Part shown: one piece after another, positions 1 through 9,379 of the stretch | How positions within the stretch are numbered: the first letter of the stretch is position 1 | Layout of the letters: the number at the start of each line of letters is the position of its first letter | Virus record (IMG/VR): IMGVR_UViG_2778261313_000003 | Location: 1-9,379 of that record | From: a virus | Taxonomy: Duplodnaviria; Heunggongvirae; Uroviricota; Caudoviricetes | Direction: 5' to 3' (one strand) | DNA length: 9,379 nt | Notes under the pieces: generated by a model | The model's database searches: none | Told to the model about the DNA's origin: nothing | What the model saw: the letters and a program-made list of their open reading frames with translations, nothing else | Position numbers and translations under genes: made by a program

Positions 1-414
1 GATTACAGTATTTGGCATTGCAGCGGACGGCCAGAAGAACGGAACGCCAATAGCTGGAGCACCTTCTCCCAAACCAAGGTTTTCGAGAGCCGTTGGTACT
101 GTGCCGTCCGATTTGATATCACCAAACGGATTCTTGCGGCTCAGGTATTCAACAGCAAACCCCGATCCAAGCAATTCAACAAAACCGGGCAGATCACCAT
201 TATCAAGCACATCCCGTTGCGTTTTATCACTTACAAACTGGGCCAGAGCTGCAGCAATAAAGCTGGCCTGCCGAATAACCTTATTGACTTGCGCACTGGA
301 GGCTTTCCCTGCTGTAAATCCAGATAAAAGCGCGGGCAACGCTTCCCATTCCTCCTGCGATATAACATTGGCATTTCGATCCGTTGCAAACGCTTTAAAG
401 TCATTTTTCGCCAT
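1..414 (-). CDS. phage tail fiber protein, N-terminal 138 codons (gene continues beyond window start)
   Basis: Not in the ORF track because it has no stop in the window. Minus-strand ATG at 412..414 overlaps the stop of the upstream gene (ATGA), preceded by GGGGAG. The frame is open to position 1 ([61 protein letters not shown]...[16 protein letters not shown]). The fiber call rests on position directly after the J and I-position genes and a remembered resemblance to enterobacterial phage fiber N-termini. Confidence 0.5.
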
Positions 415-1094
415 CAGAGTAATACTCCCCATGCTCCTACATCAAAACCACTGATGAATTCGTTATCCATATCAAAACCAAAAAATTTTGAGCCTTCCGA
501 TGGGGTTTCCACCGAAGGTGTTTCAATGCCACCCGCCCATACCCCGGCGGCTTTTACTGTGAGATACCCCTGTTTAATTGCCGCAATTAACTCACGCGAT
601 ACATCTGAAATATCAGTATCAGGAAAGACCCAGACCGATATCGTCATGTCCTGGTTATCGACTATCTGCATTCGCAGTCCGGATCCTGCTGTCGCCGCGT
701 CAAGAATTGCCGGAAGCGAATCATTCCGTCCGTCCCAGTTATTAATCGCAATCTTCGCTTTAAGGATGACACGATAAGTTTCATCGCTGAGGTACATGTA
801 TCCGGAATCAGGATCGTATGGCCCCTGCCATACACCCTGATCATATCCAAGCCCGTCGGTATCCCAGCTGAAATAGACACCTGAGATAGGCTGGCTGACA
901 ACACGGCTACGTCCGACCCACAATCCAAGAATGTCAAGTTGCACACCAACCGCAGAGTCAATATCAAATGCAGTAATCAGCCCTCTGGTGGCAGCCGCAA
1001 CATCAATAAGCGGCCGGGTCATCAGATCAACATGTGCAAGAAATTTAGGTTTGGTGGCGTGGTAGTTCGTGATTAGTTCGGTGTATTTGCTCAT
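414..1094 (-). CDS. baseplate wedge / tail-fiber-attachment protein (P2 gpI / Mu gp48 position)
   Basis: 226-aa ORF whose ATG overlaps the stop of the J-like gene (ATGA) and whose stop overlaps the start of the fiber gene. Family call is from position between baseplate J and the fiber, not from a verified domain hit. Confidence 0.55.
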
Positions 1095-2290
1095 GACTCC
1101 ACCGTTATAACGATATTTCCCGGGGTACAGGACGCAGATTCGTTGTATCTGATATCAATGTTTGATGACGACAAAGCCCCCGGGGATTTCCCAATCGTCA
1201 GTTCCTGAATATCGTAATAGCGTGCATTCCCGCCACTCACCACGCCAAGATTCGCCGGTGAGTAAATGCGACTCAAAAGGACCGAATCACCAATCGTCAG
1301 ACTATTGATATAGTCTGAAATAGCCTGCTGGATCTGCTGCCCTATCTGTGAGGTATAACCCGTAAAAACTTTTAATTTAATCCGGGCATAAACAGGCACA
1401 TCACTGGAACGCGAGAATTTGATTACATGGGGATTGCCGTATTTATCCGGAACCGTAACGGATGTTGTACCGTGAGTGGCTGTCCCCTGGCCTTTATTCC
1501 CTCTGATAGCCTGAGCAATATCCGTCACATCACCGCCATCCACAATTACAGCAACAGAGTGTGGCGGTAACCCGTTACCGTCCTCCGAACCAGTATCGTT
1601 TTCATAGAGTTTGTGGCGGGTTACACCGGTAACATTAGAAACAGCACCATCCAGTGCTTCAAATGGGGTTATTGATGGCAACGCAACACTTTGCGACTGG
1701 CGGATACGTAACTCCGCATCAGTTTCTGCTGGAGTGCCTACAGTAGCTGCAGCAGGATTGGTTACCGAAACCCAGCCACGGGTTGGCGTATTAATTTCAG
1801 TGATAGTTCCAGCCAGCGCCGCCACTGCACCACTGACGGAACATTTTGCGGTCACCATCACTGTACCATCCACGCCGACCACCACTGAAGCAGGCAAACG
1901 CCATATCACATTATTACTGTCTTTCACGCTGCCATTAATGATGGTTGTTCCGGCAGTTCCTGTAAGAAGCAAATCAACCGTAGAATTCGTCGCGCCTTTA
2001 CGTGAAATACCATTTATTTTCACGTTACTGGTCAGTGCAGCCCCATAGCCGGTTGCCGGTGAAAAACAGTTGTAGACAGTTATCGCCATATTATTGGCAT
2101 CATGAATCGCCAGCGCCATCAGAGCCACCATCTGGCCGTCTTTGCTGTCCGGTTCGAGGTAGGCATCACTGCCATAAATCTGCTGAAAATAGCTAATCAG
2201 GGTGCTGAGTATCGTCTGATAATCAGGCGCACTGATCCCCTCCGCGGTTACCTTTGCAGATAAACCGAGAGAATCAAGGTTCAGAGCCAT
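1091..2290 (-). CDS. baseplate J-like protein (gp6/gpJ/Mu gp47 type)
   Basis: 399-aa ORF, translationally coupled on both sides by overlapping start/stop codons. Size, Gly/Thr/Ser-rich composition and position between the W-position and I-position genes match baseplate J proteins. Confidence 0.65.
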   Translation of the reverse strand: MALNLDSLGLSAKVTAEGISAPDYQTILSTLISYFQQIYGSDAYLEPDSKDGQMVALMALAIHDANNMAITVYNCFSPATGYGAALTSNVKINGISRKGATNSTVDLLLTGTAGTTIINGSVKDSNNVIWRLPASVVVGVDGTVMVTAKCSVSGAVAALAGTITEINTPTRGWVSVTNPAAATVGTPAETDAELRIRQSQSVALPSITPFEALDGAVSNVTGVTRHKLYENDTGSEDGNGLPPHSVAVIVDGGDVTDIAQAIRGNKGQGTATHGTTSVTVPDKYGNPHVIKFSRSSDVPVYARIKLKVFTGYTSQIGQQIQQAISDYINSLTIGDSVLLSRIYSPANLGVVSGGNARYYDIQELTIGKSPGALSSSNIDIRYNESASCTPGNIVITVES

Positions 2291-2643
2291 TACGCCTCCG
2301 ATGTAACAGTCGTTATTCCATAAAGAGTGTCGATTTCAGCGGAAAACATGACACGTCGGGTCGTGGTATCCACCGTCGTATTGAAAGAGAGGATTGATTT
2401 AACGCCCTGCGTTTCGAGGATGCGCTTACGGATCGCCAGGTTGTAGGTTTCCGGCTTCTGCTTACCGAGTACGGACTGGATCCACGGAGTCCCCTCGGTG
2501 GTGTCGAGAAACCATTGCCCATACCACAATTCGAATCGAGTTTTTACCGCCTGCGCCACGGCCTCCGGTGAGTTAATCAGCCAAGTGTCATCACCGCTGC
2601 CAAAGGTGTAATCGCCATCGGCGTCTTCACGTCTGTATCGCAT
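2290..2643 (-). CDS. small baseplate protein at the gpW/gp25 position (Mu gp46-like)
   Basis: 117-aa ORF whose ATG overlaps the stop of the V-like gene and whose stop overlaps the ATG of the J-like gene. Call is by synteny; no lysozyme-like motif was verified. Confidence 0.5.
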   Translation of the reverse strand: MRYRREDADGDYTFGSGDDTWLINSPEAVAQAVKTRFELWYGQWFLDTTEGTPWIQSVLGKQKPETYNLAIRKRILETQGVKSILSFNTTVDTTTRRVMFSAEIDTLYGITTVTSEA

Positions 2644-3395
2644 CAGTTTACTCCGTCGGTATTGCTTCCACCGCGCTGAACACCACCATGAGTGTGCGTA
2701 TCATCGATTGGCTTGCCGTTAGCCTTCACGCTACCCAAAAACTCAACAGCACCAGTGATTTTTGAAGCCACACCAGAAACAACAGACCCCACCATGCCTC
2801 CCATCCAGGTTAACAGGCCATGAATGGTTACTTTCTCAGAAAAATCAGCCAGAGGGGCAACCACATCAAGGCCCCCCGGAGCGACAATTTTAATTTTCCT
2901 GGTATCAGGATTAAGCTCAAAATAGGTGCTGCCGTCATCACTACGCAACTGTGTGGCACTGGTATTAATACCGCTAATCTTCCTTGCCTGCGACTGGGGA
3001 CCGACAATACAAAACGCATCCGATAAATCATGCATTCTGTCATCGACCGGCTCCTGTATCCCGCCACTCTGCCACCAGAAATCAATACAACGATCGGCAA
3101 AAATCACCAAACATTCATCACCGGCTTTAACTGGAAACGTTAGCGTACAGCCTCCGCCACGCGGGAATACCACTGGCACATCCACCAGCAATGGGTAATT
3201 TTTGGTAATGCGGTTGCCGTCGTTATCAATTTCAACGTAACGGATAGCAGGCTGTACAACCGCCGTCACCGCATCAGGAGCGAATGACTGAACAATGCCA
3301 GGCAAGGCGACACGGATCTGGTTCTTTGTTGTTTCCCGTTCAGATTTAAATGTTTCGGCAAGGTCGCCGCTGCGGGTCTGGTCAGATACTGCCAT
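2643..3395 (-). CDS. baseplate central spike / assembly protein V-like
   Basis: 250-aa ORF. The N-terminal half contains ...PLLVDVPVVFPRGGG...GDECLVIFADRCIDFWW...RMHDLSDAFCIVG, a pattern I recognise from spike N-terminal (gp138-N / Mu gp45-type) domains. RBS GGAG sits 8 nt upstream of the ATG at 3393..3395. Confidence 0.6.
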   Translation of the reverse strand: MAVSDQTRSGDLAETFKSERETTKNQIRVALPGIVQSFAPDAVTAVVQPAIRYVEIDNDGNRITKNYPLLVDVPVVFPRGGGCTLTFPVKAGDECLVIFADRCIDFWWQSGGIQEPVDDRMHDLSDAFCIVGPQSQARKISGINTSATQLRSDDGSTYFELNPDTRKIKIVAPGGLDVVAPLADFSEKVTIHGLLTWMGGMVGSVVSGVASKITGAVEFLGSVKANGKPIDDTHTHGGVQRGGSNTDGVN

Positions 3396-3411
3396 TTAGT
3401 AGGCTCCAGAA

Positions 3412-3440
3412 AGCAAAAAACCCTCCAAGTGGCGGGTTTG
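3412..3440 (-). terminator. putative rho-independent terminator downstream of the HEPN-like gene
   Basis: Minus-strand RNA would read CCCGCC-ACUU-GGAGGG (five G-C pairs with one internal G/A mismatch, extendable by flanking A-U pairs) followed by UUUUUU. It lies between the stop of the 142-aa gene (3460) and the RBS of the V-like gene (3404..3407). Confidence 0.45.
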
Positions 3441-3459
3441 AATTTTGAGAAATTTCAGC

Positions 3460-3888
3460 TTATGCAGTTAACGAGTCATCACCAATCTTCAGTAATTGAT
3501 TAACGATTGCATCGACCTCTTCCGCATCCAGAATTACACTTCTCGCGGTAATCCGGTTGATTTTCCGCTCAAGCTTGTAATCAGAATTAACACGTTGGGC
3601 ATGCGTCATTTTCAGTTTAACGCCGATTTTCTTTACTGCGTTAACATCAACATCGTTAAGTGCAGCTGCCTCACCACTACAAAAGGCCGTATAGACTCGC
3701 ATGTGAACTCCACCTTTTAGTTTTTCACCATCTTGTGTAGCGGTCGGTACCAGATTGTTGGTGATCCGTAAGACGGAATGGTACATACCATAGTATGCTC
3801 GGCTAATAGCATTTCTCGTCCACATCTCACCGTTTAGAGCCAGGGAATGCTTAGCCAATTCAAGAAAACAGGTATGCTCAACCGACAT
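3460..3888 (-). CDS. HEPN-like domain protein (UPF0332-type), candidate RNase toxin/effector
   Basis: 142-aa ORF with ordered motifs as in classical HEPN/UPF0332 proteins: SRAYYGMYH (res 29-37, Arg30-x6-His37), KGGVHMRVYTAF (58-69), QRVNSDY (98-104) and an acidic C-terminal helix DAEEVDAIVNQLL. The ATG shares one nucleotide with the stop of the upstream 243-aa gene (TAATG). Assignment is from motif recall, not an HMM score. Confidence 0.5.
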   Translation of the reverse strand: MSVEHTCFLELAKHSLALNGEMWTRNAISRAYYGMYHSVLRITNNLVPTATQDGEKLKGGVHMRVYTAFCSGEAAALNDVDVNAVKKIGVKLKMTHAQRVNSDYKLERKINRITARSVILDAEEVDAIVNQLLKIGDDSLTA

Positions 3889-4619
3889 TAGAGTTCCCCG
3901 GCTTCAAAGCATCCGACGCATTCTGAATCCGCAAGCCCCGCAATAATAATCTCATCAGCCAAGGCATTATTCATCTGCGAAAGAAGCACTGGATCGTCTG
4001 TTTTGACTTCAACGAACAGCGTATCAAGTTCTGACATTACATAAAAAGCATGAGCGCCAGCAAGACGAGCGCGGTACTTTTCTGCAACGTTCATCATGAG
4101 CCGCCCAATAGTTTTTAGCTCCTGAGCATGATCTTTTTGGGTATGCAGATAATTGAGCGTGTCATACCATTTGCCCATATCTTCAGGGCGCGGTACTTCC
4201 ATTGCAGTTAGCATCGGCATCACCTTTTCAAGCAAATCGATATCAACCCAGTATGCAGAAATTGTAGCAACCTCAGCCAATATCGTTGGATTAAGTGAAT
4301 CAGATGCTTTCTGAATCATCACATACTGGCGAGCATGCAAACCTAAGTTACGCAGCGCAATCGTATAGTTACAAAAAGAAACTGGATCGTTAGGCGCTAT
4401 TCTCAACCCCCGCTCACAGAGTGAACATCCTTCATCTATTTCACCAAGAACAAGCTTAGCTAAGCCTTCAATTGATAGCCCCTGATAACGTTCAGGTAGT
4501 TTCTTCGCTTCACGAATGATTCGATGGATTTCAAACTCACTCAGAAGGTTTTCACCCTTAGTTAATGAAGGAGTCAGAAGATCTAACAGTTCTCCTGATT
4601 TTGGCTGCGCTAAACTCAT
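3888..4619 (-). CDS. hypothetical protein, first gene of the two-gene cassette (possible antitoxin/sensor partner)
   Basis: 243-aa ORF, start ATG at 4617..4619 preceded by AGGA about 11 nt upstream. Predicted mostly helical with two CxxC motifs (C65-S-L-C68 and C234-V-G-C237). No Walker A and no nucleotidyltransferase G[SG]...DxD motif was seen. By eye the gene is roughly 40-45% GC against roughly 50-60% in flanking tail genes. Confidence 0.6.
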   Translation of the reverse strand: MSLAQPKSGELLDLLTPSLTKGENLLSEFEIHRIIREAKKLPERYQGLSIEGLAKLVLGEIDEGCSLCERGLRIAPNDPVSFCNYTIALRNLGLHARQYVMIQKASDSLNPTILAEVATISAYWVDIDLLEKVMPMLTAMEVPRPEDMGKWYDTLNYLHTQKDHAQELKTIGRLMMNVAEKYRARLAGAHAFYVMSELDTLFVEVKTDDPVLLSQMNNALADEIIIAGLADSECVGCFEAGEL

Positions 4620-4768
4620 GTTTTAGTTATTCCTGGCTTTAATGAAGTAGCATATCGATGGCAATCCACCATCAAAAAGTCAGTGCAGTGTAATCGCTCG
4701 TCTCAAAAAACAACAGTTTTTAGAGCACATTTTGTTGTTTTTCAGGCGTTACGAATTTCAGGTTACCT
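4620..4768 (-). promoter_or_regulatory. intergenic leader of the cassette with a weak sigma70-like promoter candidate
   Basis: 149-bp non-coding gap upstream of the 243-aa gene. On the minus strand the best candidate is TTGATG (plus 4670..4675) and TATGCT (plus 4649..4654) with a 15-nt spacer, which is suboptimal. No strong consensus promoter was found. Confidence 0.25.
4705..4742. repeat. AT-rich inverted repeat (10-11 bp arms, about 17-nt spacer)
   Basis: AAAAAACAACA at 4705..4715 is the exact reverse complement of TGTTGTTTTT(T) at 4733..4742. It lies in the gap between the secreted-protein gene and the cassette. Confidence 0.5.
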
Positions 4769-5110
4769 TCACCCAGCCACTTTTTTACAAGGGAAAGATC
4801 CGATGATTTTCGGCGCATCCATGCTGTTCTGCAGAAGCTGGACATTCAGGAATCGCGTTTCGGTACCAGGGCGACGAATGTATTCAAAGCCGTAGTTGTT
4901 ACCGTCTTTGGCAGGCATAAGCCCCATGTCTACTTTCAAACCATTGGTACCCAGTTCGGTGATTTTTTGAGAGGTAACTCTTTCACCGTTGATAGTCGAT
5001 AACTCGCCCTGGTTTGCAACCATAGTGTAGCCACCGCATTTAACCGTGAAGCCATCCGCCCACGCGCTGCACGCAGAAAAGACAGCTAACAGAAAAATAA
5101 TACCCCTCAT
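4769..5110 (-). CDS. small secreted protein or lipoprotein of unknown function
   Basis: 113-aa ORF with an N-terminal signal peptide (MRGIIFLLAVFSACSAWA; possible lipobox FSAC or signal peptidase I site AWA/DG) and two Cys in the mature part. RBS AGGGGA sits 6 nt upstream of the ATG, which lies 3 nt after the hub gene stop. Confidence 0.6.
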   Translation of the reverse strand: MRGIIFLLAVFSACSAWADGFTVKCGGYTMVANQGELSTINGERVTSQKITELGTNGLKVDMGLMPAKDGNNYGFEYIRRPGTETRFLNVQLLQNSMDAPKIIGSFPCKKVAG

Positions 5111-5113
5111 TGC

Positions 5114-6175
5114 TCATCCCCTTTGCAAAGCCGATCGCGTATACAGATCCGCCGCGCCACGCGCTTCGCACATCATATCCATGTACCACGCCTGGCCCCT
5201 TGTGTCGCCAGTGTACATAATCCCGCGCACAATATAAACGCCATCCGTTGCGATGCTGGCAGGCTGCGATGTGGTGCCGCTTAGCGTGATATTTCCATCC
5301 GTGTTCTGGTCGGTGATCTGACCACCAGCCATCGCAATATCGTTGTTCGACAAGGCGGTACGATACACGGAAGCCTGATCCAGCTGAATAAGTCCGTTAA
5401 CCCGGATGTTCGGATTAATAAGCGCGCGGACGTTTACGCCGTTACCGATAGTCTGCTGCGGCATGCCAATAAGCCCGGTAGCGCTGTTGAGCACAATCGC
5501 TTCATGAACATATTCGTTATTCGCCACCATCTGGCGCTGACCGTCCACGAATTGCCATGTTGCGCCACATTGCCCGGCTACGTTATCCATTAGATGCCGC
5601 GTCATGCCAAAGAGTACCCGCCCCCGGGGGAATACAGTAGCAGGCATTTCAGGCGTCAGGCCTTCGGTCGCGCCTTTGGCTTCGAAGTCTTTCATCAGCG
5701 CACGGTTTACATCAGCGACCGTGTAACCGGCAGCCAGCGTCTGTGAGGTTATACTGGTGGCAAAAGCCAGATCAGTATCTGCTGCCTGAATCAGGACGTA
5801 GGAATCAACCGGACTGTCTTTTCCTGTGACCGAGTAGCGAATTTCACCGCTGAAAATCAGTCCGTAGTTGCGGCCATCACTCTGACCCACGTCCGCCGCG
5901 TCAACTTCCCGCACGGTCCCGACGTCGCTTGCCGACACCTCCGGCGCGATACCGTCGTAACCGGCAATCAGACGCACTTTCGAAAACTCCTGCCCGGTGA
6001 TTCGGTTCACAGTATCTGCCGAGAGGTTATAAATTTTGATAGTCCCTACCCGGGACGCGCTGCTGATGTTGAACCAGTCGATCGTAAAGGTGACTTTAAA
6101 ATCACTTAGCTCAATTCCCTGACCGTTCCCGTCCACAAGCTGCAGCTCGAAATGTCTCATCCAGTTCTGTGACAT
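5114..6175 (-). CDS. putative baseplate hub protein (P2 gpD / Mu gp44 / XkdQ-like)
   Basis: 353-aa ORF with RBS GGAG 5 nt upstream of the ATG. Size, position after the tape measure and small tail genes, and a C-terminal ...DGVYIVRGIMYTGDTRGQAWY... segment resemble hub proteins of simple contractile tails. Identity is inferred. Confidence 0.45.
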   Translation of the reverse strand: MSQNWMRHFELQLVDGNGQGIELSDFKVTFTIDWFNISSASRVGTIKIYNLSADTVNRITGQEFSKVRLIAGYDGIAPEVSASDVGTVREVDAADVGQSDGRNYGLIFSGEIRYSVTGKDSPVDSYVLIQAADTDLAFATSITSQTLAAGYTVADVNRALMKDFEAKGATEGLTPEMPATVFPRGRVLFGMTRHLMDNVAGQCGATWQFVDGQRQMVANNEYVHEAIVLNSATGLIGMPQQTIGNGVNVRALINPNIRVNGLIQLDQASVYRTALSNNDIAMAGGQITDQNTDGNITLSGTTSQPASIATDGVYIVRGIMYTGDTRGQAWYMDMMCEARGAADLYTRSALQRG

Positions 6176-6177
6176 GC

Positions 6178-6480
6178 TTACTCCGTTGATACCAGTAAAT
6201 GGCTGCGACCGCCCAGGTCAGTTTTTGTGGGGTAATCCTGTGTGTTGTCATCACAGACCACCACCAGCTTAAAACCAAGCCCCATACAGGCGTACTGCGC
6301 CAGCAGGTCAGCACCAGTGACGAGAGGAATACCGGAGATTACCGGCTCCCCTCTGTCGTTCTGCAGGTCCATAATCCAGTACAGATCGCGCCATATGATG
6401 CTAATCCGCCAGGTGACACCACCCAGGACGATGCTGAACTGCTGGTTGTCCGCTGTCAGCGGAATTTCCTGAATTGTCAT
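6178..6480 (-). CDS. small phage tail/baseplate-associated protein (unassigned family)
   Basis: 100-aa ORF whose ATG at 6478..6480 overlaps the stop of the upstream 195-aa gene. Its stop lies 2 nt before the hub gene ATG. Confidence 0.5.
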   Translation of the reverse strand: MTIQEIPLTADNQQFSIVLGGVTWRISIIWRDLYWIMDLQNDRGEPVISGIPLVTGADLLAQYACMGLGFKLVVVCDDNTQDYPTKTDLGGRSHLLVSTE

Positions 6481-7067
6481 TAGCCGCCCCCCAGTAATGA
6501 CGCCACGTTACCCGTGATGCTTTTCAGCAGTGAAGTATCTGGAGGTTTTGTGGTTTTGTTGCCGCTGTTCTGTACCGCCGACGTGCTGGCCCCTTCCTTC
6601 ATGTTGGTTTTATCCGCGACGGTAATCTGCTGTGTCCGGGAGATAATGACCTCCCTCAGGGTGAGGACGGCGGACAGGACGTTTTCGGTTGTCTTGTCCG
6701 TCGTCACTTCCAGCGCCCGGATCAACATGTTGCTGTACAGCCGTTTACCGGTTACCACATCGAAGGGGATACGGCTTTCCTGCAGATCCAGTAGCTCCTG
6801 ATACGTCTGCTGAGGACTCAGGCCGAGCAGGCTGGTAGCCGTCAGGTTACTGGCAAAATCCAGCAATGCGCCGCCACCGGCGAAACCAACCTCCATCACC
6901 ACTTCTGACGGTTTTTTATAGGCATGATCAGCGACAGCGGCCCCGACCTCTACCGGATGCTCTGTTATTTCAAGCATATCTGTATGCTTCTCTGAAATAA
7001 CAACACTGGGAACAATCATTCCTATTTTTCTGCTCTGCTGATGAAAAAGTGTAGAGAGAATATCCAC
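6480..7067 (-). CDS. phage tail protein (unassigned family), probable GTG start
   Basis: 195-aa ORF. Codon 1 is GTG (plus 7065..7067), overlapping the tape measure TAG stop and preceded by GAGGGTGGGG. The first internal ATG (codon 17) has no good RBS. Confidence 0.5.
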   Translation of the reverse strand: MDILSTLFHQQSRKIGMIVPSVVISEKHTDMLEITEHPVEVGAAVADHAYKKPSEVVMEVGFAGGGALLDFASNLTATSLLGLSPQQTYQELLDLQESRIPFDVVTGKRLYSNMLIRALEVTTDKTTENVLSAVLTLREVIISRTQQITVADKTNMKEGASTSAVQNSGNKTTKPPDTSLLKSITGNVASLLGGG

Positions 7068-9052
7068 TACCCCACCCTCACCTGATTACTTCGCATGACC
7101 TGAGCATTTGCAGACTGTTGCCGACGTGCAACCTCATTACCGACAGCGTGCGGATCTCCGCCACCGTAAATATGGTAGGTATTTTGCTGGTTAACCTCTG
7201 TCACTTTGCCACTAATTCCCGCCACGGCAGCCTTATTAATCAGCTCTCGAGAATAGATATTTCTTCCATTCTCATGCTGGATAATGCTGCTCATCAATGC
7301 TGACATGGTTTGCGGATCGCTCATATTCAGGGCAGCCCGGGGATCCACTCCCAGTCGTTGCGATACAGCCCTGATATACGCGGTTGTGTTGTTATTATCA
7401 GACGCAGGTGCCCAGGTAGAGATAATTTTCTCCACACTGTTTATTCCCCGTCCGGCGTACAGCATTAACTGACGAGCAAGAGCCCGTAATCCATCAAAAG
7501 CGGTTTCAAATCTGGCAAATCGCCCGCCCGGTCGTTCAAGAGAAGCCCCCGCCTGACCAGCAAAATTAAGGTTTCCCGGATTGTTATTCCGTTCTCCTCG
7601 CTTCGTAGCCTGTGCATGTTGTTCCGGCTCAGCACCTGGAATATCTGACTGAATATTTGCGCCTTTTACGGTATGAGGATTACGACCAAAATCGGTATCA
7701 ATGCCAAGCCAGCGCAATGAATCTCCAATATTTTGTTTCGTGTAATCCCAGGATGACTTCGCACTGGCACCAATATTTTCGCGATCGGAGTACAAATAAG
7801 CAGCATAAGCCATCCAGCCTTTTAACCATGGCGGTACCGGCAAACCAGATATTTTCCCGAAAGCCCCCAGAACCCTGGATACCCAAACACCCGCGATGAA
7901 TGTACCGAGGATTTCCAGTGCATTTTGCCAGCCGCCAACACCATCTTTTAGTTCCAGAAGGTGATCACGAAGCCAGGTGATCGCATCCTTCGCTTTATCT
8001 ATTGCCGGTTGCCATTTTTCCCAGTCGATAAGACTGTTACCGCCTTCTTTCCATGTTTTGTAGTCTTCCCACAAGAGACCGAGAGCCACGATCAGACCGG
8101 TAATCAGCCCTATAGGTGACATCCAGAAAGTAGAGTTAAGTATCCGCATGGCGACAACCAGACCGCCGATAACCTCTATCAGGGTTTTCGTTTCGGCATC
8201 CAGTTTCCCCCACCACTCGATGATATCTCCGACACCATCGACTATCCGAAATGCTACCCGCCCGACTATCTCACCCAGCCAGAGGATCCCCTTTATGACC
8301 TTTGTGATGGTGACTTCAATTTTGGGAAAATTTTCAATTATCTTTTTGCGCAGGTTATCAATCTGCCCCGCCAGTCCGTCCGCAAGATTCGATCCGATTT
8401 TGTCCCGCGCCATCCCGGCCATTTCACCGAGCGATTTCAGCGAGGTCATAAACCGGTTTGACGATAAGGCAGCCTGATCGGCATTAAATCCGATCGCTTT
8501 CACCATTTCTGAATACTGAGCGCTGAACTGCCCCACTCCGCGACGCATAGCCATCAGGGTATTTTCGTCAATGCCCAGCATCTGCGCATACTGGTTAGCC
8601 CGGTAATACGGCATGCTGCTGAGTTTCTGTCCAACGCCCGTAAAGATAGCAGCCATGTCACGCATGTTACCGCGGGCATCACGGGTCTGTACGCCCAGGC
8701 GATTCAGAAAGCCTTCTGCTCCGGGATTGTTACGAATAAACCGGGAGAGGCTTTCCAGAGAAGATCGCGCAGCGTCCACACTGCCGCCAACCTGCGAAAC
8801 CGCATAGCCAATAGACTGAATTCCCTGGACCGTCGCGCCGGTGCGCTGTGACGCCCAGTAAAGATTATCCAGGCCGGAGGCGATCTTAGCCGTGAAGGCC
8901 ACCACGGACAGCGCAGCTCCTTCAACAGCCAGCCCCATTTTGATGACATTTGCAGTTGTACCGGCGAGGACAGAACCGAACTTTTTCGCTCCTGCATCAT
9001 CCACACTGAAGCCAAGCGAGACGAGGAAATCTTTAATAGTTTCAGCGTTCAT
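7067..9052 (-). CDS. phage tail tape measure protein
   Basis: Long ORF (661 aa from the ATG at 9050..9052, which has GGAG 8 nt upstream; the track's TTG start at 9073 adds 7 codons). Helical, Ala/Gly-rich N-terminal half, a central hydrophobic stretch (LIEVIGGLVVAMRILNSTFWMSPIGLITGLIVALGLLW) and a C-terminal segment containing NNPGNL ... WAP ... HENG. It sits at the head of the baseplate gene block. Confidence 0.75.
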   Translation of the reverse strand: MNAETIKDFLVSLGFSVDDAGAKKFGSVLAGTTANVIKMGLAVEGAALSVVAFTAKIASGLDNLYWASQRTGATVQGIQSIGYAVSQVGGSVDAARSSLESLSRFIRNNPGAEGFLNRLGVQTRDARGNMRDMAAIFTGVGQKLSSMPYYRANQYAQMLGIDENTLMAMRRGVGQFSAQYSEMVKAIGFNADQAALSSNRFMTSLKSLGEMAGMARDKIGSNLADGLAGQIDNLRKKIIENFPKIEVTITKVIKGILWLGEIVGRVAFRIVDGVGDIIEWWGKLDAETKTLIEVIGGLVVAMRILNSTFWMSPIGLITGLIVALGLLWEDYKTWKEGGNSLIDWEKWQPAIDKAKDAITWLRDHLLELKDGVGGWQNALEILGTFIAGVWVSRVLGAFGKISGLPVPPWLKGWMAYAAYLYSDRENIGASAKSSWDYTKQNIGDSLRWLGIDTDFGRNPHTVKGANIQSDIPGAEPEQHAQATKRGERNNNPGNLNFAGQAGASLERPGGRFARFETAFDGLRALARQLMLYAGRGINSVEKIISTWAPASDNNNTTAYIRAVSQRLGVDPRAALNMSDPQTMSALMSSIIQHENGRNIYSRELINKAAVAGISGKVTEVNQQNTYHIYGGGDPHAVGNEVARRQQSANAQVMRSNQVRVG

Positions 9053-9142
9053 TATCCTCTCTCCATTTCTCAATGCGCCGCTGGTTATCCGCTTTTACCG
9101 CCAGATGGTCATTCAAGAGAGCAATGTCATACAAATCGACAG
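9042..9142 (-). pseudogene. 3' remnant of the gene upstream of the tape measure gene, severed by the IS insertion (possibly tail assembly chaperone)
   Basis: Only one minus-strand frame is open from the IS boundary (9142) to a TGA at 9042..9044 (VDLYDIALLNDHLAVKADNQRRIEKWREDNER*), ending 11 nt inside the tape measure gene. The other two frames stop within 5 to 10 codons. The frame has no start codon in the window. Confidence 0.3.
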
Positions 9143-9379
9143 TGTAGATTCAATCTGTCAATGCAACACCCCTTTCAATTATCTCTTTCGGTGTTTTGAA
9201 CTTCAGTGTCTTTCTCGGTCTGTTGTTTAGCTGAGCAGCAACCAGATCTAGTTCATGTTGAGTATATTGGGCAAGACATGTCTTTTTAGGAAAGTACTGC
9301 CGAATTAGCCCATTTGTGTTCTCATTTGTTCCCCGCTGCCAAGGACTCTGAGGATCGCAGAAGTAAACTTTAACGCCGG
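9143..9379 (-). mobile_element. IS30-family insertion sequence, right end (element continues beyond window)
   Basis: The terminal sequence TGTAGATTCAATCTGTCAATGCAAC begins at 9143. The adjacent minus-strand frame encodes a transposase C-terminus carrying the IS30-family signature around the catalytic Glu (PWQRGTNENTNGLIRQYFPK). Confidence 0.8.
9150..9379 (-). CDS. IS30-family transposase, C-terminal 75 codons (5' part outside window)
   Basis: Minus-strand translation ...VKVYFCDPQSPWQRGTNENTNGLIRQYFPKKTCLAQYTQHELDLVAAQLNNRPRKTLKFKTPKEIIERGVALTD*, with the stop at 9150..9152 inside the terminal inverted repeat. Confidence 0.8.
   Translation of the reverse strand, partial: GVKVYFCDPQSPWQRGTNENTNGLIRQYFPKKTCLAQYTQHELDLVAAQLNNRPRKTLKFKTPKEIIERGVALTD

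Follow-up and report, generated by a model that had tools for sequence, protein, structure and literature searches.

A predicted TPR-like/HEPN gene pair as the AT-rich occupant of a probable moron slot in the tail operon of a temperate myovirus

The genome stretch analysed here (the window, 9,379 nt) contains, among its tail genes, an interval at positions 3396-4768 that is richer in A and T than its neighbours, which raises the question of whether this interval is foreign DNA and, if so, how it arrived and what it encodes. The original prediction, made from the letters of the sequence, described a compositionally distinct cassette that was acquired horizontally into the tail operon and brought with it a private leader and a private terminator. 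The best explanation of the backbone is a Brunovirus/SEN34-like temperate myovirus of Escherichia coli. The features of the locus are collected in Table 1.

Table 1. Features of the hub-to-spike region of the window
Feature	Position	Strand	Basis or remark
gpV-type baseplate spike gene	2643..3395	-	Pfam N-terminal spike domain, E 3.6e-43, and Apex motif; conserved downstream anchor
gpV 5' untranslated region with ribosome-binding site GGAG (3407-3404)	3396..3414	-	conserved flank
Intrinsic-terminator-like hairpin and T6, AAACCCGCC-ACTT-GGAGGG-TTTTTT	3415..3439	-	common to nearly all cargo alleles
Cassette-specific 3' tail, HEPN stop codon to shared terminator	3440..3459	-	sequence comparison
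HEPN-fold protein, AF0298/UPF0332 type, 142 aa	3460..3888	-	predicted RNase toxin/effector
TPR-like helical-repeat protein, 243 aa	3888..4619	-	predicted partner, antitoxin or sensor of the HEPN protein
Cassette leader, 149 nt, 37.6% GC	4620..4768	-	travels with the cassette
sp113, 113-aa signal-peptide protein	4769..5110	-	phrog_3443, E 8e-48
Baseplate hub gene, 353 aa	5114..6175	-	weak Pfam E217_GP41 match; upstream slot anchor, conserved

Composition and boundaries of the exchanged DNA

The GC content of the interval is 43.2%, compared with 49.5% in the left flank (1-3395), 51.5% in the right flank (4769-9379) and 49.5% in the whole window; the two cassette coding sequences together (3460-4619) have 44.0%, and a sliding GC profile along the window is consistent with the values for interval and flanks. 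Just 0.17% of all 1373-nt segments of the window have a lower GC content than the interval, and the lowest of them (42.9%, starting at 3437) overlaps it. When the window was divided into 60-nt blocks, the mean was 43.5% (35-53%) inside the interval and 50.6% (35-68%) outside (Mann-Whitney p = 4e-6), indicating that the hand-counted 60-nt samples behind the original prediction were representative. The structural genes have a GC3 of 0.53, the cassette one of 0.39 (Fisher p = 8.8e-7). The contrast is modest, just 6-8 points, and would be weak evidence if taken alone. The GC2 of the cassette is low (0.36), suggesting that amino-acid composition contributes to the low GC content, and the GC3 of the left-hand genes gpV, gpJ and DUF2612 (0.45-0.48) is little higher than that of the cassette. 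Heterogeneity in synonymous codons between cassette and structural genes, assessed family by family, was non-significant (chi2 52.5, df 41, p = 0.11). The predicted AT-rich cassette was thus borne out, modestly, through significant differences in GC and GC3; a difference in overall synonymous codon usage was not.

Comparison with relatives is stronger evidence than composition and shows the cassette to be accessory. The gpV gene used as a query retrieved 160 related loci, and the slot was surveyed in 156 related prophage loci with the hub gene, collinear in all relatives, as the anchor. Across these 156 loci hub and gpV lie between 8 nt (empty) and 2826 nt apart, and the gap displays 54 gene architectures, a count that does not represent independent events, the loci being phylogenetically related. 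Close relatives of the window (vB_EcoM-606R2, SEN34, YP3 and numerous E. coli prophages) are collinear with it up to 3439 and again from ~4767-4779, with unrelated genes between, and in distant relatives the hub directly abuts gpV. Empty loci (n = 17) all have gaps of less than 130 nt, with 8-28 nt in the emptiest. The sp113 gene, found in 115 of the 156 loci, directly follows the hub in most relatives and is missing where the hub abuts gpV. Mapping of the junctions against relatives, a check suggested with the original prediction, placed the downstream junction at 3439/3440, with similarity to relatives carrying other cargo beginning at 3439, and the upstream recombination boundary at ~4767-4779, in the last 3-4 codons of sp113, with that similarity stopping at 4767-4779.

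Every occupied gap of at least 300 nt (139/139) is more AT-rich than its flanks (42.5% vs 52.1% GC), and the composition step at the interval is therefore explained by the AT-rich nature of all cargo in the hub-to-spike slot. A repeat search covering 3200-5200 revealed no flanking direct or inverted repeats, and hence nothing that would point to transposition or site-specific insertion; integrase-type sites are likewise absent. We infer that phages would exchange cargo through homologous recombination within a conserved anchor on either side, one being the 3' end of sp113 and the other the terminator with the 5' end of gpV. The horizontal acquisition proposed for the tail operon is confirmed by the collinear relatives with unrelated genes between the anchors and by the distant ones that pass from hub to gpV without cargo. 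What has to be revised is the notion of a one-off insertion: the exchanged DNA represents an allele swap at a pre-existing, busy slot. On sequence grounds, it is very probable that positions 3440-4778 are the present occupant of a moron slot, or recombination hotspot, in the late tail operon.

The commonest type of occupant couples a TPR-like protein with a HEPN protein of AF0298 type, and alternative alleles include a YafO toxin pair, a match to PD-Lambda-1 (E 3e-82) and the PADLOC candidate PDC-S42 (E 2e-36). Two slot alleles were judged to be Phd/Doc-like from sequence reading alone. A sister cassette family combines a 256-266-aa partner with a HEPN protein, and promoter-like motifs (TTGACG-17/18-nt-CACAAT or TAGAAT) were read by eye, unscored, in the leaders of sister cassettes.

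The slot resembles the hotspots for anti-phage genes in prophages of the P2 kind and in P4 satellites (Rousset et al. 2022, PMC9122126) in its fixed position in a conserved phage backbone and in the many alternative AT-rich gene sets, mostly of defence or toxin type, exchanged through recombination in conserved flanks. It differs from them in its lineage, the Brunovirus/SEN34-like myoviruses, and in its position between baseplate hub and spike. The moron concept (Juhala/Hendrix), together with HK97 gene 15 in the tail operon, has been reviewed (PMC3594210). Like morons, the cassette is additional DNA separating genes that lie side by side in related phages, has a GC content unlike that of its neighbours, lies in the tail operon and has a terminator-like hairpin at its downstream end; unlike in morons, this hairpin belongs to the slot and not to the cargo. 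In contrast with the HK97-type moron, no consensus promoter was found, and the cargo is a two-gene HEPN module rather than a single membrane protein. The Klebsiella homologue of the pair occupies the exact HK97 gp15 slot, from tail chaperone to tape-measure gene. A tail-operon moron with a composition step is of an ordinary, well-known kind, and a limited search of the searchable literature found no description of the hub-to-spike slot.

A leader that travels and a hairpin that stays

The leader and the terminator-like hairpin behave differently in comparisons with relatives. The leader is 85-88% identical in the cassette carriers of Citrobacter and Pseudocitrobacter, where the adjoining sp113 is only 61-63% identical, and it is in this sense private, as had been proposed. 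It contains two hairpins (4745-4702, A/T-rich, and 4675-4655) and an AGGA ribosome-binding site. The hairpin folds were not significantly better than those of shuffled sequences (z -1.3 to -1.7) and the alignment with the Salmonella copy contained no compensatory changes; therefore, a structured leader is not claimed. An Rfam scan of the whole window returned no RNA families. A consensus scan of the coding (minus) strand over 3200-5300, leader included, revealed no sigma-70 consensus promoter, although weak or non-consensus sites may escape such a scan.

The terminator, by contrast, is not private. The stem, the T-run and the following gpV ribosome-binding site are the same with more than 15 cargo types, the loop alone varying, and the gpV 5' untranslated region is kept as GCTTTCTGGAGCCTACTAAATG in almost all loci. 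Since the hairpin at 3439-3415 stands behind nearly every type of cargo, it belongs to the slot and not to any individual occupant. It is missing in both inspected loci that hold only sp113 (L062, L066) and in at least one cargo locus (L003, YP3). In the window a C-to-A change at 3424 turns the wild-type GGCGGG of the stem into GGAGGG, a mismatch unique to this sequence, and the hairpin is weakened (dG -10.0 vs -15.7 kcal/mol); a strict consensus terminator scan did not pick up the mismatched hairpin at 3415-3439.

The gene pair and its spread

The 142-aa protein is predicted to adopt the HEPN helical-bundle fold, an assignment that rests on predicted structure and on weak sequence matches to PADLOC HEPN_IX (E 0.0036) and, by PDB profile, to 2hsb (E 0.035); Pfam and NCBIfam gave no match for it. 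A HEPN member from a sister cassette matches PF05168 with an E of 0.0023, below the cut-off, and several HEPN homologues bear the JGI label 'UPF0332 family'. The canonical Rx4-6H motif is absent from the 142-aa protein. All 17 divergent members compared share R99-x3-D103-Y104 and H62 (and H37 as well) without variation, and this site matches the AF0298/AbiV-type variant, in which Asp replaces the canonical His and the alternative invariant His corresponds to H62 (PMC3710099). The variant active site has been described there, its catalysis being a prediction. Sequence identity to the AF0298/UPF0332 'HEPN-T' and AbiV-type HEPN proteins (Anantharaman et al. 2013, PMC3710099; PDB 2hsb) is 18%, the protein lies below the threshold of Pfam PF05168 and, unlike in the AF0298/UPF0332 systems, its partner is not a minimal nucleotidyltransferase.

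That partner, of 243 aa, contains tandem helix-turn-helix repeats of the TPR kind and a small C-terminal beta-beta-alpha-beta domain, and no nucleotidyltransferase or DNA-binding features were found in it. The C-terminal domain was considered as a degenerate MNT antitoxin, a candidate rejected for want of any nucleotidyltransferase motif or match.

The two genes are obligately paired. The HEPN start codon overlaps the stop codon of the upstream 243-aa gene (TAATG at 3888), and the relation is conserved in Salmonella, Klebsiella and Ewingella, whose copies of the two genes overlap by 1-4 nt or lie end to end. In each of 36 loci the HEPN-family gene comes last, behind a gene of the 243-aa family or a remote homologue of it. 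The cassette is present in 33 of 5426 complete E. coli genomes, and a query of gpV with its upstream terminator region (2643-3439) matches 315 genomes; only ~10% of the E. coli genomes with the same backbone carry the cassette. The hub-to-spike slot also holds the pair in Salmonella (69% identity) and in Ewingella (45%), and the Klebsiella variicola pair (40%) is found in a siphovirus-type prophage, between tail chaperone and tape-measure gene. A search of a plasmid collection matched a 128-nt fragment only.

Exchange between phage backbones is evident from synonymous divergence. Relative to the Citrobacter copy, dS is 0.22 for the 243-aa gene and 0.57 for the 142-aa gene, well under the values of sp113 (1.27) and gpV (1.61); the 243-aa gene lies below the hub (0.48) too. 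At one locus (L011) the cassette is 100% identical and the adjoining sp113 76% identical. The GC content of the cassette is 41-44% in every host phage, and dN/dS of its genes is 0.07-0.14; the pair is under strong purifying selection.

Searches of the cassette proteins against Pfam, NCBIfam and PADLOC models gave nothing above threshold, and PHROGs matches were limited to families of 'unknown function'. The best PADLOC-DB v2 hits for the pair, none a significant system match, were HEPN_IX (at the E value given above) and PDC-M71B (E 0.037). None of the DefensePredictor proteins available as text matched the pair; the two-gene HEPN system DS-28 described there has a different HEPN protein with a canonical RNxxxH, unlike that of the window. 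Literature on SEN34/Brunovirus, on UPF0332 with HEPN and on TPR with HEPN two-gene systems yielded no description of the pair, and no published test or experiment on it was found; the gene pair is uncharacterised in the literature found.

Possible functions of the pair

We favor the view that the cassette is probably a moron carrying a HEPN module of the toxin-antitoxin or abortive-infection type, and give a toxin or defence mechanism for the pair about an even chance. The mechanism we propose presumes an RNase activity, neutralization by the partner, a trigger, a defence phenotype and a mode of transcription. The HEPN protein would be a latent RNase toxin held inactive by the TPR-like partner, which, upon a cue such as infection by another phage, would release it. 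The freed HEPN protein would cleave RNA and arrest the cell, a defence of toxin-antitoxin or abortive-infection type from which lysogen and prophage would profit. With no consensus promoter detected in its leader, the pair might be expressed only with the late operon, and this might fit a lysogen-protecting role less well.

Known systems offer partial parallels. As in the HepT/MntA (HEPN-MNT) type VII toxin-antitoxin system, a small HEPN gene lies directly downstream of, and coupled to, its partner gene; unlike in that system, there is no adjacent minimal nucleotidyltransferase and no Rx4HxY, the motif in the window being R-V-N-S-D-Y, and neutralization by AMPylation is therefore not expected. 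HepS of Gifsy-1 (PMC13043305) and Tha of Staphylococcus aureus prophages (PMC11087260) mediate HEPN abortive infection activated by phage tail proteins, and share with the pair the character of prophage-borne HEPN effectors proposed or shown to stop infection through RNA cleavage. Unlike the pair, both are single-protein systems with a canonical Rx4-6H, and no sequence relationship was detected. Membership of the HepS/Tha group was rejected, since the motif differs and no similarity was found; by analogy a tail-protein trigger may be imagined for the window pair, as pure speculation.

The module favored here could instead be a pure addiction pair, acting by post-segregational killing to stabilize the prophage or to spread selfishly, with no anti-phage role. 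The type II-like layout, in which the partner gene comes first, stop and start codons overlap and the proteins are small, is what such a pair would show, and YafO, a classical toxin, and the two Phd/Doc-like alleles are found in the same slot. We nevertheless consider pure addiction unlikely: the partner is larger than the toxin, is structured and TPR-like throughout its 243 aa and has neither the DNA-binding features nor the labile disorder that type II antitoxins usually show, and the slot also hosts a validated type of defence gene, PD-Lambda-1. Addiction and defence are not mutually exclusive roles.

Alternatively, the pair could serve the lytic cycle of the phage itself through expression with the late tail operon only, for example with the TPR-like protein helping assembly as a chaperone or adaptor while the HEPN protein acts as an RNA-binding, RNA-processing or counter-defence factor. 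Such a role would accord with a leader lacking a consensus promoter, with the co-orientation of the cassette inside the late operon, with the finding that every homologue of examined context lies in a cluster of tail genes, also where the phage is of another type, and with the frequency of chaperone or adaptor functions among TPR proteins. It is made improbable by the small fraction of backbone-bearing E. coli genomes that carry the cassette, by relatives without it or with unrelated cargo, toxins and defence genes included, and by the promoter-like motifs seen by eye in sister-cassette leaders. Finally, that the genes are ancestral to the operon and owe their low GC content to amino-acid composition or weak expression rather than to foreign origin, as the low GC2 and the non-significant difference in overall synonymous codon usage might suggest, is hardly credible and is refuted by the comparative data: empty sites, 54 alternative occupants of the same position, sharp similarity boundaries at 3439 and ~4778 and the same cassette in a siphovirus-type prophage.

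Returning to the toxin-antitoxin or abortive-infection reading, we tentatively put forward a broader and rather doubtful proposal, in which the pair of TPR-like and AF0298-type HEPN proteins and its sister family would be undescribed two-gene abortive-infection systems confined almost entirely to moron slots in the tail operons of enterobacterial prophages. The TPR-like subunit would recognize a structural protein of the incoming phage and thereby unleash the non-canonical (R-x3-D-Y plus His) HEPN RNase. The pair bears on whether the 'Asp-for-His' HEPN variant, so far a published prediction, is a real nuclease. With 54 arrangements in 156 loci, many of their genes unannotated, the hub-to-spike slot is a hunting ground for defence and superinfection-exclusion functions; if the pair does represent a two-gene abortive-infection family, the more than 50 architectures of the slot, mostly unannotated, would constitute an unexplored reservoir of defence genes.

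Composition of the cassette and its place in the tail operon

The window spans the distal part of a contractile-tail operon, with every gene on the minus strand. Among deposited phages, those nearest to it are Escherichia phage vB_EcoM-606R2 and relatives of that phage, at 98% identity in the parts they share, together with Yersinia phage YP3 and Salmonella phage SEN34 (genus Brunovirus). The same prophage is also found in E. coli strain WAT, next to torT, where the annotation of each cassette gene is "hypothetical protein".

Genes of the window in transcription order
Gene	Coordinates	Strand
tape-measure protein	9073-7067	minus
Dit-like protein	7067-6480	minus
baseplate plug	6480-6178	minus
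baseplate hub	6175-5114	minus
sp113, 113-aa signal-peptide protein	5110-4769	minus
243-aa ORF	4619-3888	minus
142-aa ORF	3888-3460	minus
gpV-type spike	3395-2643	minus
gpW-like sheath initiator	2643-2290	minus
baseplate J	2290-1091	minus
DUF2612 wedge protein	1094-414	minus

The AT-richness attributed to the cassette is real. The interval 3396-4768 has a GC content of 43.2% (44.0% in the two cassette coding sequences, 37.6% in the 149-nt leader) against 49.5% in the left and 51.5% in the right flank; only 0.17% of equally long stretches have a lower value, and the minimum overlaps the interval. Blocks of 60 nt have a mean of 43.5% within the interval and 50.6% elsewhere (Mann-Whitney p 4e-6), in agreement with the hand counts of 60-nt samples in the original prediction, which were representative. 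The expected difference was borne out for GC and for GC3 (0.39 vs 0.53, Fisher p 9e-7) but not for synonymous codon usage, where the heterogeneity test on the cassette was not significant (p 0.11). The step in composition is modest because gpV, gpJ and DUF2612 themselves have GC3 values of 0.45-0.48, and composition taken alone is weak evidence for foreign origin.

Other parts of the window have features of their own. Nucleotide similarity is lost in the middle of the tape-measure gene (approximately 7632-8366) relative to phages otherwise 97-99% identical, and its upstream part (8005-9142) is just 80-90% identical to them, indicating a mosaic, recombining segment. Matches to unrelated phages at both window ends, 1-91 to side-tail-fibre genes of lambdoid phages mEp213 and mEp043 (96% identity) and 9250-9377 to phage phi456 (99%), are further signs of mosaicism outside the cassette. 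The 606R2 baseplate hub (L001 4800-5864) is annotated as two coding sequences of 139 and 212 aa, together equivalent to the 353-aa hub of the window, which points to a frameshift or sequencing error, or to a gene that is genuinely split.

A slot for variable cargo between hub and spike

Comparison of the window by blastn with 606R2, SEN34, YP3 and many IMG/VR prophages defined the junctions: two breakpoints, identical every time, with similarity running from the left end to 3439 and resuming at 4767-4781. Approximately 100 E. coli genomes contain only the first 43-56 nt of the interval (3396 to ~3440), followed by other genes, including a YafO-family toxin pair, a DUF4282 protein and a different two-gene pair. 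We fetched 160 loci with gpV relatives and measured the hub-to-gpV interval in 156. This slot ranges from 8 nt (Sodalis, Izhakiella) through 26 nt (Arsenophonus) to 2826 nt, with 17 empty loci and 54 distinct gene architectures, counts that are descriptive and not of independent events because the loci are related. GC was lower in the interval than in the flanks in all 139 loci with at least 300 nt between the two genes (mean 42.5% vs 52.1%). AT-richness is therefore a property of all slot cargo, beyond this cassette. The original prediction is correct yet ordinary.

The cargo is varied (examples among L001-L167 are loci L105, L106, L129, L163, L004, L123 and L138). A PD-Lambda-1-type defence gene (E 3e-82) occurs in it, as do PDC-S42, a PADLOC candidate (E 2e-36), DUF4282 membrane proteins, the YafO toxin pair and many genes without annotation. 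Judged by reading the sequences alone, two alleles look Phd/Doc-like, and the 606R2 slot encodes a second HEPN-like protein, of 170 aa, with RNNLFH. In YP3 (L003 3670-4470) and in another locus, L109, a cargo protein of 266-273 aa has no HEPN partner; its length is close to that of the 243-aa TPR-like family and its C-terminal "AMNLSL" motif is alike, so that it looks like a further relative.

Nearly all cargo alleles share a 3' end, AACCCGCC-loop-GGCGGGTTTTTT-GCTTTCTGGAGCCTACTAAATG, in which the loop alone varies. This end forms a canonical intrinsic terminator, after which come the ribosome-binding site and start codon of gpV. Since the same terminator stands behind nearly all alleles, it is a feature of the slot and not, as had been proposed, a private one of the cassette. 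It is absent from at least one cargo-carrying locus (YP3) and from the inspected loci with sp113 only (L062, L066), where a different terminator directly follows sp113. In the window (3415-3439, minus strand), its 3' arm reads GGAGGG instead of GGCGGG. Of the fetched loci, 12 carry this hairpin or one nearly identical to it, all eight other close copies of the cassette among them, and none shows the C-to-A change at 3424. The change lowers predicted stability from -15.7 to -10.0 kcal/mol; it could mean more read-through into the spike gene, or a sequencing error.

Upstream, homology ends within the last 3-4 codons of sp113. The leader does move with the cassette, being 85-88% identical in Citrobacter braakii and Pseudocitrobacter, where the adjacent sp113 is just 61-63% identical. 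No direct or inverted repeats were found flanking the unit; the most economical explanation is therefore that cargo would be exchanged by homologous recombination within the pair of conserved anchors. The gene sp113 (phrog_3443, unknown function) comes first after the hub in 115 of the 156 loci and is absent from loci in which hub and gpV are directly adjacent. Recombination of its alleles is independent of that of the cassette, as L011 and L012 show (71-76% vs 100% identity). The gene has the look of an older moron that is close to fixation, and it possibly encodes a periplasmic superinfection-exclusion factor.

Spread of the cassette between phages

Of 5426 complete E. coli genomes, 33 carry the pair; a query of the gpV gene and upstream terminator region (2643-3439) matched 315 genomes. 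The slot also houses the pair in Salmonella (69% amino-acid identity, more than 1000 assemblies), Citrobacter, Pseudocitrobacter and Ewingella (45%). A 40%-identical copy in Klebsiella variicola (L171-L173, 6001-7148) belongs to a siphovirus-type prophage, in which it separates the tail chaperone gene (YdaY family) from the tape-measure gene; this is the site of the original HK97 gene-15 (gp15) moron (PMC3594210). The copy is followed there by a 206-aa protein with a weak zinc-ribbon match.

Against the Citrobacter copy, dS comes to 0.22 in the 243-aa gene and 0.57 in the 142-aa gene, compared with 1.27 for sp113, 1.61 for gpV and 0.48 for the hub, whose value falls between those of the cassette genes. 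In one IMG/VR prophage, a cassette of 100% identity stands beside an sp113 of 76%, and cassette GC is 41-44% in every host phage, with flanks at 48-55%. These comparisons argue that the cassette moves between phages. The final 128 nt of the HEPN gene (3460-3587) have a 100% identical match on the 310-kb conjugative Salmonella plasmid CP049309.1, which lacks the remainder of the cassette and has no gene listed at this region in the PLSDB table.

The TPR-like/HEPN pair

In a confident predicted model (pLDDT 90.5), the 243-aa protein consists of ten helices over residues 7-181 and, after them, a small beta-beta-alpha-beta domain. TPR proteins match it best, by structure and by profile, nucleotidyltransferase features are lacking, and the whole fold is present in two uncultured-siphovirus proteins. 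Among 1.84 billion representative proteins, only ~60-70 full-length relatives (240-275 aa) were found, other matches being generic TPR proteins aligned to residues 53-110. In the slot survey, the HEPN gene is always last and is preceded without exception by a member of one of two families, the 243-aa family in 12 loci and a 256-266-aa family in 26. The latter is a remote homologue of the former over the full length (hhalign probability 97%, E 6e-11). Counted together, pairs of these two kinds make up the commonest cargo type. The stop codon overlaps the start codon that follows (TAATG at 3888), and distant copies keep the tight coupling.

Both genes are under purifying selection (dN/dS 0.07-0.14). 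Across 17 divergent HEPN members, E21, R25, S29, Y32, Y33, H37, H62, L92, R99, D103, Y104 and L106 are invariant, and R30 is Arg in 16 and Lys in one. The canonical Rx4-6H motif is replaced in this family by R-x3-D-Y, exactly the pattern of the AF0298-like "HEPN-T" and AbiV proteins, which have Asp in place of His and in which a second conserved His, from the helix 2-3 insert, is proposed to complete an alternative active site (Anantharaman et al., PMC3710099). H62 lies at the end of this insert in the predicted model. By fold and AF0298-type variant motif, the 142-aa protein is a HEPN superfamily member. Both defining features of HepT/MntA are missing from it, and no sequence relationship was detected to HepS or Tha, single-protein systems with the canonical motif (PMC13043305, PMC11087260).

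In its anatomy, the cassette matches a toxin-antitoxin or abortive-infection pair in which the partner gene comes first, the two genes are translationally coupled and the effector is a HEPN protein; the YafO pair, PD-Lambda-1 match and PDC-S42 in the same slot support a role in conflict. The cassette fits the definition of a moron in position and composition, and its terminator is present but shared; no sigma-70 consensus promoter was found in the leader, whose hairpins are without statistical support. This lack of a recognisable promoter keeps alive the alternative that the genes are expressed with the late operon only, in the service of the phage itself; the role of the pair may also be one of pure addiction. 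We regard a moron in an exchange hotspot as highly probable, and a toxin or defence mechanism, which is predicted, as an evenly balanced proposition. The moron would carry a putative HEPN RNase held in check by the TPR-like partner, which may double as a sensor.

The logic of the slot is like that of the P2/P4 defence hotspots (Rousset et al., PMC9122126), but both the phage lineage and the position differ. PADLOC v2, Pfam and NCBIfam contain neither of the two proteins, and no paper on the pair was found in the literature searched, whose coverage is incomplete. The finding is of moderate interest through its by-products, the slot and the uncharacterised TPR-like/HEPN pair.

What the first reader, a model, noticed from the sequence alone, without database searches (positions are those of the whole stretch)
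3460..4619. Self-contained two-gene cassette with a HEPN-like second gene: candidate novel defence or toxin-antitoxin system
Two translationally coupled genes (243 aa then 142 aa, TAATG overlap) sit between the hub and spike genes of the tail module. They have their own 149-bp leader and their own terminator, the architecture of a phage moron. The second gene is HEPN-like; HEPN domains are RNase effectors in many abortive-infection and toxin-antitoxin systems. The first gene is not the minimal nucleotidyltransferase that normally partners this HEPN type, so the pairing does not match any system I can name from sequence.
Basis: partly seen in the sequence, partly recalled or inferred. Interest (0 to 1): 0.85.

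Follow-up and report, generated by a model that had tools for sequence, protein, structure and literature searches.

The report
Prophage HEPN gene pair with TPR partner
An E. coli prophage carries, inside its tail genes, a mobile two-gene cassette pairing a likely RNA-cutting HEPN protein with a TPR repeat protein that replaces the usual antitoxin enzyme, which makes it a good but untested candidate toxin-antitoxin or anti-phage system.

Summary
Two co-directional genes lie on the minus strand: 243 aa (4619-3888) and 142 aa (3888-3460). They share a TAATG junction, follow a 149-nt leader and end at a hairpin with a T-run. They sit between the baseplate hub (plus a conserved 113-aa gene) and the spike of a SEN34/Brunovirus-like E. 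coli prophage.

The pair always travels together. I found it in at least five different prophage slots and in some chromosomal sites across Gamma- and Betaproteobacteria. In 17 of 17 proteobacterial loci sampled, the HEPN has this TPR partner. In 13 of 13 archaeal or other loci, it has a classical MNT instead.

No match reached a curated cut-off in Pfam or NCBIfam. PADLOC gave only weak partial matches, PHROGs lists both families as function unknown, and no paper describes the pair.

Best reading: a HEPN toxin/partner module with a swapped antitoxin, carried as a phage accessory cassette, probably for toxin-antitoxin or abortive-infection function. Toxicity, RNase activity, defence and an own promoter are all unproven.

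The parts
4620..4768 (-). 149-nt leader between the 113-aa gene and the TPR gene. It holds an A/T-rich hairpin followed by a T-run (arms 4706-4715/4733-4742) and a palindrome at about 4655-4675 (GATGGTGGATTGCCATC). An AGGA lies 11 nt before the ATG.
   Evidence: No consensus promoter on this strand. A hairpin plus T-run also lies 30-130 nt upstream of the TPR gene ATG in L004, L017 and L088 by the scan and in L015 by reading the leader alignment. About 140 nt of leader is shared between the Serratia baseplate copy and the Yersinia lysis-terminase copy.
3888..4619 (-). 243-aa partner protein. It has an N-terminal helical region, TPR-like repeats (residues about 45-180) and a C-terminal beta-beta-alpha-beta domain (186-240). 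No enzymatic motif is conserved. Proposed antitoxin and/or sensor.
3460..3888 (-). 142-aa HEPN protein of the AF0298/UPF0332 type. Conserved residues: E21, R25, R30, Y32, Y33, H37, H62 (in GGxHxR), R99-x3-D103-Y104. Proposed RNase effector or toxin.
3412..3439 (-). Intrinsic-terminator-like hairpin plus T-run, 21 nt after the HEPN stop and just before the spike gene RBS.
   Evidence: An equivalent terminator follows the HEPN gene in L004, L014/L015, L017 and L088.
4769..5110 (-). Context: conserved 113-aa protein with a signal-peptide/lipobox-like N-terminus. It forms the upstream border of the variable slot and is not part of the cassette.
   Evidence: (phrog_3443).
5114..6175 (-). Context: baseplate hub.
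   Evidence: phrog_196 baseplate hub, 1.2e-88; PF22759 E217_GP41.
2643..3395 (-). Context: membrane-puncturing spike (N-terminal spike domain plus GpV apex). It forms the downstream border of the variable slot.
   Evidence: PF18352 3.6e-43, PF18946; RefSeq annotation.

Best explanation
The cassette is a mobile two-gene HEPN module carried as accessory cargo by temperate phages.

The 142-aa protein is an AF0298/UPF0332-type HEPN domain. Members of the wider HEPN superfamily act as RNase toxins, for example in HEPN-MNT modules. It keeps the subfamily's conserved polar set: R99, D103, Y104 and the alternative His62. It is therefore most likely a metal-independent endoribonuclease that acts as a dimer.

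Its usual partner, a minimal nucleotidyltransferase antitoxin, has been replaced in a proteobacterial subclade by a non-enzymatic 243-aa TPR plus alpha/beta protein. This gene lies upstream and is translationally coupled, which is the classic antitoxin-first layout.

I infer that the TPR protein binds the HEPN protein and keeps it silent, in the manner of a type II antitoxin. Either loss of the partner or binding of a phage-derived protein or peptide in the TPR groove would then release the RNase. The result would be growth arrest or abortive infection, which would protect the lysogen from competing phages and/or stabilise the prophage.

Shown here: gene anatomy, folds, conserved residues, strict co-occurrence, partner replacement, mobility between phage slots, and the flanking terminator. 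Inferred: RNase activity, toxicity, neutralisation by the TPR protein, the trigger, and expression in the lysogen.
For: HEPN assignment:
- The wider family keeps E21, R25, Y32, Y33, H37, R99, D103 and Y104 invariant, with R30 and H62 near-invariant, across 59 sequences of 24-46% identity.
[quoted passage not shown] That is where Anantharaman et al. place the alternative catalytic His of AF0298-like HEPN and AbiV (PMC3710099).

Partnership of the two genes:
- The genes overlap or abut (-1 to +1 nt) in every close copy.
- They co-occur in all loci inspected.
- In E. coli they are always present or absent together, in 33 of 33 genomes at 100% coverage.
- Pairwise identities of the two proteins co-vary (r 0.94).

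Partner replacement:
- 17 of 17 proteobacterial HEPN loci have the TPR-alpha/beta gene upstream.
- 13 of 13 archaeal or other loci have a PF01909 MNT next to the HEPN gene or fused upstream of it.

Mobility as a unit:
- Brunovirus-like hub-spike slot (E. coli, Salmonella, Ewingella, Serratia).
- Klebsiella siphovirus, upstream of the tape measure gene.
- Yersinia prophage, between the lysis genes and terminase.
- Atlantibacter prophage, next to lambda-like tail genes, and Vibrio, next to a P2-type gpA gene. In E. coli P2-like phages the gpA-gpQ interval is a published defence hotspot (PMC9122126).
- nin region of Klebsiella phage vB_Kpn_Chronis.

The slot is variable. It can hold a YafO-family toxin pair instead, among other cargo.

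Other support: GC dip and the downstream terminator seen in the other contexts checked. The prophage has a Q antiterminator, so the late operon can read through the terminators.
Against: - There is no experimental evidence here or in the library for toxicity, RNase activity or defence.
- The canonical Rx4-6H histidine is absent, and I found no report of activity for the AF0298-type site.
- No sigma-70-like promoter was found in the leader, so expression in the lysogen is unproven.
- The TPR protein has no recognisable DNA-binding domain for the autoregulation typical of type II antitoxins.
- PADLOC gives only a weak HEPN_IX hit (E 0.0036).
- None of the other cargo in this slot is a PADLOC defence gene.
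- In one Gilliamella locus the partner gene carries an in-frame stop while the HEPN gene is intact. That fits poorly with an indispensable antitoxin.
Confidence: 0.55

Rival explanations
1. It is a pure addiction or stabilisation toxin-antitoxin module. The pair works as a TA that penalises loss of the prophage, or is simply a selfish element, and has no role in excluding other phages.
For: The anatomy is the same as in the best explanation. Another TA-like pair, a YafO-family toxin plus a 190-aa gene, occupies the same slot in other prophages. No known defence genes sit in this slot. Some copies are chromosomal and outside recognisable prophages, in L067, L068 and L079.
Against: The pair is overwhelmingly found at accessory-gene positions of temperate phages, including next to P2-type gpA, which borders a validated defence hotspot in E. 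coli P2-like phages. Peptide-binding TPR modules are common sensors in bacterial immunity (established knowledge). The two roles are not exclusive.
Confidence: 0.2
2. It is a late-expressed phage function rather than a lysogen function. The cassette is transcribed only with the Q-antiterminated late operon. It would then help the phage itself, for example by host or rival RNA degradation, counter-defence, or nucleotide or RNA binding during virion production.
For: No promoter-like site lies in the leader on the coding strand. The cassette is co-oriented with the late operon, which has a Q antiterminator upstream. A hairpin plus T-run upstream of the TPR gene in several contexts would block non-antiterminated transcription.
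Against: The pair also sits in early or nin regions (vB_Kpn_Chronis) and in non-prophage chromosomal sites, where late-operon coupling cannot apply. The consensus scan is insensitive. The leader travels with the cassette between contexts, which suggests that it carries its own signals.
Confidence: 0.12
3. It is a catalytically inactive HEPN acting as a binding module, for RNA, nucleotides or protein, together with a TPR scaffold. An example would be an assembly or regulatory factor for the tail or baseplate.
Against: The cassette is absent from more than 90% of otherwise near-identical prophages, and unrelated cargo replaces it. The same pair occurs in siphovirus, lysis-terminase, nin and chromosomal contexts. 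A set of invariant charged and polar residues (H62, R99, D103, Y104, E21, R25, H37) is what Anantharaman et al. take as the sign of an active alternative site.
Confidence: 0.06

Closest known systems
AF0298/UPF0332-type HEPN proteins (the 'HEPN-T' group of Anantharaman et al. 2013; PDB 2hsb, 9xbd) with adjacent minimal nucleotidyltransferase (MNT)
   Different: The partner differs. Archaeal and other relatives have a PF01909 MNT with GSx10DxD next to the HEPN gene (13 of 13). The window's clade has a 243-aa TPR plus alpha/beta protein with no similarity to MNT (17 of 17). The window protein itself does not reach any Pfam HEPN model.
HepT/MntA type VII toxin-antitoxin (Shewanella SO_3166/SO_3165, Aphanizomenon, Legionella; PMC7641770, PMC11586414, PMC13000451)
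   Different: HepT has R-phi-xxx-H-x-Y and is silenced by oligoAMPylation of the Tyr by MntA. Here the His is absent and there is no nucleotidyltransferase, so neutralisation, if any, must work by another mechanism, presumably binding.
HepS, the single-protein HEPN abortive-infection system of the Salmonella prophage Gifsy-1 (PMC13043305)
   Same: A prophage-encoded HEPN protein in an enterobacterial temperate phage. It shows that a prophage HEPN can sense phage structural proteins and cut tRNA to abort infection. This is a functional analogy for the proposed mechanism.
   Different: HepS is one protein that both senses and cleaves. No sequence relationship was detected here. The window system has a separate TPR partner.
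Other HEPN families recorded with TPR or Sel1 partners (LA2681 family fused to and in operon with TPR; AbiU2 with a Sel1-repeat gene; C6orf70; PMC3710099)
   Same: A genomic association of a HEPN domain with a helical-repeat protein.
   Different: According to that paper's table, those are different HEPN families that keep the canonical Rx4-6H. I could not compare sequences because none were at hand. None of them is described as an MNT replacement in the AF0298 branch.
Phage morons and accessory-gene hotspots (for example the P2 gpA-gpQ and P4 hotspots; PMC9122126)
   Same: A variable slot between conserved phage genes, alternative cargo, a GC deviation and a terminator-bounded unit. One relative of the pair sits next to a P2-type gpA gene.
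   Different: The hub-spike slot of Brunovirus-like prophages has not been described as a defence hotspot in the papers I could search. Its other cargo has no PADLOC hit.

Membership tests
HEPN superfamily | Four-helix up-and-down bundle with an insert between helices 2 and 3 | tested here: met
HEPN superfamily | Canonical Rx4-6H catalytic motif | tested here: not met
   The motif is R99-V-N-S-D103-Y104. No His lies within 4-6 residues of R99 in any of 21 close or 59 distant relatives.
AF0298/UPF0332-like HEPN-T subfamily | Arg of the motif kept, His replaced, and a second conserved His from the helix 2-3 insert (PMC3710099) | tested here: met
   R99, D103 and Y104 are invariant. H62 is invariant in A1 and A4 and >=90% conserved in A3. 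H62 lies in the 41-81 insert.
AF0298/UPF0332-like HEPN-T subfamily | Sequence-profile relationship to PF05168 or 2hsb | tested here: met
   The direct Pfam scan of the window protein gave no hit. The A1 profile vs 2hsb gave E 0.033. The wider A3 profile gave 2hsb at 3.8e-8 and 9xbd at 3.6e-10. 17 of 59 family members hit PF05168. Membership is therefore transitive, not direct.
HEPN-MNT (HepT/MntA, type VII TA) | Adjacent minimal nucleotidyltransferase with GSx10DxD | tested here: not met
   No PF01909 hit for the 243-aa protein. No GS or DxD among conserved columns. hhalign of A2 vs the MNT alignment A7 gave probability 0.2%. True MNTs sit next to the archaeal relatives.
HEPN-MNT (HepT/MntA, type VII TA) | Toxin silenced by AMPylation of the Tyr next to the R-phi-xxx-H motif | not testable with these tools
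   Y104 is invariant, but there is no transferase in the cassette. Testing needs mass spectrometry of the purified protein.
Type II-like toxin-antitoxin module (generic) | Two small co-directional genes, partner first, translationally coupled, strictly co-inherited | tested here: met
   TAATG junction. Junctions of -1 to +1 nt in homologous loci. Co-occurrence in all loci examined.
Type II-like toxin-antitoxin module (generic) | Toxicity of the second gene, neutralised by the first through direct binding | not testable with these tools
   Needs expression assays or complex modelling.
Type II-like toxin-antitoxin module (generic) | Antitoxin with a DNA-binding domain that autoregulates via an operator | tested here: inconclusive
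   No HTH, RHH or AbrB domain was detected in the 243-aa protein. Palindromes do exist in the leaders.
TPR repeat proteins | Tandem helix-turn-helix 34-residue repeats forming a superhelix | tested here: met
Phage moron / autonomous accessory cassette | Variable presence among otherwise syntenic phages, with alternative cargo at the same slot | tested here: met
   The flanks are present in 279-353 E. coli genomes and the cassette in 33. Alternative cargo is shown.
Phage moron / autonomous accessory cassette | Own terminator | tested here: met
   Hairpin plus T-run at 3412-3439. Seen directly after the HEPN gene in four other contexts.
Phage moron / autonomous accessory cassette | Own promoter | tested here: inconclusive
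   The consensus scan finds none on the coding strand in 4620-4768. Only weak candidates are visible by eye. About 140 nt of leader is conserved between a Serratia and a Yersinia copy in different contexts.
Described anti-phage defence systems (PADLOC-DB v2.0.0) | Significant match of the proteins to a system model | tested here: not met
   HEPN_IX at E 0.0036 and PDC-M71B at E 0.037 only. The accessions are not in the held DefensePredictor supplements (some files truncated). No paper holds the RefSeq accessions.

The most novel reading that the evidence does not exclude
The TPR-alpha/beta protein is a dedicated sensor that recognises a protein of an infecting phage. It directly gates an AF0298-type HEPN RNase that uses the non-canonical His62/Arg99/Asp103/Tyr104 site. 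This would define a new two-component abortive-infection family. It would have arisen by displacement of the MNT antitoxin, and it is spread by temperate phages across Gamma- and Betaproteobacteria. It would also give the first functional read-out for the 'alternative-histidine' HEPN active site.
Probability: 0.3. Interest if true: 0.7.

Novelty: new variant of a known kind. Interest (0 to 1): 0.55.

Why it matters
[quoted passage not shown] Its neutralisation is understood as enzymatic AMPylation. This clade keeps the HEPN protein but has exchanged the enzyme for a repeat protein. That gives a natural experiment on how a toxin is re-wired to a new controller, and possibly to a new trigger.

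The AF0298-type active site, which lacks the canonical histidine, has no biochemical characterisation that I could find. The E. coli copy is easy to clone and test.

The work also points to the hub-spike gap of SEN34/Brunovirus-like prophages as an accessory-gene slot. The slot is present in about 350 of 5426 complete E. coli genomes, and its cargo is almost entirely uncharacterised.

Tried and rejected
Single-sequence searches
- Pfam, NCBIfam and PDB gave nothing above threshold for either protein. Profiles and structure prediction were needed.

Searches that failed or found little
- The profile search for distant relatives of the TPR partner in the 5.8-billion-protein set found only Enterobacterales, because of the word index. 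The distant partners were recovered instead by looking next to distant HEPN genes.

Hypotheses rejected
- The C-terminal alpha/beta domain is not a degenerate MNT. Its topology is beta-beta-alpha-beta, no GS or DxD is conserved, and hhalign probability is 0.2%.
- The pair is not a structural or assembly component of the baseplate, because of its patchy presence and its multiple unrelated contexts.
- The apparent loss of the HEPN gene in Serratia locus L014 is a gene-calling artefact. The DNA is identical to L015.

Leads that did not pan out
- The slot does not contain known defence systems. PADLOC found nothing in the alternative cargo.
- PDB 9xbd and 9xbc, a Y-to-F pair in the RxxxDY motif, could not be traced to a paper.
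Full report
**1. What is in the window**

All long ORFs lie on the minus strand and form the tail and baseplate block of a temperate myovirus. In order of transcription they are:
- tape measure protein (9073-7067)
- Dit-like protein (7067-6480)
- Pam3_gp18-type plug (6480-6178)
- baseplate hub (6175-5114)
- a 113-aa protein with a signal-peptide-like N-terminus (5110-4769)
- the two genes of the finding (4619-3888 and 3888-3460)
- the membrane-puncturing spike (3395-2643)
- a 117-aa gene (2643-2290)
- Baseplate_J (2290-1091)
- DUF2612 (1094-414)

The DNA is 99.9% identical to a prophage inserted near torT in E. coli strain WAT. That prophage has Q antiterminator, lysis, terminase, head and tail genes in the same orientation. 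Its cultured relatives include Salmonella phage SEN34 (genus Brunovirus).

**2. Check of the observation**

The coordinates, lengths, TAATG junction and 149-nt leader are exact. Twenty-one nucleotides after the HEPN stop, the minus strand reads AAACCCGCCACTTGGAGGGTTTTTTG, a hairpin plus T-run. The consensus scan missed it because of one mismatch. The fold energy of the surrounding 70 nt is not unusual. However, a terminator-like hairpin follows the HEPN gene in the Klebsiella, Serratia and Yersinia copies and in phage Chronis.

GC content drops to 0.41-0.46 over the cassette, against 0.49-0.57 on either side. The scan found no promoter-like site on the coding strand of the leader. The leader does contain an A/T-rich hairpin with a T-run and a second palindrome.

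**3. The 142-aa protein**

Single-sequence searches of Pfam, NCBIfam and the PDB gave nothing. PADLOC gave a weak HEPN_IX hit (E 0.0036), and PHROGs places the protein in phrog_5176, function unknown.

A profile search of 1.84 billion cluster representatives finds 1027 related clusters, almost all 110-160 aa long. In 59 sampled members (24-46% identical to the query), E21, R25, Y32, Y33, H37, R99, D103 and Y104 are invariant, and R30 and H62 are nearly so. Seventeen of the 59 hit PF05168 HEPN. The family profile hits PDB 9xbd (3.6e-10) and 2hsb (3.8e-8).

The canonical Rx4-6H histidine is absent; the motif is R-x3-D-Y. Anantharaman et al. describe exactly this for the AF0298-like HEPN-T family and for AbiV. 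In those, the Arg is kept, the His is lost, and a second strongly conserved His from the insert between helices 2 and 3 is proposed to rebuild the active site (PMC3710099). H62, in the invariant GGxHxR, lies in that insert.

The fold and subfamily are therefore shown. Catalysis is inferred.

**4. The 243-aa protein**

Two full-length structural matches exist among uncultured siphoviruses in BFVD (TM 0.66-0.68). No GS or DxD motif, or other catalytic signature, is conserved. hhalign against genuine MNT neighbours gives probability 0.2%. The protein is not a nucleotidyltransferase.

**5. The two genes are one unit**

Every homologue of the 243-aa protein whose contig I examined has a HEPN homologue immediately downstream, abutting or overlapping by one base. 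In complete E. coli genomes the 1160-bp cassette is found whole in 33 of 5426 genomes and never in part.

I then scanned one genome per species for HEPN relatives, which gave 31 loci, 30 of which could be typed. The two groups are cleanly separated:
- All 17 proteobacterial loci carry a homologue of the TPR-alpha/beta protein directly upstream. These are Citrobacter, Pseudocitrobacter, Enterobacter pulveris, Yokenella, Atlantibacter, two Shewanella, Vibrio, Thorsellia, two Yersinia pekkanenii, Gilliamella, two Serratia, a Methylococcaceae MAG and the betaproteobacterium Pararobbsia. Profile E-values range from 1e-105 to 3e-10 after one round of enlargement.
- All 13 archaeal and other loci carry instead a PF01909 minimal nucleotidyltransferase with GSx10DxD, as a separate 89-181 aa gene in 12 and fused to a larger upstream protein in one.

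The window's system is therefore a subclade of the classical HEPN-MNT module in which the antitoxin gene has been replaced.

**6. Mobility and the slot**

The pair occurs in these contexts:
- the hub-spike gap of Brunovirus-like prophages in E. coli, Salmonella, Ewingella and Serratia
- a Klebsiella siphovirus, upstream of the tape measure gene
- a Yersinia mollaretii prophage, between the lysis cassette and terminase
- Atlantibacter, next to lambda-like tail genes, and Vibrio, next to a P2-type gpA gene
- the nin region of Klebsiella phage vB_Kpn_Chronis, the only cultured phage copy
- a few chromosomal sites, next to mutS, IMPDH or bipA

In E. coli P2-like phages, the gpA-gpQ interval is a published defence hotspot (PMC9122126). 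About 140 nt of leader is shared between a Serratia baseplate copy and a Yersinia lysis-terminase copy, although their flanks differ.

In E. coli the flanking genes occur in 279-353 genomes, but the slot between the 113-aa gene and the spike holds different cargo. Examples are a YafO-family toxin with a 190-aa partner, DUF2335, DUF4282, divergent TPR-HEPN alleles, and other small genes in SEN34 and vB_EcoM-606R2. None of this other cargo matches PADLOC. The slot is therefore an accessory-gene hotspot, but not a demonstrated defence hotspot.

**7. How it most likely works**

By analogy with HEPN toxins (HepT, RnlA/LsoA, AbiV, HepS), and given the conserved polar set, the 142-aa protein is most likely a dimeric, metal-independent endoribonuclease. 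The partner-first, translationally coupled layout and the strict co-inheritance fit a neutralising partner. Because that partner has no enzymatic motifs, neutralisation is probably by binding rather than by AMPylation as in HepT/MntA (PMC7641770; PMC13000451).

TPR grooves bind peptides. A plausible trigger is therefore a phage protein that competes for, or remodels, the TPR protein. The alternative is simple decay of the partner when host gene expression collapses. The prophage HEPN protein HepS shows that a prophage HEPN can be activated by phage structural proteins and can abort infection by cutting tRNA (PMC13043305).

All of these steps are inference.

**8. Points against, and rivals**

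- No promoter was detected, so the cassette might be expressed only with the late operon.
- The AF0298-type site has no published activity that I could find.
- One Gilliamella copy has an interrupted partner gene and an intact HEPN gene.
- The slot's other cargo is not known defence.

The rivals are an addiction-only TA, a late lytic function, and a non-catalytic binding module. They are listed with tests in the rival explanations. A structural role in the baseplate is rejected because of the patchy distribution and the unrelated contexts.

**9. Comparison with what is known, and novelty**

The HEPN half is a member of a known subfamily. The module type, a HEPN effector plus an adjacent controller, is known. 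TPR and Sel1 associations have been noted for other HEPN families.

What appears undescribed is this particular partner family (phrog_22649, 37103 and 17809, all function unknown) and the clean MNT-to-TPR replacement in a phage-borne proteobacterial clade. PADLOC v2 gave only weak partial hits, and Pfam and NCBIfam gave nothing above threshold. The held DefensePredictor tables, the RefSeq-accession search and the keyword searches found nothing either.

I class it as a new variant of a known kind. It is worth a bench test, but it would not surprise a specialist, since HEPN-containing candidate systems are found regularly.

Noticed in passing
window 4769-5110 (-): A 113-aa ORF with a signal-peptide/lipobox-like N-terminus (MRGIIFLLAVFSAC/SAWADG), phrog_3443, function unknown. 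It is kept between the hub and the variable slot in every Brunovirus-like prophage examined, so it belongs to the conserved backbone and not to the cargo. A secreted or lipid-anchored protein inside a baseplate operon is unexplained.
   Followed up: partly
window 4655-4675 and 4706-4742; L004 7950-7968; L017 7941-7969; L088 3352-3370: The leaders upstream of the TPR gene carry a hairpin, usually followed by a T-run, 30-130 nt before the ATG. This holds in unrelated genomic contexts, and the hairpin sequences differ. It could be an insulator, an attenuator or an operator.
   Followed up: partly
L019 1096-2086; L020 1111-1683; L021 1112-1351; L002 4138-4809; L003 4157-4669: The same hub-spike slot in related prophages holds other small cargo. 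Examples are a YafO-family toxin with a 190-aa upstream gene, a DUF2335 protein, a DUF4282 protein, and unnamed genes in SEN34 and vB_EcoM-606R2. None of them hits PADLOC. The slot is an unexplored accessory-gene hotspot, present in about 350 of 5426 complete E. coli genomes.
   Followed up: partly
PDB 9xbd / 9xbc: Two recent PDB entries of a 125-131 aa HEPN protein are the closest solved relatives by profile. In the matched region they differ at the Tyr of the RxxxDY motif (RNRSDY vs RNRSDF). That suggests someone is studying this residue. No paper in the library cites them.
   Followed up: partly
plasmid CP049309.1 304514-304648: A 310-kb conjugative Salmonella plasmid holds an unannotated fragment that is 93% identical to HEPN residues 98-142. 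It is probably a remnant of the cassette.
   Followed up: no
L067 2258-3393 (Gilliamella apicola): The TPR partner gene carries an in-frame stop and is split into 157-aa and 86-aa ORFs, while the HEPN gene is intact with all conserved residues. This could be a sequencing error, a functional split, or evidence that the HEPN protein is tolerated without a full-length partner.
   Followed up: partly
window 2290-2643 (-): The 117-aa gene after the spike has no Pfam hit in the window copy at E<=0.1. Its orthologues are recorded as PF10934 Sheath_initiator. RefSeq names them variously 'hypothetical', 'contractile injection system sheath initiator' or 'thioredoxin domain-containing protein', so the annotation is inconsistent.
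   Followed up: no
P0021: A 243-aa ENA protein is 89% identical to two thirds of the HEPN protein and also carries FAD/NAD-binding Pfam domains. It is probably an assembly or gene-calling chimera.
   Followed up: no

Follow-up and report, generated by a model that had tools for sequence, protein, structure and literature searches.

We describe a two-gene cassette from a prophage tail operon of Escherichia coli, the smaller product of which, 142 aa in length, is almost certainly a divergent HEPN domain, both in fold and in type (AF0298-like HEPN-T; UPF0332/COG2250/PF05168). With little doubt, the HEPN gene and the gene of its TPR partner together constitute an obligate, mobile two-gene cassette, which probably belongs to the mobile accessory units ("morons") carried by temperate phages. 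The overall interpretation, that the pair serves as a cassette of TA-like or abortive-infection type whose HEPN effector is non-canonical and operates by the mechanism proposed below, stands at about an even chance. Few effectors are as common as HEPN nucleases in bacterial immunity and TA systems. A literature search found no demonstrated activity for the large UPF0332/AF0298-like branch of this superfamily that lacks the catalytic His. The cassette offers a tractable E. coli example of that branch, having sharply defined invariant polar residues to mutate and a partner that differs from the MNT enzyme expected there.

The window, by which we mean the whole stretch of 9,379 nucleotides analysed, carries the HEPN gene on its minus strand at 3460..3888 (stop codon included), within the tail operon of the E. 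coli prophage. A first-pass annotation of the same DNA had placed a 142-aa ORF at these positions, and both the coordinates and the size were confirmed, the strand being minus. The sequence strings it quoted all occur in the translation of 3460-3888, in the order claimed: SRAYYGMYH (residues 29-37), KGGVHMRVYTAF (58-69), R99-VNS-D103-Y104, and DAEEVD (121-126). Among 24 homologues with 57-89% identity, a length of 137-142 aa is kept in almost all. The protein matches phrog_5176 (E 2.9e-45), and a search with the family profile retrieved 1027 cluster representatives at E <= 0.001; two loci, from Citrobacter and Pseudocitrobacter, were obtained in a related-locus search of genome contigs with an alignment profile. 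Because the family is conserved, a chance ORF was rejected, and judged by this conservation 3460-3888 is a genuine coding gene. Residue conservation is given throughout for 142 representatives of clusters formed at 50% identity, which share 22-46% identity with the window protein.

Direct scans of the HEPN protein and its partner against Pfam, NCBIfam and PADLOC yielded no usable family match, and the HEPN assignment is therefore drawn from structure and from relatives. An HMM search against Pfam, one of the checks proposed when the protein was first called HEPN/UPF0332-type, failed for the window protein itself, which matched 0 families at E <= 1 and did not reach the gathering threshold of PF05168; nor did any NCBIfam model match among 142 proteins (the window protein and 141 relatives). 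Another of them, structural comparison, was clearly passed: the AF2 monomer model (pLDDT 89.7, pTM 0.84) retrieved HEPN structures as all of its best seven Foldseek matches in the PDB, placing the protein in the HEPN superfamily at the level of fold. The narrower assignment is supported by profile matches. A wide family profile searched against PDB sequences matched AF0298 (2hsb) over its full length at E 1.5e-6, the close-family profile reaching only E 0.033 with the same entry, and PF05168 was matched by 45 of the 142 relatives at E <= 0.01 (best 1.5e-10); some homologues bear the COG-based JGI name "UPF0332 family". The closest solved relatives by sequence profile are the "HEPN domain-containing proteins" 9xbd and 9xbc (125-131 aa; E ~1e-12, closest 1.3e-12), which share with the window protein a SRAYYAMF- segment, a His in the insert and an RNRSDY-type segment, but differ in having Tyr in place of H37 and, in 9xbc, Phe at the Tyr equivalent to Y104. 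A literature search for these two entries, the RefSeq accessions and the PHROG identifiers found nothing relevant.

Conservation among the relatives outlines a putative site composed of three segments. At the start of helix 2, E21-M-W-T-R25 (3814..3828, minus strand) forms an Ex3[KR] motif, with E21 kept in 141 of 142 and R25 in all 142; the motif is the one defined for HEPN helix 2 (PMC3710099), and E21-x3-R25 thus supplies the second acidic feature associated with catalytic-type HEPN domains. The insert between helices 2 and 3 contains a GGxH segment (3703..3714, minus strand), the His of which, H62 (141/142), is aligned to the His of "SKTH" in AF0298, GGvH being matched to SKTH in the profile search of PDB sequences. 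The third segment, R99-V-N-S-D103-Y104 (3577..3594, minus strand), lies at the end of helix 3 (residues 82-104 in the model), where the Rx4-6H motif of HEPN proteins is located (PMC3710099); R99, D103 and Y104 are each present in 142 of 142, and the segment (R..ADY in the profile) aligns with REESDY of 2hsb and RNRSDY of 9xbd. None of the 142 relatives has a His in the Rx4-6H position at the end of helix 3, although the Arg is invariant, and the canonical motif of catalytic-type HEPN domains is accordingly missing here. Together with R30 and H37, these residues (E21, R25, R30, H37, H62, R99, D103 and Y104) are each kept in 138-142 of 142 relatives.

A different pair had been nominated as catalytic in the first-pass annotation, which took Arg30 and His37 for the Rx4-6H residues of a classical HEPN RNase toxin. 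The R-x6-H spacing is indeed present in S29-R-A-Y-Y-G-M-Y-H37 (3778..3804, minus strand), and it is far from a chance occurrence, since R30 and H37 are each kept in 138 of 142 diverse relatives (Y32 in 141 and Y33 in 140); being seven residues apart on one helix, the two should also share a face of it, as helix geometry and the model suggest. Both, however, are located on helix 2, which spans residues 21-40 in the model, and helical periodicity would set them roughly opposite E21 and R25. Furthermore, where SRAYYxxYH aligns with STAYYAMFH of AF0298, the closest structure, that protein has Thr at the position of R30, and 9xbd has Tyr at that of H37. On the alignments and model, the R30-x6-H37 pair is a family-specific feature and not the canonical Rx4-6H site, and a catalytic role of the kind first proposed appears improbable. 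Even if the cassette does nothing, this corrects an easy mis-annotation, in which a conserved R-x6-H spacing is mistaken for the HEPN motif.

In the first-pass annotation the order and spacing of the segments had been likened to those of UPF0332 proteins, and the alignments with AF0298 (SRAYYxxYH with STAYYAMFH, GGvH with SKTH, R..ADY with REESDY) bear this out. The acidic C-terminal helix cited with them is present as DAEEVD but is not a family-wide trait, positions 121 and 123 being variable. AF0298-like HEPN-T proteins are described as having lost the motif His, with an alternative His contributed by the insert between helices 2 and 3 and an Ex3[KR] in helix 2, and it has been proposed that they remain RNases (PMC3710099). 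The window family shows the same arrangement, with D103 (142/142) in place of the motif His and H62 (141/142) in the insert. AbiV of Lactococcus, which has proven anti-phage activity, was grouped with AF0298-like HEPN-T proteins in the same survey because both lack the motif His and have the alternative His in common (PMC3710099); its structural similarity to the window protein is weak (Foldseek 9bj7_X, E 3.2), and it is distinguished by a length of ~200 aa and by having no TPR partner.

The second gene of the cassette lies immediately upstream on the minus strand (3888..4619) and encodes a 243-aa protein. Helices at residues 7-160 in its model form a TPR-like repeat region (4140..4601), residues 58-111 aligning to the consensus TPR; the following residues, ~162-243 (3891..4136), are modelled as a helix plus beta-beta-alpha-beta domain. 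The partner's stop codon overlaps the HEPN start by one base in TAATG (3886..3890, minus strand), an arrangement that couples their translation, and overlaps of -1, -4 or -10 nt recur in related loci. In two rounds of profile searching the partner was found immediately upstream in 76 of 80 HEPN matches, two of the exceptions being cut by a contig end or a fragment, and in loci seeded with the partner the HEPN gene was downstream in 33 of 33. The pair also occurs in metagenome and genome contigs, with upstream genes of 246-270 aa. Pairwise identities of the HEPN and partner proteins are correlated at r = 0.96, a value reached in 0 of 2000 Mantel permutations, and divergence is faster in the partner (10-100% identity, as compared with 22-100% for HEPN). 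The cassette therefore shows the general feature of TA modules, two adjacent, co-transcribed genes that share their inheritance and are transferred between replicons.

The first-pass annotation had also placed the HEPN gene in the toxin position of a two-gene module. It is the downstream member of a coupled pair, and the slot it occupies elsewhere holds a partner and YafO-toxin pair, but the 243-aa TPR protein is neither an MNT enzyme nor a DNA-binding antitoxin. Larger than the "toxin", and with no match to HTH, RHH or AbrB domains, the TPR and alpha/beta partner is unlike a classical type II antitoxin, which is small and bears a DNA-binding domain. It likewise has no Pfam match to MNT or any other NTase and no match to a TPR-unrelated fold. 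This bears on the possibility that the pair is a canonical MNT-HEPN (HepT/MntA, type VII) system, in which the nucleotidyltransferase AMPylates a Tyr beside the motif. COG2250 and PF05168, the closest families, are normally paired with MNT (PMC2701414), Tyr104 is invariant after the Arg, and the related PDB entry 9xbc is a Tyr-to-Phe variant. However, a nucleotidyltransferase gene adjoins the HEPN gene neither in this prophage nor in any related locus that was inspected; the partner has TPR repeats instead, and R99-x4-Y104, having no His, does not make up the RX4HXY motif. For want of an MNT gene this explanation was rejected, and we regard it as scarcely credible. HepT has the canonical RX4HXY and is neutralised through AMPylation by the MNT enzyme (PMC7641770, PMC13000451); the window pair, with no motif His and no MNT, differs on both counts from the type VII systems SO_3166/SO_3165 (5yep) and Aphanizomenon HEPN/MNT (7ae2). 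Members of the AF0298-like family itself come mainly from archaea or thermophiles and have MNT nucleotidyltransferases as partners (PMC2701414), whereas the HEPN-TPR pair belongs to phages of mesophilic enterobacteria and Vibrio.

The setting of the cassette marks it as exchangeable cargo. It measures 1.16 kb, and an intact copy was found in 33 of 5426 complete E. coli genomes. In this prophage it fills a variable slot flanked by the baseplate hub/113-aa gene on one side and the spike gene on the other, where other E. coli strains have a 190-aa and YafO-toxin pair, DUF4282, or DUF2335. Its GC content is 41-46%, as compared with 50-57% in the flanks. Beyond this myovirus hub-spike slot the pair neighbours genes for terminase, tape measure, major tail, portal and major head, sheath, integrase, Ant, and RT with PAPS reductase. 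A role as a structural component of the tail was rejected because of these many non-tail positions and because the cassette is missing from most related prophages. Between the HEPN stop and the ribosome-binding site of the spike gene, minimum free energy and centroid folds both predict a terminator-like hairpin (AAACCCGCC-ACTT-GGAGGGTTT) followed by a U run (3415..3439, minus strand). With a perfect stem in all alternative-cargo variants, the hairpin belongs to the shared boundary of the slot. A strict terminator scan did not call it, and the folding z-scores of the two intergenic regions were unremarkable (-0.03 and -0.59), so that what supports a terminator here is the shape of the hairpin and its conservation among the cargo variants. 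Upstream of the pair, a cargo-specific region of 149 nt (4620..4768, minus strand) contains an A/U-rich hairpin with a U run. Promoter scanning of the minus strand detected none for the pair and no consensus sigma-70 promoter in this region, and alignment of the upstream regions of diverged alleles revealed no common -35/-10 element. The cassette could consequently be expressed only with the late tail genes and not in the lysogen. Of the features of a moron, then, the polymorphic slot, the dip in GC and a terminator-like hairpin belonging to the slot boundary were observed, and a promoter was not found.

The occupancy of this slot also informs an alternative in which the pair is a plain addiction (post-segregational killing) TA module that stabilises the prophage or propagates itself, with no anti-phage role and with the TPR partner as a proteolytically unstable antitoxin. 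The overlapping, co-diverging two-gene architecture would suit such a module, as would the YafO-family toxin module in the identical slot of other strains; relatives on mobile elements have integrase, RelE/HTH and ParA genes as neighbours, and the initial prediction for COG2250 HEPN proteins was that they are components of TA systems (PMC2701414). Against it, a 243-aa TPR protein with no DNA-binding domain is atypical of antitoxins, the usual role of TPR arrays in bacterial immunity is that of a sensor (PMC9122126), and the faster divergence of the partner fits an arms race, though antitoxins evolve rapidly as well. We consider simple addiction unlikely.

A similarly unlikely alternative is that the HEPN protein is a non-catalytic adaptor binding nucleotide, RNA or protein, the pair then serving the phage in regulation or counter-defence. 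The canonical Rx4-6H His is missing, nucleotide binding, not RNA cleavage, is the activity of classical PF05168-type domains such as those in sacsin and at the C-terminus of nucleotidyltransferases (PMC3710099), and non-catalytic action is also allowed for AF0298-like domains in the same work; moreover, expression may be late and restricted to the lytic phase, no promoter having been found, and several copies lie within structural operons. Retention of eight polar residues in nearly every relative, on the other hand, more closely resembles an active site than a scaffold, although it could also define a ligand pocket, and strict coupling to the partner gene is reminiscent of toxin control, as is the interchange of the slot with a YafO toxin module.

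We favour the interpretation in which the HEPN protein acts as effector and is most likely a metal-independent RNase, or failing that a toxin that binds RNA. Its non-canonical polar site would be assembled from R99, the Arg of the classical motif, with the alternative His62 of the insert and E21-x3-R25, and R30, H37, D103 and Y104 would be additional family-invariant residues. The conserved C-terminal domain of the partner is envisaged to restrain the effector, while the faster-evolving TPR region would sense a trigger, for example a protein from an incoming phage; once released or activated, the effector would halt translation, thereby aborting the infection or killing cells from which the prophage is lost. 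The parts of this scheme differ in strength. A toxin/effector-plus-regulator logic for the pair is somewhat better than evenly supported, whereas abortive infection directed specifically against phage falls somewhat short of even. More tentative still is the most detailed version, that the pair is a widespread, previously undescribed prophage-borne abortive-infection system, in which a TPR sensor controls a HEPN nuclease through a small, previously unrecognised C-terminal domain, the nuclease having a non-canonical site of R99, H62 and E21/R25 with R30, H37 and Y104 as extra catalytic or substrate-binding residues. A defence function against phage, if true, would extend the known defences of prophages to a TPR-plus-HEPN architecture and reveal how the "alternative" HEPN site works; abortive infection would be the first function for the AF0298-like "His-less" HEPN-T branch outside MNT pairs. 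The partner's C-terminal domain may also exist as a stand-alone protein: at one locus a 99-aa protein encoded upstream of the HEPN gene aligns to positions 166-236 of the partner profile (E 7e-7; 17 bits).

Prophage-encoded HEPN proteins that act in abortive infection have precedents in HepS (PMC13043305) and Tha (PMC11087260). HepS, from the Gifsy-1 prophage, and Tha, from S. aureus prophages, are accessory proteins of temperate phages, as is the window protein, and both stay inactive until an infecting phage supplies the proteins that trigger them (PMC13043305; PMC11087260). HepS, however, works alone and has a canonical R100-x4-H105, no partner gene being conserved beside its homologues, whereas the window HEPN protein has an obligate partner and a non-canonical site. 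RnlA/RnlB and LsoA/LsoB provide anti-phage abortive infection in E. coli, but RnlA and LsoA are large multidomain proteins with the canonical motif and their antitoxins are unrelated to TPR (PMC8266594); no sequence relationship of either system to the window pair was detected. PADLOC-DB 2.0 has no specific model for either protein: the HEPN protein matched only the generic HEPN_IX (E 0.0036), which 30 of the 142 relatives also match weakly, a few matching PDC-M05B, and the partner had no significant match (E 0.037 to PDC-M71B). WP_000110002 and WP_000050470 were not found in the portions of the DefensePredictor supplement that were searched. That study does describe DS-28, consisting of a 163-aa "HEPN family nuclease" and a second hypothetical protein; since its HEPN name is derived from an NCBI family and none of the 142 proteins matches NCBIfam (0/142), DS-28 appears to be a different system from the window pair.

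The 142-aa ORF at 3460-3888 on the minus strand (RefSeq WP_000110002.1, hypothetical protein) is a real gene, as judged by the retained length of its homologues (137-142 aa in almost all of 24 sharing 57-89% identity), its membership in phrog_5176 (function unknown), and the 1027 representatives of clusters at 50% identity that a profile of its close family retrieved at E <= 0.001. The motif strings quoted for this ORF in a first-pass annotation all occur in it, in the order stated, and the HEPN/UPF0332-type identity proposed from them was borne out by structure and profile searches. An AlphaFold2 model built from 21 sequences (pLDDT 89.7, pTM 0.84) has a HEPN fold; its top seven Foldseek matches were all HEPN structures, with weak E-values (0.026 or more). 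Against PDB sequences the close-family profile matched solely 2hsb (AF0298; E 0.033). A profile of 142 diverse relatives matched 2hsb over its full length (E 1.5e-6) and two recent entries termed "HEPN domain-containing protein", 9xbd and 9xbc, at approximately 1e-12; among those relatives, 45 matched Pfam HEPN family PF05168 (best E 1.5e-10). Of the checks that the annotation had named, Foldseek comparison with HEPN structures thus succeeded and a Pfam match of the protein itself was not obtained: it hit no Pfam family at E <= 1 and no NCBIfam model, and a PADLOC scan returned the generic HEPN_IX model alone (E 0.0036). From the structural model, the sequence profiles and the PF05168 matches among relatives, we place the protein, as a divergent member, in the AF0298-like "HEPN-T" branch of the HEPN superfamily. 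The label "HEPN/UPF0332 protein" (several homologues are called "UPF0332 family" by JGI) is therefore accurate without being new: the fold family, its His-less variant included, was described in 2013 (PMC3710099). One 243-aa database protein combines FAD/NAD oxidoreductase Pfam domains with 65% of the HEPN sequence at 89% identity; encoded on a contig of 2.1 kb, it is probably a chimera created by assembly or gene calling.

The model comprises helices at residues 6-17 and 21-40, an insert at 41-76, and helices at 82-104 and 112-138, onto which the AF0298-like variant of the HEPN motifs could be mapped. In HEPN proteins the canonical Rx4-6H motif falls where helix 3 ends, and a second acidic residue, in helix 2, usually takes the form Ex3[KR] (Anantharaman et al. 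2013; PMC3710099); here the Ex3R motif is E21-x3-R25. In AF0298-like HEPN-T proteins and AbiV, the motif His is typically missing, with D instead, and an insert between helices 2 and 3 supplies an alternative, strongly conserved His (PMC3710099). This alternative is H62, part of the KGGVH string singled out in the annotation, and aligns with the His of "SKTH" in AF0298; the canonical motif position is R99-V-N-S-D103-Y104, aligning with REESDY in AF0298 and RNRSDY in 9xbd. The annotation had instead matched R30 and H37 to the R-x4-6-H spacing of HEPN RNases. Their R-x6-H spacing is real and conserved yet lacks homology to the catalytic motif of HEPN proteins, since both residues lie in helix 2, AF0298 has Thr in place of R30, and 9xbd has Tyr in place of H37; motif mapping clearly corrects the catalytic residues proposed. 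An alignment of 142 sequences (the window protein and 141 cluster representatives 22-46% identical to it) revealed unusually many invariant polar residues: R25, R99, D103 and Y104 are kept in all 142, E21, Y32 and H62 in 141, Y33 in 140, and S29 in 128, with a basic residue (K, H or R) at position 96 in 136. Because R30 and H37 are each kept in 138, conservation of the R-x6-H pair is not noise; by helical periodicity the two would share one helix face, roughly opposite that of E21/R25. The "acidic C-terminal helix" also noted earlier is not conserved across the 142 sequences. We infer that the protein may be a latent RNase or RNA-binding toxin, with a putative site formed by R99, H62 and E21/R25, possibly also including R30, H37, D103 and Y104; a main rival explanation assigns it a non-catalytic binding role. 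Among solved structures the closest relatives by sequence, 9xbd_A and 9xbc_A, differ at the equivalent of Y104 (RNRSDY versus RNRSDF), which suggests that the depositors regard this Tyr as functionally important; a literature search for the two entries found no describing paper.

Directly upstream on the same strand, at 3888-4619, lies a gene encoding a 243-aa partner (phrog_22649), whose TAA stop overlaps the HEPN ATG in the sequence TAATG. In the partner model (pLDDT 90.1), residues 7 to about 160 form helical repeats, of which the family profile aligns 58-111 to the TPR consensus; a long helix and then a beta-beta-alpha-beta unit occupy 162-240. Pairing of the two genes is essentially obligate. 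After two profile rounds, a partner homologue was found immediately upstream, overlapping or abutting the HEPN gene, for 76 of 80 HEPN hits (75 viral contigs found via the HEPN family, together with annotated phage and E. coli loci); these homologues are 243-290 aa in length, and two of the exceptions are either truncated at a contig end or fragmentary. Reciprocally, searches seeded with the partner found the HEPN gene downstream in 33/33 loci. Six of seven distant relatives looked up in metagenome or genome contigs have an upstream gene of 225-270 aa, and the partner profile matched two of the three upstream proteins scored. The two proteins also diverge together: over 48 distinct pairs their pairwise identities correlate at r = 0.96 (no value as high in 2000 Mantel permutations), the partner diverging faster (10-100% identity, versus 22-100% for the HEPN protein). 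At the seventh distant relative (L086, 2701-3393), only a 99-aa protein precedes the HEPN gene, and it aligns to partner profile positions 166-236 alone (E 7e-7, 17 bits). This single locus points to the C-terminal domain as the HEPN-associated core, with the TPR array as an added module, and L086 may represent a minimal form of the module lacking that array. The HEPN gene of L086 has a weak PF05168 match, and the mobile element also carries an integrase, a RelE/HTH pair and a ParA-like gene.

In other settings, mostly thermophiles, COG2250 HEPN proteins are known as partners of minimal nucleotidyltransferases (MNT; PMC2701414). The canonical MNT-HEPN reading was excluded here: no nucleotidyltransferase gene adjoins the HEPN gene in the window or in the related loci examined, and the upstream gene encodes the TPR protein. 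In the libraries and literature searched, the phage-borne, obligate pairing of this HEPN-T branch with a TPR plus small-domain partner appears to be undescribed. The mechanism we propose would have the partner's C-terminal domain neutralise the HEPN protein and the TPR array sense a trigger, the outcome being abortive infection or addiction; a second main rival regards the pair as purely an addiction module. Analogies are offered by RnlAB and LsoAB, in which HEPN effectors are held by protein partners, and by the prophage HEPN abortive-infection proteins HepS and Tha, although HepS, with its canonical R100-x4-H105 motif and lack of a partner, is thus analogous rather than related.

The pair occurs in many genomic settings among temperate phages. 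Related myoviruses carry it in the hub-spike slot that it fills in the window, with alleles down to 27% identity. Of three annotated phages, Klebsiella phage Chronis has it in a stretch of unannotated genes upstream of its lysis genes, and a P2-like Vibrio phage has it flanked by a late-control B/Ogr-like gene and gene A; in Klebsiella phage ST405-OXA48phi1.3 the tail tape measure gene lies downstream of it. Elsewhere its neighbours include terminase, tape measure, major tail, portal and major head, and sheath genes, as well as integrase, Ant antirepressor, and reverse transcriptase plus PAPS reductase genes. The pair thus behaves like a mobile accessory cassette rather than a tail component. 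It is compact and a good candidate defence or toxin-antitoxin system in E. coli; the remaining main rival is a phage-offensive function. One viral contig (L047) holds two diverged copies about 3 kb apart (3238-4432 and 7168-8314), separated by an Ant-type antirepressor gene. Another locus (L095; 1734-3684, 4544-5311) has a distant copy beside genes for DUF4145, another HEPN family, and Endonuclease_NS, a neighbourhood that looks like a defence island.

Every tail or baseplate gene of the window's run lies on the minus strand: tape measure (7067-9073), two small baseplate proteins, a 353-aa hub-like protein (5114-6175), the spike (2643-3395; PF18352 N-terminal domain and GpV apex motif), sheath initiator and Baseplate J. 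Chromosomal prophages of E. coli strains, among them WAT, A16, MS 119-7 and DEC5E, match the window at 99.9% identity, that of WAT adjoining the tor operon. The cassette has a GC content of 41-46%, versus 50-57% in its flanks. Related spike/hub sequence occurs in 353 complete E. coli genomes and the cassette in only 32-33, where it is intact, single-copy and chromosomal in every carrier. In other strains the site between the spike gene and a 113-aa gene carries a 190-aa protein with a YafO-family toxin, DUF4282, DUF2335, or a diverged allele of the pair; across related E. coli prophages it is a hotspot for cargo (cargo at 2342-3332 in L082, 2355-2594 in L083, 2354-2926 in L084 and 2360-3513 in L085). 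In every slot variant, these four included, a GC-rich, terminator-like hairpin followed by a U run separates the cargo from the spike ribosome-binding site; in the window it lies at 3415-3439 (minus strand; AACCCGCC-loop-GGCGGGTTTTTT), directly upstream of that site, with a single G.A mismatch in a stem that is perfect in the other variants, and its loop is TTCG in one variant versus ACCC. Such an element within a tail operon implies that the baseplate genes downstream depend on read-through or antitermination. Sequence upstream of the cargo is cargo-specific. A search of 4620-4768, upstream of the pair, found no sigma-70 promoter; directly after the 113-aa gene this interval holds an A/U-rich hairpin with a U run (minus strand; AAAAACAACA...TGTTGTTTTTT), which is kept among alleles of 89-100% identity and is followed by no consensus promoter.

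The 113-aa ORF itself (4769-5110, minus strand; phrog_3443, function unknown) directly follows the hub gene and is kept in all slot variants; its position is taken by a 102-aa gene in related locus L130 and a 154-aa gene in L129. At its N-terminus is a signal peptide bearing a lipobox-like LAVFSAC (MRGIIFLLAVFSACSAWADG); the product is a possible secreted protein or lipoprotein within the tail operon.

Follow-up and report, generated by a model that had tools for sequence, protein, structure and literature searches.

A mobile gene pair of enterobacterial prophages joins a TPR-like protein to a HEPN-fold protein of the AF0298/UPF0332 type

RESULTS

A low-G+C cassette lies between the hub and spike genes of a SEN34-type prophage

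The DNA analysed here (the window) is a 9,379-nt stretch, positions 1 to 9,379 of IMG/VR record IMGVR_UViG_2778261313_000003, and comprises the tail and baseplate module of an Escherichia coli prophage of the SEN34/Brunovirus type, with all genes on the minus strand (Table 1). Many E. coli chromosomes carry the same DNA at 99.6-99.9% identity, and in these chromosomes the 113-, 243- and 142-aa proteins encoded between the hub and the spike are labelled hypothetical in RefSeq. The G+C content of this cassette is 0.41-0.46, compared to 0.50-0.56 for its flanks. The genes for the 243-aa and 142-aa proteins form the two-gene module that is the subject of this report. The 113-aa gene was also considered as a third component and rejected: in the non-SEN34-like backbones checked, the module occurs without it. 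It belongs with the SEN34-like type of backbone, and phage YP3 carries it beside different cargo.

Table 1. Features of the window, from high to low coordinates
Feature	Position	Strand	Evidence or remark
Tape measure, lytic transglycosylase annotation	7067-9073	minus	
Dit-like protein	6480-7067	minus	
Baseplate plug	6178-6480	minus	
Hub	5114-6175	minus	
113-aa protein, signal peptide	4769-5110	minus	
Non-coding leader, 149 nt	4620..4768	minus	upstream of module
-10-like TACACT	4687-4692	minus	73 nt before ATG; conserved in other backbones; poor -35
243-aa TPR-like/α-β protein, gene 1 of two-gene module	3888-4619	minus	ORF, translation, phrog_22649, AF2
Helical-repeat (TPR-like) region, aa 7-181	4077..4601	minus	ten helices, about four TPR-like pairs
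C65-S-L-C68	4416..4427	minus	within TPR helix 61-74 (model)
Acidic C-terminal α/β unit, aa 186-240	3900..4064	minus	β186-194, β198-205, α210-226, β234-240
C234-V-G-C237	3909..3920	minus	last β-strand (model)
142-aa HEPN-fold partner (AF0298/UPF0332-like)	3460-3888	minus	ATG shares base 3888 with upstream TAA (TAATG)
Spike	2643-3395	minus	
Wedge	2290-2643	minus	
Baseplate J	1091-2290	minus	

A strict consensus scan of the window detected no σ70 promoter or terminator on the minus strand. A promoter-like element, TTGAAR-N17-TAnACT, is found 50-120 nt upstream of the start of the TPR-like gene in several unrelated backbones, and in three of the backbones the promoter spacer carries a TTACC-N5-GGTAA palindrome that is not present in the window. 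At the level of sequence, these elements suggest that the module may bring its own regulated promoter.

The 243-aa protein is a TPR-like array capped by an acidic α/β unit

The product of the first gene had been characterised in a preliminary description of this DNA as an orphan helical protein of 243 aa with no assignable motif. The open reading frame was confirmed to encode 243 aa from an ATG start to a TAA stop, and its start agrees with the aligned N-termini of 25 homologues. Comparison of the protein with Pfam, NCBIfam and PADLOC yielded nothing above threshold, and a single-sequence search of the PDB returned noise only. However, the protein has TPR-like repeats and is not an orphan, as it belongs to the phage protein family phrog_22649 in PHROGs (E = 4.6e-173), with weaker full-length or partial matches to two more phage families of unknown function. 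An AF2 model (pLDDT 90.5, pTM 0.87) is mostly helical, in agreement with the preliminary description, but ends in a β-β-α-β unit.

A search of 5.8 billion proteins recovered 26 clusters, each of ~243 aa and all from Enterobacterales, and a profile search of 1.84 billion representatives recovered ~60 clusters at 50% identity with full-length matches to proteins of 236-276 aa. The remaining significant profile matches were to generic multi-repeat TPR proteins and aligned to residues 42-112 only. The family profile also matched designed consensus TPRs (E = 7.8e-10), and when 32 relatives were scanned singly, TPR models were the only ones gained, with no library match to the C-terminal unit. The 243-aa protein also matched the predicted structures of two uncharacterised siphovirus proteins from end to end (TM 0.66-0.68). 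TPR proteins are marked by tandem helix-turn-helix repeats of ~34 aa that build a right-handed superhelix and by matches to the Pfam TPR models, and the 243-aa protein and its family belong to this class. Homology to a known family is confident at the level of the TPR fold only, and not for function. These results indicate that the protein consists of a short array of TPR-like repeats with a small and strongly acidic α/β unit at its C-terminal end. Residues L216, N217, L220, L229 and F238 of the C-terminal unit are conserved family-wide, and its apparent ferredoxin-like αββαβ topology and a match to RimP are regarded here as guesses.

The downstream protein belongs to the AF0298/UPF0332 branch of HEPN-fold proteins

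When queried alone, the 142-aa protein had no Pfam hit, and its match to the PADLOC model HEPN_IX was at noise level (E = 0.0036). The Pfam HEPN model was detected in 7 of 27 relatives (best E = 0.062), one source names the protein 'UPF0332 family', and the profile of the family matched AF0298 (2hsb) across both conserved motifs (E = 0.08). These signs of a HEPN fold are individually weak, although mutually consistent.

Residues E21, R25, N26, S29, R30, Y32, Y33, H62, R99, D103 and Y104 are invariant in 41 distinct partner sequences that extend to ~25% identity. The protein has the four-helix up-and-down bundle of HEPN proteins, but the Rx4-6H motif expected at the end of helix 3 is not present: R99 is invariant, and positions +4 to +6 are occupied by D103/Y104, K and L rather than by a His. 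The invariant H62 instead sits in an insert between helices 2 and 3. The same pattern of an Arg plus a second His characterises AF0298-like HEPN-T proteins, in which it has been proposed, as a prediction, to form an alternative RNase active site, and R99, D103 and H62 of the 142-aa protein agree with this variant site (PMC3710099). By fold and motif pattern, the 142-aa protein is a member of the AF0298/UPF0332 branch. The suggestion of the preliminary description that the HEPN partner is non-canonical was borne out, and the protein encoded upstream is not an MNT.

The two genes are strictly paired

To define the genomic association of the two proteins, the HEPN partner alignment was used to retrieve 77 loci from genomes and IMG/VR, down to 25-30% identity. 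At 75 of the 77, the ORF directly upstream belongs to the TPR-like family; it has the same orientation as the HEPN gene and adjoins or overlaps it. One of the two exceptions is a locus cut by a contig end; at the other, a high-GC locus, the upstream ORF is of similar length (262 aa) and aligns colinearly with the family, but with low probability and without significance (hhalign E = 0.017). Starting from the TPR side, all six homologues looked up, which range from 69% identity down to profile-only similarity and include two distant ones, have a HEPN gene directly downstream. The stop codon of the first gene overlaps the start codon of the second, in the form TAATG in the window and ATGA or TGATG at other loci. 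This strict pairing of a TPR protein with a HEPN protein is the defining feature of the module, and the most informative result of the analysis.

When loci are compared in pairs, the identity of one protein closely tracks that of the other (r = 0.97 overall, and 0.83 where the HEPN proteins are less than 60% identical), although simple co-inheritance would also make adjacent genes co-vary. Divergence is faster in the TPR protein, which falls to ~17% identity at HEPN identities of 20-40%. The two proteins also differ in charge: the TPR protein has a pI of 4.84 (its C-terminal unit, 4.05) and the HEPN protein one of 8.55.

In type II toxin-antitoxin systems, a growth-arresting toxin is neutralised through direct contact with its antitoxin, which usually has a DNA-binding domain for autoregulation. 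The gene pair has the layout of such systems, being bicistronic with the candidate antitoxin gene upstream and the two genes overlapping or adjacent. The searches revealed no HTH, RHH or other DNA-binding domain in the two proteins. The preliminary description had raised the possibility that the 243-aa protein acts as an antitoxin or a sensor, and the strict pairing, gene order, stop/start overlap, co-variation and opposite charge fit such a role, which we infer from these features.

The pair behaves as accessory cargo of temperate phages

The TPR-HEPN pair was found in at least 20 different flanking contexts. At 39 fetched loci it occupies the gap between hub and spike, on the same strand within the tail operon, as in the window. 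Elsewhere its neighbours include the tape-measure gene, Rha/KilAC-type antirepressors, a CI/LexA-like repressor, a tyrosine integrase and a Doc-like gene. Klebsiella phage vB_Kpn_Chronis encodes the pair as gp57/gp58 in a nin-like region, with replication genes on one side and lysis genes on the other. Enterobacter and Klebsiella prophages have it at various places within the tail region, and one contig has two divergent copies. The pair is absent from the close relatives YP3, SEN34 and vB_EcoM-606R2, which carry unrelated cargo at the same hub-spike site, consisting of one 266-aa ORF, two small ORFs and three ORFs, respectively. The complete cassette is present in 32 of the 336 E. coli genomes with a match to the region. 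In these respects the pair behaves like an accessory 'moron' module rather than a virion component.

The two CxxC motifs are a peculiarity of one clade

The preliminary description had also drawn attention to two distant CxxC motifs in the 243-aa protein and proposed that together they might coordinate a metal ion. The motifs are present as reported, with cysteines at positions 65, 68, 83, 234 and 237 forming CSLC (65-68) and CVGC (234-237). At least two CxxC motifs arose in 0.2% of residue shuffles of the protein (5 Cys in 243 aa), and the CxxC pair in this one sequence therefore exceeds the expectation from composition.

Across the family, the cysteines are not conserved. In an alignment of 26 close members of the family, C234 alone is nearly invariant, while C65 is replaced by A, I, S, F, Y or T, C68 by L or M, C83 by G, L or A, and C237 by Y or F. 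Among 51 family representatives, Cys occurs at position 65 in 7, at 68 in 25, at 234 in 24 and at 237 in 3, and both CxxC motifs occur together in the window's own cluster only. The double motif is limited to the closest clade from E. coli, Citrobacter and Salmonella, most sequences of which keep the four cysteines; an abundant Salmonella orthologue (605 contigs) has A65. In 111 distinct family sequences, the Cys positions are overwhelmingly replaced by I, V, L, F or Y, a pattern expected of buried core positions and not of metal ligands, and in wider relatives the usual residues are I, V, L or Y at 65, F, L or I at 68, and F or Y at 237. Several family members have a single Cys in total, and members with one or two Cys retain the same architecture and the same HEPN partner.

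Cys4 zinc-binding modules, such as the zinc ribbon, the treble clef and similar folds, have four conserved Cys/His ligands that are placed on knuckles, turns or helix N-termini and converge on one point. The cysteines of the 243-aa protein do not conform to this arrangement, as they are unconserved and the model places C65 and C68 midway along helix 61-74 and C234 and C237 at i and i+3 on a β-strand, so that the latter two should face opposite sides. That the two motifs chelate a single metal ion (Zn-Cys4) needed for protein function is accordingly very improbable in our estimation: the excess of CxxC over the shuffles (P ~0.002), the retention of the four cysteines by most of the closest clade and the co-occurrence of C68 and C234 across the family (odds ratio 9.2 over independence, uncorrected for phylogeny) speak for such a site, but the scarcity of C65 and C237, the hydrophobic replacements, the intact architecture and pairing of members with one or two Cys, and positions that in the model do not resemble knuckle geometry all speak against it. 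A functional Cys4 metal site is not supported as a family feature. The CxxC motifs mark core positions that one clade happens to fill with Cys, and in that clade the pair could conceivably have some structural role; the motifs are incidental, and not the feature to follow.

Comparison with known systems

Neither protein has a significant match among catalogued defence systems (PADLOC-DB v2), the nearest being PDC-M71B (E = 0.037, in the TPR region) and the HEPN_IX match described above. A literature search by accession returned nothing for WP_000050470, WP_000110002, PDC-M71 or HEPN_IX, and the two WP accessions are absent from those portions of the DefensePredictor supplement tables that were accessible. 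The E. coli-validated DefensePredictor system DS-28 likewise consists of two genes, one for a small HEPN protein and the other for a protein of ~250 aa that has no annotation. It was rejected as a relative, given its opposite gene order, its canonical RNSVAH HEPN and its printed sequences, which by inspection are unlike either protein of the window.

In HEPN/MNT systems (HepT-MntA, type VII, including the AF0298/UPF0332 'HEPN-T' clade), the usual partner of the HEPN protein is an MNT nucleotidyltransferase, whereas here it is a TPR-α/β protein. MNT proteins have a Pol-β-type NTase fold and a G[SG]-x9-13-DxD signature, and a motif scan confirmed the earlier observation that this signature is absent from the 243-aa protein, which has no G[SG] at all and a single DxD (D126-I-D) that lies in a helix. 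There was also no Pfam match of the protein to NTP_transf_2 at E <= 1, and its predicted structure does not show an NTase fold. Because the partner is not an MNT, neutralisation of the HEPN protein by AMPylation is not expected.

TPR domains serve as the sensor modules of STAND/Avs receptors (PMC9122126). By analogy, the TPR-type repeat of the 243-aa protein would be a candidate sensor of phage proteins coupled to a nuclease effector. The window pair differs from these receptors in having no NTPase or oligomerisation module, and its putative sensor and effector are separate small proteins.

Operons that combine HEPN with TPR or Sel1 proteins are known for the canonical-motif families LA2681 and AbiU2 (PMC3710099). 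The window pair resembles them in that a HEPN gene shares an operon with a gene for an α-α repeat protein, at loci that are mobile or related to defence, but the HEPN proteins of LA2681 and AbiU2 have the canonical Rx4-6H, whereas that of the window is AF0298-like and lacks the His. HepS of Gifsy-1 and Tha of Staphylococcus aureus prophages are prophage-encoded HEPN abortive-infection effectors that are triggered by phage tail or structural proteins, and Tha has a dedicated inhibitor, Ith (PMC13043305, PMC11087260). These effectors share with the window pair a prophage-borne HEPN protein among accessory genes. However, HepS acts solo, with a canonical R100-H105 and no co-occurring partner, in contrast to the window HEPN protein, which is paired with a TPR protein and lacks the motif His, and the homology evident here is at the level of the fold.

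DISCUSSION

Taking the predicted folds of both proteins together with their pairing, mobility, co-variation and opposite charge, and with the non-conservation of the cysteines, we lean towards the view that the pair is a mobile prophage module of a toxin-antitoxin-like or abortive-infection type, in which the acidic TPR protein silences a HEPN RNase and may sense phage, and in which the CxxC motifs are incidental. The HEPN protein would be the probable effector, a potentially toxic RNase that relies on R99 and H62, as proposed for the AF0298 type, and not on Rx4-6H. In the manner of an antitoxin, the acidic TPR-α/β protein would hold its basic HEPN partner inactive by binding to it. The TPR groove evolves fast and could plausibly receive a protein or peptide from a phage that infects the cell. 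Binding of such a ligand, or titration by it, might then release the RNase, and the infection would be aborted.

Several observations count against reading the pair as such a module. The gene lies inside a late tail operon, and the promoter scan of the window gave no convincing candidate for expression in the lysogen; neither protein revealed a DNA-binding domain, unlike classical type II antitoxins; the canonical His of Rx4-6H is absent, the alternative site being a published prediction; and the matches to PADLOC are at noise level only.

The main rival to the module with an inhibitory TPR protein reverses the direction of regulation. The HEPN protein could be inactive by default, with the TPR protein acting as an activator or adaptor that captures a phage protein or an RNA-protein substrate. 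HepS provides a precedent, as it is harmless alone until a phage tail-tip protein activates it allosterically (PMC13043305), and the use of TPR domains as sensors in STAND/Avs receptors, the faster evolution of the TPR protein relative to the effector, and the failure to find labile-antitoxin features or a DNA-binding domain would also fit an activator. Set against this are the overlapping, partner-first gene order and the acidic and basic charges of the two proteins, which follow the antitoxin-toxin pattern. We consider the activator reading rather unlikely overall, although nothing here distinguishes activation from inhibition as such.

Less likely than the activator reading are the Cys4 site discussed above and a role of the pair in the service of the phage itself, whether in tail or baseplate assembly, takeover of host RNA, or counter-defence. 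The location of the module between hub and spike on the same strand, both in the window and at the 39 fetched loci, and the lack of a consensus promoter or terminator of its own in the window could be taken to favour a phage role. This interpretation is difficult to reconcile with close relatives that lack the pair and have unrelated cargo at the same site, with the presence of the pair in unrelated phages next to integrase, repressor, antirepressor or nin-region genes, with the G+C content of the module falling below that of its flanks, and with a TTGAAR-N17-TAnACT element that travels with the module in several backbones. Moreover, neither protein resembles a virion protein, and we regard a phage role as distinctly improbable.

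A bolder form of the favoured module reading, which we put forward tentatively as possible rather than probable, is that the pair constitutes a minimal two-protein pattern-recognition immunity system. In such a system, a small TPR receptor that evolves fast would directly gate a non-canonical HEPN RNase of the R/H62 type without an NTPase, a nucleotide signal or covalent modification, and many unrelated temperate phages would carry the pair as exchangeable cargo.

HEPN nucleases recur as effectors both in bacterial immunity and in toxin-antitoxin systems. To our knowledge, no activity has been demonstrated for the AF0298/UPF0332 branch, which lacks the catalytic His. The familiar part of the present finding is the likely logic of a HEPN effector with a cognate regulator; what is new is a HEPN protein of the AF0298/UPF0332 type that is strictly coupled to a TPR-α/β protein and hops among temperate phages of gut bacteria. 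The pair, which is uncharacterised, is found in E. coli, Salmonella and Klebsiella prophages and is widespread in enterobacterial temperate phages. If it is an abortive-infection module, it would represent a defence system missed by current catalogues, the hub-spike gap of SEN34-like prophages would be a cargo hotspot worth mining, and the pair would offer a small, tractable model for a repeat-protein sensor that controls a nuclease. Should the two-protein immune reading prove true, it would provide a first function, as well as an activation mechanism, for the active site of AF0298/UPF0332-type HEPN proteins.

Cargo between the baseplate hub and spike genes

In SEN34/Brunovirus-like prophages, the gap that separates the hub gene of the baseplate from the spike gene (window 3396-5113) is a cargo hotspot. 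Among the compared loci L002, L003, and L004, the gap holds a single ORF of 266 aa in phage YP3, two small ORFs in SEN34, and three ORFs in vB_EcoM-606R2. Of 336 E. coli genomes with a match to the region, only 32 contained the window's own cassette. The gene for a 113-aa protein is kept with the SEN34-like backbone regardless of the cargo after it, and therefore lies outside the TPR-HEPN module, i.e., the 243-aa TPR-α/β gene and its HEPN-fold partner. The 113-aa protein, a member of phrog_3443 (a family with no assigned function), might itself be a moron, of periplasmic or envelope type. Directly past the stop of this gene is an inverted repeat that could serve as a weak terminator between it and the module; a consensus scan of the window did not call this repeat as a terminator.

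Features in the window and in compared loci
Feature	Position	Strand	Remarks
113-aa protein gene	4769-5110	-	N-terminal signal peptide (MRGIIFLLAVFSACSAWA...); phrog_3443
A/T-rich inverted repeat	4725-4761	- (transcript)	AAAAACAACA-N17-TGTTGTTTTT, then T residues
Tape-measure ORF	7067-9073	-	TTG start in mechanical ORF list; compared locus L001 7767-9755
Promoter-like TTGAAR-N17-TAnACT	L005 ~4907-4935; L008 ~4880-4908; L010 ~4891-4919		upstream of TPR gene

The promoter-like element carries a TTACC-N5-GGTAA palindrome inside its spacer, and the two accompany the module across Enterobacter, Ewingella, and Klebsiella prophages; the palindrome-bearing element may be an operator. Of this element, the window keeps only the TACACT hexamer (4687-4692).

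Elsewhere in the window, the tape measure seems to include a muralytic domain, because RefSeq labels the ORF 'lytic transglycosylase' and its Ewingella homologue has a Pfam SLT match.

Copy number and range of the module

Two divergent copies of the TPR-HEPN pair, approximately 3 kb apart (4238-5432 and 8168-9314), were found in one IMG/VR phage contig (L060). The gene after the second of these encodes a Doc/Fic-like motif (GFNDANKRTA). A homologue of the HEPN partner (E = 3.4e-11) was also detected in a high-GC viral contig (L070). The 262-aa ORF preceding it (the two-gene locus spans 2404-3616) resembles the TPR-α/β protein in length and apparent layout, with sequence similarity between the two that is not significant (hhalign E = 0.017). 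The range of the TPR-HEPN module may extend well past Enterobacterales.

Follow-up and report, generated by a model that had tools for sequence, protein, structure and literature searches.

Cor (phages phi80, N15, and T1) and Llp (T5) are obligate lipoproteins encoded beside the gene for the receptor-binding protein and matched to it, and they protect the infected cell or lysogen. Spackle (Sp) of T4, a periplasmic inhibitor of the gp5 tail lysozyme, is helical. The classical moron layout comprises a nested promoter, gene(s), and a terminator, read through by Q-modified polymerase; morons in lambdoid late operons, as reportedly defined by Juhala and Hendrix, include lambda lom and bor and HK97 gp15. 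Hotspots of variable accessory genes in P2 prophages are said to have been described by Rousset et al. in 2022. Here, we report the computational analysis of a gene for a 113-amino-acid (aa) protein, which is the first, almost fixed occupant of an accessory slot in SEN34-like temperate myoviruses of Enterobacterales. That the gene is accessory and its product exported and nonstructural is well supported; our best guess for the function, to which we give a probability of roughly 0.35, is a periplasmic superinfection-exclusion factor.

The window (the whole stretch of viral DNA analyzed, 9,379 nucleotides) carries all of its long open reading frames on the minus strand, where they form the tail-tip/baseplate module of a temperate myovirus. 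The module also includes W-like, J, and DUF2612 genes. The features used below are as follows, in the order of transcription.

7067 to 9073, minus strand: tape measure gene
6480 to 7067, minus strand: gene for a Dit-like protein
6178 to 6480, minus strand: plug gene, Pam3-gp18-like
5114 to 6175, minus strand: baseplate hub gene, directly upstream of the small gene (phrog_196 at 1e-88; weak Pfam E217_GP41)
5210 to 5238, minus strand: predicted sigma-70 promoter-like site TTTATA-N17-TACACT, in hub codons 313 to 322, approximately 100 nt upstream of the small gene
5117 to 5122, minus strand: Shine-Dalgarno sequence AGGGGA, within the last hub codons, 6 nt ahead of the small-gene ATG
4769 to 5110, minus strand: gene for the 113-aa exported protein of the PHROG 3443 family (the small gene)
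5054 to 5110, minus strand: Sec signal peptide predicted by heuristics, codons 1 to 19 (MRG, IIFLLAVF, and SACSAWA before D20)
3888 to 4619 and 3460 to 3888, minus strand: two-gene cassette encoding 243 aa and 142 aa
3413 to 3439, minus strand: intrinsic terminator AAACCCGCCACTTGGAGGGTTTTTTGC, immediately 5′ of the spike ribosome-binding site, closing the accessory slot
2643 to 3395, minus strand: gpV-type spike gene, downstream boundary of the slot

The nearest sequenced phages are the vB_EcoM-606R2 group, Yersinia phage YP3, and Salmonella phage SEN34. Positions 3300 to 5300 (small gene and cassette) are 99.9% identical to a lambdoid-type prophage beside torT in Escherichia coli strain WAT, in which a Q antiterminator is present. 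The window edges (1 to 91 and 9250 to 9377) match unrelated phages, namely, a tail-fiber gene of mEp213/mEp043 (96%) and phage phi456 (99%), which shows mosaic joints at both module ends. Past the window's left end, the WAT prophage (locus L011, approximately 14800 to 17100) has two oppositely oriented fiber-assembly genes and a gp53-like fragment, and this tail-fiber region looks like an invertible fiber-tip segment.

The small gene runs from ATG (5108 to 5110) to TGA, and only 3 nt separate it from the hub TGA (5114 to 5116). In most of the 121 nonredundant loci (from 181 retrieved), its start lies −3 to +5 nt relative to the hub end. Given the position of the hub stop and a Shine-Dalgarno sequence inside the hub end, hub and small gene are translationally coupled; an earlier note made from the letters of this DNA had described a 113-aa frame coupled to the hub gene, and its length, position, and coupling are all as described there. 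The protein matches phrog_3443 over its full length (E value, 8.4e-48; residues 2 to 112 on profile positions 2 to 114 of 115) and has 396 homologues at an E value of ≤1e-3, all unnamed and all from Enterobacterales. Together with a dN/dS ratio of approximately 0.13 in this frame, which indicates purifying selection, these matches show the gene to be real. Its GC content is 48% (0.482), versus 54.5% (0.545) for the hub.

Some GenBank annotations of this region are faulty. The hub of the 606R2 group is split into two coding sequences (phage 606R2, locus L001, 2937 to 4001), and the small gene is annotated from an internal Met, with the signal peptide dropped, in SEN34 (L003, 4109 to 4342) and ST340-VIM1phi10.1. 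In GZ7 (L007, 4001 to 4330), it was left unannotated, and L005 (4097 to 4330) is also among the annotation problems.

Export signals were scored by heuristics (charged n-region, hydrophobic core, and −3/−1 residues) over 258 full-length family members. In the window allele, the core IIFLLAVF reaches a Kyte-Doolittle 9-residue mean of up to 3.1, and A-W-A precedes D20. A hydrophobic core is present in 255 members, small residues at −3/−1 stand right ahead of a conserved Cys-Gly in 242, and K or R occurs within the first 7 residues in 220; members at merely 25 to 32% identity retain the same N-terminal layout. The N terminus reads as a classical Sec signal peptide, and the proposal of an exported, signal-peptide-bearing protein is borne out by these heuristic Sec features in approximately 94 to 99% of the 258 members.

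Lipidation was assessed with the pattern [LVI][ASTVI][GAS]C at the signal-peptide end. The window allele has a lipobox-like FSAC (Cys14), with an atypical −3 residue and an early position, and a lipobox-like Cys occurs in 33 of the 258 members (13%), nearly all in the window's allele group; lipidation is thus possible for the window allele and is not a family trait. The suggestion that the protein is possibly a lipoprotein can therefore be kept for the window allele and dropped for the 87% of the family that lack the motif. For the family as a whole, cleavage by signal peptidase I and a periplasmic location are predicted. The same motif bears on receptor masking in the manner of Cor or T5 Llp, by which the protein would bind the fiber receptor, exclude relatives, and spare progeny from debris: FSAC in the window allele speaks for it, one of the substitutes found in the slot is a lipoprotein, and the receptor blockers already known are likewise small, exported, and encoded in tail regions, but a masking protein would sit poorly with a family mostly devoid of the lipobox and with a gene that adjoins the hub and not the receptor-binding protein.

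An exhaustive profile search of 1.8 billion proteins returned 40 cluster representatives, 4 of them spurious; the giant repeat proteins P0125, P0143, P0146, and P0159 from this search were discarded as compositional/repeat artifacts. Another protein from the search, P0145 (292 aa), is a fusion in which a lipoprotein signal (LSGC) and an unassigned domain of approximately 170 aa precede the family domain (residues 197 to 291). The small protein had no Pfam, NCBIfam, or PADLOC match, and Pfam searches at an E value of ≤10 with all 70 aligned members gave scattered chance matches only. A PDB sequence-profile search yielded nothing below an E value of 1 (two chance-level matches, 1.2 and 1.8), no homology to any known exclusion protein was found, and literature searches turned up nothing on the family or on the STY106x locus tags. 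PHROG 3443 is a narrow orphan family of unknown function.

An AlphaFold2 model (70-sequence alignment; pLDDT, 83.7; pTM, 0.68) shows a signal helix followed by an all-beta domain, and the mature part (approximately residues 20 to 113) is predicted to be a small 8-stranded beta-barrel. The modeled barrel is avidin- or calycin-like, its fold matches are generic, and Foldseek found no specific structural relative. Cys25 and Cys108 probably form a disulfide; at least 90% of the 70 aligned members keep them, and among close relatives neither residue varies. A clustering of conserved loops at one barrel end was considered and set aside, as the difference was not significant (p, 0.27). The protein falls outside two known groups: the MliC/PliC lysozyme inhibitors, recognized by a Pfam MliC domain and lysozyme pairing, and the 8-stranded outer-membrane barrels of the Ail/Lom/OmpX type, recognized by a transmembrane barrel of at least approximately 150 aa and a Pfam Ail_Lom match.

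Since avidin- and calycin-like folds often bind small ligands, the product could instead be a host-fitness (lysogenic conversion) factor outside phage defense, such as a ligand-binding or envelope-protective periplasmic barrel. The annotation searches gave no ligand-binding family signature, which counts against such a role. The confinement of the family to Enterobacterales prophages agrees with it, and its tight translational coupling with a late structural gene does not.

Among GenBank phages carrying the small gene (606R2 group, YP3, SEN34, Mulock, and GZ7/RCIP), it always lies immediately 3′ of the hub; it also follows the hub, at 27 to 32% identity, in Omnitron and several Klebsiella prophages. 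In a hub-seeded set of 80 loci (hub at least 97% identical, not dereplicated), the gene next to the hub belongs to the family in 74. At that position, the remaining 6 encode one of two unrelated products, a 241-aa lipoprotein whose leader ends in LFLTSC or a signal-peptide-bearing protein of approximately 150 aa. An exported substitute of approximately 150 aa, whose signal peptide had been clipped in the annotation, is likewise found in Hafnia phage yong1, so that all loci examined have a gene for an exported protein immediately 3′ of the hub. Far from being the unusual resident between hub and spike that the earlier note had taken it for, the small gene is a near-constant first gene after the hub in prophages of this E. 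coli/Salmonella/Klebsiella group, with an unrelated exported substitute elsewhere. Such substitutes at the exact position suggest a role in the tail module or infection cycle, which weakens the host-fitness explanation further.

The substitute genes were located in L163, L161, and L166 (6068 to 6793), L154 (5446 to 5907), L010 (6267 to 6743, minus strand of the fetched locus), L177, and L175; the coordinates for L154, L161, L163, and L166 are given with the hub set on the plus strand. None had a significant Pfam or PHROG assignment, the sole PHROG match being a weak one to a family of unknown function (E value, 0.005). In L010 (5238 to 5306) and L175 (6535 to 6585; hub on the plus strand in both), 17 to 23 codons from the 3′ end of the small gene (78 to 100% identical) survive beyond its replacement, which suggests that the conserved 3′ end of the gene (FLNVQLLQNSMDAPKIIGSFPCKK) may serve as a recombination joint. 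A truncated remnant within a decayed Pantoea prophage (L018) was uninformative.

In cyanophage Pam3, Edwardsiella phage ZHS, and Acinetobacter phage A785.1, which have a homologous baseplate, the hub is followed directly by the next baseplate gene (in the Pam3 annotation, hub gp19 and then spike gp20); the small gene is therefore a lineage-specific accessory and not a core structural part. A check of its presence or absence in related phages, which had been proposed earlier, thus gives a gene kept in 74 of 80 close loci and absent from these three distant relatives.

These data also bear on whether the product serves the phage itself, as a periplasmic late-cycle helper (in lysis timing or in envelope or progeny protection) or as an assembly or structural component of the tail. 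Presence in almost all members of the lineage, coupling to the hub, purifying selection, and a slot that always encodes an exported protein would all be expected of such a gene. On the other side, tail assembly, being cytoplasmic, is incompatible with a Sec signal peptide; related baseplates, that of Pam3 included, do without such a gene between hub and spike; E. coli WAT has a full lysis cassette (holin, RrrD lysozyme, and lysis protein) annotated elsewhere than at the small-gene locus; and the terminator and promoter-like site described below point to expression outside the late program. Literature searches turned up no virion proteomics for any related phage. We regard a late-cycle or structural role as improbable.

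Between the small gene and the spike, the 121 nonredundant loci hold at least 38 unrelated cargo families, and in three loci the small gene stands alone, with no cargo. The 243/142-aa cassette of the window co-occurs with small-protein alleles of 56 to 100% identity, and near-identical alleles also occur without the cassette, so the two are exchanged independently. In its interchangeable cargos between conserved flanks, the hub-spike interval resembles the prophage hotspots of P2; unlike hotspot cargos, the small gene is the constant left-hand member and varies by allele exchange, not by presence or absence.

The 243-aa protein of the cassette belongs to phrog_22649 and the 142-aa protein to phrog_5176, the latter with a weak PADLOC match to HEPN_IX (E value, 0.0036). 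The 142-aa family occurs in 37 nonredundant loci, where it has at least 2 different upstream partner families. In the 149-nt spacer ahead of the cassette, the best promoter-like sites are TTGCCA-N17-TAAAGC (4664 to 4636) and TTGATG-N15-TATGCT (4675 to 4649). A terminator or structured RNA in this spacer (4620 to 4768) was also considered; only an AT-rich hairpin was found, with a fold z-score of −0.6, and the candidate was rejected.

The slot is closed by a conserved signal. In 114 of the 121 nonredundant loci, whatever the cargo, the 75 nt that precede the spike start contain a strong intrinsic terminator, a hairpin with a T-run, and in the minimal loci L071 and L090 the terminator is directly 3′ of the small gene. 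Its common form is ACCCGCCACCCGGCGGG followed by T6; the window terminator has one stem mismatch, C to A (GGAGGG for GGCGGG), which weakens the hairpin to a predicted −9.5 kcal/mol versus −15.2 kcal/mol for the common form.

The promoter-like site inside the hub has a position weight matrix (PWM) score of 8.4, versus 6.4 for the 99.9th percentile of the window, and ranks first among minus-strand sites with a −35 element in 3380 to 5500. A stricter consensus promoter scan of the minus strand found none. Two independent observations converge on this site. Synonymous diversity in the hub is lowest at codons 311 to 335. Of 126 conserved degenerate codons in 17 hub lineages (<92% identical to one another), Thr322 ACT is the most conserved; it is invariant in 17 of 17 and is the sole 4-fold degenerate codon that never varies. 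The −10 element, which reads TATACT in divergent lineages, takes its final T from the third position of this codon. A recombination anchor at the hub 3′ end could instead explain the synonymous conservation, and we hold it plausible, at about even chances, that the small gene sits in a nested promoter-gene(s)-terminator unit. The expectation that the gene is made with the late tail genes stands as far as its hub-coupled translation goes; the promoter-like site and the conserved terminator indicate that it is probably not expressed late only.

The comparison with lambdoid morons is close but incomplete. Of the moron characters, the small gene has the terminator as well as patchy presence and deviating GC content. 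Like lambdoid morons, it is an accessory gene within a Q-antiterminated late operon, with an intrinsic terminator 3′ and probably its own promoter; it has a lower GC content than its neighbors, encodes an envelope-targeted product, and is absent from distant relatives. Unlike them, it is coupled to the hub with no intergenic space, its putative promoter lies inside the hub coding sequence, it is nearly fixed in the lineage, and its product has no sequence similarity to described moron products. The reading as a moron, offered in the earlier note, is thus supported by an exported product, an accessory gene, a cargo-collecting site, and a terminator 3′, and fails in that the gene is not sporadic within its lineage. 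The moron-like architecture of the unit is also what would be expected of a host-fitness factor; with the coupling, the substitutes, and the annotation searches weighed against it, we consider that explanation rather unlikely.

Alleles of the small gene are more diverse than their surroundings. In loci whose hubs share at least 95% identity, the mature small proteins average 0.79 in pairwise identity, versus 0.96 to 0.98 for Dit, plug, hub, and W, and dS is 1.18 for the small gene versus 0.2 for the hub. Hybrid small-protein alleles were found (P0005 and P0046). Positive selection was rejected on the dN/dS of approximately 0.13, and the combination of high dS, low dN/dS, and hybrids indicates that the diversity comes from old alleles moved by recombination and not from rapid adaptive change. 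The allele pattern looks typical of conflict or accessory genes.

Covariation of the alleles with tape measure, Dit, plug, W, J, spike, and fiber tip revealed no linkage beyond hub adjacency. Allele identity had a rho of 0.10 against the tape measure, 0.16 against the spike, and 0.05 against the fiber C terminus (permutation p, 0.11); phages paired by small proteins at least 95% identical share only 21% fiber-tip identity. A protein that masks the fiber receptor would be expected to follow the fiber tip, and with this result added to the scarcity of the lipobox, receptor masking is very unlikely; the receptor-blocking lipoprotein that had been put forward as an example is disfavored on the same ground. 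The small protein is like Cor and Llp in being small, exported, and encoded in a tail region, and unlike them in its nonconserved lipobox, its lack of fiber-tip linkage, and its place beside the hub.

Residues 491 to 624 of the tape measure (window 7202 to 7603, minus strand) form a peptidoglycan-hydrolase domain, matching endolysin 7q47 (1e-13), Gp29 of 9vvp (1e-20), and phrog_873/phrog_7182. YP3, SEN34, ST340-VIM1phi10.1, and yong1 have an unrelated SLT transglycosylase domain at the same place, a domain swap within otherwise similar tape measures. A periplasmic location, a small barrel, and a lysin domain in the window's own tape measure would suit an inhibitor of peptidoglycan hydrolases on the model of PliC/MliC or T4 Spackle, the barrel binding and blocking either the tape-measure lysin of incoming or progeny tails or the endolysin. 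However, the YP3 small protein is 97% identical to that of the window, yet its tape measure carries SLT; no link was found between presence of the family and type of tape-measure lysin domain, 35 loci having the family without the NNPGN-type domain and 7 the reverse; allele and tape-measure identity are unlinked, as given above; and no member matches Pfam MliC even at an E value of ≤10. The same allele with two unrelated tail lysin domains makes a lysin-specific mechanism unlikely, so the enzyme inhibitor named as the other example in the earlier note is disfavored too, and we give hydrolase inhibition little probability.

T4 Spackle and the protein studied here are both small, Sec exported, and periplasmic, and both belong to phages whose tail has a peptidoglycan hydrolase; blocking of the incoming tail in the periplasm is, by analogy, a plausible logic common to the two. 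Unlike Spackle, the modeled small protein is all-beta apart from the signal helix.

As a superinfection-exclusion factor, the small protein would be exported to the periplasm by the Sec pathway and would fold there as an 8-stranded barrel, probably disulfide bonded. The gene would be translated together with the hub during late transcription and probably also transcribed from a promoter buried in the hub 3′ end, in which case the pre-spike terminator would stop such transcripts in the lysogen. The protein would hinder the entry of an incoming phage after adsorption, and its target would be a conserved tail-tip component or a host envelope factor, rather than the phage's own tail lysin or a specific outer-membrane receptor: with linkage to fiber tip, tape measure, and spike lacking, the remaining candidates are host envelope components and those phage parts that stay constant (hub, plug, or Dit). 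Against exclusion, allele identity is unlinked to any tail gene examined, so that no target is indicated; an exclusion moron, moreover, would not usually be so nearly universal, and the gene could instead serve a need of the phage itself.

A broader and more tentative proposal, rather unlikely in our estimate, concerns the position and not the family alone. The post-hub position may be a dedicated exported-protein slot, hub coupled and occupied by at least three unrelated families, which would mark an undescribed periplasmic activity tied to contractile-tail penetration in SEN34-like myoviruses. Exclusion factors of a new class, for instance, could act once the outer membrane is pierced and put out of action either a host entry factor or one of the conserved tail parts (hub, plug, or tape-measure tip), with a beta-barrel fold family new to such a role.

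Whatever the function, the slot is cleanly bounded, with the conserved hub 3′ end and the small gene as its left border and the conserved terminator as its right, and is a convenient anchor for mining cargo genes. Prophages of the window type are common: window positions 3300 to 5300, which take in the small gene, the cassette, and the adjoining ends of hub and spike, find matches to at least part of their length in 336 of 5,426 complete E. coli genomes, and the small-gene family has 531 IMG/VR matches. The family is uncharacterized and somewhat more interesting than a stray moron, holding a fixed, hub-coupled position beside a highly variable cargo site. Should exclusion prove to be its role, the small protein would bring both a new fold and a new target step to the few envelope-level prophage defenses, and it would bear on which phages are chosen for therapy when the target strains are lysogens of Klebsiella, E. 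coli, or Salmonella.

Follow-up and report, generated by a model that had tools for sequence, protein, structure and literature searches.

What was interrupted when an IS30 element inserted just upstream of a prophage tape-measure gene, and what would the loss mean for assembly of the phage tail? This question is raised by one end of a 9,379-nt stretch of DNA (hereafter the window), which is the whole of source contig NMGD01000089.1 (assembly GCA_002538765.1), a draft contig that terminates within the IS30 copy. The prophage to which the window belongs is a temperate, myophage-type prophage of E. coli (SEN34/vB_EcoM-683R1 group), and the window covers its tail and baseplate end. Every tail gene of the window is carried by the minus strand, and these genes are given here together with the features of the junction:

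414..1094, minus strand: wedge gene
1091..2290, minus strand: Baseplate_J gene
2290..2643, minus strand: sheath-initiator-like gene
2643..3395, minus strand: spike gene
3460..3888 and 3888..4619, minus strand: cargo genes
4769..5110, minus strand: 113-aa gene
5114..6175, minus strand: hub-like gene
6178..6480, minus strand: Pam3_gp18 plug gene
6480..7067, minus strand: Dit-like gene
7067..9052, minus strand: intact tape-measure gene of 661 aa, including a transglycosylase region (from its translation and the annotation of homologues)
9056..9064, minus strand: ribosome-binding site of the tape measure, GGAGAGAGG (from the sequence; invariant in the alignment of relatives)
9042..9140, minus strand: remnant of the extension (DUF6889, T-like domain), 32 codons plus TGA (from the Pfam match, frame and selection)
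9141..9142, minus strand: CT, right-hand copy of the 2-bp IS30 target-site duplication (from comparison of empty and filled sites)
9168..9143, minus strand: right inverted repeat of IS30, 26 bp, TGTTGCATTGACAGATTGAATCTACA (from the sequence)
9377..9150, minus strand: C-terminus of the IS30 transposase, 75 codons plus stop, ending in KTPKEIIERGVALTD (from its translation)
9143..9379, minus strand: last 237 bp of IS30 (from sequence and translation; the contig stops within the element)

The tape-measure gene begins with the ATG at 9052..9050, equals its annotated homologues in length and start, and encodes a protein of which the exact sequence is recorded in 425 collection blocks. The baseplate genes (414..7067) belong to the same operon as the tape measure and all of them now lie downstream of IS30. 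In intact copies of the prophage the gene order is sheath (DUF3383), tube (DUF3277/PhiTE), Phage_TAC_15 chaperone, DUF6889 and tape measure, and the site is empty in the L019 prophage, which shows a single mismatch to the window in 9142 nt (99.99% identity). The explanation that best accounts for the locus overall, to which we assign a probability of about 85%, is that IS30 at a hot spot truncates a long chaperone isoform predicted to be made by frameshifting. The event is ordinary prophage decay, which is largely known, and it involves no new kind of system.

The IS30 junction and the interrupted frame

The IS30 part of the window aligns to positions 985-1221 of the element, which is 1221 bp long in CAU16175, L024 and EPSSH018; it is 100% identical to the CAU16175 copy and 97-99% identical to thousands of other IS30 copies. 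The left repeat and the full 383-aa transposase (DDE; HTH_38 plus rve) are present in L003 and L024. In the window, the transposase reading frame ends within the right repeat, and since this repeat occupies 9168..9143 the flank begins at 9142. Empty sites read GGCT-CT-GTCG with a single CT (L019, L001 and others; assembly GCA_044942845.1 is an example of an empty-site genome), while filled sites read ...GGCTCT-IS30-CTGTCG... (CAU16175, EPSSH018), with CT on both sides of the 1221-bp element. The 2-bp target duplication that the earlier note had proposed to look for is thus CT, of which the window shows the right copy only, and a duplication of this size is characteristic of IS30 (PMC9333248). 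Because the window ends inside IS30, a simple insertion in its own genome is inferred from other assemblies, and for such an insertion the left junction would read ...GGCTCT/TGTAGATTC..., with the chaperone-side flank ending in ...AAAGATGGCTCT. Three assemblies span the element (the complete genomes CAU16175 and EPSSH018 and the draft contig L024), and in these the order is intact chaperone, 5' part of the extension and 1221-bp IS30. A matching upstream part in the same frame, which was expected on the far side of the element, is therefore present in all three. The in-frame arrangement of transposase stop and remnant (TGA plus three codons) was considered as potentially meaningful and rejected, the elements of EPSSH018 and L027 being reversed.

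On the tape-measure side of the element, the remnant frame runs from GTC at 9140 to TGA at 9044..9042 and encodes VDLYDIALLNDHLAVKADNQRRIEKWREDNER. Its stop falls 11 nt within the tape-measure gene (overlap sequence ATGAACGCTGA), and the GGAGAGAGG ribosome-binding site sits within the remnant, unharmed by the insertion. The other two minus-strand frames across the region are interrupted by stops. The initial description of a single open frame over 99 nt between the IS end and the tape measure thus stands for the minus strand, as does the 11-nt overlap, but the gap itself measures 90 nt (9142..9053), 99 nt being what the remnant ORF measures together with its stop, and the plus strand has an open frame as well (8892..9230), the antisense shadow that a coding frame usually casts. 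The remnant matches the Pfam family DUF6889 (PF21829) at model positions 11-40 of 40 with 54.4 bits (E 1e-14; curated gathering threshold, 23.9 bits), and the intact extension scores 73-74 bits. The uninterrupted sequence is found in 310 of 5426 complete E. coli genomes, and 27 of the 34 differences in the remnant frame fall at the third codon position. The region is thus coding in intact relatives and under purifying selection in the remnant frame. Together, the DUF6889 homology and the relatives with an empty site uphold the proposal that an IS30-family insertion cut through a coding frame, the 3' tail of which runs into the start of the tape measure.

The chaperone and its predicted -1 frameshift extension

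In the spanning assemblies, the chaperone ORF (150 aa, Pfam Phage_TAC_15) is intact and ends 89 nt upstream of the insertion. The suggestion that the severed gene is the tail assembly chaperone consequently needs to be narrowed, as it is the -1 extension of the chaperone that is cut, whereas the main 150-aa ORF remains intact upstream. Comparison of the sequences indicates that DUF6889 is the -1 frameshift extension of the Phage_TAC_15 chaperone and not a separate gene, with the frameshifting itself being a prediction. The DUF6889 frame is -1 relative to the chaperone, and a slippery run (GGGAAATTTTTTG) is found in phase in the enterobacterial and Elizabethkingia relatives. Located near chaperone codon 135, this run is read as G_GGA_AAT_TTT_TTG and includes the heptamer T_TTT_TTG. 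An in-phase slippery heptamer occurs at the equivalent position in 14 of the 15 phages and prophages compared, from 12 genera (CCCTTTT, TTTTTTT, GGGTTTT/TTTTTTC or GGGAAAT in other relatives), and a canonical heptamer is missing only in Edwardsiella phage ZHS. In 13 of the 15, the -1 frame continues without a stop from the slip site to near the tape-measure start, ending 3 nt before this start in ZHS and 4-11 nt inside the gene in the other twelve; in Acinetobacter phage AbTJ, the -1 frame extends 59 nt beyond the annotated tape-measure start. In each of the 40 phage hits obtained with tblastn, homology in the 0 frame ends at residue 134-135 of the 150-aa chaperone, and DUF6889 is matched by 13 of 13 extensions in alignments that begin well upstream of any start codon. 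Past the chaperone stop, the ratio of synonymous to non-synonymous differences is 24:5 in the -1 frame and 2:28 and 3:28 in the others, and the slip site is where amino-acid conservation passes from the 0 to the -1 frame.

In the mechanism that we propose, a small share of ribosomes would slip by -1 near codon 135 and read the 77-residue DUF6889 extension, producing a minor long chaperone isoform of ~213 aa. This extension may recruit the tube protein as the T domain of lambda does. When the 92 nt that follow the slip site were folded, no stimulatory RNA structure emerged (z = 0.29). Neither the chaperone nor an extension profile found any real relatives when searched against PDB sequences, and our literature search found no paper naming DUF6889 nor any on this phage group.

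Other accounts of what lies upstream of the tape measure have to be weighed against a truncated frameshift product. Openness of a frame is by itself a common occurrence, as any single frame stays open with P ~0.22 and one or more of the three with P ~0.52; a 32-codon open frame is expected on one strand in about half of random 99-nt stretches. The remnant is judged real because of its homology and not because of openness alone, and the Pfam match, the third-position bias and conservation over 12 host genera refute a chance frame in a non-coding spacer, the probability of which is practically nil. DUF6889 could instead be an independent small gene with its own start codon, in which case the IS30 insertion would be unrelated to the chaperone. 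In fact, the extension is annotated in RefSeq as a 54-aa 'DUF6889 family protein' by the NCBI pipeline PGAP, a separate small DUF6889 ORF is annotated in phages yong1, ZHS, PSTCR3 and BgManors32, and the function of the family is listed as unknown in Pfam and PHROGs. Such a CDS would, however, require a CTG start in E. coli. No ATG, GTG or TTG precedes the conserved domain (the LPxG...PV... part) in 9 of the 13 extensions, and the first start codon appears at extension residue 48-54 of 77 in E. coli, SEN34, YP3 and AbTJ. Moreover, the DUF6889 frame invariably lies -1 relative to the chaperone and the in-phase heptamer is placed where the 0-frame homology stops, and an independent gene is therefore very improbable. 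Finally, IS30 could have mediated a larger rearrangement in the genome of the window (a deletion, inversion or replicon fusion), so that the chaperone, tube, sheath and head genes would no longer be adjacent. IS30 junctions are known to produce deletions and inversions (PMC9333248), and the contig stops inside the element. All three spanning assemblies nevertheless carry a simple 1221-bp insertion that has the chaperone directly upstream, and both complete genomes have the CT duplication. In addition, short-read contigs usually break inside multicopy IS elements, and across 819 nt at the junction the window is 100% identical to CAU16175. All this makes a rearrangement distinctly unlikely.

The insertion site and its probable consequence for tail assembly

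The insertion target is the near-palindromic TTAAAGATGGCT-CT-GTCGATTTGTAT (as a single sequence, TTAAAGATGGCTCTGTCGATTTGTAT), which codes for the conserved ...LKDGSVDLY... motif in the extension. Six assemblies that differ in their prophage cargo variants have IS30 at the identical dinucleotide and in the same orientation; L027 and the complete genome EPSSH018, the latter with a different transposase allele, have it there in the opposite orientation. Since insertions of both orientations in different genomes fall on this one dinucleotide, the site is regarded as an IS30 hot spot, and IS30 is known to favour near-palindromic hot spots (PMC9333248). Eight other IS30 sites were chosen via right-flank similarity and an empirical pattern was built from them; the left flanks alone therefore provide an unbiased test, and these agree with the present site at 53 of 96 positions (P 3e-10). 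That this is a natural IS30 hot spot is thus well supported, and to our knowledge it is undescribed.

The 1221-bp IS30 inserted at this hot spot, duplicated CT and spared the short chaperone ORF. The extension retains 45 of its 77 residues and loses the last 32, which are the best conserved, and the predicted long isoform, now truncated, would acquire ~21 IS-encoded residues. Of the 12 columns of the extension that are invariant or nearly so, 5 lie in the 32 lost residues, as do 30 of the 40 positions of the Pfam model. In addition, 1.2 kb of IS now separates the promoter side of the late operon from the tape-measure and baseplate genes. Polarity of IS30 on the tape-measure gene and an outward hybrid promoter are candidate effects: a simple scan of IS30 and both junctions detected no promoter or terminator on either strand, and inspection by eye found no suitably spaced -10 in the flank for the TTGACA of the right repeat. 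According to PMC5009743 and PMC4493119, gpGT of lambda and gpT of TP901-1 are needed for tail assembly and no tails are made once the T part is removed. By analogy with these proteins, the prophage is likely to be defective in tail assembly.

Alternatively, the insertion could be silent or tolerated if the short chaperone and the truncated isoform suffice and the tape measure is transcribed by read-through starting in IS30 or at the late promoter, so that tails are still made. The chaperone ORF, the tape-measure ribosome-binding site and all downstream genes of the window are intact, the transposase is co-oriented with the tail genes, the simple scan revealed no terminator-like site in IS30, and the truncated isoform may keep residual function. 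We nonetheless consider tolerance unlikely in view of the conserved positions that are lost, the effect of removing the T part in lambda and TP901-1, and the further tape-measure lesions (an IS3-family insertion and an internal stop) gained by both insertion-bearing complete genomes. A likely tail-assembly defect remains our preferred reading, and since the tape-measure and baseplate genes of the window are still intact, the insertion is possibly recent. A far more speculative extension of it is that a standing hot spot repeatedly disarms a widespread E. coli prophage family at a single precise position, hits being perhaps favoured because tailed particles are stopped and the remainder of the prophage, cargo included, is kept. 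Selection of such hits, as opposed to mere tolerance, is a conjecture that we hold to be very doubtful; if true, it would represent a recurrent, sequence-programmed path to prophage domestication.

The practical value of these findings lies mainly in annotation, and knowledge of tail assembly and of transposition is unchanged by them. 'DUF6889 family protein' and PHROG 4364 entries appear to be the -1 tails of Phage_TAC_15 chaperones, for which a joined CDS is advised, and the 30-aa RefSeq 'DUF6889 family protein' beside IS30 is a gene fragment. Prophages of this family with IS30 at this position can be scored as probably tail-defective in intactness prediction. The recurrent use of one dinucleotide in both orientations also offers a natural chromosomal example of IS30 hot-spot targeting.

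Comparison with known systems

Primary work on frameshifting in lambda and P2 is reportedly that of Levin in 1993, of Xu, Hendrix and Duda in 2004, 2013 and 2014, and of Christie in 2002, as cited in PMC5009743 and PMC3091744. The chaperones gpG/gpGT of lambda and gpE/gpE+E' of P2 are produced by programmed -1 frameshifting, which in P2 takes place at TTTTTTG without downstream structure (PMC3091744). Like lambda G/GT and P2 E/E+E', the genes studied here are flanked by the tube (major tail) gene and the tape measure and have one start, from which a short 0-frame product and a -1 extended product are predicted. As in both phages, there is an in-phase heptamer near the 3' end (GGGAAAT resembles GGGAAAG of lambda, and TTTTTTG is that of P2), downstream RNA structure is absent, and the extension terminates at the tape-measure start or inside it. 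Neither lambda G/T nor P2 E/E' shows detectable similarity in sequence, the families here being Phage_TAC_15 and DUF6889. Unlike the single heptamer of lambda and P2, three overlapping in-phase heptamers are present, and in this group both the frameshift and the function of the extension are predictions.

The closest counterparts are homologous. Klebsiella phage Mulock (MN098327) and Burkholderia phage Magia (NC_070954) encode a homologous chaperone (58% and 26% identity, respectively) and a homologous DUF6889 extension, the two already joined in their records as a 'tape measure chaperone frameshift product' CDS, whereas RefSeq, Pfam and PHROGs keep the extension apart, listed as a protein without assigned function. 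Mulock and Magia are intact phages, in contrast to the window, in which the extension is cut by IS30.

Natural hot spots of IS30 such as LHS are said to have been studied by Olasz and co-workers. Like LHS in phage lambda, as described in PMC9333248, the present site is a near-palindrome that is reused in either orientation and of which the central 2 bp are duplicated. Unlike LHS, it is located inside a conserved phage coding motif, LKDGSVDLY.

The interrupted frame next to the tape-measure gene

All long open reading frames (ORFs) of the window are on the minus strand and constitute the distal half of a contractile-tail module, which is bordered by the end of an IS30 element.

Features of the window
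9143 to window end, minus, last 237 bp of IS30
9377..9150, minus, C-terminus of the IS30 transposase
9168..9143, minus, 26-bp right inverted repeat of IS30
7067..9052, minus, tape-measure protein
6480..7067, minus, Dit-like baseplate protein
6178..6480, minus, Pam3_gp18-type plug
5114..6175, minus, hub-like protein
3888..4619, minus, ORF of 243 aa (lower-GC stretch)
3460..3888, minus, ORF of 142 aa (lower-GC stretch)
2643..3395, minus, spike
1091..2290, minus, Baseplate_J
414..1094, minus, wedge

The window is the reverse complement of a whole 9379-bp draft contig (NMGD01000089.1, assembly GCA_002538765.1) and its sequence therefore stops inside IS30; short-read contigs commonly break within IS elements. 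Between the IS30 end and the tape-measure ATG at 9052, which is preceded by the ribosome-binding site GGAGAGAGG, there are 90 nt; the 99 nt given for this gap by the earlier note is in fact the length of the remnant ORF. This remnant is a minus-strand frame of 32 codons that runs from 9140 to a TGA at 9044..9042, 11 nt within the tape-measure gene, and encodes VDLYDIALLNDHLAVKADNQRRIEKWREDNER*. By chance, an open frame of this size would turn up on a given strand in about one of every two random 99-nt sequences, and the evidence that this one is real is therefore its homology. Against Pfam DUF6889, the 32 residues score 54 bits (cut-off 24) over model positions 11-40 of 40, and this match, together with the translation, bears out the frame described in the earlier note. 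The claim that no other frame is open here is correct for the minus strand, on which both remaining frames are closed, but the plus strand also carries one, a 112-aa ORF with a GTG start (8892..9230) that runs opposite the tape-measure start, the remnant and the end of IS30. This ORF crosses the IS30 junction, which rules it out as an ancestral gene; it shadows the coding frames on the antisense strand. The remnant also shares its reading frame with the transposase stop (TGA, 9152..9150), the stop and three codons lying between, which is judged a coincidence given that IS30 also occurs here in the opposite orientation.

Within the baseplate operon, with the hub-side genes on one side and the spike on the other, two genes occupy a lower-GC stretch (3460-4700; GC 41-46% versus 50-56% around). 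They match PHROG 22649 and PHROG 5176, both function-unknown, have no Pfam match and give only a faint HEPN_IX match in PADLOC (E 0.004). In other prophage variants the same slot contains a 121-aa ORF, ORFs of 176 and 57 aa, or one of 241 aa, and these differing contents suggest a slot for variable cargo. At position 1, its left end, the window cuts a tail-fibre gene, beyond which near-identical prophages (L019 18639-21456, L021 and L023) contain Caudo_TAP tail-fibre assembly genes in both orientations, a Gp53-like_C fragment and a resolvase/HTH_7 invertase. This region, which lies outside the window, is an inversion segment for tail fibres, of the Mu G/P1 C type, and may be the 'cassette' named by the earlier note.

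DUF6889 as a predicted frameshift extension of the chaperone

Of 5426 complete E. coli genomes, 310 contain the stretch 8400..9142 without a break. Intact copies have, in this order, sheath (DUF3383), tube (DUF3277), a 150-aa tail assembly chaperone (Pfam Phage_TAC_15, E 7e-31), a 54-aa coding sequence (CDS) named 'DUF6889 family protein' and tape measure. DUF6889 lies in the -1 frame with respect to the chaperone, and at chaperone codons 133-136 the sequence GGGAAATTTTTTG provides three overlapping in-phase slippery heptamers (G_GGA_AAT, A_AAT_TTT and T_TTT_TTG), from which the -1 frame is open to a stop inside the tape-measure gene. In a comparison set of 15 phages and prophages (from Escherichia, Salmonella, Yersinia, Klebsiella, Hafnia, Elizabethkingia, Bordetella, Edwardsiella, Providencia, Burkholderia, Acinetobacter and Ralstonia), an in-phase heptamer occurs at the equivalent place in 14, and in 13 the -1 frame remains open from the slip site until close to the tape-measure start, ending 3 nt before it in the Edwardsiella phage ZHS and 4-11 nt inside in the other twelve. 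The extensions of 13 relatives align as one conserved domain (...LPDGEDWLLRPV..G.C.YE.LKDG..DL.DIALMND.L.V.ADN...), all match DUF6889, and nine have no ATG, GTG or TTG ahead of it; the first start codon of the E. coli extension is at residue 48 of 77. In all 40 phage matches, tblastn similarity to the chaperone ends at residue 134-135 of 150, i.e., at the slip site. Between E. coli and the related phage SEN34, codon changes 3' of the chaperone stop are 24 synonymous and 5 non-synonymous in the -1 frame, compared with 2:28 and 3:28 in the other frames, and the comparison with uninterrupted homologues proposed in the earlier note thus shows the region to be coding. Together, these sequence features argue that DUF6889 is the frameshift extension of the chaperone and not a separate gene, with a predicted long isoform of ~213 aa. 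In fact, the records of the phages Mulock (Klebsiella) and Magia (Burkholderia) already join the product as 'tape measure chaperone frameshift product'.

RefSeq/PGAP calls the extension as a free-standing 54-aa CDS with an assumed CTG start (L001; L002, E. coli IAI1, NC_011741, 3937-4101) and, beside IS30, as a 30-aa 'DUF6889 family protein' that starts at a TTG (L003, CAU16175, 12246-12338). Both calls would be artefacts of leaving the predicted programmed frameshift unmodelled. In IAI1, the extension lacks 1 nt (GGG to GG; ~3930-3937, column 96 of alignment A1), so that the -1 frame stops after 34 residues and the 'DUF6889' CDS as annotated is not in register with the slip site; the deletion reflects either a separate loss of the long isoform or an error of sequencing.

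A recurrent IS30 target

A draft genome (L019, GCA_044942845.1) that differs from window positions 1..9142 by a single base in 9142 has the empty site, which reads ...AAAGATGGCT-CT-GTCGATTTG... Among complete genomes, the window-type junction occurs only in E. coli CAU16175, where a 1221-bp IS30 is flanked by duplicated CT, the intact chaperone ORF ends 89 nt upstream of the element and the 5' part of the DUF6889 frame runs into its left end. In this genome, the far side of the element holds the missing part of the cut frame and the target duplication, as anticipated in the earlier note.

As a called gene, the 30-aa remnant ORF occurs in 28 blocks of the assembly collection. IS30 is found at the identical dinucleotide in the window orientation in six assemblies, which differ in downstream cargo genes and IS30 allele, and, inserted the other way round, in a draft genome (L027) and the complete genome EPSSH018, the latter again with a CT duplication and with a different transposase allele. 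Both orientations and the differing alleles and cargo therefore indicate at least two independent insertions, and probably more. IS30 prefers near-palindromic hot spots and inserts at their central 2 bp (PMC9333248). Eight other E. coli IS30 sites show a near-palindromic pattern around the duplicated pair, and their left flanks, which lie outside the query that selected them, match the window site at 53 of 96 positions (P 3e-10). The hot spot corresponds to the codons of the conserved LKDGSVDLY motif. In another genome (L026, GCA_002109605.1, ADIK01000035.1, 4506-5979), a different mobile element, with IS66-family transposase fragments and an 8-bp duplication (CTTAAAGA), is inserted in the same extension, 6 nt upstream of the IS30 site.

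Expected effect of the insertion and known systems

The extension has 77 codons, and IS30 follows codon 45. The predicted long isoform would retain ...ALKDGS, lose VDLYDIALLNDHLAVKADNQRRIEKWREDNER and continue with ~21 IS-encoded residues to a stop. Of the 40 Pfam model positions, 30 fall in the lost part, as do 5 of the 12 columns that are invariant or nearly so. The short chaperone ORF is intact where assemblies span the element, and in the window the insertion leaves the tape-measure ribosome-binding site and all genes downstream of it undamaged. Lambda gpGT binds the major tail protein through its T part and the tape measure through its G part, with a critical ratio of G to GT (PMC5009743), while blocking gpT production in TP901-1 yields capsids only (PMC4493119). 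By analogy, a prophage with the insertion should fail at tail assembly. A polar effect of the 1.2-kb element on the tape-measure and baseplate genes is also plausible; a simple scan of IS30 and its surroundings found no terminator and no promoter. In the two complete genomes in which IS30 occupies this site, the tape-measure gene is damaged further, which fits a prophage no longer under selection: CAU16175 contains IS3-family elements in this gene and in the wedge gene (DUF2612) (12820-14128 and 21722-23030) and EPSSH018 an internal stop at tape-measure codon 435. The window copy has none of these extra lesions.

The earlier interpretation, a severed gene upstream of the tape measure that is usually the tail assembly chaperone, is right in outline, since the cut part belongs to the chaperone, but the main 150-aa ORF is probably spared and only the predicted frameshift extension cut. 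P2 E/E+E' also uses T_TTT_TTG without downstream structure (PMC3091744); here, too, no RNA structure is predicted downstream of the slip site. Chaperone and DUF6889 would represent the G/GT arrangement conserved in long-tailed phages (PMC5009743). G/GT-type frameshifting is a known kind of mechanism, IS30 hot-spot insertion leading to prophage decay is a known kind of event, and related phages have already been annotated with the frameshift. To these, the present case makes two modest additions: DUF6889 (PHROG 4364) can be assigned a putative role, and a site in the extension is a recurrent IS30 target.
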